33,441 bases of DNA, from the NCBI GenBank assembly GCA_016185955.1, contig JACPMQ010000071.1, forward strand, positions 1-33,441. The letters run 5' to 3'. The notes below the pieces were generated by a model. The model searched no databases. It had not been told where the DNA came from and was given only the letters and a program-made list of their open reading frames with translations. Below are positions 1 to 33,441 of this stretch, piece by piece (within the stretch, counting starts at the first letter, position 1; each line of letters starts with the position of its first letter). The stretch comes from Candidatus Woesearchaeota archaeon. Its GTDB lineage: Archaea; Nanobdellota; Nanobdellia; Woesearchaeales; GW2011-AR4. The position numbers and the translations under genes were made by a program.

Positions 1-420
1 ATACCAGAGGGAGTTGCCATATATAACATAGAAGCCCTTCCAGGAGACGGTGGCAAGTTCGTGAGAGCATCAGGAAACTCAGCTAAAATCATTACTAAAA
101 TGCAGGATACAATAGTTGTAGAGCTTCCATCTTCAAAAAGAAGAGTTTTTTTACCGGATTGCAGGGCAACAGTAGGGACTATCGCAGGCAGCGGCAGAAA
201 AGAAAAGCCTTTTCTAAAGGCGGGCAAAAGATATTATGCTATGAAAGCAAAAAATAAGCTATGGCCTCAGGTTTCAGGAACATCCATGAATGCTGTTGAT
301 CATCCATTTGGAGGAAGAAGCTCAGCATCGAAAGGCGGGCCAACCCAATCTTCAAGAAATTCGCCTCCAGGAAGAAAAGTAGGAAAAATTGCCCCTAAAA
401 GAACAGGCAGAAAAAGATAA
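1..420 (+). CDS. rpl2: 50S ribosomal protein uL2, C-terminal part (5' end cut by window edge)
   Basis: Frame 1 is open from base 1. Translation IPEGVAIYNIEALPGDGGKFVRASG...MNAVDHPFGGRSS...GRKVGKIAPKRTGRKR matches the conserved uL2 C-terminus. It occupies the first position of the S10/spc-type gene order. Confidence 0.9.
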   Translation: MPEGVAIYNIEALPGDGGKFVRASGNSAKIITKMQDTIVVELPSSKRRVFLPDCRATVGTIAGSGRKEKPFLKAGKRYYAMKAKNKLWPQVSGTSMNAVDHPFGGRSSASKGGPTQSSRNSPPGRKVGKIAPKRTGRKR

Positions 421-455
421 GGGCAATATAATCAAAAATAACCAAAAATTAAAAA

Positions 456-836
456 ATGGCAAAAAAAGAATTCAGTTATCGCGGAAAAACCATCGAGGAA
501 TTAAAACAATTAAGCATTAATGAGTTAGCACAATTAATGCCTGCAAGACAAAGAAGAAGCTTGAAAAGGGGGCTTACAGAGCAGCAAAAAATCCTGCTTA
601 ACGGATTAAAGCATGAGAATGATGTTAAAACACACTGCAGGGACATGATAATATTGCCGGAAATGGTAGGAAAAAACATAAAAGTGTACAATGGCAAGGA
701 GTTTGTTCAAATTGCAATTGTTGCGGAAATGATAAGCCATTGTTTAGGTGAATTTGCTTTGACAAGAAAGAAAGTGCAGCACTCTGCTCCAGGAATCGGA
801 GCTACAAAATCAAGCGCGGCATTGTCTGTTAAATAA
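456..836 (+). CDS. rps19: 30S ribosomal protein uS19
   Basis: RRSLKRGL...[26 protein letters not shown]...[23 protein letters not shown] is a typical uS19 signature. Gene order uL2-uS19-uL22. Confidence 0.92.
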
Positions 837-851
837 AAAATAAATAAAAAA

Positions 852-1340
852 ATGAGTTACAATTATTCAATGAAGGATTATTCAAAGGAAAACATGGCAA
901 GAGCAATAGGAATATCTCTGCCTATATCCTTTAAGCAAAGTGTGGAGATATGCAACTATATAAGGAACAAAAAATTAAGCCGTGCAAAGGATGTGCTTAA
1001 CAAAGCGATAAATCAGCAAAAGGCTATTCCATTTAGAAGATTTAATGACAATACCGGGCATAAAAAAGGAATTGGCCCGGGAAAATATCCGAAAAAGGCA
1101 TCATTGGAAATTTTAAAGCTGATTGATAGTGTGGAGGCAAATGCGCAGTTCAAGGGCATGAGCACAGCAAATTTGGTTATAAAGCACATTAATGCAAATA
1201 TAGCCTCGCGCATGCTGCATTCCGGCAGAAAACGTGGCAGAAAGTTCAAGAGGACTAATATAGAGATAGTTGTTGAAGAAAAAGCTGATGTTAAGAAAGA
1301 GTATAAGCGTCATAAGCCAAGAGCAAAACAAAATGATTGA
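852..1340 (+). CDS. rpl22: 50S ribosomal protein uL22
   Basis: AIPFRRFN..GHKKGIGPGKYPKKASLEILKLIDSVEANAQFKG is the archaeal uL22 pattern. Operon position supports it. Confidence 0.9.
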   Translation: MSYNYSMKDYSKENMARAIGISLPISFKQSVEICNYIRNKKLSRAKDVLNKAINQQKAIPFRRFNDNTGHKKGIGPGKYPKKASLEILKLIDSVEANAQFKGMSTANLVIKHINANIASRMLHSGRKRGRKFKRTNIEIVVEEKADVKKEYKRHKPRAKQND

Positions 1341-2019
1341 AAGAAAATTTGTCGCGCAGAAAATAAAGGAGTTCCAGATTGAGGAATATATAGCTAATAA
1401 TTTAAAGAATGTAGGGCATAGCCATACAAAAATGGTTAAGACCCCTTTAGGAGAAAAGATTGTAGTTTATGCATCAAGGCCCGGGCTTGTAGTCGGAAGA
1501 AAGGGGCAAAATATAAAAGAGCTTACAAAGACGCTTAAAAAGGGATTTGGATTGGAAAATCCGCAGATAGAAATAAGCGAGGTGCAGAATGCAAATTTGG
1601 ATGCCAATATAGTTGCTGAGAGGATTACCGACTCATTGGAAAGGTATGGAGCCCAGAAGTTTAAGGCAATCGGGCATAAGATGATGGAAAGCATTATGGC
1701 ATCAGGCGCATTAGGAGTTGAAATAATAATAAGCGGAAAAATACCAAGCAGCAGGGCAAAATCATGGAGATTTTACTCCGGCTATCTTAAGAAATGCGGC
1801 GATATTTCGATTATGGCTGTTGACAAGGCATATGCGCAAGCAAAATTAAAAAGCGGCGTAATAGGGGTTAAGGTAAGCATTATGCCTGCTGGAACAAAGT
1901 TGCCGGACAAAGTAGAGTTTATTGAAGAAAAGGAGGAAAAAGTAGAGGAAGTTAAGGAAAACGCTAATGAACTAAAAGATGAAGTAAAAGATGAAATAAA
2001 TAAAAATGAAAGCAAATGA
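1333..2019 (+). CDS. rps3: 30S ribosomal protein uS3 with K/E-rich C-terminal tail
   Basis: KH-domain motif LVVGRKGQNIKELTK. The ATG at 1333 (MIERKFVAQKIKE...) overlaps the uL22 stop. The longer ORF start at 1270 lies inside uL22, so I did not use it. Confidence 0.9.
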   Translation: MIERKFVAQKIKEFQIEEYIANNLKNVGHSHTKMVKTPLGEKIVVYASRPGLVVGRKGQNIKELTKTLKKGFGLENPQIEISEVQNANLDANIVAERITDSLERYGAQKFKAIGHKMMESIMASGALGVEIIISGKIPSSRAKSWRFYSGYLKKCGDISIMAVDKAYAQAKLKSGVIGVKVSIMPAGTKLPDKVEFIEEKEEKVEEVKENANELKDEVKDEINKNESK

Positions 2020-2224
2020 GATAAGGGGTATGGATGTTAATCTGATTAATGAAAAAATCAGTGAGCTGAAGAAAGAGTTAATGAAGATGAACGCGCAGGT
2101 AGCGTTAGGGGCTTCCATAAAAAATCCGGGCCAATTAAAAAAAATAAAGAAAACTTTAGCAAGAATAATAACAATACAAAGCCAAAAAGATGCAAAAAAA
2201 CAGGAGGTTGATAAAAAAGCATGA
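2006..2224 (+). CDS. rpl29: 50S ribosomal protein uL29
   Basis: 72 aa, EIRGM...LKKELMKMNAQVALG...NPGQLKKIKKTLARI. Operon position after uS3. Confidence 0.85.
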   Translation: MKANEIRGMDVNLINEKISELKKELMKMNAQVALGASIKNPGQLKKIKKTLARIITIQSQKDAKKQEVDKKA

Positions 2225-2529
2225 GTGATATATGTCCCAAGTGCGGACTTGCGAAGGAGCTTTGCGTTTGTGAGACAATTGCAAAAGAAAGCCAATTGAT
2301 AACAGTCTTCCTTGAGAAAAAAAAATTCAAAAAATATTCCACTATGATTGAGGGCATAGACCAAAAAGAAATAGACATAAAGGATCTTGCGAAGAAGCTT
2401 AAAGCGCAATTTGCGTGCGGCGGCACAGTAAAAGAAGGAATAATAGAGTTGCAAGGCGACCATAAGCACAAGGTTAAAGCTGTTTTGGTAAAAATGGGAT
2501 TTCCAGGGGATACAATACAGGTAAGATAA
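2221..2529 (+). CDS. sui1: Translation initiation factor aSUI1/aIF1
   Basis: CPKCGL..CVC zinc-ribbon-like N-terminus followed by the SUI1 fold motif KKLKAQFACGGTVKEG.IELQGDH. This is its usual slot between uL29 and uS17 in archaea. Confidence 0.85.
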   Translation: MSDICPKCGLAKELCVCETIAKESQLITVFLEKKKFKKYSTMIEGIDQKEIDIKDLAKKLKAQFACGGTVKEGIIELQGDHKHKVKAVLVKMGFPGDTIQVR

Positions 2530-2539
2530 GAAAGGTAAG

Positions 2540-2968
2540 ATGGAAACAAAAAATATCGGAATAAACACTGCAGTTCCGCAAAATAAGTGCGAAGATAGGA
2601 ACTGCCCGTTTCACGGCACTTTAAAGTGCAGGGGAAGAATCTTTACAGCTACTGTGCTTTCCACAAAAATGCAGAAAACCGCAACAGTAGGATGGGAGCG
2701 CAGGCATTTCCTAAAAAAATATGAAAGATATGAAAAAAGAAAAAGCACAGTTAAAGCGCATAATCCATTATGCATTAATGCCAATGAAGGCGACATTGTC
2801 AGCATTTCAGAATGCAGACCATTGAGCAAAACCAAAACTTTTGTTATAATAGGAGTATTGGGCAAGGAAAAGGGCTTCAAGGAAAAAATGGAAGCTGAAG
2901 CAGCGGCAAAATTCAAAAGAGCTGAAAAAGAAGAAAAAAAGGATGACGCAGAGCAGCAAATCGAGTGA
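2540..2968 (+). CDS. rps17: 30S ribosomal protein uS17 with K/E-rich C-terminal tail
   Basis: CEDRNCPFHGTLKCRGRIF...TVKAHNP.CI.A.EGDIV.I.ECRPLSKTK is the archaeal uS17 pattern. Confidence 0.9.
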   Translation: METKNIGINTAVPQNKCEDRNCPFHGTLKCRGRIFTATVLSTKMQKTATVGWERRHFLKKYERYEKRKSTVKAHNPLCINANEGDIVSISECRPLSKTKTFVIIGVLGKEKGFKEKMEAEAAAKFKRAEKEEKKDDAEQQIE

Positions 2969-2973
2969 CTAAA

Positions 2974-3375
2974 ATGCAGGCAACAAAATCAAAAATAACA
3001 AAAGCGCTTCCTGTCGGAAGTGAAATAGAAACTTGCGATAATTCAGGGGCAAAGGTAATAAAGATATTTACTGTTGTGGGGAGCAAAACCAGAAAGGGCA
3101 GGATTTCCGCAGCAGGTGTTTCTGACCTTGTCATGGCATCTGTAAGAAGAGGAAGGCCAGACATGAGAAAGCAGGTTGTCCATGCAGTGATAGTAAGGCA
3201 AAAGAAGGAATACAGAAGGGCTGATGGCACAAGAATAAAATTTGAGGATAATTCAGCAGTTGTGCTGAAAGACGATAAAGGCACTCCTAAAGGAACAATA
3301 TTCAAGGGGGCTATAGCAAAAGAAGTATGTGAGAAATGGCCCGGAATTGCAAAAATAGCAAGCATAGTTGTATAA
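2974..3375 (+). CDS. rpl14: 50S ribosomal protein uL14
   Basis: MQATKSKITKALPVGSEIETCDNSGAK...; ATG at 2974. A GTG at 2965 overlapping the uS17 stop is an alternative start. Confidence 0.92.
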   Translation: MQATKSKITKALPVGSEIETCDNSGAKVIKIFTVVGSKTRKGRISAAGVSDLVMASVRRGRPDMRKQVVHAVIVRQKKEYRRADGTRIKFEDNSAVVLKDDKGTPKGTIFKGAIAKEVCEKWPGIAKIASIVV

Positions 3376-3386
3376 AACTTATAAAA

Positions 3387-3767
3387 ATGAAAACAAAATT
3401 TTCAATTTCATGGAAAAAAAGCAAGCAGCCAAGAAAGCAAAGAAAGTATAGGTATAATGCTCCGCTGCATATAAGGCAGAAGTTTGTAAGGGCGCATCTT
3501 TCAAAGGATCTGCGTAAAAAATACAAAAAGAGGAGCATAGCAGTCAGAAAAGGCGACACAGTTAAGATAATGAGAGGCCAATTTAAGAATAAAACAGGCA
3601 AAGTTGAGCTTGTCAGCTTAAAAAAAACTTTTGTTTTTGTGAGCGGCATTAACTTAACAAAAAAAGACGGCACAAAAGTAAAATGCCAATTGCATCCGTC
3701 AAATCTTATGATTACCGAGATTATTACGGATGATAAAATGAGGGCTGCAATTTTGGAGAGGAAGTAA
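3387..3767 (+). CDS. rpl24: 50S ribosomal protein uL24 (KOW domain)
   Basis: KQPRKQRKYRYNAPLHIRQKF...VRKGDTVKIMRGQFKNKTGKV. ATG at 3387; the longer ORF start overlaps uL14. Confidence 0.88.
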   Translation: MKTKFSISWKKSKQPRKQRKYRYNAPLHIRQKFVRAHLSKDLRKKYKKRSIAVRKGDTVKIMRGQFKNKTGKVELVSLKKTFVFVSGINLTKKDGTKVKCQLHPSNLMITEIITDDKMRAAILERK

Positions 3768-3768
3768 T

Positions 3769-4452
3769 ATGCACATTAAAAGGCATTTCGCGCCAAGAAG
3801 CTGGAAGATAGAAAGAAAAGGCACTAAATATGTTGCAAAGCCTAGCCCAGGCACCCATGAGTTAAGCATGTCGATGCCATTAATAATAATAATCAGAGAC
3901 ATATTAGGGTATGCAAATACAAAAAAAGAAGTCAAGTATATACTTGAAAAGCGAAATGTTACTATTGATGGAATAAAAAGAAACGACTCCAGATTTCCAG
4001 TTGGCTTGTTTGATGTCCTGTCTTTTAATGACACTAACGAGCATTTCAGGATTATTTTAGACGAGAAGGGCAAGGTTTCATTAATCAAGATTGGAGAGGA
4101 AGAAAGCAGCATTAAATTATGCAAAATAACTGGGAAAAAAATTGTAAAAGGCAAGACTCAGTTAAACCTAAATGATGGAAGGAACATTTTTGCAGATGGC
4201 AACTTTAAAACAAGTGATTCTGTTTTATTAAAGCTTGGGCAAAAAGCCACGATAAAGGAAAGCATTGGCATTGACAAGGGTGCTGTTATTTACCTTACTG
4301 GAGGAAAACATATAGGCGAAATAGGAATAATACAGGGAATAAATGAAAACAGAATATTATACAAAACGCAAAATAATGAAATTGCCGAGACATTAAAAAA
4401 ATATGCATTTGCAGTAGGCAAAACAAAACCGCTAATTACAATTGCTGAGTGA
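3769..4452 (+). CDS. rps4e: 30S ribosomal protein eS4
   Basis: MHIKRHFAPRSWKIERKGTKYVAKPSPGTHE is the canonical eS4 N-terminus. This protein is archaeal/eukaryotic only. Confidence 0.92.
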   Translation: MHIKRHFAPRSWKIERKGTKYVAKPSPGTHELSMSMPLIIIIRDILGYANTKKEVKYILEKRNVTIDGIKRNDSRFPVGLFDVLSFNDTNEHFRIILDEKGKVSLIKIGEEESSIKLCKITGKKIVKGKTQLNLNDGRNIFADGNFKTSDSVLLKLGQKATIKESIGIDKGAVIYLTGGKHIGEIGIIQGINENRILYKTQNNEIAETLKKYAFAVGKTKPLITIAE

Positions 4453-4453
4453 C

Positions 4454-4963
4454 ATGAACCCGATGAGACAAATAAGCATAGAAAAAGTTACCTTAAATAT
4501 AGGCGCTGGGAAAGATCAGGCTAGATTAGAGAAGGGAATAAAGCTCATACAGACAATAACAGGTTTAACTCCGATTAAAACATTCACTAACAAGAGAATT
4601 CAGGAATGGGGATTAAGGCCCGGGCTGCCAATAGGATGCAAGCTAACAGTAAGGGGGAAAAAAGCATTGGAGCTGGTTAAAAGGCTGCTGGAAGCTAGGG
4701 ACAATACGCTGGAAGCTGTCAATTGGGATAATGAGGGAAATTTATCCTTTGGCATAAAGGAGTACATAGACATACCTGGAGTTAAGTATAATCCTGACAT
4801 AGGCATTATGGGACTGCAAGTTTGCGCGACACTAAAAAGAAACGGATTCAGGATAAAGCACAGAAGCATAAAAAGGCGCTTAATACCAAAAAAACACAGA
4901 ATAAAAAAGGAAGAATCTATAGAATTTATGGAAAAGGAATTTAATGTGAGGGTAAACAATTAA
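4454..4963 (+). CDS. rpl5: 50S ribosomal protein uL5
   Basis: [28 protein letters not shown]...; ATG at 4454 immediately after the eS4 stop. Confidence 0.9.
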
Positions 4964-4974
4964 ACGCAACCAAA

Positions 4975-5205
4975 ATGACATACAGCAATTATAGGAAAGC
5001 CTTGAAACAACTTAAAGTCAAGCCGGTAAAGCTAAAAAAATTTCTTAAGCATAATTCACCTAAAAAAAGAAGCTGCGGCATTGCGCTTAAGCCATGCGGC
5101 AGATGCGGAAGAATAAGAGCTCATATAAGCAGCTATGGGCTGCACCTATGCAGACAATGCTTTAGGGAAATAGCAACAAGCTTGGGGTTTAAAAAATATA
5201 ATTAA
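4975..5205 (+). CDS. rps14: 30S ribosomal protein uS14 (zinc-ribbon type)
   Basis: CGRCGR...LCRQCFRE forms a CxxC...CxxC motif. Operon position between uL5 and uS8. Confidence 0.85.
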
Positions 5206-5234
5206 ATATAAAATTGAATACAATTGAGGTTAAA

Positions 5235-5627
5235 ATGACATTAAATGATCCATTGGCAAACACGCTCTCCATTATTTTAACAGACGAGAAAATGGGAAAG
5301 AAAGAAAGCAATATAGCACCTTCTTCAAAGATTATTAAGAAGGTTCTTGAAGTGATGAAAGCTGCTAATTACATAACTAATTTTCAGGAGATAAATGATG
5401 GAAGAAGAAACTCGCTTAAAATAAGCCTTTCTGGCAACATAAACAAGTGCGGAGTTATAAAACCAAGGTATAATGTCAAAAAAGACGGATTTGAAAAGTT
5501 TGAAAAGAGATATTTGCTGGCAAGGGGCATGGGAATACTGGTAGTATCAACACCTTTAGGGATATTTACCCATACAGAAGCAAAAAAGAAAAATATTGGC
5601 GGCAGGCTTTTAGCCTACTGTTATTAA
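5235..5627 (+). CDS. rps8: 30S ribosomal protein uS8
   Basis: MTLNDPLANTLSIILTDEK...GGRLLAYCY. ATG at 5235; the ORF-track start at 5214 is a TTG. Confidence 0.88.
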   Translation: MTLNDPLANTLSIILTDEKMGKKESNIAPSSKIIKKVLEVMKAANYITNFQEINDGRRNSLKISLSGNINKCGVIKPRYNVKKDGFEKFEKRYLLARGMGILVVSTPLGIFTHTEAKKKNIGGRLLAYCY

Positions 5628-5647
5628 AATTATTAAAAATATTAAAA

Positions 5648-6208
5648 ATGGAAAACAGCGAAAGCAAAAACAAAGAGCTGGAAATTGAAATTAAATTAAA
5701 AGATAATGTAGATGCTTATTTAGACAAAAGAGTATTAGCTATAAAAGGCCCTAAAGGGGAATTAAAGAGAGACATTTCGGACAAAAACATTTTTATGAAA
5801 ATTGATGGCAAGCTAATTACAATGAAGGCAAAATTCAACAAAAAAAACAAGAAGGTTATAAAATCATATGCGGCTCATATAAAAAATATGATTAAAGGCT
5901 CATTAGAAGAGCACGAGTATCTTTTAAAAATATGTTCGGGGCATTTTCCAATGAATGTTTCTGTGAGCAAAGACTCTCTTATTGTAAAAAATTTTCTTGG
6001 GGAAAAGGTTCCAAGAGTGCTTAAATTAAAGCCCGGAGCAGCAGTTAAAGTTGAGAATGATAAACTTATAGTAAGAAGCCCGAGCAAAGAGATTGCTGGA
6101 CAGGTAAGCGCAGACATAGAGCAGCTTACAAGAAGAACTAGATATGATTTAAGGGTTTTTCAGGACGGCATATGGATAATATCAAAGGACGGGGAAGAAT
6201 TAAAATAA
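5648..6208 (+). CDS. rpl6: 50S ribosomal protein uL6
   Basis: Two-domain uL6-like sequence (LAIKGPKGELKRD...; VKNFLGEKVPR...) in the expected operon position. Confidence 0.88.
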   Translation: MENSESKNKELEIEIKLKDNVDAYLDKRVLAIKGPKGELKRDISDKNIFMKIDGKLITMKAKFNKKNKKVIKSYAAHIKNMIKGSLEEHEYLLKICSGHFPMNVSVSKDSLIVKNFLGEKVPRVLKLKPGAAVKVENDKLIVRSPSKEIAGQVSADIEQLTRRTRYDLRVFQDGIWIISKDGEELK

Positions 6209-6226
6209 CCTTAAGAACCAACTAAA

Positions 6227-6841
6227 ATGAAGTCAATCAATGAGCTTTTGGAAATAAGAACGGAGATAAAACGCAAAAAGCCGGAATTTGTCAGGCAGGA
6301 TATCCGCAAGAAAAAAAGATTAGAGAGAAAATGGAGAAAGCCAAAGGGCATGGACTCAAAAATCAGATTAAGGCTTAAGGGCAGGCCAAAAGCAGTTTCA
6401 ACAGGCTATGGAAGCCCAAAAAATGCCAAGCATTTGCACAAAAGCGGATTAATGCAGCATGTCTTGAAATCAGAAAAAGAGCTAGAGCGTTTAAATCCTA
6501 AAGAATACTGCATTGCGCTTTCATCTACATTAGGAAACAGAAAAAGAGTTGTCATTTTAAAAAAGGCAAGAGAGCTAGGATTTAATGTTGTAAATGTTAA
6601 TGCTGATGAATACATAAAGAAAGTAGAGGCAGAATTAGAAGCAAGAAAACAAGCCAAGAAAAAAGAAGTGACAGAAAAGACAGAAAAAAAAGAAGTTAAG
6701 AGTGAAGAGGATAAAAGCGAGGATAAAAACAAAAAGAAAGAAGAGAAAGAAGAAAAATTATCAGATAAGCTCCTAGAAGAAGACAAAAAGGAGCTGGAAA
6801 AGAAAGAGAAAGATAAGCTGTTGATTAAGAAGGTTAAGTAA
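6227..6841 (+). CDS. rpl32e: 50S ribosomal protein eL32 with a roughly 80-aa K/E-rich C-terminal extension
   Basis: KPEFVRQDIRKKKRLERKWRKPKGMDSKIRLRLKGRPKAVSTGYGSPK is the eL32 core. The tail is KKEVTEKTEKKEVKSEEDKSEDKNKKKEEKEEK... Confidence 0.88.
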   Translation: MKSINELLEIRTEIKRKKPEFVRQDIRKKKRLERKWRKPKGMDSKIRLRLKGRPKAVSTGYGSPKNAKHLHKSGLMQHVLKSEKELERLNPKEYCIALSSTLGNRKRVVILKKARELGFNVVNVNADEYIKKVEAELEARKQAKKKEVTEKTEKKEVKSEEDKSEDKNKKKEEKEEKLSDKLLEEDKKELEKKEKDKLLIKKVK

Positions 6842-6842
6842 A

Positions 6843-7286
6843 ATGCAACTAAATATGCAAAAAAGGCTTGCAGCCGATGTGTTAAAATCATCAAAGAGCA
6901 ATGTTATATTAGACACAAACAGGTTGGAAGAGATAAAAGAGGCAATAACAAAAGAAGATATACGCGCCTTGATAAATGATAATGCTATATGGAGTAAAAA
7001 TACAAGAGGAATTTCAAGGTACAGGACAAGAAAAAGAAAACTGCAAAAACTTAAAGGCAGAAGAAGCGGTGCTGGCTCTATAAAAGGAGGCAGACATGCA
7101 AGATTGCCGCAAAAGAAGGGATGGGCGCAACACATAAGAGTGCAAAGGGAATTTTTGCAGAATTTAAGAGATAAAGGCGCTATTGACAAGTCCTTGTACA
7201 GAGCATTATACTTAAAAAGCAAGGGCGGTTTTTTCAGGAGCAAAAGGCACATCAAAATATATTTGCAGGAGCATGGCAAAAAATGA
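6843..7286 (+). CDS. rpl19e: 50S ribosomal protein eL19
   Basis: MQLNMQKRLAADVLKSSKSNVILD...ITKEDIRALI matches the eL19 N-terminus. Confidence 0.9.
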   Translation: MQLNMQKRLAADVLKSSKSNVILDTNRLEEIKEAITKEDIRALINDNAIWSKNTRGISRYRTRKRKLQKLKGRRSGAGSIKGGRHARLPQKKGWAQHIRVQREFLQNLRDKGAIDKSLYRALYLKSKGGFFRSKRHIKIYLQEHGKK

Positions 7287-7840
7287 AGAAGAATATCAGA
7301 AATATCTACACTGTCCAGTTTAGAAGGAAGAGGGAAGGGATTACTAATTACAGGAATCGTTTAAGAATATTGACAGCTAGAAAACCGAGGCTTGTTGTAA
7401 GAAAATCCTTGAACAACATATACGCTGCTATAGTAGAGTACCACAAGAATGGCGATATCATTAAAATAGCTTGCCACTCCTCACAGCTTAAAAAATTTGG
7501 CTGGGATTGCAGCACAGGAAATATACCAACTGCTTATCTTATAGGCTTTATGATTGGAAAAAAAGCCATAAACGCAAACTTTAATGACGCAGTTTTGGAT
7601 ATAGGAATGAATAAATCTGTAAAAGGAACAAGGATATATGCTGTTCTGGCAGGCGCTTTAGATGCAGGATTAAAAATACCCCATGATAAGGAAATTCTGC
7701 CGACAAAGGACAGAATTATGGGAAAACATATAACTGATTACAACAAATTACTGAAAAAAGAGGGTTTGAAGGATATAATTAAAACCTTTGAGCAAGTAAA
7801 AAAGGATATAGACCAAAATATTCAAAAGAAGGTAAAATAA
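7283..7840 (+). CDS. rpl18: 50S ribosomal protein uL18
   Basis: RRKREGITNYRNRLRILTARKPRLVVRKSLNNIYAAIVEY is the uL18 pattern. Confidence 0.88.
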   Translation: MKKNIRNIYTVQFRRKREGITNYRNRLRILTARKPRLVVRKSLNNIYAAIVEYHKNGDIIKIACHSSQLKKFGWDCSTGNIPTAYLIGFMIGKKAINANFNDAVLDIGMNKSVKGTRIYAVLAGALDAGLKIPHDKEILPTKDRIMGKHITDYNKLLKKEGLKDIIKTFEQVKKDIDQNIQKKVK

Positions 7841-7858
7841 AAAACAGATAAAATAAAA

Positions 7859-8653
7859 ATGGAAAATAAGGAAGAACACCAAGCTGAAGAAGAGCTGGTA
7901 GTGCTAAAGAAAGAAGAGCTTGAAGAGGAAAAAATAGAAGCAGCAATACCTCGCGGACAGTTTAATAAGGAGAGCTGGAAACCTAAAACATCGTTAGGCT
8001 TAAAAGTCAAGTCTGGAGAGATTAACAGCATTGAGTATATACTTGATAATAGGCTAAAGATTTTAGAGCATGAAATTGTAGACGCATTAATACCAAATCT
8101 AATTGTTGACCTTTTGCTTGTTGGGCAATCAAAGGGAAAATTTGGAGGAGGTCAAAGAAGAGTTTTTAGGCAGACACAAAAAAAGACTGAAGAAGGCAAT
8201 AAGCCAAGGTTTGGAACATTTGCGGTAATAGGAAATGGAAATGGTTATGTAGGCATAGGATATGGAAAAAGCAAAGAAACAGTGCCTGCTAGGGAAAAGG
8301 CAATAAGAAATGCAAAGAAAAACATCATTAAGATTTTGAGAGGATGTGGAAGCTGGAAATGCAGCTGCAAGACAGCGCATAGTGTCCCATTCACTGTTGA
8401 GGGTAAATGCGGTTCTGTAGTGTTAAAACTTATGCCGGCTCCAAGAGGCACAGGACTCTGCATTGAAAATGAATGCGCAAAGCTGCTTAGGATTGCAGGC
8501 ATAAAAGATGTGTGGTCACAGGCATCAGGACAAACAAGGACAAAAACGAACTTGGTTTATGCATGTTTTGATGCATTAAGAAAGCTTATTGAAGTTAAAT
8601 TGCAGGAAGAAACTATTCGAAATTTGGGAGTTATAGAAGGGCGTATTGGCTAA
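7859..8653 (+). CDS. rps5: 30S ribosomal protein uS5 with acidic N-terminal extension
   Basis: RFGTFAVIGNGNGYVGIGYGKSKETVPAREKAIRNAKKNII is the uS5 core. The N-terminus is E/K-rich (MENKEEHQAEEELVVLKKEELEEEK). Confidence 0.9.
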   Translation: MENKEEHQAEEELVVLKKEELEEEKIEAAIPRGQFNKESWKPKTSLGLKVKSGEINSIEYILDNRLKILEHEIVDALIPNLIVDLLLVGQSKGKFGGGQRRVFRQTQKKTEEGNKPRFGTFAVIGNGNGYVGIGYGKSKETVPAREKAIRNAKKNIIKILRGCGSWKCSCKTAHSVPFTVEGKCGSVVLKLMPAPRGTGLCIENECAKLLRIAGIKDVWSQASGQTRTKTNLVYACFDALRKLIEVKLQEETIRNLGVIEGRIG

Positions 8654-8654
8654 A

Positions 8655-9041
8655 ATGAGCAGTGAAAAAATTGCAGTTATTAGGATAAGGGGGCTTACTG
8701 GAGTGAGGCATGATATTGACGCCACGCTTAAAAAGTTAAGGCTCTATAAAAAAAATTACTGTGTTGTTTTGCCTAAGACTAAAGATTACCTGGGCATGGT
8801 AAACAAGATTAAGGATTATGCCACTTGGGGCGAAATTGATGAAGATACTTACAATTTGTTGTTGGAAAAAAGAAAGGAAAAATCTGCAAAACCAAATGGA
8901 GAACAGATAAAGAAATTTTTCAGATTAAATAGCCCCAAAAAGGGATATGGCAGGAAAGGAATAAAAGTTGCGTTCGGCAACGGCGGCGCTTTAGGCTACA
9001 GGGAAAATAAGATTAACGAGCTTATAGCGAGGATGGTATAA
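8655..9041 (+). CDS. rpl30: 50S ribosomal protein uL30
   Basis: IAVIRIRGLTGVRHDIDATLKKLRLYKKNYCVV. ATG at 8655 just after the uS5 stop; the ORF-track start at 8646 is a TTG. Confidence 0.88.
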   Translation: MSSEKIAVIRIRGLTGVRHDIDATLKKLRLYKKNYCVVLPKTKDYLGMVNKIKDYATWGEIDEDTYNLLLEKRKEKSAKPNGEQIKKFFRLNSPKKGYGRKGIKVAFGNGGALGYRENKINELIARMV

Positions 9042-9481
9042 TGACAATAAACAAAAGAAAGAAAAATGTAAGGATGAGAGGAAGCAAAACACATGGCTGG
9101 GGTGCCAAGAAAAAACATAGAGGCAGCGGCAATAGGGGAGGAAAAGGCAGGGCAGGCTCAGGCAAAAGGGCTGACAGCAAAAAGCCTACTGTATCAAAGC
9201 AAATAGATTATTTCGGAAAGCATGGATTTATAAGCAAGGCCAGAAATGAAATTAAGGCGGTAAATATTAGCTATTTAGAGGATAATATGCAGGCTCTTAT
9301 CTCACAAAACCTAATTAAAAAAGAAAATGGCTATCTTGAAGTTGATTTACAAACGTTAGGATTTGATAAGCTGTTAAGCAAAGGGAGAGCCACAAATAAA
9401 TATAAAATAAAAGTTGCCCATGCATCAGAAAAGGCAATTGAAAAAATAAAAAAAAAGGAAGGAGAAGTTCTTTTGGGTTAA
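9041..9481 (+). CDS. rpl15: 50S ribosomal protein uL15
   Basis: RMRGSKTHGWGAKKKHRGSGNRGGKGRAGSGKR is the glycine/basic uL15 N-terminus. Confidence 0.88.
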   Translation: MTINKRKKNVRMRGSKTHGWGAKKKHRGSGNRGGKGRAGSGKRADSKKPTVSKQIDYFGKHGFISKARNEIKAVNISYLEDNMQALISQNLIKKENGYLEVDLQTLGFDKLLSKGRATNKYKIKVAHASEKAIEKIKKKEGEVLLG

Positions 9482-9487
9482 TGCAAA

Positions 9488-10903
9488 ATGTCTGTTTGGA
9501 AGAATATTTTAAGCAATTTGCCTGAAGTTGAGGGACCTTCACAGAAATTTCTTTCATTCAAGGAGAAGCTAAAATGGACTTTAATTGTCCTTATTATTTT
9601 TTACATTTTAGGATTAATGCCACTGTTTGGATTAGGTGTTAATGCATTGCAGAGATTCGAGACTTTGTCTATAATTTTAGGGGCAGAGTTTGGAAGCATA
9701 ATAAGTTTAGGCATAGGGCCTATTGTCACTGCATCCATAATATTGCAGTTGCTTAATGGCTCCGGCATTCTTAAGTTTGATCTCACACAGCCAGAAGGAA
9801 AAAAGACATTTCAAGGGACGCAGAAATTGCTGTCAATATTCTTCATAATATTTGAGGCAGCCATATATGTGCTAATGGGCGGGCTTTCGCCTCCAGCAGA
9901 ATTTAAGGGAATGCCAATTTATACAGAACTCCAGTTAGTCCTTATCTTTCAGCTTTTTTTAGGAGGCATAATGATTTTATTTATGGATGAAGTTGTAAGC
10001 AAATGGGGCTTTGGCTCTGGAATAAGCCTGTTTATAGCCGCTGGAGTAAGCAAGGGCATTTTTGTGCAGGCATTTAATTGGCTTCCAGGGCCGACAGGAC
10101 TTGCAGGAGTTACTTATTCAGCTGGAGCAGTTCCTGCACTTTTTCAAAGCTTAATAGCAGGAGATCCTACAACAGCAGGAATAATGTTAGCCACTTTGTT
10201 ATCTACTGTATTAGTCTTTGTGCTTGCGGTTTATGCGCAATCTATGAAAGTTGAAATTCCATTGTCTTTTGGAATGGTGAGAGGGCACGGCATAAGATGG
10301 CCCTTATCCTTTATGTACACTTCAAACATACCTGTTATATTAGTAGCTGCACTAATTGCAAACTTCCAGCTTTTAGGCGGATTTTTGCAAAATGTTGGCT
10401 TTCCCATATTGGGAAGATTTAGCGAAGCTACTCAGCAACCAATTTCCGGATTTGTTTACTGGCTGCAAAGCCCGAATATTATAAGATCGATAATTGAGCA
10501 GCATACACTGTTTATAGGAGCACCCCAATACCTGCAAGCTTTGTTTTATATAGCATTCTTAATGGCTGGCTCTATGGTATTCAGTATTTTTTGGGTGCAA
10601 ACTGCCGGGATGGATGCCAGAAGCCAAGCAAAACAGATGATGGCTTCCGGATTGCAAATACCTGGATTTAGAAGAGATGAAAGAGTGCTTGAAAGATTGC
10701 TTAACAGATACATCTGGCCCTTAACAATAATGGGCGGCATATCTGTTGGCTTATTGGCAGGCATTGCTGATATCACAGGAACTTTAAGCAGAGGCACTGG
10801 AATTTTACTTACTGTCATGATTGTCTACAAGCTTTATGAAGATATATCGAAACAGCATATGATGGATATGAATCCCATGATGCGGAAATTTATTGGAGCT
10901 TAA
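9488..10903 (+). CDS. secY: Preprotein translocase subunit SecY
   Basis: 471-aa polytopic membrane protein in the conserved position after uL15. SecY-like segments include GIGPIVTASIILQLL and SNIPVILVAALI. Confidence 0.93.
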   Translation: MSVWKNILSNLPEVEGPSQKFLSFKEKLKWTLIVLIIFYILGLMPLFGLGVNALQRFETLSIILGAEFGSIISLGIGPIVTASIILQLLNGSGILKFDLTQPEGKKTFQGTQKLLSIFFIIFEAAIYVLMGGLSPPAEFKGMPIYTELQLVLIFQLFLGGIMILFMDEVVSKWGFGSGISLFIAAGVSKGIFVQAFNWLPGPTGLAGVTYSAGAVPALFQSLIAGDPTTAGIMLATLLSTVLVFVLAVYAQSMKVEIPLSFGMVRGHGIRWPLSFMYTSNIPVILVAALIANFQLLGGFLQNVGFPILGRFSEATQQPISGFVYWLQSPNIIRSIIEQHTLFIGAPQYLQALFYIAFLMAGSMVFSIFWVQTAGMDARSQAKQMMASGLQIPGFRRDERVLERLLNRYIWPLTIMGGISVGLLAGIADITGTLSRGTGILLTVMIVYKLYEDISKQHMMDMNPMMRKFIGA

Positions 10904-10904
10904 A

Positions 10905-11654
10905 ATGGTTTTTGAAAATTTATTAAACCCTGTTTTTTCCCCATTGCTAAAATTGCCTACTCTCCTAGCTGTCACGCTGCTTTCTTTTTTAGTATCGCTA
11001 ATGGTCACTTTGATTTATAAGTACACCACTGACCAGAGCCTTATGAAACAGCTAAAAGATGAAATGAAAGGCTACCAGAAACAGATTAAGGAATTAAGAA
11101 AAGAGCCTGAAAAGGCAATGCAAGTGCAAAAAAAGGCAATGCAAACCAACATGAAATATATGATGAATTCCATGAAAAGCACGCTGTTTTCTTTTCTTCC
11201 GATTATAATTATTTTTAGCTGGATGAATGCAAACTTCGCATACGAGCCAATAAATCCAGAAAAAGATTTTACAGCAACTGTTACTTTTGCAGATAATGCC
11301 CAAGGAATCATAGAATTAAGCGTGCCTGAAGGGATTAAAATAAATGGAAATGGTACTCAAGAAATTAAAAACGGCATGGCCAAATGGGTTTTAAATGGCA
11401 AAGAGGGCAATTATCTTCTCGAATACAAATTCGACGGAAAAACATATGCCCATGAAGTTCTAATAACAAAAAAAAATGAGTATATCAATCCGGTAAAGAA
11501 AATTGCAGATGCTAATATAAAAACAATAGAAATTGAGCATAAAGCCAAAAAGCTGCTGCCCTTATTCCGATGGAAAATAGGATGGCTTGGAACTTACATA
11601 ATTTTCTCAATAATATTCAGCATTGTAGTTAGGAAGATTATTAAGGTGTACTAA
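10905..11654 (+). CDS. DUF106 / Oxa1-YidC-like membrane insertase homologue with an extra soluble segment
   Basis: TM, coiled-coil (MKQLKDEMKGYQKQIKELRKEPEKAMQVQKKAMQ) and TM architecture, located after secY as DUF106 genes are in many archaea. A roughly 110-aa non-membrane stretch precedes the last TM. ATG at 10905. Confidence 0.55.
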   Translation: MVFENLLNPVFSPLLKLPTLLAVTLLSFLVSLMVTLIYKYTTDQSLMKQLKDEMKGYQKQIKELRKEPEKAMQVQKKAMQTNMKYMMNSMKSTLFSFLPIIIIFSWMNANFAYEPINPEKDFTATVTFADNAQGIIELSVPEGIKINGNGTQEIKNGMAKWVLNGKEGNYLLEYKFDGKTYAHEVLITKKNEYINPVKKIADANIKTIEIEHKAKKLLPLFRWKIGWLGTYIIFSIIFSIVVRKIIKVY

Positions 11655-11657
11655 ATC

Positions 11658-11692
11658 AAAAATTCCACCAGTCTATGATTGGCGGAATTTTT
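11658..11692. repeat. F1 hairpin copy a (AAAAATTCCACCA / TGGCGGAATTTTT, loop GTCTATGAT)
   Basis: 12 of 13 arm positions pair. The hairpin has an A-run on the 5' side and a T-run on the 3' side, and starts 4 nt after the stop of the upstream gene. The sequence, loop included, closely resembles the copy at 20345-20385. Confidence 0.8.
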
Positions 11693-11707
11693 GCAGTGAC
11701 AGCAATG

Positions 11708-11717
11708 TTTTTATATT
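11708..11717 (+). promoter_or_regulatory. TATA-like box (TTTTTATATT) upstream of the tRNA gene
   Basis: AT-rich box centred about 30 nt upstream of the tRNA 5' end at 11744. Judged by position only. Confidence 0.4.
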
Positions 11718-11743
11718 CTCTGTTCTTCGCAACATTGCTTATA

Positions 11744-11853
11744 GGGCCTGTGGTCTAGTGTCCTTAAGGCTAGAAGCTATGACGTCGCCTCGACATTAAG
11801 CATCGGCTTTATCGCAACGGCGAAGTTCGAGTGTTCAAATCACTCCAGGCCCA
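11744..11853 (+). tRNA. tRNA gene, 110 nt, with about 36 nt of extra sequence (D region and anticodon region); isotype unresolved
   Basis: Acceptor stem GGGCCTG/CAGGCCC with discriminator A. T8, A14 and G15 are present. The T arm is GAGTG-TTCAAAT-CACTC preceded by variable loop AGTTC. The candidate anticodon stem TCGCC/GGCGA encloses 29 nt, and the candidate D stem GTC/GAC encloses 25 nt. Confidence 0.8.
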
Positions 11854-11856
11854 TTT

Positions 11857-11891
11857 AACACTAAAAATCTGCAAGGCAGATTTTTAGTGTT
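11857..11891. repeat. F2 hairpin copy a (AACACTAAAAATCTGC-AAG-GCAGATTTTTAGTGTT)
   Basis: Perfect 16-bp inverted repeat with a 3-nt loop, 4 nt after the tRNA 3' end. Confidence 0.85.
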
Positions 11892-11919
11892 TTGCAATAA
11901 CTATCCATTTTTAAATAAA

Positions 11920-12993
11920 ATGAATTCAGAACTATACCAAAAAACATTTTTTACTATAATCTTTCTAGCACTTATAGCTGTATCATTCCTAATCGTAAAG
12001 CCGTTTTTTACTGCTGTTGTAGCAGGAATAATTATGTCTTATATCTTCCATCCTTTGTATAGGGTAATCCACAAAAAAATTTCAAACAAAAATATTGCTT
12101 CATCCATTACCTCAATAATGGTTGTCCTGATAATAACTTTGCCTTTGTTCTTCATTCTCGATACAATATCAAAAGACGCTTATACTACCTATTTGCTTTC
12201 AAAGCAGAAATCTGTAAGCATTCAGTTTACAGACAACTGCCAGCCTGCTGAAAAAATTGTATGCAAAATAACAAGCTCTCTTGCAGCCATGCTTAATAAG
12301 CCTCAGGTAAAATATTATGTTGACACAATAATCAAGGATTTTACAAATAAAATTACGGAAAACATTTCGGGTTTATTGCTCTCAATACCCTTTTTCCTGA
12401 TGAATGTCTTTATTATGCTATTCGTCATGTTCTTTATCTTTAGGGATGCTTATATACTCCTTGATAAGCTTGAAAGGATACTGCCTTTAAAGAGCAAATA
12501 CCGAAAGCATGTGTTTAAAAGATTGAATGATATGGCTCATGCAGTAATCTATGGTAGCATAATAATTGCAATCGTCCAAGGAATTTTAGGAGGCATGGGA
12601 TTTCTTATATTTGGGCTTCCATCTCCCCTGCTTTGGGGAGTGGTCATGATTTTTGCATCATTAATTCCTTATGTAGGCTCTTCAATTATTTGGTTTCCGG
12701 CAGCTCTAACGCTTATATTAGATGGTTATGTTAACTTCAAAACTGTTTTGATAATAAAGGGTTTGTTGCTCATCTTATATGGAATTTTTGTAGTTGGCAC
12801 AATGGACAACATATTAAAGCCAAAGATAATAGGCAGCAGATCTGGTTTGCACCCAGTTCTCGTGCTGCTTGGCGTTGTCGGCGGCTTAAAGTTATTTGGC
12901 TTTATCGGCATAGTAGTTGGTCCGATAACCCTCTCAATGCTTGTTGCCTTTATTAAGATATATGAAGAGGAAAAAAATAAGACTAAAAGCTGA
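11920..12993 (+). CDS. AI-2E family (PerM/UPF0118) transporter
   Basis: Polytopic membrane protein whose C-terminal half is typical of the family (AVIYGSIIIAIVQGILGG..., IPYVGSSIIWFPAAL, KPKIIGSRSGLHPVLVLLGVVGG). I chose the ATG at 11920; a GTG at 11887 inside the F2 hairpin is an alternative. Confidence 0.72.
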   Translation: MNSELYQKTFFTIIFLALIAVSFLIVKPFFTAVVAGIIMSYIFHPLYRVIHKKISNKNIASSITSIMVVLIITLPLFFILDTISKDAYTTYLLSKQKSVSIQFTDNCQPAEKIVCKITSSLAAMLNKPQVKYYVDTIIKDFTNKITENISGLLLSIPFFLMNVFIMLFVMFFIFRDAYILLDKLERILPLKSKYRKHVFKRLNDMAHAVIYGSIIIAIVQGILGGMGFLIFGLPSPLLWGVVMIFASLIPYVGSSIIWFPAALTLILDGYVNFKTVLIIKGLLLILYGIFVVGTMDNILKPKIIGSRSGLHPVLVLLGVVGGLKLFGFIGIVVGPITLSMLVAFIKIYEEEKNKTKS

Positions 12994-13006
12994 TTGGCAG
13001 AGAATA

Positions 13007-14512
13007 ATGAAATTAAAAGTTAAAGATATAGATATAGCAACCGGCGGACCATTAGTTGTAATCCTAAATCGGGAAGATGCAATGAAGTTTGACATTCACT
13101 CTTTAGACAGAATAAAGGTAATAAAAGGAAATAAGTTTGAAACCGTTGTTGCAGATATAGCAACCAGTTCAAAAACAGTTTCTCCGGGAAAAATAGGTGT
13201 CTATGAGGAAGTTCTAAGCTCATTGAATTTAAAGAATAATGATAAGGTTAGCATACATCTTGCGAGAAAGCCGCTTTCTATAAACTTCATAAAGAAAAAG
13301 CTTGACGGAAAAAGGCTAAACAAGAAGGAAATTGACCAGATTGTATGGGATATTGTGCATAACAAGCTAAGCGAATCAGAGCTTACATTTTTTGTTGCTG
13401 CGTGCTATACAAACCTAATGTCAATCAATGAAACTATAATGCTCACAAAATCTATGGCTAGACATGGAAGCATTTTAAAGCTAAATAATCTAAATAAGCA
13501 TCCTGTAATAGACAAGCACTGTATTGGAGGCATTCCTGGCAACAGGACAACTATGGTTTTAGTTCCGATTATAGCTTCTATGGGCATTACAATACCAAAA
13601 ACCTCAAGCAGATCAATAACAAGCCCGGCAGGCACTGCAGATGCAATGGAGGTTTTAGCGCAAGTGACATTCCCGATAAAAGAAATGAAGCGGATTATAG
13701 AAAAAACCAATGGCTGCATTGTGTGGGGCGGTTCCTTAAATTTAGCTCCTGCTGATGATAAAATCATAAATGTGGAAAAAACCCTTGAGATTGACGCTGA
13801 AAGCCAGCTCTTAGCGTCTATTATGGCAAAAAAATATTCTGTTTCAAGCACCCATATACTTATTGACATTCCGGTTGGCAGAGGAACAAAAGTGGAAAAT
13901 GCGGTGCAAGCTAAAAGATTGAAGAAAGACTTCGAGATGATAGGAAAAAGGCTAAGGAAGCATATTAAAGTCATAATCACGAAGGGCAATGAGCCTATAG
14001 GCAATGGAATTGGTCCTGCATTAGAAGCAAGGGATGTTTTATGGATTCTCAGCCGCGATAAAAGAAAGCCTATTGACTTGGAAAGGAAATGTGTTTCAAT
14101 GGCATGCGAAATTTTGAATATGCTCAAAATTAAAAATTGCGAAAGCAAGGTTATGGAAACACTAAACTCTGGAAGAGCTTATGATAAAATGAAGGGAATA
14201 ATAAAAGCCCAAAACGGCAATATCTTCGATGCAGATAAAATAAGCATTGGCAGATTTAAATTTGATGTCAAAGCTTCTAAAAAGGGCATTATCACAAAAA
14301 TAAGCAATAAAGATATATCAAAAATAGCAAGGATTGCCGGAGCTCCTGCCAACAAAGGCGCTGGAATATATTTGCATAAGCATGTTAAGGACAAGGTAAA
14401 GAAAAATGAAACGCTTTTTACAATCTATTCTGAAAGCAGGCAGAAGCTTATTTTTGCCAAAGAGGCTGCGAAAGAGATAGATGCACTTACCATACAAAAT
14501 TCGCATTGGTGA
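13007..14512 (+). CDS. AMP phosphorylase / thymidine phosphorylase family enzyme
   Basis: About 500 aa. It has the archaeal AMPpase-type N-terminal domain (MKLKVKDIDIATGGPLVVILNREDA) and glycosyltransferase family 3 motifs (DKHCIGGIPGNRTT, SRSITSPAGTAD). ATG at 13007 follows the upstream stop. Confidence 0.8.
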   Translation: MKLKVKDIDIATGGPLVVILNREDAMKFDIHSLDRIKVIKGNKFETVVADIATSSKTVSPGKIGVYEEVLSSLNLKNNDKVSIHLARKPLSINFIKKKLDGKRLNKKEIDQIVWDIVHNKLSESELTFFVAACYTNLMSINETIMLTKSMARHGSILKLNNLNKHPVIDKHCIGGIPGNRTTMVLVPIIASMGITIPKTSSRSITSPAGTADAMEVLAQVTFPIKEMKRIIEKTNGCIVWGGSLNLAPADDKIINVEKTLEIDAESQLLASIMAKKYSVSSTHILIDIPVGRGTKVENAVQAKRLKKDFEMIGKRLRKHIKVIITKGNEPIGNGIGPALEARDVLWILSRDKRKPIDLERKCVSMACEILNMLKIKNCESKVMETLNSGRAYDKMKGIIKAQNGNIFDADKISIGRFKFDVKASKKGIITKISNKDISKIARIAGAPANKGAGIYLHKHVKDKVKKNETLFTIYSESRQKLIFAKEAAKEIDALTIQNSHW

Positions 14513-14518
14513 GCTGTT

Positions 14519-14552
14519 AAATATTCCACCATTCGCGAATGGTGGAATTTTT
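14519..14552. repeat. F1 hairpin copy b (ATTCCACCATTCG|CGAATGGTGGAAT perfect palindrome)
   Basis: 14523-14548 is a perfect 26-nt palindrome, with further pairing outside one mismatch and A/T runs on both sides. It lies between convergent genes and overlaps the purH stop codon at 14551-14553. Confidence 0.85.
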
Positions 14553-16080
14553 AATGCCTGAAAAGCCTTATCCCTGTAAAGACCATTGCCATATTATGCT
14601 CATCAACAGCTTCTATCACTTCTTTGTCCCTTATCGAGCCGCCTGGCTGTATTATTGCAGTAATTCCTGCTTTTGCAGCCTCATCAATTCCATCTCTAAA
14701 AGGGAAGTATGCATCAGAAGCCATCACTGCATTTTTTGTCTTTTCTTTTGCTTTTGAAATGGCAATCTTAACTGCATCTACTCTTGACATCTGGCCGGCG
14801 CCAATGCCAACTGTTGCATTGCCTTTAGCCAAAACAATTGAATTGGACTTAACGTGCTTGTTGACCTTAAATGCAAACAGCATTGTTTTTATCTCTTCTT
14901 TTGTCGGCTTTCTTTTACCGACGATTTTTAAGTTTTTTTCCTTTATGTCGGGATATTCTCTTGTTTGCATTAATAATCCGCCAACAACCTTTTTTAGCTC
15001 ATATCCTTCTAAGCTTTTTGTTGCATTTCCGGTTTCCAAAAGCCTTATGTTCTTCTTTTTCTTTAAAATTAAAAGCGCATCTTTCTCAAATTTAGGGCAT
15101 GCAATTATTTCCACAAATAACGGGCTTATTACTTTTGTAATCTCAATATTGCATGGGCGATTTAACGCTATGACGCATCCAAATGCTGATAAAGGATCAG
15201 CTTCATAAGCCATTTTGAATGCATCTTCTATTTTATTCGCAATTGCTGCTCCACTGGGATTGGTATGCTTTACAATGACAGCAGCAGGCTCATTAAATTC
15301 CTTTACAAGCTCAAATGCATTATCAACATCAAGTATGTTATTGAATGAAAGCTGTTTTCCGTGCAATTGCTTTGCATTTCCAGCACAGCTCTCGTATACA
15401 AACTGCTCCTTATAGAAGGCAGCCTTTTGATGAGGGTTTTCTCCATACCTTAAATCCTGCATTTTCTTAAAAGTTAAGTTTAATATATCCGGAAATTCAT
15501 TTTTTCCAAAAGATTTGTTAAGATACTGATTTATTGTTGCGTCATATCTTGCGCTATGCGCAAAAGCCTTTAATGCCAGCTCATCCCTTAAGCTTTTGCT
15601 TATTCCTCCTTTTTTTAGCTCTTCTATAACGCGCTTATAGTCATCTGGCTCAATAATTACTGCAACAAACTCATGATTTTTTGCAGCAGCCCTTAGCATT
15701 GAAACTCCACCTATATCAATATTTTCAATTGCTTCTGCAAAACTGGCATTTTTTGCTACTGTTTCCTCGAACGGGTATAAATTAACAGCAACAATATCTA
15801 TAGCATCTATTTTATTGTTTTTTAATTCTTGGAGATGTTTTTTATTGTTCCTTAATGCTAAAATGCCTGCATAAATCTTCGGATGCAGGCTTTTTACTCT
15901 TCCATCTAACATTTCTTTGCTTTTTGTGTAATCAGAGACAAGAGTTATAGGAATCTTATTTTCTTTCAGCAGCTTTGCAGTTCCTCCTGTTGACAATATT
16001 TTTATTCCTAATTTATGCAATTCTTTTGCGAATTCTACTATACCTCTCTTATTTGAGACAGATATTAATGCGGTTTTCAT
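14551..16080 (-). CDS. purH: Bifunctional AICAR transformylase / IMP cyclohydrolase
   Basis: 509 aa. N-terminal MGS-like domain ALISVSNKRGIVEFAKELHKLGIKILSTGGTAKLL, and C-terminal AICARFT region ending FRH. Confidence 0.9.
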   Translation of the reverse strand: MKTALISVSNKRGIVEFAKELHKLGIKILSTGGTAKLLKENKIPITLVSDYTKSKEMLDGRVKSLHPKIYAGILALRNNKKHLQELKNNKIDAIDIVAVNLYPFEETVAKNASFAEAIENIDIGGVSMLRAAAKNHEFVAVIIEPDDYKRVIEELKKGGISKSLRDELALKAFAHSARYDATINQYLNKSFGKNEFPDILNLTFKKMQDLRYGENPHQKAAFYKEQFVYESCAGNAKQLHGKQLSFNNILDVDNAFELVKEFNEPAAVIVKHTNPSGAAIANKIEDAFKMAYEADPLSAFGCVIALNRPCNIEITKVISPLFVEIIACPKFEKDALLILKKKKNIRLLETGNATKSLEGYELKKVVGGLLMQTREYPDIKEKNLKIVGKRKPTKEEIKTMLFAFKVNKHVKSNSIVLAKGNATVGIGAGQMSRVDAVKIAISKAKEKTKNAVMASDAYFPFRDGIDEAAKAGITAIIQPGGSIRDKEVIEAVDEHNMAMVFTGIRLFRH

Positions 16081-16081
16081 G

Positions 16082-16693
16082 CTATTCCAAAATTTCTGCT
16101 TTGCTGTTTTTTACTACTATTTTGCTTTCGCCAAATAATTTTATTCCCTTAATTATAATTTCCTGCTCTGCTTTCTGCACTTTTTCCTTTAAGCTCCCTG
16201 CAGTCTCATTTTTATCAATATTAACTTTTTTTTGCAGTATTATTGGCCCTGAATCAACATTTTCATCGACAAAATGCAATGTGCAACCAGTAAATTTAAT
16301 TCCTGATTTTAAAACAGCTGCATGCACATCCATGTCCATGCTACCGGCAAAATCCGGCAGTAAAGAAGGATGTATATTCATCAGCCTGTTTTTCCATTTG
16401 GTTACAAAACTATTGCTTAAAATTCTCATGTAGCCTATAAGCAGCACTAAATCAACATTATGCTTATCAAGAACTTTATTCACTTCATTATCAAATTCTT
16501 CTCTTTTTAGTCCTTTTGGATTTACAAAAACAGCATCTATATTATGCTTTCTTGCTCTTTCAAGAGCATAGGCATCTTCTTTGTTGCTTATAACAATAGA
16601 AATCCTCGCATCTAATTTTTTGGATTCTATGGCATCAATTATAGCCTGCATATCTGTTGCCCTTGTAGAAGCCAAAATTCCCAGCTTAATCAC
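16082..16693 (-). CDS. purN: Phosphoribosylglycinamide formyltransferase
   Basis: LGILASTRATDMQAIIDAI..., GYMRIL...NIHPSLLP.F.G and GCTLHFVD...DSGPII are PurN formyltransferase motifs. GTG start. Confidence 0.88.
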   Translation of the reverse strand: MIKLGILASTRATDMQAIIDAIESKKLDARISIVISNKEDAYALERARKHNIDAVFVNPKGLKREEFDNEVNKVLDKHNVDLVLLIGYMRILSNSFVTKWKNRLMNIHPSLLPDFAGSMDMDVHAAVLKSGIKFTGCTLHFVDENVDSGPIILQKKVNIDKNETAGSLKEKVQKAEQEIIIKGIKLFGESKIVVKNSKAEILE

Positions 16694-16819
16694 AAAACCA
16701 CCGGTAAGAAAAAGAATATAGGGGTGTTTATAAATTTATGTTTTAAATAGGAAACATTTTACTATGCCTTTTTTGCATCTTTTTGAGAAGCTTTTTTCCG
16801 AATGGTTTATATATAAATC

Positions 16820-16859
16820 AAAACACTAAAAAATCTGCAAGACATATTTTTAGTGTTTT
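16820..16859. repeat. F2 hairpin copy b (degenerate inner stem)
   Basis: AAAACACTAAAAAATCTGCAAGACATATTTTTAGTGTTTT. The outer 13 bp pair and the inner part has diverged from copies a and c. Confidence 0.75.
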
Positions 16860-16873
16860 GCGGTGGAATTTTT
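16860..16873. repeat. F1 half-site (3' arm only, GCGGTGGAATTTTT)
   Basis: Matches the 3' arm of F1 copy f, but no 5' arm is present. It directly abuts F2 copy b. Confidence 0.6.
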
Positions 16874-16877
16874 ATAG
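16868..16877 (+). promoter_or_regulatory. TATA-like box (ATTTTTATAG) upstream of the BCCP gene
   Basis: Centred about 29 nt upstream of the ATG at 16902, formed by the T-run of the F1 half-site. Position-based guess, consistent with a leaderless or short-leader mRNA. Confidence 0.35.
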
Positions 16878-16901
16878 TTAGTTATACAACAAATTTTGAA
16901 A

Positions 16902-17291
16902 ATGGAGGATTTGACAATAAAAGTTGATGGTAAGGAATACAATGTTAAGGTAGAAGAGACAGAAGACGGCAGAATTTTAGTGCATTGCAACGGCGATGTT
17001 TATGAAATTCAGACAACTGGAAGCAAAGAAACATCAATTTTCAACAGAACTAAGAAAAAGAGCATAGAGGAAACCGGAAAATGCGCTGTTACAGCTCCGC
17101 TTCCTGGAACAATTTATGAAGTAAGGGTAAAGCCCAATGATATTGTTAAAGAAGGCGATTTATTAATAAAGCTTGTAGCCATGAAAATGGAAAATGATAT
17201 AATTGCGCCTAAAGGTGGAATTATAAAAGAGGTCAATGTCAAAAAGAACGATAATGTTAATAAGGATGATATTCTCCTTATTATAGAGTGA
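16902..17291 (+). CDS. Biotin carboxyl carrier protein (biotinyl/lipoyl domain)
   Basis: The C-terminal 70 aa form a biotinyl domain with the biotinylation motif VAMKME (canonical AMKM) followed by IIAPKGGIIKEV. ATG at 16902; the TTG at 16896 is the ORF-track start. Confidence 0.8.
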   Translation: MEDLTIKVDGKEYNVKVEETEDGRILVHCNGDVYEIQTTGSKETSIFNRTKKKSIEETGKCAVTAPLPGTIYEVRVKPNDIVKEGDLLIKLVAMKMENDIIAPKGGIIKEVNVKKNDNVNKDDILLIIE

Positions 17292-17301
17292 TTAGAGGAA
17301 T

Positions 17302-18069
17302 ATGGCAAAAAAAAATATTGCAAAAAATGAAAATGCCGACGAGCATCTAAATTTGAAGCCATTGGTTTTATCTGCTTTGTTTGCCGCGCTTACAGCCGCT
17401 GTTGCGCAAATTAAAATACCTTTAGGATTTACTCCTGTCCCTATAACCTTGCAAACTTTGCTTGTATTGCTTGCAGGAGCAATATTAGGCCCTTATTATG
17501 GCGCAATGTCTATGACTATTTATCTTGCTTTAGGCGCGATCGGACTTCCAGTATTTGCAGGCGGTTCTGGCAGTATAGCCGCTTTTTTCGGTCCCACTGG
17601 AGGCTATTTATTAAGCTACCCAGTTGCTGCATTTGCAGTAGGAAAAATATTGGAAAACAAAAGAAACAAATTTTTAAAATATTTTTCATTTTTTGCTATT
17701 GTTAGTTTGGTGGCTATTGTAGCTGCTGACTCAATATTTAAAATTGGAGTAATCCCCTTTCTCTTAAAAATATCAGATAGGGTAAGACTGATGGTTATAG
17801 TGCTCAGCATATTTGTGCTTCTTTTGTTATTCTTAATGGTTTATGCAAAAAAATATTTTCCTGCAGATATTGTGCTTGCTATGCTTGCAGCTACTTTGAT
17901 AATTTACGCTATGGGAGCATTGCACGGAAAAATCGTTACTAAGCTTCCATGGAGCGCGATATTTGTAGGCTGGGTGCTTCCATTTATAGTCGGAGATGTG
18001 ATAAAACTGTTAATAGCTGCGTGGATAGCGGATAATGCGGTAAAAGGGCTTATAAAAATAAAATATTAA
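17302..18069 (+). CDS. bioY: Biotin transporter S-component BioY (longer than typical)
   Basis: IPLGFTPVPITLQTLLVLLAGAILGP and GPTGGYLLSYPVAAF are characteristic BioY motifs. An extra hydrophobic segment of about 60 aa sits in the middle. Confidence 0.85.
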   Translation: MAKKNIAKNENADEHLNLKPLVLSALFAALTAAVAQIKIPLGFTPVPITLQTLLVLLAGAILGPYYGAMSMTIYLALGAIGLPVFAGGSGSIAAFFGPTGGYLLSYPVAAFAVGKILENKRNKFLKYFSFFAIVSLVAIVAADSIFKIGVIPFLLKISDRVRLMVIVLSIFVLLLLFLMVYAKKYFPADIVLAMLAATLIIYAMGALHGKIVTKLPWSAIFVGWVLPFIVGDVIKLLIAAWIADNAVKGLIKIKY

Positions 18070-18084
18070 TTTGCTTCTCGTATA

Positions 18085-18990
18085 ATGGTAGAATTTTTAC
18101 AAAAAAAATTAGGGCATGAAAAACTTATTCTTCTGAAAATTTTTTCTTACAGCTGTATGAATTGTCTGAGGTCTTTTGCATTTATAAGAAAAATAAATGA
18201 TAAGTACAGGAAATATGGATTAATAACAGTTATTGTACATCCTCCTGAATGGAAATTTGAAAAGAAAAAAAGCAATGTGCTTTGCGCATTAAAAAAGTAT
18301 AATATTAGGATTCCAATAATAATTGACCGAAATAAGAAAGTTATAGAAAAGCTTGGAATAGATTTCTGGCCAGCGCAGATATTGCTAAAAACGAATTTTC
18401 CGCCGCTCATAGAGCGGTGGAAATTTCGTTGTGGTAAAACAAAAGCCAAGCCGATGAAAGGCAAAAATGCGAAACCGATAAATGGCACATTTGTAAAAAT
18501 TGCCTATAAGCATATTGGAGAAGGAAATTACAAAGAGCTGGAAAATAAAATAATAAAGCTCTTAAAAATAAATCCCGATAAGGTATTTAAAAAAGTATTC
18601 AGAAAAGAGCCGAGCTACAGCAAATTTCCAAGCGTGTATTGCGGCAAAAGAAAAAATGGAAAAATAAAACTATTGGGGCAAAAAATAAAATTAAAATTTA
18701 ATGTTATTTATACTGATAAGAATTGGATTCAAAGGCAGGAATATATTAAATCAGTAGCTGATAAAGCTTCTTTAGAAATTGCCTCAAAAGGCAGGATAAT
18801 AAATTTTGTTGCAGAATCTCTGTTACAAAAAAAAATAAAAGTGGATGTGAAAGTAAATAATTATATAAAAACAATAATGGTGGGCAAGCCAAGGCTATAT
18901 ACGCTTATTGAATTAAAATCCAGTAAACTAAATAAGCTAAGGCTAATATCAGATCCTAATTTGGCAATATACTCATTTTCATTCCAATGA
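18085..18990 (+). CDS. Thioredoxin-fold (TlpA/redoxin-like) CxxC protein with C-terminal domain of unknown function
   Basis: LLKIFSYSCMNCLRS (CxxC after a beta strand) ... IPIIIDRNKKVIEKLGIDFWPAQILL ... VKIAYKHIGEG follows the redoxin topology. The roughly 160-aa C-terminal part is not recognisable. Confidence 0.5.
   Translation: MVEFLQKKLGHEKLILLKIFSYSCMNCLRSFAFIRKINDKYRKYGLITVIVHPPEWKFEKKKSNVLCALKKYNIRIPIIIDRNKKVIEKLGIDFWPAQILLKTNFPPLIERWKFRCGKTKAKPMKGKNAKPINGTFVKIAYKHIGEGNYKELENKIIKLLKINPDKVFKKVFRKEPSYSKFPSVYCGKRKNGKIKLLGQKIKLKFNVIYTDKNWIQRQEYIKSVADKASLEIASKGRIINFVAESLLQKKIKVDVKVNNYIKTIMVGKPRLYTLIELKSSKLNKLRLISDPNLAIYSFSFQ
18391..18429. repeat. F1 hairpin copy embedded in frame in the thioredoxin-fold CDS
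   Basis: ACGAATTTTCCGCCGCTC-ATA-GAGCGGTGGAAATTTCGT. 17 of 18 arm positions pair (one G-T wobble, one T-T mismatch). It starts at codon position 1 and spans exactly 13 codons (TNFPPLIERWKFR). The sequence is close to intergenic copies d and f. Confidence 0.75.
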
Positions 18991-19685
18991 TAGAAACAAA
19001 AAATCTTTATTTTAAATATGAGGACAATCTTATTTTAAAAAATATAAGCATAGAAATAAATGATGGCAGCTTTATAGCCATTATCGGGGCAAATGGCTCT
19101 GGAAAAACAACTCTTGCGAAGCACTTTAACGCGCTGCTTCTCCCCACAAAGGGCAATGTTTTAATAGATAATATTGACACAAAAAAAAAACAGTTTAATG
19201 CAAGAAAAAATGTAGGCTTTGTTTTTCAAAATGCTGAAGACCAATTAATTTATTCTATTGTCGAGGAAGATATTGCCTTTGGGCTTGAAAACCTTGGAAT
19301 TGAAGCAAGCGACATAAGGAAGAAAGTCAAGGAAATAACGAAGATGCTTGGCATAGAGCATATTGCAAAACAGAATGTGAATATGCTTTCCGGCGGTCAA
19401 AAACAGCTTGCAGCATTGGCAGGAGTATTAGTAATGAAGCCAAAATACATTGTTTTTGACGAGCCTACAGCAATGCTTGACACAAGAAATAAGAGAAACA
19501 TCATTAATATCATGGGCAATTTAAACAAAAGGGAAAAAATCGGGATAATACTTGTGACAAACATCTTGGAGGATATAAAGCATGCCAACAGCATTATCGC
19601 GATAAAAAATGGAAGCATAATTTTTAACGGAAAAAAATCAAGGCTTAGCAATGCTGTAATAAAAAGGTGCGGTTTAGATGCTTAA
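18987..19685 (+). CDS. ecfA: ECF transporter ATPase component (EcfA/BioM/CbiO-like)
   Basis: Walker A GANGSGKTT, Q-loop, ABC signature LSGGQKQ and Walker B YIVFDEPT. Confidence 0.88.
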   Translation: MIETKNLYFKYEDNLILKNISIEINDGSFIAIIGANGSGKTTLAKHFNALLLPTKGNVLIDNIDTKKKQFNARKNVGFVFQNAEDQLIYSIVEEDIAFGLENLGIEASDIRKKVKEITKMLGIEHIAKQNVNMLSGGQKQLAALAGVLVMKPKYIVFDEPTAMLDTRNKRNIINIMGNLNKREKIGIILVTNILEDIKHANSIIAIKNGSIIFNGKKSRLSNAVIKRCGLDA

Positions 19686-20346
19686 GAAGCTTGCTTTCGG
19701 ACAGTATATCCATAAAAACTCCGCAATCCACAAATTAGATGCCAGAGTAAAAATTTTATCGGTTTTCTTGCTGAGCTTATTTGCATCAACGATTAAGTCT
19801 TATGATAAGATGGCAATATTAACTTTTTTTGTGATTTTTACAGTGATGCTTGCTAAAATAGGAATAATAAGATTGATTAAAAGCTTAAAGCCTTTTTTTT
19901 ATATGTATCTCTTCATAATACTTATGTACACATTGTTTTCAAAAAATCAGCTTCTCATAGGAATATTAACAGTGTGGAAATTCGCATTATTTGTTGTTAT
20001 AGGAGCTATATTAACTTTTACTACAACCATAACCAGCTTAACTAATGCAATTGAAAAGCTATTAATGCCTCTGAAGTTTTTTGGAATAAACCAAAGAAAT
20101 GTTTCGCTTTTATTGTCCCTCGCAATAAGGTTCATACCCTCTTTTTTTTTATATGCGGAAAAGATAAAAGATGCAAGGGTTTCAAGGCTTGGAGCCTTTA
20201 AAATAAGGCATTTGAACCTTTTAGTTGCCCCTTTAATGGAAAGGCTGTTTAAAACTGCTTCCACTGTAAGCGAGGCTATGCTGTCAAGAAATTATTCATC
20301 AAAAAGAAAAAAGCAAAACTGCAATGGCCATAAACTCCGCTGGTAA
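19678..20346 (+). CDS. ecfT: ECF transporter transmembrane component (EcfT/BioN/CbiQ-like)
   Basis: Polytopic protein overlapping the ecfA stop. EcfT-type coupling-helix region SLAIRFIPSF...AEKIKDARVSRLG. Confidence 0.8.
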   Translation: MLKKLAFGQYIHKNSAIHKLDARVKILSVFLLSLFASTIKSYDKMAILTFFVIFTVMLAKIGIIRLIKSLKPFFYMYLFIILMYTLFSKNQLLIGILTVWKFALFVVIGAILTFTTTITSLTNAIEKLLMPLKFFGINQRNVSLLLSLAIRFIPSFFLYAEKIKDARVSRLGAFKIRHLNLLVAPLMERLFKTASTVSEAMLSRNYSSKRKKQNCNGHKLRW

Positions 20347-20385
20347 AAACAAATTTTCCACCGTTCTATGAGCGGCAGAATTTTT
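20345..20385. repeat. F1 hairpin copy d (AAATTTTCCACCG-TTCTATGA-GCGGCAGAATTTTT)
   Basis: The stem is imperfect (about 9 of 13 positions pair), but the sequence including the TCTATGA loop is close to copy a. It lies between convergent genes and overlaps the last base of the ecfT stop. Confidence 0.7.
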
Positions 20386-20389
20386 AAGT

Positions 20390-20644
20390 TTACTCCTTAG
20401 AAGTTTTTTGCCCAAACAAAATTCCTGCGAGCACATTCAAAGCCCATGCCTGCAATACATTTATCTTGTATAGGCTGCCAAAAATAAAATTCCACAGCAA
20501 TTTCACTGGAAGGGCAAGCACTAATCCAACTATTCCGCTTATTAATATGACTAATGCTATTGTGTATGCCACTTCCAGCATTCTCCTCAATATCGGCACT
20601 TGCTCTAAAAATTTTATCATTGGGAAAATATAGGCAAATTTCAC
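20390..20644 (-). CDS. Small membrane protein (two predicted TM helices), unknown function
   Basis: 84-aa ORF with hydrophobic stretches IALVILISGIVGLVLALPV and AWALNVLAGILFG. GTG start, with an alternative ATG at residue 9. Confidence 0.45.
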   Translation of the reverse strand: MKFAYIFPMIKFLEQVPILRRMLEVAYTIALVILISGIVGLVLALPVKLLWNFIFGSLYKINVLQAWALNVLAGILFGQKTSKE

Positions 20645-20670
20645 GATTATTTAAATTTTTGTAAAAATAG

Positions 20671-20874
20671 TAACTGCTAACATAGATTTGTCCGAGAAGC
20701 AGGGTTTTTGCGAAAGTTTAATTTAGTGCTTGTGCGGAGCCTTATACTCCTCTCAACTTCGCAACATTTCATGTTGCTCAGGTCGCTTATCACAATCCTA
20801 CGGAGTTTTCTGAATTGGCAAATACGCACAAGCACCGACTTTCGCAAAAACCCTTTATGCTGTGTTAGCAGTTA
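20671..20874. repeat. Element A: 204-nt three-tier foldback (candidate structured RNA or MITE-like palindromic element)
   Basis: 20671-20682 pairs with 20863-20874 (12/12), 20702-20717 with 20838-20853 (16/16), and 20726-20736 with 20825-20835 (11/11). The 88-nt core contains the hairpin GCAACAT-TTC-ATGTTGC. Element B is a paralogue. Confidence 0.8.
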
Positions 20875-21586
20875 TGAAAATATCCCCTTCCATTATTTTT
20901 TTAATTTTGCCATTATCCAGCTTTAACAGTAAGTTGCAGTCTTTGTCTATGCCAATTGCTTTGCCTGCATATTCTCCTTCTAAAGTCTTTGCCTTTACCC
21001 ATTTGCCTATTGTATGCGAAGATTTTTTCCAGAGATTGGTGATTTTAAGGCAATCATGTTTTTCATAATAGGCATATAGCCGCTGAAATTCCCTTATTAT
21101 AAATTTTGCCGCTGTTTTAACTTCAAATTGCTTATTACATTCTATTTTTAATGATGTGGCTTTTTCCATAATAATTTTCGGAAATTTTTTCTGGTTTATG
21201 TTAAGCCCTATGCCAATGATTGCATAAGTTTTTTTGCCGTGCAAAATTTCTGTTAAAATGCCGCATACCTTCTTGCCATTTACTAAAACATCATTGGGCC
21301 ACTTTACCATTCCATTTAATCCTGACAAGGATTTTATTGATTTTGAAACAGCTAAAGAAGCGATTAGTGTGAGGTATTTAATTTTGTCGGAGTTTTTTTC
21401 TTTGAGGAGAATTGTCATGTATAATCCTCCTGAACTAGAGCTCCATTTTCTGTTAAAGCGGCCTCTGCCTTTTGTCTGCCTTTCAGCTATAACTACTAAG
21501 TTAAAATTACCCTTTTCAGCAAAAGTTTTGGCCTTATCATTAGTGGAAGAAACAGTATTGTAATTATAAAGCTGAAAGTTTGGCAT
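20855..21586 (-). CDS. birA: Biotin--[acetyl-CoA-carboxylase] ligase (catalytic and C-terminal domains, no N-terminal HTH)
   Basis: ERQTKGRGRFNRKWSS (GRGRxGR biotin-binding loop), KWPNDVLVNGKKVCGIL and GIGLNIN. At 243 aa it is a class I ligase without a repressor domain. Confidence 0.88.
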   Translation of the reverse strand: MPNFQLYNYNTVSSTNDKAKTFAEKGNFNLVVIAERQTKGRGRFNRKWSSSSGGLYMTILLKEKNSDKIKYLTLIASLAVSKSIKSLSGLNGMVKWPNDVLVNGKKVCGILTEILHGKKTYAIIGIGLNINQKKFPKIIMEKATSLKIECNKQFEVKTAAKFIIREFQRLYAYYEKHDCLKITNLWKKSSHTIGKWVKAKTLEGEYAGKAIGIDKDCNLLLKLDNGKIKKIMEGDIFITANTA

Positions 21587-23499
21587 TAAGACTCACTGTT
21601 TTGTATTGCTTCCTGCCTTGCTGCCATTACCCACGGGCTTACCTTATTGTTGCTATTGTTGCTATAAGACTTTTTTTTCTCAAGATATTTTGAAACTGCG
21701 GTTGTAACAAGAAGTATTTTCTGCTCACTTGCCAGCTCTTTTTTTTGCTCCGTATACTCATTTACATATTCAAGTATATTATTCTTCTGTATGAAGGATG
21801 TTGACACATGTCCTCTGATGAAATTTTTGTTGTTTAAAACTGCCAAATGGAAAGGTATTGTTGTCTTGATTCCTGCAATAGTGTACTCTTTTAAGGCTCC
21901 TATCATTTTTGTGATTGCTTCCTGCCTCGTGTTTCCATGGCATATAAGCAAAGATAGCAATGAATCGTAATGTGGCAGCACTTTATAGCCTTGATAGCAT
22001 ATGCTGTTTACCCTTATTCCTGGTCCTCCAGGCGCAAGATAATTAGTAATTGCGCCCATTGACGGATAAAAGTTGTTTGATGGGTCTTCTCCATTTATTC
22101 TGCATTCAATTGCCCAGCCATCCAGCTTTATGTCTTCTTGCTTAAACGCAAGCTTTGCGCCAGAAGCAAGCTTAATCTGCTCTTTAACAAGGTCTACTCC
22201 AGTTACCATCTCTGTTACGCCATGCTCAACTTGAATTCTTGTGTTCATCTCTATAAAATAAAAATTCTTGTTTTTATCAAGTAAAAACTCTACTGTGCCT
22301 GCGCCTTCATATTTTGCTGCTGATGCCACTTTAAGGGCAGTTTCTCCCATTTTTGCCCTTAGTTCATCACTTAATGCAGGGCTTGGAGATTCTTCTACAA
22401 GCTTTTGGTGCTTTCTCTGTATGCTGCAATCCCTTTCCCCTAAATGTATAACATTGCCGTACCTATCAGCTAATATTTGAAATTCTATATGGCGTGGCTC
22501 CTCTATATACTTCTCCATGTATAGGGATTTATCGTTAAAAGACATATAAGATTCTGCTTCAGCATTTTCATAAGCCCTTTCCAGCTTTTCCATTACTCTT
22601 ACGATGCGCATTCCTTTGCCGCCGCCGCCAGCAGCTGCTTTTATTATCACTGGCAGCCCAATTTTCTTAGCAACGTTAAATGCGTGCTTTTTATTTTTTA
22701 ATGGGGTTGTTGTGCCTTCTATAACCTTAACTCCTGCCTTTGATGCTGTTTTTTTTGCCATAACCTTATCTCCCAAAAGCCTAATTGTTTTTGAAGATGG
22801 TCCTATAAATTTAATGCCATTCTTCTCGCATAATCTTGCAAACTTGTAATTCTCTGCTAAAAAGCCATAACCAGGATGTATTGCATCCACCTTTACCCTT
22901 TTTGCAATCTTTATTATCTTATTAGTGTCAAGATAGCTTATCGCGGAGCCTATGCAATATTTTTTATCAGCAAATTTTATTGAGAGGGTGTTTTTGTCAG
23001 GAGTTGAGTAAACTAATACTGTTTCTATTCCAAGCTCTCGGCATGCCCTAATAACCCTCAATGCTATTTCTCCGCGATTTGCTATCAAAACCCTGTTAAA
23101 CTTTTTCTCCTTTGAGAGAAAGGTGTAATCCTTTTCACTAATGCTTAATCCCTTGGCTACCATGTCAAGAAAACTCTGTGAAGACTTGCTAGCCACTATT
23201 TTTTTGATTTCCCTTTCACCCATAGCAGGAACCTTTTTTATTATATTTGAGGTTATTACATCCCCTATCTCAGCTAAATCCGTTCTTTCGACAATCTTTT
23301 TGCTCTTGGCAATTGAAACAAAATTATTTTTAAAAAATTCCTCTACTTCATTATAAACCAATGGCGCTGCCTTTTTTATGCCGCTGAACAGCTTCTTAGC
23401 ATAATTATAAGAATAGCCAACAGGAATCAGGCTCTTATTTAGGGAAGATAACAGCATATTCCTGACATCCTGAGCTATACTTTTGTTTTTCTTTGCCAT
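21586..23499 (-). CDS. accC: Biotin carboxylase (AccC / PycA-type ATP-grasp) with a roughly 130-aa N-terminal and roughly 60-aa C-terminal extension
   Basis: The core starts at RVLIANRGEIALRVIRACRELGIETV, followed by GYGFLAEN, IIKAAAGGGGKGMRIV, EEPRHIEFQILADRYGNVIHLGERDCSIQRKHQKLVEE and FIEMNTRIQVEH. Residues 1-130 and the C-terminal tail have no recognisable motif. Confidence 0.9.
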   Translation of the reverse strand: MAKKNKSIAQDVRNMLLSSLNKSLIPVGYSYNYAKKLFSGIKKAAPLVYNEVEEFFKNNFVSIAKSKKIVERTDLAEIGDVITSNIIKKVPAMGEREIKKIVASKSSQSFLDMVAKGLSISEKDYTFLSKEKKFNRVLIANRGEIALRVIRACRELGIETVLVYSTPDKNTLSIKFADKKYCIGSAISYLDTNKIIKIAKRVKVDAIHPGYGFLAENYKFARLCEKNGIKFIGPSSKTIRLLGDKVMAKKTASKAGVKVIEGTTTPLKNKKHAFNVAKKIGLPVIIKAAAGGGGKGMRIVRVMEKLERAYENAEAESYMSFNDKSLYMEKYIEEPRHIEFQILADRYGNVIHLGERDCSIQRKHQKLVEESPSPALSDELRAKMGETALKVASAAKYEGAGTVEFLLDKNKNFYFIEMNTRIQVEHGVTEMVTGVDLVKEQIKLASGAKLAFKQEDIKLDGWAIECRINGEDPSNNFYPSMGAITNYLAPGGPGIRVNSICYQGYKVLPHYDSLLSLLICHGNTRQEAITKMIGALKEYTIAGIKTTIPFHLAVLNNKNFIRGHVSTSFIQKNNILEYVNEYTEQKKELASEQKILLVTTAVSKYLEKKKSYSNNSNNKVSPWVMAARQEAIQNSES

Positions 23500-23517
23500 G
23501 TGAGATTTATTCCTTGT

Positions 23518-23549
23518 AAAAATTCCGCTATTGCGAACGCGGAATTTTT
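23518..23549. repeat. F1 hairpin copy e (AAAAATTCCGC-TATTGCGAAC-GCGGAATTTTT)
   Basis: Perfect 11-bp arms in the spacer between the carboxyltransferase and accC genes. Confidence 0.8.
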
Positions 23550-23580
23550 ACCAGTTATGTTGGTAAGCCCTGCACTACGA

Positions 23581-23617
23581 AACACTAAAAAATCTGCAAA
23601 GCAGATTTTTTAGTGTT
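23581..23617. repeat. F2 hairpin copy c (AACACTAAAAAATCTGC-AAA-GCAGATTTTTTAGTGTT)
   Basis: Perfect 17-bp inverted repeat that overlaps the carboxyltransferase stop codon (23616-23618). Confidence 0.85.
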
Positions 23618-25124
23618 ATAATGGCATATTCCCATGCTTCTTTGCAGGCATTCTTTCCCTTTTTGATAGAAGAGTTTCCAAACAGCTAATTAAGGTTTTC
23701 CTTGTGTCCTTTGGCTCTATTATTATATCCACCTTACCATACTTGGCTGCTGCATAAGGGTTTAGAAATTTTTCATTATATTCTTTAATCCTTTCATTTT
23801 TTATTTTGGCTCCATTATTCCCTTTAAGCTCTTTTCTGAATATGAGATTAATTGCTTGCTCTGCGCCCATAACAGCTATTTCTGCATCAGGCCATGCAAT
23901 TACCGCATCAAAGCCCATTTCCTTTGAAACCATTGCAATGTAAGCTCCCCCATAAGCTTTCCTCATAACAAGGCTTATTTTAGGGACAACAGCTTCGGAA
24001 TATGCATAAAGGACTTTTGCTCCATGCCTTATTATGCCATTATGCTCTTGCTCAACTCCCGGCAAGTAGCCGGTAACATCAACAAGATTTATCAAAGGTA
24101 TGTTAAAGCAATCGCAAAATCTTACAAACCTTGCTATTTTGTCAGAGCTGTTTATATCAAGGCAGCCAGCCAATATTTTTGGCTGATTGGCTACAATGCC
24201 AACAACATTATTGTTTAGCCTTGCAAAGCCAACAACAGCGTTAGGAGCATATAATGGATGTATCTCAAAAAATGTGTTTTTATCCACAATTTCCTCTATG
24301 ACTTCCTTTACATCATAGCTTTTTTTTGTGTCTTTAGGGATTATGTCCTTTAGCTTGTTATTCAGCCTTTCTGCATTATCATGCGCATTCAAAAAAGGCG
24401 GACTTTCCAAATTATTTTGCGGCAGATAGCTCAGTAAAAATCTAATTAGCTCAACGCATTCCTTTTCGTCTTCTGCAACAAAATGCGCAACGCCGCTTTT
24501 TTGGTTATGAGCTAAAGTCCCGCCAAGAGACTCAAAGTCTATGCTTTCACCTGTTATTGTTTTTATAATATCCGGGCCGGTTATAAACATATAGCTGACT
24601 TTTTTTGTCATAAAAATGAAATCGGTTAAAGCCGGGCTGTAAACAGCAATGCCTGCGCAAGGTCCCAGTATAGCTGATATTTGCGGAATTACTCCAGACG
24701 CTAATGTGTTATTTTTGAATATTAAGCCACCGGAATCAAGGCTGTTAATGCCTTCTTGGATTCTAGCGCCTCCGGAATCCAGCAAACCGACAATTGGGCA
24801 GCCTGTTTTTAGGGCATGCTCCATTATTGATGATATTTTTTTGTTGTGCATTTCCCCCATAGAGCCACCGATAAAGGCAAAGTCTTGGGCATATACACAT
24901 ACTTGCCTTCCATTAATTTTTGCATAGCCCGTTATTACTCCGTCTCGCGGCATTTTTTTTTCCTGCAATCCATAATCATGGCTTCTAAGCTCCATAAACT
25001 CATTTACCTCAACAAAAGAGCCTTTGTCTACTAAAAGCTCTATCCTTTCTTTTGCAGTTAATTTTCCCTTTTCACGCTGCATTTTGATTGCTTCTTTGTC
25101 TTTTTTAGGCGTATTTTTTGTCAT
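23616..25124 (-). CDS. Acyl-CoA carboxylase carboxyltransferase subunit (propionyl-CoA carboxylase beta / methylmalonyl-CoA decarboxylase alpha family)
   Basis: 502 aa with two crotonase-like halves. Motifs LTAKERIELLVDKGSF.E, VYAQDFAFIGGSMGEMH, LLDSGGARIQEG, RKAYGGAYIAM and AWPDAEIAVMGAEQA. Confidence 0.9.
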   Translation of the reverse strand: MTKNTPKKDKEAIKMQREKGKLTAKERIELLVDKGSFVEVNEFMELRSHDYGLQEKKMPRDGVITGYAKINGRQVCVYAQDFAFIGGSMGEMHNKKISSIMEHALKTGCPIVGLLDSGGARIQEGINSLDSGGLIFKNNTLASGVIPQISAILGPCAGIAVYSPALTDFIFMTKKVSYMFITGPDIIKTITGESIDFESLGGTLAHNQKSGVAHFVAEDEKECVELIRFLLSYLPQNNLESPPFLNAHDNAERLNNKLKDIIPKDTKKSYDVKEVIEEIVDKNTFFEIHPLYAPNAVVGFARLNNNVVGIVANQPKILAGCLDINSSDKIARFVRFCDCFNIPLINLVDVTGYLPGVEQEHNGIIRHGAKVLYAYSEAVVPKISLVMRKAYGGAYIAMVSKEMGFDAVIAWPDAEIAVMGAEQAINLIFRKELKGNNGAKIKNERIKEYNEKFLNPYAAAKYGKVDIIIEPKDTRKTLISCLETLLSKRERMPAKKHGNMPL

Positions 25125-25177
25125 AGCAACATCAAAGGCATGCTAAACAGGGATGTTTAAAAAGGTTTTGTAAAAAT

Positions 25178-25187
25178 TTTTAAATAA
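25178..25187 (+). promoter_or_regulatory. TATA-like box (TTTTAAATAA) upstream of the DUF460 gene
   Basis: Centred about 24 nt upstream of the ATG at 25207 in a divergent spacer. Position-based guess. Confidence 0.35.
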
Positions 25188-25206
25188 AGAAATATATTGC
25201 TGTCTG

Positions 25207-26400
25207 ATGGAAAAAAGGCTTCTTGTTGTCGGAATTGACCCTGGGACTACATTAGGCTATGCTGCGCTTGATTTGAACAAAGAGGTTATGGCATTAAAAT
25301 CCTCAAAAAACTTTGGATTGAATGAATTGCTTTTGGACATAACAAAAATAGGCAAAGTGATTGCAGTAGGCACAGACAAAGCAAAAATACCTCATTTAGT
25401 CCAGCTTTTTTCAGCCAAAACGGGGGCAAAAATCTTTCATCCAAACGATGATTTGAAGGCAGAGGAAAAGAAAAAATTGACGGAAAGCTTTGAAACTGCA
25501 AATTGGCACCAAAATGACGCATTAGCAAGCTCTCTTTTTGCATTTAACAACATAAAAGCCACTCTTGACAAGATTGAGGGCTTTGTTGAGGATAATAACA
25601 AAAATTCAATCAAGGAAAAGATAACTGAACTTGTGCTAGCTAAAGGGCTAAGCATAAAGGAAGCTGCCTCGCTTATAGAAAACAAGGATTCTGAGGAAAC
25701 TGAAATAATAAAGAAGGTAGTTGAAGAAAATAAGATGACCCAAAATGATTTTATGAGGCTTTACCGCATAATAAAAAGGCATGAAAGAGAAAATTATCTC
25801 CTTAAAAGGCAAAATAACAATCTTAAAAACTATGTTAAAGCTCTGGAAAAAAGGCTTAATTACGCAAAAAAAGAGCATAGTGAAGGTATTAGCAAGAAAG
25901 ATGGCAGAAATATCAAAGAAATTTTGCTGAAAGAAAAAGGCATTAATTTTCTTCAAAACAGATTAAATATGTCAGAAGAAGATGTAAAAAAATCCGCTTT
26001 AGACATTAAAAAGCTGAATTGCATGCTCTCAAAATGCAATAGCTCTTTTATATTAAAGAAATTAGACAACCTCGGCAGATTAGAGTTTGAAAGGAAAAAA
26101 GAATTGCTTAACATAGAAAAAGATGATATTCTTCTTGTAGAAAACCCAAGCATAATAAGCGAAAATGTCATGGCATTTTTAAAAGACAAAGTCAGCATTA
26201 TACTTACAAAAAACCCTATAAGCGGCAAAATAAGGGAAAAATATTCCTTTTCGTTTGTAGATTGTAAAAAAATAAGGATGGAAGATGGTGATTTTTTTGC
26301 TATTGCGCCAAAAAAAGAAATTCAGGAGCTGTTAAAAGATAGCAATGTCCTAAAAATGCTAATAGAAGATTATAAAAAGCACAGAGAAGGTAACTGCTAA
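25207..26400 (+). CDS. DUF460 / COG2433-like protein: N-terminal RuvC/YqgF (RNase H fold) nuclease-like domain plus coiled coil
   Basis: LLVVGIDPGTTLGYAALDL...VIAVGTDK resembles the first RuvC/RNase-H acidic motif (GIDPG). The middle is heptad-rich (LLKRQNNNLKNYVKALEKRLNYAKKEH). The last four codons lie in element B. Confidence 0.6.
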   Translation: MEKRLLVVGIDPGTTLGYAALDLNKEVMALKSSKNFGLNELLLDITKIGKVIAVGTDKAKIPHLVQLFSAKTGAKIFHPNDDLKAEEKKKLTESFETANWHQNDALASSLFAFNNIKATLDKIEGFVEDNNKNSIKEKITELVLAKGLSIKEAASLIENKDSEETEIIKKVVEENKMTQNDFMRLYRIIKRHERENYLLKRQNNNLKNYVKALEKRLNYAKKEHSEGISKKDGRNIKEILLKEKGINFLQNRLNMSEEDVKKSALDIKKLNCMLSKCNSSFILKKLDNLGRLEFERKKELLNIEKDDILLVENPSIISENVMAFLKDKVSIILTKNPISGKIREKYSFSFVDCKKIRMEDGDFFAIAPKKEIQELLKDSNVLKMLIEDYKKHREGNC

Positions 26401-26654
26401 TAGAACTATTATCCGAAAAGATGGGTTTTTGCGAATTCTTATTCGTGCTTGTGCGGAGCCTTAACTACGAAAATTCCACCGCTTTTGCGGTGGAATTTTC
26501 GCAATGACAAAAACGATAAACCACGCATTTGGCATCGTTTTGCCTTAACCACGGCTTGTCACTATCAAATTGCGCACAAGCACTGAATTCGCAAAACCCA
26601 TCTTAAGGCTTTGTCATGGCACAGACGGACTTGTCGGACAAAGCTCTGTTAGCA
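26391..26654. repeat. Element B: 264-nt multi-tier foldback paralogous to element A, carrying an internal F1 hairpin
   Basis: 26418-26438 pairs with 26585-26604 (20 bp plus one bulged T). 26445-26455 pairs with 26573-26583 (11/11, identical sequence to A). The outer pairing is 26395-26407 with 26643-26654. Internal hairpins are 26468-26501 (15 bp) and AAAACGAT/ATCGTTTT. Confidence 0.8.
26468..26501. repeat. F1 hairpin copy f (CGAAAATTCCACCGC-TTTT-GCGGTGGAATTTTCG), nested in element B
   Basis: Perfect 15-bp stem with a 4-nt loop. Confidence 0.85.
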
Positions 26655-26672
26655 TATACTTTCCATGTAAAC

Positions 26673-26682
26673 CTTTATAAAT
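26673..26682 (+). promoter_or_regulatory. TATA-like box (CTTTATAAAT) upstream of the MoxR-like gene
   Basis: Centred about 34 nt upstream of the ATG at 26712 and downstream of element B. Position-based guess. Confidence 0.35.
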
Positions 26683-26711
26683 TTCTATGGCTTACATACC
26701 TATTTTTAAAA

Positions 26712-27644
26712 ATGATAAGCCAAGAATTAAGTGATATATTATTGGGCAGGAATGAGCCTTTTGATGAAATAATCGGGCAAGATCCAGTAAAATTAGCTGT
26801 AAAGTCTGCATTATTGTCCAATAGACACATAGTATTAGTTGGCGCTCCGGGAATTGGAAAAACTACGCTGGCAAAAAATATAGCAAAGCTCATCGGCAAA
26901 AAAACTCCTTTTGTCAGAATTCAGGGCAGTCCAGACTTAACCGTAGAAGATTTATTAGGAGATATTGATCCAATTAAGGCTTTGAAATATGGGCCTTTAA
27001 GCATTGAAGCATTCACAAAAGGCAAAATCTTTAAAGCTGATAAGGGAGTATTGTTCTTTGATGAATTAAATAGATGCCCTGAAAAGGTGCAGAACGCTCT
27101 TCTGCAGGTTTTAGAGGAAAAAAAGGCTACTATAGCAAGCTATGACGTTGATTTTGATGTTGATTTTGTGTTCATAGCAACAATGAACCCAGAAGATTCT
27201 TCAACGGAAAAGCTTTCAGATGTTCTTTTAGACAGGTTTGATTTAATATACATGAATTATCCTGAAACAATAGAAATAGAAAAGCAAATAGTATTAAAAA
27301 AAGGCAAAAGGCTTAATGACGCAAAAGTAAGTGACAATCTTTTGGAAATTATGATATATTTTATAAGATTGCTGCGGGAAGACAAAAACCTTGAAAAGAA
27401 GCCTTCTGTGAGGGCTTCCATAGGATTGTATGAGAGGTCGCAGTCAAACGCAATTTTAAATGGCAGAAAAACAGCAACTCTTGAAGACTTAAAGTGCGTT
27501 GTTGTTTCAGTTCTCGCGCATAGAATAAGGCTAAAGCCATCTGTGAAATATCTCCAAGCTGCAGAAACTTATATAAGCAGCCAGTTTGAAAAAAATATTT
27601 TGGATAATGATGCATTAGAAGAAAAAACAGGTGATTTACTTTGA
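26712..27644 (+). CDS. MoxR/ChlI-type AAA+ ATPase
   Basis: Walker A LVGAPGIGKTTLAK, Walker B VLFFDELNR and sensor region FIATMNPED...LLDRFD. I chose the ATG at 26712 (MISQELSD...), because the ORF-track start at 26616 lies inside element B. Confidence 0.85.
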   Translation: MISQELSDILLGRNEPFDEIIGQDPVKLAVKSALLSNRHIVLVGAPGIGKTTLAKNIAKLIGKKTPFVRIQGSPDLTVEDLLGDIDPIKALKYGPLSIEAFTKGKIFKADKGVLFFDELNRCPEKVQNALLQVLEEKKATIASYDVDFDVDFVFIATMNPEDSSTEKLSDVLLDRFDLIYMNYPETIEIEKQIVLKKGKRLNDAKVSDNLLEIMIYFIRLLREDKNLEKKPSVRASIGLYERSQSNAILNGRKTATLEDLKCVVVSVLAHRIRLKPSVKYLQAAETYISSQFEKNILDNDALEEKTGDLL

Positions 27645-28818
27645 CAGCTCGCAAAATATACGGGAAAAAGAGGATATAGAAGAGCTGAATGCAAGCCTTT
27701 CTTTCCAGAATGCAGAAAACAAGTTGATGCACTCTATTCTTGAAAATGATAAGGAAACTATAGAGCAAGGCAAGCTTATAGAAGATTCTTTAAATCAGGG
27801 AATGAGCTCTTTCACTCCTGACTTAGTTTACCAGCAGATTGTAAAAAATTATGCTATTGCAAAGAATATTTTCGGCCCTTCTCTCATTAAGCTGGCTTCA
27901 GGCTATAATCCTGATTATATTGAAAAAAATATTAATATCCCTGAATTTAGAAAAGAGCTTAAGTCAAGAATAGAGAAAACTGCGGAGATGCTTAAAGAAA
28001 AAGGCTTGCTTGAGAAAGATAATTCTATAAGTGAAAAGGGAATTGAGCTTTCCTCGCTGATTTTATATTTTGAAGAAATTGACAAGATAATGCCTAAAGG
28101 AATTTTAGGGGAAAAAATGCATAAAAAAGCCTCTATTTACGGCTCAAAAGAAGATTATCGAAACTATAAAAAAGGCGACAGATATAAGGACATAGCAATT
28201 AAAAAATCAGCAAAATTGTCAATAAGAAGAGGGCATAAAAAACTTGAAACTGCAGATTTAAAGGTTTATGAAAGGCAGAGCAAAGGGCAGAGCTATATTA
28301 TTTATGCTTTAGACGCTTCTGGAAGCATGAAAGGGGCAAAGATAGATGCGTGCAAGCGCGCTGGAGTTGCTTTGGCATACAAGGCAATAAGCGAAAAAGA
28401 TAAAGTTGGATTGATTATTTTTGGCTCGGAAATAAAAACTATTGTCGAGCCTACTGATGATTTTCCTTTTTTGCTGAAAAATATTGCTGCTGCAAGAGCC
28501 TCTAAAGAAACTAACATAGTGGCTGCATTAAAAAAATCAATAGAGCTTTTTCCGAATGAAAACATAACAAAGCACTTGATTCTTATAACAGATGCATTGC
28601 CAACAGCAGGGAATGAGCCTGAAAAAGAGACATTGCAGGAAGCTTCCATTGCAAGAAACAAAGGCATTACTATATCTATTATAGGAATTGGCTTAAATGA
28701 GAATGGAAAAAAACTGGCTGAGAAAATAGCTGAATTAGGAAGCGGAAAACTTTATGTTGCCAAGGATATTGAAAATGTTGACAGCATTGTATTGGAAGAT
28801 TATTATTCTATTAGCTAA
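27631..28818 (+). CDS. von Willebrand factor A (vWA) domain protein with helical N-terminal region
   Basis: MIDAS motif IIYALDASGSMKG, then LILITDALPTAG and ISIIGIGL. It overlaps the MoxR stop (GTG start; the exact start is uncertain). MoxR-vWA is a classic pairing. Confidence 0.8.
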   Translation: MIYFDSSQNIREKEDIEELNASLSFQNAENKLMHSILENDKETIEQGKLIEDSLNQGMSSFTPDLVYQQIVKNYAIAKNIFGPSLIKLASGYNPDYIEKNINIPEFRKELKSRIEKTAEMLKEKGLLEKDNSISEKGIELSSLILYFEEIDKIMPKGILGEKMHKKASIYGSKEDYRNYKKGDRYKDIAIKKSAKLSIRRGHKKLETADLKVYERQSKGQSYIIYALDASGSMKGAKIDACKRAGVALAYKAISEKDKVGLIIFGSEIKTIVEPTDDFPFLLKNIAAARASKETNIVAALKKSIELFPNENITKHLILITDALPTAGNEPEKETLQEASIARNKGITISIIGIGLNENGKKLAEKIAELGSGKLYVAKDIENVDSIVLEDYYSIS

Positions 28819-29488
28819 AGTGCAGTGCGTCCTTTATTCTTTGCATTAAACCTCCTTCTTTTTGAACTTTTAATCTTTCTGGTGCTAATAAATATTCAGG
28901 GTTTCCGATTATTATAAAGTCTCTAAAGCCTCTAAAACCGACATATCCTTCTGGCTGGATTCCTAATCTATTCATAAAAGAACTCATAACTATTCTACCT
29001 TGTGCATCCAATTCCAGCGTAGAACATTCCATTCCAGAAAACGTAGTACCTACTTGTTTTTCCCTCTCAACTCCAGCTTTTTCCAAATAAAGTTTCCAAT
29101 CAAAAAATGCGTAGCCAATTAAAAATTCCATACTCCCTAATTTTCTTGCGGTTATATAGATTCTTGAATTTATTTTGCTAATATCCGCAATGTGTTCAGG
29201 CTCATTTAATATTTGCACTAAATTTTTTTTGTATCTGTCGCTGTCTTCCTTTCTTCCTGCTGTATCTATCACTCCTATTATTTCCCTACTCAAATAGATG
29301 CCCTTTTTTTCATATCTAAAAGGTGAGCTATCATGACCTAAATGAGCTACATAAAAGGCATTTCTTCCCGCAATTACCTTTCTAAAATCTTCTGGTATGA
29401 TAACTCTACGTTTCCCATCCAATAAACCAATGTTTAATTGTCTGGGATATTCGGGCATTGCATCAACTTCATAAAGTGTGGTATTCAT
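28811..29488 (-). CDS. Hypothetical protein with two MraZ / SpoVT-AbrB-like DxxxR motifs
   Basis: LLDGKRRVIIPEDFRKVI and LELDAQGRIVMSSFMNRLGI resemble the duplicated MraZ motif (LDxKGRxxxPxxxR). However, the spacing (about 140 aa) and length (225 aa) exceed canonical MraZ. The coding call is reasonably safe and the family call is tentative. Confidence 0.4.
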   Translation of the reverse strand: MNTTLYEVDAMPEYPRQLNIGLLDGKRRVIIPEDFRKVIAGRNAFYVAHLGHDSSPFRYEKKGIYLSREIIGVIDTAGRKEDSDRYKKNLVQILNEPEHIADISKINSRIYITARKLGSMEFLIGYAFFDWKLYLEKAGVEREKQVGTTFSGMECSTLELDAQGRIVMSSFMNRLGIQPEGYVGFRGFRDFIIIGNPEYLLAPERLKVQKEGGLMQRIKDALHFS

Positions 29489-29586
29489 AACAGTGTTGAA
29501 ATATATTCACTTTATTAATCTTTCTATCTTTTACCATCTATAAGTAACTACATAAATATTTATAACCCCTAAAATTATAGTCCAAA

Positions 29587-30195
29587 ATGAAACTTTTAGC
29601 ATTCACGGATTTGCACTTGTCATCTAATGCGTTCAAGAAAATCAAATCAAAGGCAAAAAGCGAAAATCCCGAATTATTGGTATGCGCAGGGGATATTTCT
29701 ATTTTCGAGCAGGGCATCGATTTTATGCTCAATAAGCTGAATAAGCTCAAGAAAAAAATATTGATGATAAACGGCAACCATGAGAATGCGAGCATACTTA
29801 AAAAATTGTGCAGAAAATACAAGAATATAATTTTTATCCACAAAAAATATTATAAGCATAACAATCATGTTTTTTTAGGTTATGGCGGCAGCGGATTTTC
29901 ATTAATAGAGCCGGATTTTTACAAAACAGCAAAATATTTTAAAAAAGTAATAAATAGAAACAGGAATAAAAAAATAATTTTGGTGACGCATGCTCCGCCT
30001 TACAAGACAAAACTTGATTTAATAGTGGGGAGCCATTGCGGCAACAAAACTCTAAGAAGGTTTATAGAGAAAAATAAAATTGATTTGAATATATGCGGGC
30101 ATTTGCACGAGAATTTTGGAAAAAGGGACTATATAAAAAAAACTTTTATTATAAATCCGGGTCCTTATGGGAAGATGATAAAAAATTTGCAATGA
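29587..30195 (+). CDS. Calcineurin-like metallophosphoesterase
   Basis: Motifs in order: FTDLH, AGDIS, NGNHEN, VTHAPP and GHLHE. Confidence 0.8.
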   Translation: MKLLAFTDLHLSSNAFKKIKSKAKSENPELLVCAGDISIFEQGIDFMLNKLNKLKKKILMINGNHENASILKKLCRKYKNIIFIHKKYYKHNNHVFLGYGGSGFSLIEPDFYKTAKYFKKVINRNRNKKIILVTHAPPYKTKLDLIVGSHCGNKTLRRFIEKNKIDLNICGHLHENFGKRDYIKKTFIINPGPYGKMIKNLQ

Positions 30196-30230
30196 CACTA
30201 ATCACACTAATCGCAGATTTTTTAGTGTCC
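30194..30230. repeat. F2 hairpin copy d (degenerate 5' arm with CACTAATC duplication)
   Basis: GACACTAATCACACTAATC-GCAGATTTTTTAGTGTC. The 3' arm is intact, and the 5' arm keeps only GACACTAA plus TCGC. It lies between convergent genes and touches both stop codons. Confidence 0.7.
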
Positions 30231-31207
30231 TAAAAATCCATTTTTCTGTCTTTATAATCCTCTCTTGCCAATAATGCCACTCTGCTTTCCTCTTTAAAAT
30301 CAATTATCTTATAAGAAGAATTTTGCTCTATTTTTCTTGCAAATTCCATTATTTCATGATGATAAGGCATGTTTTCAATTTCCAGTCTTTCTTGGCTATG
30401 CCCTACCCACACATAACCCTTGCATTCGATAAACATCGGCTTGTATTTTTCTGCAAGTTCTGCATATTTTTCAGGAGCAACAAAATTAAAGCCTTTTGTT
30501 AAAGTAAGCCTCATAACATTCCTATTGAATTTATGCATCATTGACAAGCTTTTTTGGAGTTTTTCCCATGCGTCCTTTGTTATAGGATTTGCAGTTTTTT
30601 GGTGTATTTCCTTATTTGGACCGTAAACACTAATGTATAACTGAGTTGGTTGGTGCCCAATAAGCCTTTCCACCATTTCAGGAATTGTGCCATTGGTGAC
30701 CAAAAATGCTGTCATCCCTTTTTCTTTGATGTAGTCTATCATTTCAGGCAATCTTGGATACATTGTAGGCTCTCCTGTCAGGCTAATTGCAAAATGCAAT
30801 GGCTTCTGCATTTCTTTTAATTTAGACTCAATTGCTTTTTGATTGCCTTTAAAGCCCTGCAAAAGCTCCACATGAGACTTAATGCACTCATCAACAATAA
30901 ATTTTGGCTCATCTACAGGACCTTGCCATTTAGGCCATATGTAGTCTATATCGCGCCAGCAGAAAACGCATCTGTGATCGCAAAAAAATGTGGGGCTCAT
31001 TTGAATGCAGCGCCAGCTTTCTATGCCATAAAAAGTATTTTTATAGCAGACATCTTCCCCTTTTATGGCTTTTTTGCAGTAAGCGCATATTTTAACAGCA
31101 GAATGATTGCCAACTAATCTGTAGCCTTCTGTATATCTTTTCTTGTTTTTTATCTCCTTTTGTTCCTGTTGTTCCTGTATAACGTTTAATGTGAGTGGCA
31201 TATACAA
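30230..31207 (-). CDS. taw1: tRNA 4-demethylwyosine synthase (radical SAM, Taw1/TYW1)
   Basis: Radical-SAM cluster motif CDHRCVFCWR with upstream cysteines (CAYC...C) for the auxiliary cluster. Also SLTGEPTMYP and a typical Taw1 length of about 325 aa. Confidence 0.85.
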   Translation of the reverse strand: MYMPLTLNVIQEQQEQKEIKNKKRYTEGYRLVGNHSAVKICAYCKKAIKGEDVCYKNTFYGIESWRCIQMSPTFFCDHRCVFCWRDIDYIWPKWQGPVDEPKFIVDECIKSHVELLQGFKGNQKAIESKLKEMQKPLHFAISLTGEPTMYPRLPEMIDYIKEKGMTAFLVTNGTIPEMVERLIGHQPTQLYISVYGPNKEIHQKTANPITKDAWEKLQKSLSMMHKFNRNVMRLTLTKGFNFVAPEKYAELAEKYKPMFIECKGYVWVGHSQERLEIENMPYHHEIMEFARKIEQNSSYKIIDFKEESRVALLAREDYKDRKMDF

Positions 31208-31258
31208 TAACCAGGTAATACCAAAACATATTTAAATTTTTACTATAAGCCATTATGC

Positions 31259-31774
31259 ATGGAATTGAAATCTGCACTGGAAAAATTGAAAAAAAGCACA
31301 GAATTTCTTGAGTGGAGCAAAGAAAACACAAACAATTTTTTCTCGTATGCCTTTCAAATTCCTGAAGAGAACAAAGAAGACTGGCAGCTTGGCTTTTACC
31401 AGAAATCCACTGACAAAATGACTACATTTATTGTAGGAGCAACTTTAATTACAATTCGCAAAGATGAAGAGATATTCAAAAAACCAGATATGGAATTAAT
31501 TCCAATTGACGTGAAAAAGGTAAAGGTTTCATTTAATAAAATATCTAAAAAAGCGATAAATTTTCAGAAAGAAAACTATCCTAAGGAATTAATAAGCAAA
31601 ACAATAGCAATACTCCAGAACCTTAAGGAATGCGGGGACCACTGGAATATCACTTATATTACGCATTCCTTTAACGCATTAAACATAAAGGTAAATGCTG
31701 AGAATGGAGAGGTAATAAGCCATAGCTTGGATAATTTTATGGATTTTATTAGCAGCAAAAACAAAAAAGAATAA
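31259..31774 (+). CDS. Hypothetical protein
   Basis: 171-aa ORF with composition typical of this window's genes and no motif I recognise. Confidence 0.5.
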   Translation: MELKSALEKLKKSTEFLEWSKENTNNFFSYAFQIPEENKEDWQLGFYQKSTDKMTTFIVGATLITIRKDEEIFKKPDMELIPIDVKKVKVSFNKISKKAINFQKENYPKELISKTIAILQNLKECGDHWNITYITHSFNALNIKVNAENGEVISHSLDNFMDFISSKNKKE

Positions 31775-31800
31775 TTTGCGGAAACTTAATTTTTTTGAAA

Positions 31801-32232
31801 ATGGCAATTAAAATAAAAATGATAAAGATTTCAGACGTTCCCACTCCGAGCTATGCGCATAAAGGGGACTCAGGAGTTGACCTTTATGCTGCAGAAGAGC
31901 ATATTTTAAAGCCTATGGAAAGAAAATTGATTCCTACTGGATTAAAGCTGGAAATACCTTATGGCTATGAAGGGCAAGTAAGGCCAAAAAGCGGGCTTGC
32001 TATGCATCATGGAATAAGCCATGCAAACGCTGTTGGCACAATTGACAGCTCATACAGGGGAGAAATAAAAGTGCCTTTGATAAATTTAAGCAATAAGATT
32101 TATAAAGTAGAAAAGGGAAAAAAAATAGGGCAGATGGTATTTATTAAGGTTGAGGAAGCTGTATTTGAGGAAACTGATGAATTGGAAAAAACCACAAGGA
32201 ATGAGTCTGGTTTTGGAAGTACGGGAATTTAA
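31801..32232 (+). CDS. dut: dUTP diphosphatase (trimeric dUTPase)
   Basis: GDSGVDLYA, RPKSGLA, GTIDSSYRGEI, GQMVF and RNESGFGSTG are the five dUTPase motifs in order. ATG at 31801; the ORF-track start is a TTG. Confidence 0.9.
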   Translation: MAIKIKMIKISDVPTPSYAHKGDSGVDLYAAEEHILKPMERKLIPTGLKLEIPYGYEGQVRPKSGLAMHHGISHANAVGTIDSSYRGEIKVPLINLSNKIYKVEKGKKIGQMVFIKVEEAVFEETDELEKTTRNESGFGSTGI

Positions 32233-32404
32233 AAGGGGTGCAAAAATGACAGTAAGCTATAAGACAATGAGGAAAAACAAGAGATTGGATGAGTTTAATG
32301 AAACAGCAGAAGCAGCAGTGGCAGAAGGAGAAGAGAAATGACTTACTTACTTTAAAGTAGTTAAGTAGGAAAAATTTAAAAATACTGAGAAATAACCTGT
32401 TCTT

Positions 32405-32764
32405 ATGCCATTATTAAAATCCAAAAGAGCAGAAGCAATAACCATAATATTAGTCACTTTGATGATTGTATTATTCCTAGGGTGGTTCATTAATTTTAAC
32501 TCTAAGGAGTGCAGATCAAACTCGCAATGCAAAAAAGGGGAATATTGCGGCAGTGATTTTTCTTGCCACTCTATTCCAATAGTTGAGAAAGAAGTTAAAA
32601 GCTACAATCTTGTCCTGCCTGCTTTTATTCTCGGCATTGCAATAGTAATCTCAGCTTGGCTTATAAAATCCAAAAATCGCCCTTTTAAAAGGGACAATCC
32701 AAAATTGCGTTACCATCCAGAAGAGCCGCAGCAAGAGCAATGGCCTCTTTTAAAGGCACCATAG
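32405..32764 (+). CDS. Small membrane protein with Cys-rich loop between two TM helices
   Basis: TM1 is AITIILVTLMIVLFLGWFI, the loop is ECRSNSQCKKGEYCGSDFSCH, and TM2 is LVLPAFILGIAIVISAWLI. Confidence 0.5.
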   Translation: MPLLKSKRAEAITIILVTLMIVLFLGWFINFNSKECRSNSQCKKGEYCGSDFSCHSIPIVEKEVKSYNLVLPAFILGIAIVISAWLIKSKNRPFKRDNPKLRYHPEEPQQEQWPLLKAP

Positions 32765-32783
32765 ATATTTGCCATTATTGCTT

Positions 32784-33272
32784 TTAGCCAGGAAAATTCT
32801 CACCCTTCCTATGTGTTTCCTGTGCCTGGTCATATTTTCTCCTTTCTTGCTGCTTTGTCATTACACCATACTCCATTTCTTTTCTGATGTTATCAAGGTC
32901 TTCTTTAGCACCAGCTACAAAATCCTGAAGCCTTCTTGATGCTTCTATGTCCTGATATTCGTGCTGTTCGATGAAATCAAGGATATCTTCTATTTTGTTT
33001 AGCTCTTCAGTTGTCCTGTTCAGAATGTTCGGGTTGTTAGAGCATGCAGCAGCTAATTTTTTTGCATCATCCACTATTAGCATCACAAAATCCTTTTTTA
33101 GCTCTTCTGTTGACATCTCATAGCTGGCTATTTCCTTAAATAGCCTTTCATCTATATCTCCTACATCCGTTATAGATATGCCCCTTCTGTCCTTAAGGTT
33201 TCGTATAGCCATTTCTAAGAAATGCAGCCTTTCTAGGACATTATCCAGTTTGGAGGCTAGACTGTCTGCCAT
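32784..33272 (-). CDS. Hypothetical protein (helical / coiled-coil rich)
   Basis: 162-aa ORF with no recognisable motif and an acidic, helical composition. Confidence 0.5.
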   Translation of the reverse strand: MADSLASKLDNVLERLHFLEMAIRNLKDRRGISITDVGDIDERLFKEIASYEMSTEELKKDFVMLIVDDAKKLAAACSNNPNILNRTTEELNKIEDILDFIEQHEYQDIEASRRLQDFVAGAKEDLDNIRKEMEYGVMTKQQERRKYDQAQETHRKGENFPG

Positions 33273-33441
33273 AGTATAATCCTTATTTTCTTTTAATGCT
33301 TATAAACTTTTGTAACAAAAGTAACCGTTAACACCTCGTATTCTAAATATGTATGGAACATTGAAGTGGCTGCTCCAAAATAAGGGGCGGTAGGCAAGCA
33401 GAAGAATGTTAATTGTGCTATCAAAATGGCGTGTATCTGTA

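Follow-up and report, generated by a model that had tools for sequence, protein, structure and literature searches.

What is the 204-bp foldback that sits at a gene boundary in the chromosome of a Woesearchaeote, and how did it come to be there? The DNA analysed here, a stretch of 33,441 nucleotides which we call the window, is an archaeal chromosome fragment that carries a ribosomal protein operon, SecY, purine genes, biotin genes and a DUF460 gene. The foldback, element A (20671-20874), belongs to the minus-strand side of this fragment. It lies between birA, which encodes the biotin-protein ligase (20855-21586, minus strand; Pfam BPL_LplA_LipB and BPL_C), and a conserved small membrane ORF of 76 aa that follows it downstream (20390-20620, minus strand). 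An earlier inspection of the letters, the sequence-only reading, had named three candidates for it: a novel structured RNA, a MITE-like element or a DNA-level recombination site.

The three nested helices that had been announced for A are all present, and some of them extend further than was claimed. The outer helix, in which 20671-20682 is the exact reverse complement of 20863-20874, reaches 15 nt with one G.T pair (TAACTGCTAACATAG, 20671-20685, with 20860-20874). The middle helix, said to pair at 16 of 16 positions between 20702-20717 and 20838-20853, is indeed perfect and actually extends to 17 of 17 (AGGGTTTTTGCGAAAGT, 20701-20717, with 20838-20854), and the inner helix pairs at all of its 11 positions (GTGCTTGTGCG, 20726-20736, with 20825-20835). 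They enclose the expected 88-nt core (20737-20824) with its 7-bp hairpin at 20761-20777, and the suggested ACTCC/GGAGT pairing (20746-50 with 20802-06) is part of the minimum-energy fold of the plus strand. The arms are not strictly symmetrical: the left-arm segment TTTGTCCGAGAAG (20687-20699) has no partner in the right arm, owing to a deletion, the segment being found in both arms of the second copy described below, and the bulge TTAATTTA (20718-20725) belongs to the left arm only. The foldback is thus best described as two terminal inverted repeats (TIRs) of about 65 nt with indels, its ends being set by the outer inverted repeat and by the matches to an arm profile at 20671-20743 (+) and 20874-20819 (-). 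The predicted RNA fold of the plus strand has an energy of -80.3 kcal/mol, compared with -47.5 +/- 4.5 for 200 dinucleotide shuffles, none of which folds as well (z = -7.2); for the minus strand, z = -6.6. The foldback is genuine and well outside what chance produces.

A second copy, element B (26391-26658, 268 bp), is found 5.5 kb away, in the same plus orientation and at an unrelated site, on the plus-strand side of the fragment between the DUF460 gene (25207-26400, plus strand) and a gene for a MoxR-type AAA ATPase that lies downstream of it (26712-27644, plus strand). Its left TIR (26391-26455) is made of an outer segment at 26391-26407, TATTATCCGAAAAG at 26407-26420, a middle segment at 26418-26438 and an inner one at 26445-26455. 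Its right TIR (26573-26658) is an inverted copy of the left arm with an insertion, and it comprises the inner segment (26573-26583), the middle segment (26585-26604), a 26-nt arm-specific insertion (26605-26630) and the stretch 26631-26658. The predicted fold of B, at -123.9 kcal/mol (z = -12.5), is stronger than that of A. Both copies follow the same plan, TAACTGCTAAyA..TTGTCCGAnAAG..GGGTTTTTGCGAA..GTGCTTGTGCG, with about 65 bp on each side and a core of 88 or 117 nt; the TTGTCCGAnAAG segment is missing from the right arm of A. The left arms are about 80% identical, by eye, across some 73 nt, with the blocks TAACTGCTAAyA, TTrTCCGAnAAG, GGGTTTTTGCGAA and GTGCTTGTGCGGAGCCTTA in common, and the left strand of the inner helix is identical in A and B. 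At the place of the bulge of A, B has TTATTC, so this asymmetry of the arms is a feature of the family. The core of B (26456-26572, 117 nt), in which a perfect hairpin is found at 26469-26500, is unrelated to that of A, the shared stretch being the first 8 nt only (GAGCCTTA). A profile built from the four arms and run over the whole window matches these four arms at E = 1e-14 to 1e-19, and no further match was obtained in the window. Since both copies align on the plus strand, A standing in a minus-strand operon and B in a plus-strand operon, their orientations relative to host transcription are opposite.

Both copies cut into the gene upstream of them. The birA gene takes its TAA stop (20855-20857), its five final codons (TANTA) and all but one base of the Ile codon ahead of them from A, the minus-strand reading of the right outer segment giving the new BirA tail (I)TANTA. 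BirA homologues end in ...EGDIF[IVT]V* or ...EADIFVI*, and the protein of the window ends in EGDIFI+TANTA*, the tail being element sequence. The best of these homologues are 57-66% identical and the named ones are labelled Woesearchaeota or Nanoarchaeota; one homologue, P0053, has a longer tail, which reaches its stop within the TATA box of the following gene. The statement that A fills the spacer after birA is therefore right as to its position next to the gene and wrong as to its being spacer only, since the 3' end of birA runs into it. In the case of the DUF460 gene, the last two codons and the stop are the first ten bases of B, whose left end supplies (G)NC and TAA (26398-26400). The protein of the window ends in KKHRE+GNC*, and in its homologues another 6-9 residues come after the common ...KK/KR-x-R-[EK] motif (...KKSREYLSKSL, ...KNKRKIEISQVIP). 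Exact-protein look-ups with this DUF460 protein and with the 310-aa MoxR protein matched no record.

On the downstream side, the two copies end at a similar distance from a promoter. The TATA box of the small ORF, TTTAAATA (20650-20657, minus strand), lies 12-13 nt beyond the left end of A, and that of the MoxR gene, TTTATAAA (26674-26681), lies 15 nt beyond the right end of B, so that 12-15 nt separate each element from the next TATA box. A mechanical reading opens the MoxR ORF at an ATG inside B (26616), its first 32 codons being element and spacer; the true start is likely to be the ATG at 26712, about 30 nt after the TATA box. Judged from these junctions, A and B both look like insertions.

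The loci of relatives point in the same direction. The order accC-birA-small ORF is kept in three relatives, with BirA proteins 59-63% identical, which do not carry the element; ORFs of 75-77 aa follow birA in relatives and have the same AAAAnnTTTAAAWA promoter motif. The spacer between birA and the small ORF is 35 nt in the relative L017 and 120 nt in L014, without similarity to A, and a further relative, L015, has an opposite-strand gene between the two. These relatives are distant (53-63% protein identity) and the exact empty site is not alignable, which sets the scope of the comparison. The gene packing is extreme: in L017 the stop of birA is embedded in the TATA box of the gene that follows (L017 4340-4370), and the reconstructed pre-insertion ORFs of birA and DUF460 would likewise stop inside the downstream TATA boxes (window 20645-20660 and 26668-26684). 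Next to birA, the ORF of an accC-like biotin carboxylase (21586-23499, minus strand; 637 aa) begins with some 130 aa ahead of its first Pfam domain; its counterparts in relatives measure 633-642 aa, with one of 521 aa.

MITEs are described as small, multicopy elements of AT-rich intergenic sites that have TIRs and flanking duplications, lack a transposase and give transcripts folding into stable stem-loops (PMC10969869, PMC11602168). A and B measure 204 and 268 bp, within the usual range of about 50-800 bp, and are non-coding, their internal ORFs not exceeding 72 aa. The perfect TIR segments of A are 12 (15 with one G.T), 17 and 11 bp long, the length required being at least 10-15 bp. Both copies are intergenic in position, and presence and absence at orthologous sites are seen in the birA spacers that lack A and in the element-derived C-termini at both copies. 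As to the flanking duplication, which in MITEs measures 2-10 bp, the one possible candidate is the self-complementary TA found at each end of both copies (TA/ACTGC...GCAGT/TA in A, TA/ACTGC...GCATA/TA in B), and no direct repeat longer than TA flanks A or B. Being self-complementary, this TA may belong to the inverted repeat itself. If a TA duplication is assumed for B, the pre-insertion DUF460 ORF would run into the MoxR frame, and if the whole element is removed, a stop is restored inside the TATA box; the reconstruction of the reading frame thus appears to disfavour a TA duplication in B. In the case of A, a TA duplication and no duplication both give a stop in the TATA box. An imperfect repeat around A, TGTAAAAAT and TGAAAATAT (7/9), was considered as a duplication and rejected, being offset from the left end and close to what chance gives in AT-rich DNA. 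The direct repeats that flank MITEs are known to decay over time (PMC10969869).

We assign a probability of about 0.6 to the conclusion that A and B belong to a new family of MITE-like, non-autonomous transposons, both copies residing in the chromosome of an uncultured DPANN archaeon, the Woesearchaeote. This reading is favoured because the second copy has the same arms around an unrelated core, because the orthologous locus in relatives is without the element, because the C-termini of both upstream host proteins are rewritten and because the copies are oppositely oriented relative to host transcription. Among the three candidates of the sequence-only reading it is therefore the MITE-like element that comes out ahead; what is left to the structured RNA is the covariation of the arms, and a recombination site of the attC type does not fit. 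Several observations count against the MITE-like reading: no target-site duplication is unambiguous; only two copies are seen, within 33 kb; the window has no transposase and the collections searched gave no autonomous partner; no further copy was found in GTDB, JGI, IMG/VR, plasmids or phages; TIRs of 65 bp are long for a prokaryotic MITE; and five compensated arm pairs, described below, reveal a constraint beyond neutral decay.

Known prokaryotic MITEs, such as Coxiella QMITE2, the Neisseria Correia elements and the Sulfolobus SM elements (PMC10969869, PMC11602168), are like A and B in being small, non-coding and intergenic, in having TIRs around a core and gene-boundary sites, and in giving transcripts predicted as very stable stem-loops. 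QMITE2 has TIRs of 23-29 bp, a core of 113-145 bp and a reported value of -113, similar to element B. A and B differ from these elements by their TIRs of about 65 bp, the arms making up most of the element, by the lack of a demonstrable direct-repeat duplication and of a known partner IS, by the unrelated cores of the two copies, and by several positions that differ in both arms together and are still complementary. With the MITEs derived from IS630/Tc1-mariner, which duplicate a TA target, they share the TA that bounds both sides of each copy, and IS630 occurs in archaea (PMC13343696); unlike in those MITEs, the frame reconstruction of B argues against a TA duplication, and no IS630 transposase is tied to the ends.

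The lineage itself offers a further comparison. The Woesearchaeote contig L017 (CDDJCE010000092.1, GCA_974486045.1) carries, upstream of accC, a MITE of about 180 bp at 1507-1685 (1496-1695 with its flanks), with perfect 16-bp TIRs (GGTGTGTCCCAAATCT), internal hairpins and a flanking 10-bp direct repeat, CGTTGAAAGG. It resembles A and B in its lineage, its intergenic position, its perfect terminal inverted repeats and its internal hairpins, and differs from them in its unrelated sequence, in the shortness of its TIRs and in the clear direct repeat, which is missing around A and B. About 105 MITEs per Mb were counted in one woesearchaeal genome in a published census (PMC11602168). On account of this census and of the textbook MITE of L017, the kind of element is already known in Woesearchaeota; the sequence family of A and B itself turned up in none of the collections that we searched.

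In the mechanism that we propose for the MITE-like elements, a transposase encoded elsewhere in the genome would bind both ends and move the element in trans. In so compact a genome, insertion would be tolerated at few bases only, those separating the end of a gene from the next TATA box; copies that landed there would survive, and the stop codons at the termini would close the clipped host ORF soon after entry. Indeed, the termini contain a stop codon in every frame. TAACTGCTAAC gives TAA at once and the second frame reads AAC TGC TAA; the third frame at the right end of A reads ACT GCT AAC ACA GCA TAA, five codons and then a stop, and through a left arm it is closed after about 18 codons. 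It is for this reason that the clipped host ORFs are short in both observed cases. A T5 tract (GGGTTTTTGCG) is present in each arm and would be reached early from either direction. We infer the transposition in trans and the type of the transposase, and a hairpin formed by read-through, together with the T5 tract, could as a side effect influence the termination or the stability of transcripts.

Mobile elements appear to persist even in a very compact DPANN genome by landing in the 10-20 bases that separate a stop codon from the next promoter, at the price of altered C-terminal residues in housekeeping proteins (BirA and the nuclease-like DUF460 protein). For annotation, the BirA tail, the DUF460 tail and the over-long MoxR ORF from 26616 are artefacts of the insertions, and three gene ends are corrected. 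If the family is abundant, it could serve as a marker for strain typing and for finding the archaeal transposase responsible. The case also calls for caution in general, since an extreme fold and compensated pairs can stem from the paired ends of a transposon and not from a functional RNA.

The search for relatives of the elements was wide. The internal ORFs of A and B have no homologues, and a 682-aa concatenate of the six-frame translations of the arms, compared with 5.8 billion proteins, gave none at E <= 10. The pattern GTTTTGCGAAN{3,15}GTGCTTGTGCG yielded no credible copy in 185,579 GTDB representative genomes and in JGI metagenomes; its three matches in GTDB and five in JGI involve a single arm, fall on contigs of 49-60% G+C without surrounding similarity and were judged to be due to chance. 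Three patterns run against IMG/VR gave chance matches or none, and blastn of the elements against plasmids and phages gave no match. No transposase or integrase gene is present in the 33-kb window, and no autonomous partner with the ends of A and B was found in the genome, metagenome, viral, plasmid and phage collections searched.

The comparison of A with B also bears on what keeps the arms paired. In a manual table of 44 homologous arm pairs, 33 are identical, 5 have changed on both sides with pairing kept, 1 has changed on one side to G.T, and 5 are broken or bulged. This table replaced an RNAalifold consensus of A and B, which was discarded because MAFFT had misaligned the right arms owing to the 26-nt insertion of B. 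Four of the five compensated pairs belong to the middle helix, where A-T has become T-A and, further on, AGT/ACT has become TTC/GAA, and where no pair is broken between A and B. The arms are constrained to stay complementary, and simple neutral decay of the copies would not give that. Such covariation does not distinguish an RNA helix from DNA ends, because one protein binds both ends of a transposon, which change together, and it is undiagnostic also because an element mobilised as a hairpin would behave likewise.

Could the folded single strand itself be the mobile form, as in REPINs or in derivatives of IS200/IS605? A Y1 (HUH) transposase would then recognise the fold and leave no target-site duplication. 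Selection for the fold would explain the compensated changes in arms that are kept complementary. No clear duplication is seen, the reconstruction of B favouring none, and the position of A and B at gene ends recalls the REP and REPIN elements mobilised by RAYT, which are also extragenic gene-end hairpins with complementary halves and no target duplication. REP/RAYT systems have been described in bacteria. The ends of IS200/IS605 consist of subterminal hairpins on one strand and not of full-length terminal inverted repeats, and are in this respect unlike those of A and B. The arms of A and B, at 65 nt, are far longer than REP units and have no conserved internal palindrome of their own, whether REP-like or other, nor a GTAG/CGTC head, and no gene for a Y1 transposase or a RAYT is present in the window. 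We hold this form of mobility to be unlikely, although the rank of IS200/IS605 as the most abundant and most widespread IS family in archaea (PMC13343696) counts in its favour. REP units are palindromes of 20-40 nt with a conserved tetranucleotide head (PMC3733652). REPINs combine such units in inverted pairs.

In a further reading, to which we give little credence, the foldback would be more than debris of a transposon: it would depend on its hairpin, with selection on the folded RNA or single-stranded DNA preserving the complementarity of the arms, and the very compact host genome would have put it to use as a module at gene boundaries, placed after a stop codon and ahead of the next TATA box. 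Such a module would end both the upstream ORF and its transcript, by means of the all-frame stops, the T5 tract and the large hairpin, and would leave the downstream promoter intact.

A structured RNA, cis-acting or encoded as a gene of its own, appears improbable. The long hairpin, produced by read-through or from its own promoter, would have a role between closely packed genes, whether in termination, insulation, stabilisation or processing, or it would serve as a scaffold for a small RNA located in the core. The very stable predicted folds of A and B and the five compensated changes, with a middle helix free of broken pairs, speak for it, but paired transposon ends also covary. The T5 tract of each arm can be cited as well, oligo-T tracts being archaeal termination signals, and so can a TATA-like TTTAATTTA read in the left arm of A, although this bulge is not kept in B, and the terminator-like hairpin in the core of B, whose family is known at other gene ends. 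The pattern of conservation is the reverse of what is typical of a functional RNA: the stems are kept in sequence, and not in pairing alone, and the unpaired core is not kept. Furthermore, the wobbles and mismatches favour neither strand consistently, A and B are opposite relative to host transcription, the orthologous loci of relatives lack the element, and the C-termini of two host proteins are damaged.

The databases of known RNAs agree with the earlier remark that A shows no conserved motif of tRNA, RNase P, SRP or C/D-box RNA. Rfam at gathering thresholds, applied to the whole window, gave no match to A, to B or to any family, and permissive E-value scans of A and B gave at best miRNA and snoRNA noise of 10-20 bits, the thresholds being 37-245. 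The lack of an Rfam match counts against an RNA of a known family, and alone it does not imply a novel RNA. ARAGORN found no tRNA in A or B. A C/D-box sRNA was rejected on inspection, no correctly spaced C (RUGAUGA) and D (CUGA) boxes, which go with guides of about 12 nt, being present on either strand. An RNA excised in the archaeal manner at a BHB motif, which is defined by two 3-nt bulges separated by a 4-bp helix, was rejected too, as the internal loops of A are strongly asymmetric (about 15/5 and 7-8/1-2 nt) and those of B are similar.

There is next to no chance that the foldbacks are attC-type sites of an integron, in which a folded single strand forms the recombination site at the 3' end of each gene cassette. 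Like attC sites they are imperfect palindromes with a variable centre, they begin on the upstream gene's stop codon or overlap it, and their ends have GCTAAC / GTTAGC, loosely like RYYYAAC / GTTRRRY. But at 204-268 bp they are too long for attC sites of roughly 55-141 bp, GTTAGCA is off GTTRRRY at two positions and TGCTAAC off RYYYAAC at the first, and the window has no integrase, with which cassette arrays are associated. Their neighbours, moreover, are housekeeping genes, the order of which is conserved in element-less relatives. A composite transposon, in which A and B as direct copies would bracket birA, accC, the carboxyltransferase gene and the DUF460 gene, was rejected because the enclosed genes are housekeeping genes and accC-birA is syntenic in relatives without the element.

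Other repeats mark gene ends in the same window. A palindromic repeat of about 35 nt, ACACTAAAAAATCTGCAAnnCAGATTTTTAGTGT, occurs at gene ends in both orientations (11857-11895, 16817-16861, 23581-23622 and 30195-30228), one copy directly behind a tRNA gene and another right where the carboxyltransferase gene ends; it may represent a REP-like element or else a bidirectional terminator that is conserved. Another family of hairpins, AAAATTCCACC-loop-GGTGGAATTTT, is found mostly at gene ends (11660-11690, 14517-14554, 16860-16872, 18398-18430, 20348-20380 and, in B, 26469-26500), with a TCTATGA loop in three of its copies, and the motif AAATTCCACC occurs 12 times in the window with at most one mismatch, compared with 3.5 occurrences expected. 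The presence of a copy of the AAAATTCCACC/GGTGGAATTTT hairpin inside the core of B suggests either that B took up a terminator-like hairpin of the host or that such a hairpin inserted into B.

The tRNA gene just mentioned (11744-11853, plus strand) carries two insertions, presumably introns, which enlarge the D-loop region by about 16 nt and the anticodon-loop region by about 22 nt. It scored 40.9 bits in the permissive Rfam scan (threshold 29, E = 1e-7) and was missed by ARAGORN and by the gathering scan of Rfam with default filters.

Finally, the Logan contigs of run SRR12113424 that reach an element, three in number and independent of one another, all stop inside it: L004 (equal to 20845-21896) stops exactly 30 nt inside the right end of A, that is at k-1 for k = 31, L019 (19727-20677) stops inside A, and L020 (24845-26452) inside B. 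Such breaks may reflect a repeat edge in the de Bruijn graph and hint at more copies; they are only suggestive, since Logan contigs also break inside ordinary genes every 1-1.6 kb or so. L020 represents a variant strain: over 1.6 kb it differs from the window by seven SNPs only, and its B arm is identical. These SNPs all fall within 90 nt of the DUF460 gene (window 25903-25992) and change five amino acids, a cluster which looks like a short recombination tract between co-existing strains.

Follow-up and report, generated by a model that had tools for sequence, protein, structure and literature searches.

The two elements A and B, which lie 5.5 kb apart in a 33,441-nucleotide stretch of Woesearchaeota DNA (the window, meaning the whole stretch analysed), are probably paralogues of one another, each a free-standing gene of ~150–210 nt for a structured small RNA that is conserved in a Woesearchaeota clade (DPANN of the GTDB Nanobdellota/Woesearchaeales type); this reading is drawn from comparative sequence analysis. 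The ends of the putative transcript would pair to form a long terminal duplex, composed of a 16-bp basal stem (P0), a 6–8-nt 5′ bulge and an 11-bp helix (P1), and this duplex would bear a junction core of multiple helices, in which one hairpin clearly covaries and expansions are tolerated; in the source genome it would have been lengthened by a lineage-specific outer arm of 16 bp. The genomes of DPANN archaea are tiny and hardly any of their non-coding RNAs have been studied by experiment, and a family that has no entry in Rfam 15 and is 79–89% identical across genomes would be a candidate for a missing part of the DPANN core machinery.

That A and B are direct copies in the same orientation, as the original prediction held, was confirmed by sequence reading and pattern searches, which place A at 20670–20875 (206 bp) and B at 26390–26654 (265 bp), both on the plus strand, with 5720 bp from start to start and 5514 bp intervening. 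Their 5′ halves are 80% identical (61/76 columns, a segment of ~75 nt) and have in common an exact 19-nt block, GTGCTTGTGCGGAGCCTTA (2 matches vs 0.00 expected), which is the longest perfect stretch between them, the second exact block being of 13 nt; the cores, in contrast, are only 46% identical. Each folds as a long hairpin, A at −80.3 kcal/mol (z = −7.2) and B at −121 kcal/mol (z = −12.2). The parts of both elements and the genes around them are as follows:

20670–20685, plus strand: 5′ outer arm of A, GTAACTGCTAACATAG, pairing with 20859–20875 (fold and pattern search)
20686–20701, plus strand: 5′ spacer of A, ATTTGTCCGAGAAGCA, unpaired; inverted repeat I1 (48 nt, 73% complementary)
20702–20717, plus strand: P0 of A, 5′ strand, GGGTTTTTGCGAAAGT; family-wide and covarying
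20718–20725, plus strand: conserved 5′ bulge of A, directly after the 5′ strand of P0
20726–20736, plus strand: P1 of A, 5′ strand, GTGCTTGTGCG; nearly invariant across the family
20737–20825, plus strand: conserved core of A, with GGAGCCTTA, CTCTCAACTTCGCA, the covarying hairpin, TGCTCAGGTC, AATCCTACGGA and TTGGCAAATA (alignments A2, A3 and A7)
20826–20836, plus strand: P1 of A, 3′ strand, CGCACAAGCAC
20838–20853, plus strand: P0 of A, 3′ strand, GACTTTCGCAAAAACCC
20855–21586, minus strand: birA, 243 aa; last six codons and stop inside A
20859–20875, plus strand: 3′ outer arm of A, GCTGTGTTAGCAGTTAT; its minus strand codes the BirA tail I-T-A-N-T-A
21586–23499, minus strand: accC, 637 aa
23616–25124, minus strand: carboxyltransferase gene
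25207–26400, plus strand: DUF460 gene, 397 aa; last three codons and stop in the 5′ outer arm of B
26390–26422, plus strand: 5′ outer arm of B with its extension, GTAACTGCTAATAGAACTATTATCCGAAAAGAT
26423–26438, plus strand: P0 of B, 5′ strand
26439–26444, plus strand: bulge of B
26445–26455, plus strand: P1 of B, 5′ strand
26456–26572, plus strand: divergent core of B, which keeps GGAGCCTTA and CAAATTG, the counterpart of the family's GGCAAATTA
26468–26501, plus strand: core hairpin of B, of the TTCCACCGC..GCGGTGGAA family
26573–26583, plus strand: P1 of B, 3′ strand
26585–26599, plus strand: P0 of B, 3′ strand
26600–26654, plus strand: 3′ extension of B, an extra hairpin and a partial outer arm, CTCTGTTAGCA
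26673–26714, plus strand: TATA-like box CTTTATAAAT and the moxR ATG (26712), the next gene's promoter directly after B

The two copies are preserved to very different degrees. In cmsearch, A reaches 169.6 bits (E = 7e-42) against the covariance model R1, although it is among the sequences from which the model was built, and the other members range from 91 to 194 bits; B obtains 64.2 bits, contributed only by P0, P1, GGAGCCTTA and CAAATTG. Two conserved motifs of the junction core, TGCTCAGGTC and AATCCTGCGGA, are absent from B, the complement of the spacer ATTTGTCCGAGAAGCA survives only on its 3′ side (26630–26643), and its 3′ outer arm CTCTGTTAGCA (26644–26654) is a partial complement only, separated from the basal stem by the extra hairpin. 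The outer-arm extension of A is itself specific to the source lineage, being absent in the flank folds of family members at other loci. From its sequence, B appears to be a scaffold-only paralogue of A, and without the two core motifs it may be non-functional: A would be the canonical copy, and B a duplicate in which the scaffold was kept while the core was replaced or overwritten, so that it would now be decaying or re-purposed.

The search for relatives was seeded with exact 18-mer scans of GTDB genomes and of metagenomes, followed by the model R1. Among 185,579 GTDB species representatives the 18-mer found only two members, Woesearchaeota MAG FT1_083 and archaeon ARS102, which counts against the RNA-gene reading; in metagenomes 21 of the 37 matches were true members of the family: these lie on contigs of 31–39% GC with the 3′ partner CGCACAAGCAC 98–172 nt downstream, whereas the false matches lie on contigs of 42–66% GC and none has the partner. 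The model added members that do not carry the 18-mer (L050, 1022–1222, and L064, 16187–16393), and those outside its building set scored 91–167 bits. In total, the family extends to about 20 other low-GC Woesearchaeota contigs besides the source. Its neighbours are unrelated housekeeping genes, and across the 16 loci examined there are no conserved gene neighbours; RtcB, an XerC-like integrase, an S-layer gene, MoxR/DUF58 and RNase P RNA were each found beside it in a single case.

All copies share the covarying basal stem, the nearly invariant 11-bp helix (GTGCTTGTGCG/CGCACAAGCAC) and the junction core with its covarying hairpin. In alignment A7, 96% of the cells are paired and eight pairs vary on both sides, compared with 0–3 when the partners are slid, and the covariation score was reached by none of 500 shuffles. 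P0 alternates between GUU/AAC, GGU/ACC and UUU/AAA, the tip of the hairpin contains four covarying pairs, and in L064 a G-C becomes A-U in P1 and a U.G becomes C-G in the hairpin. The unpaired junction motifs are conserved across the family, and where P0 meets P1 a 5′ bulge of 6–8 nt (usually CUARUUC) faces one nucleotide. That the 5′ strand of P1 does not vary is in part a product of the search, as most homologues were recruited by that 18-mer, and since P1 and P2 are nearly invariant, little of the covariation evidence comes from them. Between P2 and the hairpin, the signals for the candidate helices GCAU/AUGC, CAAU/AUUG and CUCU/GGAG contradict one another. In some copies the structure accommodates, at two sites, inserts of ~33–71 nt that are not multiples of three.

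As for the strand that would be transcribed, the plus strand is weakly favoured by the hairpin, and P0 is neutral: G.U pairs exceed A.C by 34 to 11, although a single, almost invariant pair accounts for 20 of the 34, and within P0 the counts are 5 and 6. Upstream of A, the TATA box is suitably spaced to serve as promoter of the 75-aa gene that diverges from there, and those downstream belong to the next genes; at family members, the TATA box of the next gene directly follows the element.

The main alternative explanation, which we regard as unlikely, is that of a mobile palindrome of low copy number (comparable to MITEs, REPINs or the palindromic elements of Rickettsia), spreading both inside and among Woesearchaeota genomes, inserting at or into the 3′ ends of genes and bringing its own stops, the arms of which would be the sites of a recombinase or transposase acting in trans. 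The position of the element differs between related genomes: in L064 it is found between orf171 and dcd, a junction that in the window measures only 20 nt, and L063 has no copy. The genomes of the window and of L050 each contain a pair of copies separated by a few kb; terminal inverted repeats are present in the form of the outer arm, P0 and P1; some of the inserts are small GC-rich hairpins; and the identity of the element (79–89%) exceeds that of the host proteins, only ~50–80%. Furthermore, covariation in the terminal arms would also be expected of two transposon ends binding one protein. However, a scan of 30 ORFs of the window gave no match to an integrase (Phage_integrase), a transposase or a reverse transcriptase. 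As to a target-site duplication, AAAATA is present on both sides of A, which is weak evidence in AT-rich DNA, and B has no flanking duplication. The copies are one or two rather than tens, usually one per contig, on contigs of up to 322 kb; their GC content (0.40–0.53) is above that of the contigs (0.31–0.39); two patterns scanned in the viral contigs of IMG/VR gave GC-rich chance matches only; and within populations the position is constant (L017 = L022; L031 = L042 = L057). The two copies of the window, moreover, are not near-identical, and the interior junction is conserved across genera beyond what transposon cargo would require, with a hairpin that covaries. We tentatively suggest, at a little less than even confidence, that A and its ~20 relatives define an undescribed small RNA, its invariant 11-bp helix and conserved junction core carried on a terminal duplex of at least 27 bp, which would be the RNA subunit of a ribonucleoprotein; its gene would relocate and duplicate between genomes and routinely overlap and rewrite the adjacent C-termini, so that functional RNA and mobile gene of low copy number would be one. 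On the RNA-gene reading in general, the transcript, presumably of the plus strand, would be processed from the long duplex and bound by protein as an RNP scaffold.

The effect on the neighbouring proteins can be read directly. birA ends in ATA ACT GCT AAC ACA GCA TAA and the DUF460 gene in GGT AAC TGC TAA, both within the TAACTGCTAA arm and in different frames, exactly as had been proposed, and in each gene the last codons and the stop are supplied by the repeat. The claim that both genes end inside the outer arms holds for DUF460; the TAA of birA (20855–20857) is situated 7 nt inward of the 3′ copy of the TAACTGCTAA motif (20865–20875), in the spacer adjoining the family-wide basal stem, and in B the 3′ arm is only partial. 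BirA orthologues end in ...EGDIF(V/I)(V/I), four residues earlier than the BirA of the source, EGDIFITANTA, which is thus extended by ANTA, while in DUF460 the tail is the part of the protein that varies. This is not confined to the window: gene ends overlap the element in at least five copies, upstream ORFs ending inside it at L015 and at L017/L022 and a convergent ORF at L046, and the tail EVGAK(A/I)*, encoded by the element, is common to two unrelated proteins, points that would also be expected of a mobile element. On the RNA-gene reading, the arms hold TAA in two of the three frames on either strand and the genome is very compact, and because of this the abutting ORFs would extend into the stem by a few codons before stopping, which would give rise to the four additional residues of BirA and to the GNC* tail of DUF460.

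The same location could suggest that these hairpins are terminators, insulators or stabilisers of mRNA 3′ ends for birA, DUF460 and their neighbours, and do not themselves give rise to an RNA. A and B are found exactly at the 3′ ends of genes and before the next promoter (moxR, of 310 aa, starts at 26712 and does not overlap B), they are very stable, and the window contains two other families of palindromes at gene ends. Even so, we consider this quite improbable, firstly, because such a function does not need a 90-nt core maintained across genera, an invariant 11-bp helix or a covarying internal hairpin, and secondly, because numerous copies have divergent gene starts, rather than gene ends, on their flanks. 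As far as is known, archaeal termination relies on oligo-T tracts, and runs of four or more T follow only about one third of the copies, on either strand.

The comparison of orthologous loci bears on the interpretation originally given to A and B, that of a gene cassette bounded by direct recombination repeats, whether of an integron-like or island-like nature or through excision of the 5.5-kb block. In its favour are the direct copies with their 80%-identical 5′ segment and the functionally coherent set of genes that they enclose: Pfam places BirA, AccC, the carboxyltransferase and DUF460 between A and B, and BCCP, BioY, EcfA and EcfT just outside, as had been described (exact-protein look-ups of DUF460 and EcfT gave no match). 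The DUF460|moxR junction at B is rearranged with respect to two relatives, and in a near-identical strain three short-read contigs all break inside A or B. However, at L059, L060 and L061 accC-birA adjoins the 75-aa gene, ecfTA, bioY, BCCP and the carboxyltransferase gene, and none of the three has the element; as far as gene content is concerned, this is the outcome that the original prediction itself named as fatal to the cassette, although the C-terminus of BirA is not identical to that of the orthologues. A and B also belong to a conserved structured family whose members occur one at a time in unrelated settings. Nor are the contents of the block together in relatives, where the carboxyltransferase gene adjoins BCCP and DUF460 lies either 9 kb away from moxR, with no B-like element, or elsewhere in the MAG on a separate contig. 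The relocation of the carboxyltransferase gene coincides with palindromes of a different family (16817–16861 and 23588–23622), not with A/B; the longest perfect repeat is of 19 nt, no recombinase accompanies it, and the enclosed units are divergent and have their own promoters. The minus-strand genes may form two transcription units and not one, because the palindrome at 23588–23622, which resembles a terminator, separates the carboxyltransferase gene from accC. The cassette is thus largely refuted and very improbable. What appeared to be a biotin/acetyl-CoA-carboxylase cassette is an ordinary, rearranged housekeeping region, and its annotation is to be corrected accordingly, with the stem of the probable RNA gene coding several protein C-termini in the genomes of the family; the direct orientation and the 5.5-kb spacing would simply reflect where the duplicate landed, and the intervening genes would not be a transferable unit.

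If A and B belong to an RNA gene, it could be asked whether the RNA is a known one that has greatly diverged: 5S rRNA, SRP RNA, RNase P RNA or an odd tRNA. The core and P1 together measure ~113 nt and form a stem with two hairpin arms, superficially like 5S, and stable-RNA genes occur nearby, a genuine RNase P RNA lying 360 nt from the element on the L015 contig. Nevertheless, this is the least credible of all the explanations. Rfam 15 at its gathering thresholds gave no match to the element in the window and 13 loci, nor did Rfam at E ≤ 10 in the window region and one homologue (a 211-nt search), where the models of 5S (RF00001), SRP (RF01857), RNase P (RF00373) and tRNA likewise gave no match; ARAGORN found no tRNA. 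The element is neither RNase P RNA nor SRP RNA, since genuine ones lie on the same contigs (RNase P RNA on that of L015, SRP RNA on that of L046), and canonical 5S rRNA is detectable in Woesearchaeales, having been detected in 203 of 208 complete Nanobdellota genomes (bioRxiv 10.64898/2026.05.13.725050). Several fits tried by eye also failed, and the motifs concerned are not conserved in the family: the three-arm layout of 5S, a tRNA or permuted tRNA (with a T-arm-like AGG-UCG..CAAU-CCU), a K-turn, C/D and H/ACA boxes, a hammerhead core and a bulge-helix-bulge. In the literature, no described RNA of the A/B type was found for DPANN or Woesearchaeota, and to our knowledge the motifs GGAGCCUUA, UGCUCAGGUC and AAUCCUGCGGA match no RNA that can be named. 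With a covariance model and ~20 seed sequences now in existence, the copy number, spread, expression and protein partners of the putative RNA have become testable.

Among known systems, the attC sites of integrons resemble A and B in that they are imperfectly palindromic, share one orientation and delimit genes. attC sites measure 55–140 bp and have a GTTRRRY/RYYYAAC core; on direct reading, the termini of A/B (GTTAGCA) do not fit GTTRRRY, and A and B, at 206 and 265 bp, have neither IntI nor attI and enclose divergent units with their own promoters that are not a block in relatives. The palindromic elements of Rickettsia, Correia, ERIC and REPIN come closer in form, as palindromes of 100–250 bp that fold into long hairpins, at gene ends or within ORFs, to which they can add residues and stops; these, however, number from tens to hundreds and their interiors are neutral, whereas the present element is archaeal, has one or two copies per genome, is not known to have a mobilising enzyme and possesses a core conserved across genera with a covarying hairpin inside it. 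A further likeness is with the processing stems of archaeal pre-rRNA and pre-tRNA, in which a stable RNA is enclosed by a long helix made of its flanks, and in other archaeal RNAs flanking helices are signals for excision or circularisation; in contrast to the bulge-helix-bulge stems, inspection by eye of the consensus structure and of the flank folds revealed no 3-nt/4-bp/3-nt motif. Finally, the element may resemble the Y RNAs and bacterial YrlA, the S-domain of SRP RNA and 6S RNA, stable small RNAs in which paired ends make a long conserved helix topped by a distal module that is variable or functional. Like them, it would have an end-pairing long duplex with a conserved helix and distal hairpins, tolerates inserts, stands alone in one or two copies and is GC-rich in an AT-rich genome. 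It differs from them in having no Rfam similarity and no linked gene for Ro/TROVE, an SRP54-type protein or another partner.

The reading that the evidence supports best, and which we consider probable, is that the hairpin elements A and B are duplicated copies, in a very compact genome, of a structured-RNA gene not described before. As read from the sequence, the elements and their surroundings are:

20670-20875, + strand, element A
26390-26654, + strand, element B
20855-21586, - strand, birA, whose end (ATA ACT GCT AAC ACA GCA TAA) lies within A's 3′ arm
25207-26400, + strand, DUF460 gene, whose end (GGT AAC TGC TAA) lies within B's 5′ arm, in a frame different from that of birA
directly upstream of A, the genes for BCCP, bioY, a thioredoxin-like protein, ecfA and ecfT
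directly downstream of B, moxR and a vWA/DUF58-type gene

In a pattern search of the window, GTAACTGCTAA was found at 20670 and 26390, with an inverted copy carrying one mismatch at 20865-20875, and the 19-mer GTGCTTGTGCGGAGCCTTA occurs exactly twice, against 0.00 expected by chance. A and B are 80% identical over their 5′ 75 nt and only 46% in their cores, helix strands being common to both in their 3′ parts. The original prediction had described same-orientation copies some 5.5 kb apart, with birA and DUF460 ending in their arms in different frames; the sequence agrees, and the codons read at both ends confirm it. The folds are long hairpins (z = -7.2 for A and -12.2 for B vs shuffled controls), and the reverse strands fold as well as the forward ones. 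The true start of moxR is 26712 (310 aa), so that it does not overlap B.

Public collections (GTDB genomes and metagenomes) were scanned for an 18-mer common to A and B, GTGCTTGTGCGGAGCCTT, which gave 12 loci in genomes and 37 in metagenomes. Two of the former (a Woesearchaeota MAG and "archaeon ARS102") and 21 of the latter lie on contigs of 31-39% GC, and in all of these not cut by a contig end the complementary CGCACAAGCAC stands 98-172 nt downstream, locus L048 having CGCATAAGCAC; the remaining matches, on contigs of 42-66% GC, have a downstream CGCACAAGCAC in no case. The low-GC loci align to A along its entire length (alignment A2), and a covariance model, R1, built from 11 sequences, gives A 169.6 bits and B 64.2 bits and also detects members without the 18-mer, namely a second copy on contig L050 and a diverged one on L064. 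The family has these features:

P0, 16-bp basal stem, consensus GGGGUUGUUGCGAAAnUC / GAnUUUCGCAACAACCCC, family-wide
5′ bulge between P0 and P1, usually CUARUUC, family-wide
P1, 11-bp helix 3′ of the bulge, family-wide
GGAGCCUUA, motif after the P1 5′ strand
CUCUCAACUUCGCA, then a hairpin, then UGCUCAGGUC, motifs flanking the hairpin
AAUCCUGCGGA, motif 3′ of UGCUCAGGUC
UUGGCAAAUUA, last motif ahead of the return strands

The evidence for this structure comes from alignment A7 (19 sequences), in which 96% of cells hold standard pairs, both sides have changed at 8 pairs, against 0-3 with the partners slid by 1-3 columns, and the observed covariation score was reached by none of 500 shuffles. In P0, GUU/AAC, GGU/ACC and UUU/AAA alternate, four pairs covary at the hairpin tip, and in the L064 copy a G-C has become A-U in P1 and a U.G has become C-G at the hairpin base. 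P1 and P2, a further near-invariant helix, show almost no covariation except in L064, the invariance of the P1 5′ strand being partly built in, as this strand was the search key; for the helices between P2 and the hairpin, examination led to no assignment. Inserts of about 33-71 nt occur at two sites, the hairpin tip and one other, and their lengths, not being multiples of three, argue against a coding region. The GC of the element is 0.40-0.53 vs 0.31-0.39 for the contigs. The strand of the RNA is only weakly determined by the counts of G.U against A.C (34 vs 11), of which one nearly invariant pair gives 20 of the 34, while P0 alone gives 5 vs 6. The inserts are GC-rich, at two fixed sites (L031/L034/L050 at the hairpin tip; L036/L044; L035/L046), for example GCGGGCAAGCTCGTCTTGCTCGCTTGC, with related sequences common to different contigs; expansion segments or small mobile hairpins are possible explanations.

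The claim that the repeat supplies the tails and stops of the two proteins holds, with a small effect. Twelve of 14 aligned BirA orthologues end in ...EGDIF(V/I)(V/I) and the other two carry unrelated 5-residue extensions, while the window protein ends in EGDIFITANTA, four extra residues coded by the outer arm, the stem extension beyond P0. DUF460 orthologues have DYKKxR followed by 2-9 variable residues, and the window protein ends in EGNC, GNC* coming from the arm. Genes are closely packed around the other members: upstream ORFs end within the stem or 9-66 nt before it, and co-directional downstream genes begin 47-122 nt past it, with BRE/TATA directly 3′ of the element. A THUMP methyltransferase and an unrelated 505-aa protein of unknown function, at L015 (4040-4066) and L017/L022 (L017 2279-2305), have the same tail EVGAK(A/I)*, for which the P0 5′ strand codes and which ends at the UAA in the conserved bulge, and at L046 a convergent ORF terminates 15 nt within the 3′ strand; gene-end overlap is thus a recurrent family property. 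Hairpins serving purely as terminators, to which such gene ends might point, are improbable beside the covariation of the internal hairpin. In an RNA gene, the terminal duplex would bring the RNA ends together and the conserved junction would be the functional part; the duplex could serve in processing the RNA or protect it, and the RNA could act bound to protein. Neighbouring ORFs extend into the arms, where TAA occurs in two of three frames of either strand.

The bracketing of birA, accC, carboxyltransferase and DUF460 by A and B had been likened to a recombination cassette, a reading that is now very improbable. The closest BirA homologues having long contigs (L059, L060, L061) lie in loci that run carboxyltransferase, BCCP, BioY, thioredoxin-like, EcfA, EcfT, a membrane protein of 75 aa, small genes (L059 lacks them, L060 has one, a thioesterase, and L061 has three), BirA and AccC, the L061 contig stopping at BirA. 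From BCCP to AccC the window matches this arrangement, with A wedged between the 75-aa gene (orf84) and birA, and an R1 search of the three loci gave zero elements. The window carboxyltransferase gene, 23616-25124 (-), now stands beyond accC, having been relocated and inverted with breakpoints at neither A nor B. DUF460 lies between a riboflavin-kinase gene and NMD3 in L003 and L005, L003 and L059 being separate contigs of one MAG; in L063 and L064 a nitroreductase gene precedes moxR, upstream of which there is nothing B-like, and DUF460 is 9 kb downstream and convergent. In L064 a family member sits between the orf171 homologue and dcd, a junction where the window has only 20 nt and L063 has 71 nt. 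From these comparisons, (i) the bracketed 5.5 kb is no unit in any relative compared; (ii) the acc/bio genes occur without the repeats; (iii) and the location of the RNA gene varies from junction to junction even between related genomes. Among the window ORFs scanned, none matched an integrase, transposase or reverse transcriptase. The orthologous acc/bio loci are repeat-free, and the C-termini are not identical, the BirA tail being four residues longer in the window.

In the relatives L059/L060/L061 the carboxyltransferase gene immediately precedes BCCP and shares its orientation. A second palindromic family, AACACTAAAAATCTGCnnnGCAGATTTTTAGTGTT, with a stem of about 16 bp, has four intergenic copies at gene ends in the window:

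11857-11895, AACACTAAAAATCTGCnnnGCAGATTTTTAGTGTT copy
16817-16861, AACACTAAAAATCTGCnnnGCAGATTTTTAGTGTT copy
23588-23622, AACACTAAAAATCTGCnnnGCAGATTTTTAGTGTT copy
30195-30228, AACACTAAAAATCTGCnnnGCAGATTTTTAGTGTT copy

Two of them flank the carboxyltransferase loss site (upstream of BCCP) and gain site (after accC) relative to these genomes. AccC (21586-23499; 637 aa) has an uncharacterised N-terminal extension of about 130 aa ahead of the biotin-carboxylase N domain, conserved in relatives to judge from their lengths of 636-642 aa.

Besides P0 and P1, A and B have in common a 5′ extension of about 33 nt and the 3′-side GCTNTGTTAGCA, and since their outer arm is absent from all other family members examined, the whole extended unit was duplicated within the window's lineage. 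On its 3′ side B carries CTTGTCGGACAAAG, complementary to the unpaired spacer TTTGTCCGAG of A, and this suggests an ancestral unit with an even longer stem, A having lost the 3′ part where birA abuts. Two invariant core motifs are missing from B, and a hairpin in its core belongs to a distinct family of small repeats, TTCCACCGC..GCGGTGGAA, also at 18398 and 20348. Copies of this third hairpin family (AAATTTCCACCGC-loop-GCGGTGGAA) lie within the thioredoxin-like ORF, right after the ecfT stop and within the B core:

18398-18430, hairpin copy
20348-20380, hairpin copy
26468-26501, hairpin copy

B's 3′ flank, CATATACTTTC (26653-26663), recurs just after the L064 RNA copy (~16409-16419) and at the RNA-free orf164-dcd junction of L063 (~15626-15636), a mere hint that B may have descended from a copy formerly at the orf171-dcd junction. 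In a near-identical strain (SRR12113424, Logan assembly), all three short-read contigs (L001, L002, L062) stop inside A or B, 10 nt past the birA stop, 52 nt past the DUF460 stop and at 26631; A and B have no 31-mer in common. These breaks, the only possible sign of population-level variation, could come from extra near-identical copies elsewhere in that strain's genome, from variation between strains, or from hairpins being poorly covered.

Elsewhere the 18-mer is present in a single copy per contig, on contigs of up to 322 kb, with different neighbours in every genome examined: THUMP methyltransferase, CorA, S-layer protein, transketolase, RtcB, RFC, Cas4-like nuclease, PGI, ribosomal protein L15e, glutamine synthetase, SOD, XerC-like recombinase and others. 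L050 holds two inverted copies, 1022-1222 (-) and 5608-5823 (+), 4.4 kb apart, flanking an S-layer-like and a polysaccharide-deacetylase gene, and local duplication is therefore not peculiar to the window. The main rival, a low-copy mobile palindromic element, would account for the changes of position, the duplications and the bias towards gene ends; we regard it as unlikely, as it leaves unexplained why the unpaired core is conserved and the internal hairpin covaries, why copies are so few, and why target duplications and a mobilising gene are lacking. The RNA-gene and mobile-element readings are not mutually exclusive. As side observations, one L050 copy has a 50-nt insert in its 5′ bulge and a DDE transposase gene lies 3.7 kb away; in single cases, a XerC-like tyrosine recombinase gene (L031, 7945-8826, -) ends 28 nt upstream of the RNA and an RtcB gene (L056, 800-1927, -) 330 nt upstream.

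A diverged form of a known RNA is scarcely credible: Rfam 15 had no match to the elements at gathering thresholds or at E <= 10, a tRNA search called none, a permissive Rfam scan of one homologue on its own returned noise only, and a literature search did not find such an RNA described. A cryptic 5S rRNA was considered and rejected, because canonical 5S rRNA is reported to be detected by Infernal in 203 of a set of 208 complete Nanobdellota genomes, 123 of the set being Woesearchaeales (2026 preprint, bioRxiv 10.64898/2026.05.13.725050). The element is neither RNase P RNA nor SRP RNA, as genuine archaeal forms of both lie near some members, an RNase P RNA on L015 (3205-3542, -), 360 nt downstream of the element, and an SRP RNA on L046 (6699-6972, -), 2 kb from it, from which it may be that stable-RNA genes are clustered.

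Follow-up and report, generated by a model that had tools for sequence, protein, structure and literature searches.

A Probable Degenerate Copy of a Short Transposon Family of DPANN Archaea between Two Woesearchaeal Genes

Element B, a 264-nt palindromic segment (positions 26391-26654) of the 33,441-nt stretch of woesearchaeal DNA analysed here (the window), is probably a decayed copy, altered by internal deletion and rearrangement, of a MITE (a short non-coding transposon that moves by cut and paste); we put the probability of this reading at about 0.8. B is most likely an immobile fossil between a DUF460 gene and a MoxR-like gene. Its relative in the same window, element A, is a bona fide member of a repeat family of about 145 nt that occurs in the metagenome-assembled genomes (MAGs) of DPANN archaea (Woesearchaeota/Nanoarchaeia), and A and B are the two copies in the window. 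A literature search for the end sequence of the family returned nothing, and the family is apparently individually undescribed so far as our searches show. Our finding removes a false lead, as the "compensatory" pairs that distinguish A from B belong to transposon end repeats and are no evidence for a new class of RNA. It also defines an apparently new MITE family, with its ends, duplication length, subfamilies and nested passengers, that is widespread in DPANN archaea, although few repeats would be expected in genomes so small and dense in genes.

Structure of element B and its kinship with element A

The helices, the 117-nt core, the F1 hairpin, the core pairings and the direct repeat that an earlier note had described in B from the sequence alone were all found where the note placed them, far from chance. 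B spans 178 nt between its ends and 264 nt with its outer repeats (positions below refer to the + strand, except that hairpins carry no strand). The left outer inverted repeat, TAACTGCTAATA (26391-26402), is homologous to 20671-20682 adjoining A, and the DUF460 gene ends within it (stop codon, 26398-26400); this repeat is followed by a sub-terminal stretch, AGAACTATTATCCGA (26403-26417), the homologue of A's TAGATTTGTCCGAG. The left terminal inverted repeat, AAGAT plus GGGTTTTTGCGAATTC (26418-26438), is the 5' arm of helix 1, its counterpart in the family being the end G(A/G)GGTTGGTGCGAAAnTC. In this helix, GGGTTTTTGCGAATTC (26423-26438) pairs with GAATTCGCAAAACCC (26585-26599) with one bulged T, and AAGAT (26418-26422) extends the pairing outward with ATCTT (26600-26604), so that GAATTCGCAAAACCC and ATCTT form the right terminal inverted repeat, or 3' arm (26585-26604). 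The spacer TTATTC (26439-26444; TAATTC or TTATTC in the family) stands on the left arm only, its right-arm counterpart being a single T (26584). Helix 2, the inner inverted repeat, consists of GTGCTTGTGCG (26445-26455) and CGCACAAGCAC (26573-26583); the same helix is present in A (20726-20736 and 20825-20835), and the window contains four matches where 0.2 were expected.

The core of B (26456-26572) begins with GAGCCTTAAC TACG (26456-26469), which has been kept from the beginning of the family core and matches the family's GAGCCTTAGC...AACTTCG; the core start GAGCCTTA is common to A and B. This start holds the first copy (26458-26469) of a 12-nt direct repeat, GCCTTAAC(T/C)ACG, whose second copy, GCCTTAACCACG, lies at 26542-26553, and the two copies bracket a 72-nt hairpin block. 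The first hairpin in the block, F1 (26468-26501), has a perfect 15-bp stem and a TTTT loop and stands where the family has its variable central hairpin, a site that is taken in other copies by a variable hairpin or by a nested palindrome. F1-like hairpins are also found at 18398-18430 and 20348-20380, and other perfect palindromes occur in the intergenic spacers of the window. The second hairpin (26502-26541, AAAACGAT...ATCGTTTT), in which AAAACGAT (26510-26517) pairs with ATCGTTTT (26534-26541), has no counterpart in A, elsewhere in the window or among the fetched loci, and the B-specific pieces of the core do not recur in the fetched DNA. A further pairing joins TGACAA (26505-26510) to TTGTCA (26556-26561). 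The remainder of the core (26554-26572) is a remnant of the A type, in which GCTTGTCACTATC matches A's lineage-specific GCTTATCACAATC and CAAATTG the family's GCAAATTA. To the right of helix 1 lie an extra hairpin, GCTTTGTC...GACAAAGC (26608-26644), containing TCGGACAAA (inverted with respect to its partner TTTGTCCGA in the left flank of A), and the right outer inverted repeat, TGTTAGCA (26647-26654).

In its long form, A occupies 20671-20874 (+ strand) with outer inverted repeats at 20671-20682 and 20863-20874; the portion 20702-20853 is recognized as a family member by nhmmer with 117 bits, whereas B scores 27 bits against the family profile, through its arms only. When 84 nt (26470-26553) were removed from B, the rest aligned with A at 87% identity over 141 nt, including the flanks outside the arms; thus, B appears to be an internally deleted derivative of an A-like copy. 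The match between GCTTGTCACTATC and GCTTATCACAATC, the latter seen only in the window's own A, points in the same direction (p = 0.02 against shuffles). The homology between A and B reaches beyond the GGG...CCC ends into the outer inverted repeats TAACTGCTAAYA / TGTTAGCA(GTTA) and TTTGTCCGA / TCGGACAAA, with TAACTGCTAACA as the outer repeat, and both elements are nested within this further shared palindrome, whose origin is not accounted for by the MITE reading. A target duplication is lacking at the GGG...CCC ends of both elements; at the outer palindrome, the flanks of A, TAAAAATAG / TGAAAATAT, agree at 7/9 positions.

The arms of B are almost perfectly complementary despite its wrecked core, and this is odd for a neutrally decaying fossil. 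Compared with the family, both arms carry the same change (AAA[A/C]TC to AATTC), including an apparent shared deletion of 1 nt. Such mirrored changes suggest copying from arm to arm, and are the argument for reading B as a local palindrome made by template switching or foldback during replication and unrelated to transposition. However, the arms, spacer, core start and core end of B have homologues in a family whose insertion behaviour is proven; foldback may explain the likeness of the arms but not the origin of B, for which we regard it as highly improbable.

The repeat family and its insertion sites

We scanned species-representative genomes with a core pattern and with an arm pattern, and obtained about 50 copies, nearly all from Woesearchaeota/Nanoarchaeia MAGs; at least 18 are in a single small genome (SMAG_U8094), DATDVW01 is another MAG rich in copies, and several other MAGs have 2-4. 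A scan of metagenomes with a 14-mer gave almost only chance matches, one locus (L039) alone being real; a genome scan for the TTTTT-type arm of the window gave 108 chance matches and no family member, and viral contigs, plasmids and phages contained no copy in our scans. Family members are 143-156 nt long, or up to 192 nt with nested inserts, and their ends read GGTTGGTGCGAAA...TTTCGCACCAACC; both they and B fall below the limit of about 600 bp for a MITE. Each side has a terminal inverted repeat of about 35 nt, corresponding to helix 1 plus helix 2 of the earlier note, and an extra 5-6-nt spacer is present on the left arm only; across the family, 92.8% and 98.6% of the cells (helix 1 plus helix 2) are complementary. 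Between the arms lies an asymmetric core of about 85 nt with a small central hairpin of variable length. The family has no coding capacity, coding being ruled out by length differences that are not multiples of three.

Insertion into target DNA is evident from the flanks. Target-site duplications of about 9 bp (8-11 bp, as the G/C ends are ambiguous) abut the copies: direct repeats of 8 nt or more adjoin the two ends in 17/33 full copies, compared with 0.66% in a control of 1056 mismatched flank pairs, and a further 7/8 newly found copies carry a duplication. Filled and empty sites were found in two cases. In the first, two loci (L143 and L154) have the element between two copies of ACTAAAAAC, whereas the orthologous spacer of L235 has a single ATAAAAAC and no element; in the second, L159 has the element and L196 is empty. 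Several copies have themselves received smaller palindromes, and another repeat, as insertions.

In its small size, lack of coding sequence, terminal inverted repeats, target-site duplications of fixed length, many intergenic copies per genome, nesting and decayed copies, the family resembles prokaryotic MITEs, including those of archaea (PMC11602168). In the MITE census of that study, a woesearchaeal genome is among the archaea of highest MITE density, with about 105 MITEs per Mb (PMC11602168). The family differs from such MITEs in its conserved, asymmetric core with a co-varying hairpin and in that we found no partner transposase.

The end sequence GGTTGGTGCGAAA agrees with the IS5-type end GGAAGGTGCGAAT at 10/13 positions, a short resemblance, and the variants GGGTTTTTGCGAA (in the window) and GGTTTTGTTGAAAAAATC (in L217) resemble the IS903-type end GGCTTTGTTGAATAAATC; GGAAGGTGCGAATAAG and GGCTTTGTTGAATAAATC are the ends of elements whose gene is annotated as 'IS5 family transposase' or 'IS5-like element ... 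family transposase'. For IS5 itself, target duplications are 4 bp long. For the IS5 family we compared the ends, which are of the GGAAGGTGCGAA or the GGCTTTGTTGAA type, and the duplication, which is 9 bp in the IS903 group; the duplication of about 9 bp in our family is like that of IS903B (9 bp, PMC9769513). From the end sequence and the 9-bp duplication, the partner acting in trans is probably a DDE transposase of the IS5 family, although the likeness spans just 13-18 nt or so, the family itself has no transposase gene, and the partner could come from another family. No transposase gene is encoded in the window, neither the window nor the DPANN loci that we fetched (418 kb) showed an autonomous element with matching ends, and searches of these 418 kb by tblastn with an IS903-type transposase and by a YREK-motif scan were negative.

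Paired changes and the conserved core

The earlier note had pointed to compensatory changes between A and B, and these are real: the arms differ as GCGAAAGT/ACTTTCGC versus GCGAATTC/GAATTCGC, and the swapped pairs of the second helix are still complementary, partly because GAATTC is itself a palindrome. Covariation also holds across the copies, with two-sided changes in 14/43 family pairs, more than in any of 500 shuffles. The changes between A and B, however, lie in the inverted repeats of a transposon, where mirrored changes are expected without selection on RNA. According to the same note, the elements could be members of an RNA family or else modular, palindromic and mobile. The latter nature is supported by the multiple copies with their inverted repeats, 9-bp duplications, empty sites and nested palindromes.

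If the former were true, A and B would be paralogous genes for structured non-coding RNAs, with compensatory helices, and with differing cores giving different specificities. Consistent with this are the number of two-sided changes, the free co-variation of the central hairpin, and the very stable folds predicted for both elements (B, -112.7 kcal/mol versus -59.1 for shuffles, z = -11.8; A, z = -7.7). The elements are, moreover, G+C-rich islands in an AT-rich genome, and the core is kept between AT-rich and GC-rich subfamilies, even in copies that were found by their arms. Against this, a single small genome has 18 copies or more, with duplicated targets and empty sites, the helix 1/2 covariation is what transposon inverted repeats yield anyway, and the conserved core has been lost from B. 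The copies lie in either orientation relative to genes (co-directional with the left neighbour in 19 cases and opposed in 9; 19 versus 12 for the right neighbour), and a conserved promoter is absent. Strand bias among the helix mismatches (about 22 A-C versus about 12 G-U) is not decisive and gives no clear asymmetry, and the three core helices, invariant across the family, are uninformative either way. Rfam 15 gave no match in the window at the gathering score and, at E values up to 10 on small slices, nothing overlapping A and only chance-level matches to the hairpins of B; ARAGORN found no tRNA or tmRNA in the window. We thus consider RNA genes quite improbable and retain the degenerate MITE copy as the explanation of B.

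Several candidates were also rejected on their own account. Likeness to the SRP RNA helix 8, RNase P, hammerhead, tRNA arms, H/ACA, C/D and bulge-helix-bulge introns amounted by eye to a few nucleotides, with no model match. A promoter of the element's own was discarded, as the TATA boxes 10-25 nt off the ends suit the start codons of the neighbouring genes and are too near for a transcript to start at the first base, and the copies occur in both orientations.

The idea that a conserved scaffold with a variable core typifies the family did not survive the comparison: the A-type core was present in 20/20 copies found by arm sequence alone, and it was conserved across subfamilies of widely differing G+C content. 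This core is not an extension of the inverted repeat, as the two halves beyond helix 2 are no more alike than shuffles (p = 0.93). Its central hairpin has at least 9 different, fully complementary stems, and 4/5 pairs have changed on both sides. A conserved asymmetric core and a co-varying hairpin are features that a plain MITE does not need. It is conceivable, though rather unlikely, that the core (about 85 nt) and the central hairpin act as a functional RNA, or as a structure of single-stranded DNA, that is spread among DPANN genomes by the transposon; it may be a new ribozyme that cleaves itself, or a processing signal, either of them neutralising insertions in transcription units, or else a cofactor of the transposon's own mobilisation. 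If so, A would be alive and B dead. The conservation of the core is a concrete, testable question.

History and position of B

Under the MITE reading, a transposase supplied in trans would bind both ends, cut the target with a stagger of about 9 bp and insert the element, about 9 bp of target being duplicated upon insertion. In the lineage of the window, an A-like copy embedded in the extra outer palindrome would have been duplicated; one duplicate would have stayed intact and become A, and the other would have lost most of its core (the central hairpin, GCTCAGGTCG and CCTACGGAG). At the site of the central hairpin, the shortened copy would then have gained the 72-nt block of two hairpins, F1 and the second, flanked by the 12-nt direct repeat, to become B. 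The mirrored arm changes would reflect a need of both ends to stay alike, or copying from arm to arm, rather than selection on an RNA fold. If B is transcribed by read-through, it is predicted to form a very stable hairpin.

B sits exactly between the stop codon of the DUF460 gene and the BRE/TATA of the next gene (26670-26682). This position raises the question of whether the host has co-opted a transposon copy to act in cis at the boundary of the DUF460 and MoxR-like genes, for instance by stabilising 3' ends, by terminating transcription or as an insulating hairpin, as proposed for the bacterial REP, ERIC and Correia elements. In line with such a role, the long arms have stayed almost perfect while the core degraded, a strain with 99% identity also has B, and the intergenic spacers of the window contain further perfect palindromes. 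The position itself, however, is uninformative, as the genome has almost no intergenic DNA and a surviving insertion must sit between a stop codon and a promoter; moreover, the T-tract signature of a terminator is absent at B. Retention finds no orthologous spacer for comparison either: apart from one protein of the 99%-identical strain, no DUF460 homologue exceeds about 55% identity, and the gene neighbours differ at the loci examined. Database look-ups gave no entry for the exact proteins of the window. Co-option therefore seems unlikely to us, and an immobile fossil is the most likely state of B.

Correia (Neisseria), ERIC/IRU, RUP and REP/BIME elements occupy intergenic spacers or the ends of genes, to which they can contribute stop codons, and their role in the host is debated. 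As in our family, a transcript of the entire element can form one long hairpin; they differ in being bacterial and in having unrelated sequences. Correia elements duplicate TA, and REPs depend on another type of enzyme for their mobility and make no duplication.

The contig of the 99%-identical strain (L232), the sole close relative, stops inside helix 2 of B, as assemblies end at repeats; reads of a 99% strain are contained in SRR12113424. The family repeats break assemblies and here also provide gene stop codons, and they could mark links from contigs or viruses to DPANN hosts.

Structure and setting of element B

Re-reading of positions 25800-27200 and 20300-20960 bore out all the features listed for B (26391-26654) in the earlier note. 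Helix 1 (GGGTTTTTGCGAATTC/GAATTCGCAAAACCC, 26423-26438/26585-26599) contains one bulged T and extends outward by AAGAT/ATCTT. Helix 2 (GTGCTTGTGCG/CGCACAAGCAC, 26445-26455/26573-26583) is identical to that (20726-20736/20825-20835) of the smaller relative A (20702-20853; long form 20671-20874), and the window contains four matches to its sequence where 0.2 would be expected. Also present were GAGCCTTA, common to A and B, and, between the helix 2 arms of B, the 117-nt core with the F1 hairpin (perfect 15-bp stem, 26468-26501), the pairings AAAACGAT/ATCGTTTT and TGACAA/TTGTCA, and the direct repeat GCCTTAAC(T/C)ACG (26458-69 and 26542-53). Both elements were far better folded than their shuffled sequences, with z scores of -11.8 (B) and -7.7 (A). 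A and B remain homologous outside the GGG...CCC ends, where both are enclosed by additional inverted repeats, the outer repeats (TAACTGCTAAYA/TGTTAGCA(GTTA) and TTTGTCCGA/TCGGACAAA).

On sequence grounds, we assign the window to an AT-rich DPANN-group archaeon, because its archaeal DUF460 protein has named homologues from Woesearchaeota and Nanoarchaeota, and the nearest DNA relatives of A were found in Woesearchaeota MAGs. B sits between the DUF460 stop codon (26398-26400), which is inside the outer repeat, and the BRE/TATA (AACCTTTATAAAT, 26670-26682) of a MoxR-like ATPase gene. The mechanical ORF of this gene begins at 26616, within the repeat unit of B; because the BRE/TATA precedes the ATG at 26712 by 31 nt, the gene probably starts at that ATG and is nearly leaderless. 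The window yielded no tRNA gene, no Rfam family and no transposase.

Element A separates a small membrane-protein gene from the 3' end of a biotin-protein-ligase gene. The surrounding compact biotin-related cluster (16896-25124; biotin carboxyl carrier, BioY, ECF transporter components, biotin-protein ligase, biotin carboxylase, and carboxyltransferase) represents metabolic capacity that is noteworthy in a DPANN genome. The outer repeat of A supplies the last codons and stop of the ligase gene (20855-20874; ...ATA ACT GCT AAC ACA GCA TAA, minus strand), and that of B supplies those of the DUF460 gene (26391-26400; ...AAC TGC TAA); the C-termini of these two proteins have been reshaped by repeat units.

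A family of mobile palindromes

A 19-mer from A matched two Woesearchaeal MAGs, in both of which the entire element of about 150 nt is conserved. Dozens of copies were then collected by a core pattern, and a profile search separated true copies, some of them truncated, from chance matches. One MAG (Nanoarchaeia SMAG_U8094) has at least 18 copies, and several others have 2-4. Some copies were in bins labelled Methanosarcinales or Patescibacteria. One contig sequence (L179 and L191, with 100% identity across 197 flanking nt) was deposited in both a 'Methanosarcinales' MAG and a 'Patescibacteria UBA2163' MAG; thus, the taxon labels of element-bearing contigs are unreliable. The family consensus is GAGGTTGGTGCGAAAnTC-TAATTC-GTGCTTGTGCG-[core]-CGCACAAGCAC-C-GACTTTCGCACCAACCTC.

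Both ends were bordered by a direct repeat, 8 nt or longer and typically 9-11 nt, in 17 of 33 full copies and in 7 of 8 additional copies; in a control that joined the left flank of one copy to the right flank of another, such a repeat appeared in 0.66% of 1056 pairs. At the filled sites L143 and L154, ACTAAAAAC flanks the element on both sides, whereas the empty orthologous site L235 contains a single ATAAAAAC and no element. A second comparison of orthologous filled and empty sites (L159 and L196) gave a similar outcome. The family behaves as a cut-and-paste transposon, and its observed properties are the defining ones of a MITE. The earlier note had proposed either an RNA family or a modular palindromic mobile element; the direct repeats, the empty sites and nesting settle the interpretation of B in favor of the latter, and the RNA family is not upheld. 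In a published census, the MITE density of a Woesearchaeal genome was already given special mention (PMC11602168). Our literature searches found no earlier description of this family, which appears to be undescribed, although of a well-known kind.

Family copies are themselves broken, at three different positions, by a mini-palindrome of about 45 nt (GTGAATTGCGAGCGACTCGCAGTCGCTCG...TTCAC), apparently a smaller mobile palindrome in its own right. It lies in the left arm (L142, L143, L170, and L191), the central hairpin (L132, L154, L227, and L356), or the right arm (L356). In SMAG_U8094, another, unrelated repeat (...CAAGAACACCnGCCCTTTAGGGCGGGTGTTCTTGAGCACACTCGGAAATCGCC...) interrupts four copies. 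L127 and L174 have it at one and the same position, L168 and L195 about 11 nt beyond; this could reflect copying of the composite or a preference of the second element for that region.

As for the transposase, 10 of 13 positions of the family end GGTTGGTGCGAAA agree with the IS5-type end GGAAGGTGCGAAT, and the variants GGGTTTTTGCGAA (window) and GGTTTTGTTGAAAAAATC (L217) resemble the IS903-type end GGCTTTGTTGAATAAATC. Both reference ends were confirmed as termini of elements whose gene carries the annotation 'IS5 family transposase' or 'IS5-like element ISKpn26 family transposase'. IS903B makes a 9-bp duplication (PMC9769513). An IS5-family transposase may thus be the partner of the MITE family, as a lead rather than a proof; a search of 418 kb of fetched DPANN DNA for a transposase was negative.

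Compensatory changes and the conserved core

Covariation among 26 copies gave both-side changes in 14 of 43 pairs, above all 500 shuffles. Ten of the 14, however, belong to helices 1 and 2, the terminal inverted repeats, where mirrored changes are expected without any RNA, since both ends must stay alike to bind the same protein; the three core helices are invariant and thus uninformative. Both arms of B have AATTC where the family has AAA(A/C)TC, apparently by the same 1-nt loss, and this identical change suggests that the likeness of the B arms arose by arm-to-arm copying. Such copying is the outcome that, according to the earlier note, speaks against selection on structure. Helix mismatches on the strand shown (about 22 A-C and 12 G-U) and the mean folding energies of the two strands (-60.7 and -64.5 kcal/mol) lean weakly to the opposite strand, with no strand-specific signal. 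Copies lie in mixed orientation: the left neighbor gene was co-directional with the element in 19 cases and opposed in 9, and the right one in 19 and 12.

The core is a different matter. All 20 copies found via the left arm alone had an A-type core, so its conservation is no search artefact. The core is kept across AT-rich and GC-rich subfamilies and is no extension of the inverted repeat. At least nine distinct versions of the central hairpin occur, all fully complementary (GC-A-NNNN-loop-NNNN-T-GC), as well as a minimal TTC form. A plain MITE needs neither the conserved core nor the variable hairpin; they may serve transposition as cis-acting sites, or they may form a structure, in RNA or in single-stranded DNA, that has an independent role.

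Origin of element B

B is an ordinary decayed member of the MITE family. It scored 27 bits against the family profile, in the arms only (A, 117 bits), and lacks the family blocks GCTCAGGTCG and CCTGCGGAG; the central hairpin has been lost, as have the two strands that form the CUUCGC/GCGGAG pairing. When 26470-26553 (the two-hairpin block and one copy of the 12-nt direct repeat) was taken out, B was 87% identical to A over 141 positions. The alignment takes in the outer repeat, the sub-terminal stretch on the left, the two arms, GAGCCTT, AACT(A/T)CG, and GCTTGTCACTATC, which corresponds to GCTTATCACAATC of A. This last match falls in a part of the core that is different in every other lineage and indicates that B descends from an A-like copy of the same lineage rather than from an independent arrival. 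F1 starts straight after AACTACG, the position of the variable central hairpin in intact copies, where L132, L154, L227, and L356 have their nested mini-palindromes. The outer palindrome common to A and B, and the near-perfect arms of B next to a wrecked core, are puzzling and unexplained.

B-specific sequence was not found elsewhere in the DNA searched. B is also present in a strain whose DUF460 protein is 99% identical (L232, 1-1608, Logan SRR12113424). That contig terminates at ...CGTGCTTGT, within helix 2, the kind of break expected of an assembler confused by a repeat; the remainder of the genome might be recovered from the public read set SRR12113424.

Two F1-like hairpins (CGAAATTTCCACCGCTCTATGAGCGGCGGAAAATTCG type; 18398-18430 and 20348-20380) are 88% alike in opposite orientation, one within the ORF 18085-18990 and the other just past a CbiQ-like ORF; the stem AATT(T)CCACCGC is common to both and to the nested hairpin of B. 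The window also contains a third repeat family, a near-perfect palindrome of about 35 nt (AACACTAAAAATCTGC-AAG-GCAGATTTTTAGTGTT), possibly terminator-like or a mobile hairpin, with four intergenic copies (11857-11895, 16817-16861, 23586-23622, and 30195-30228).
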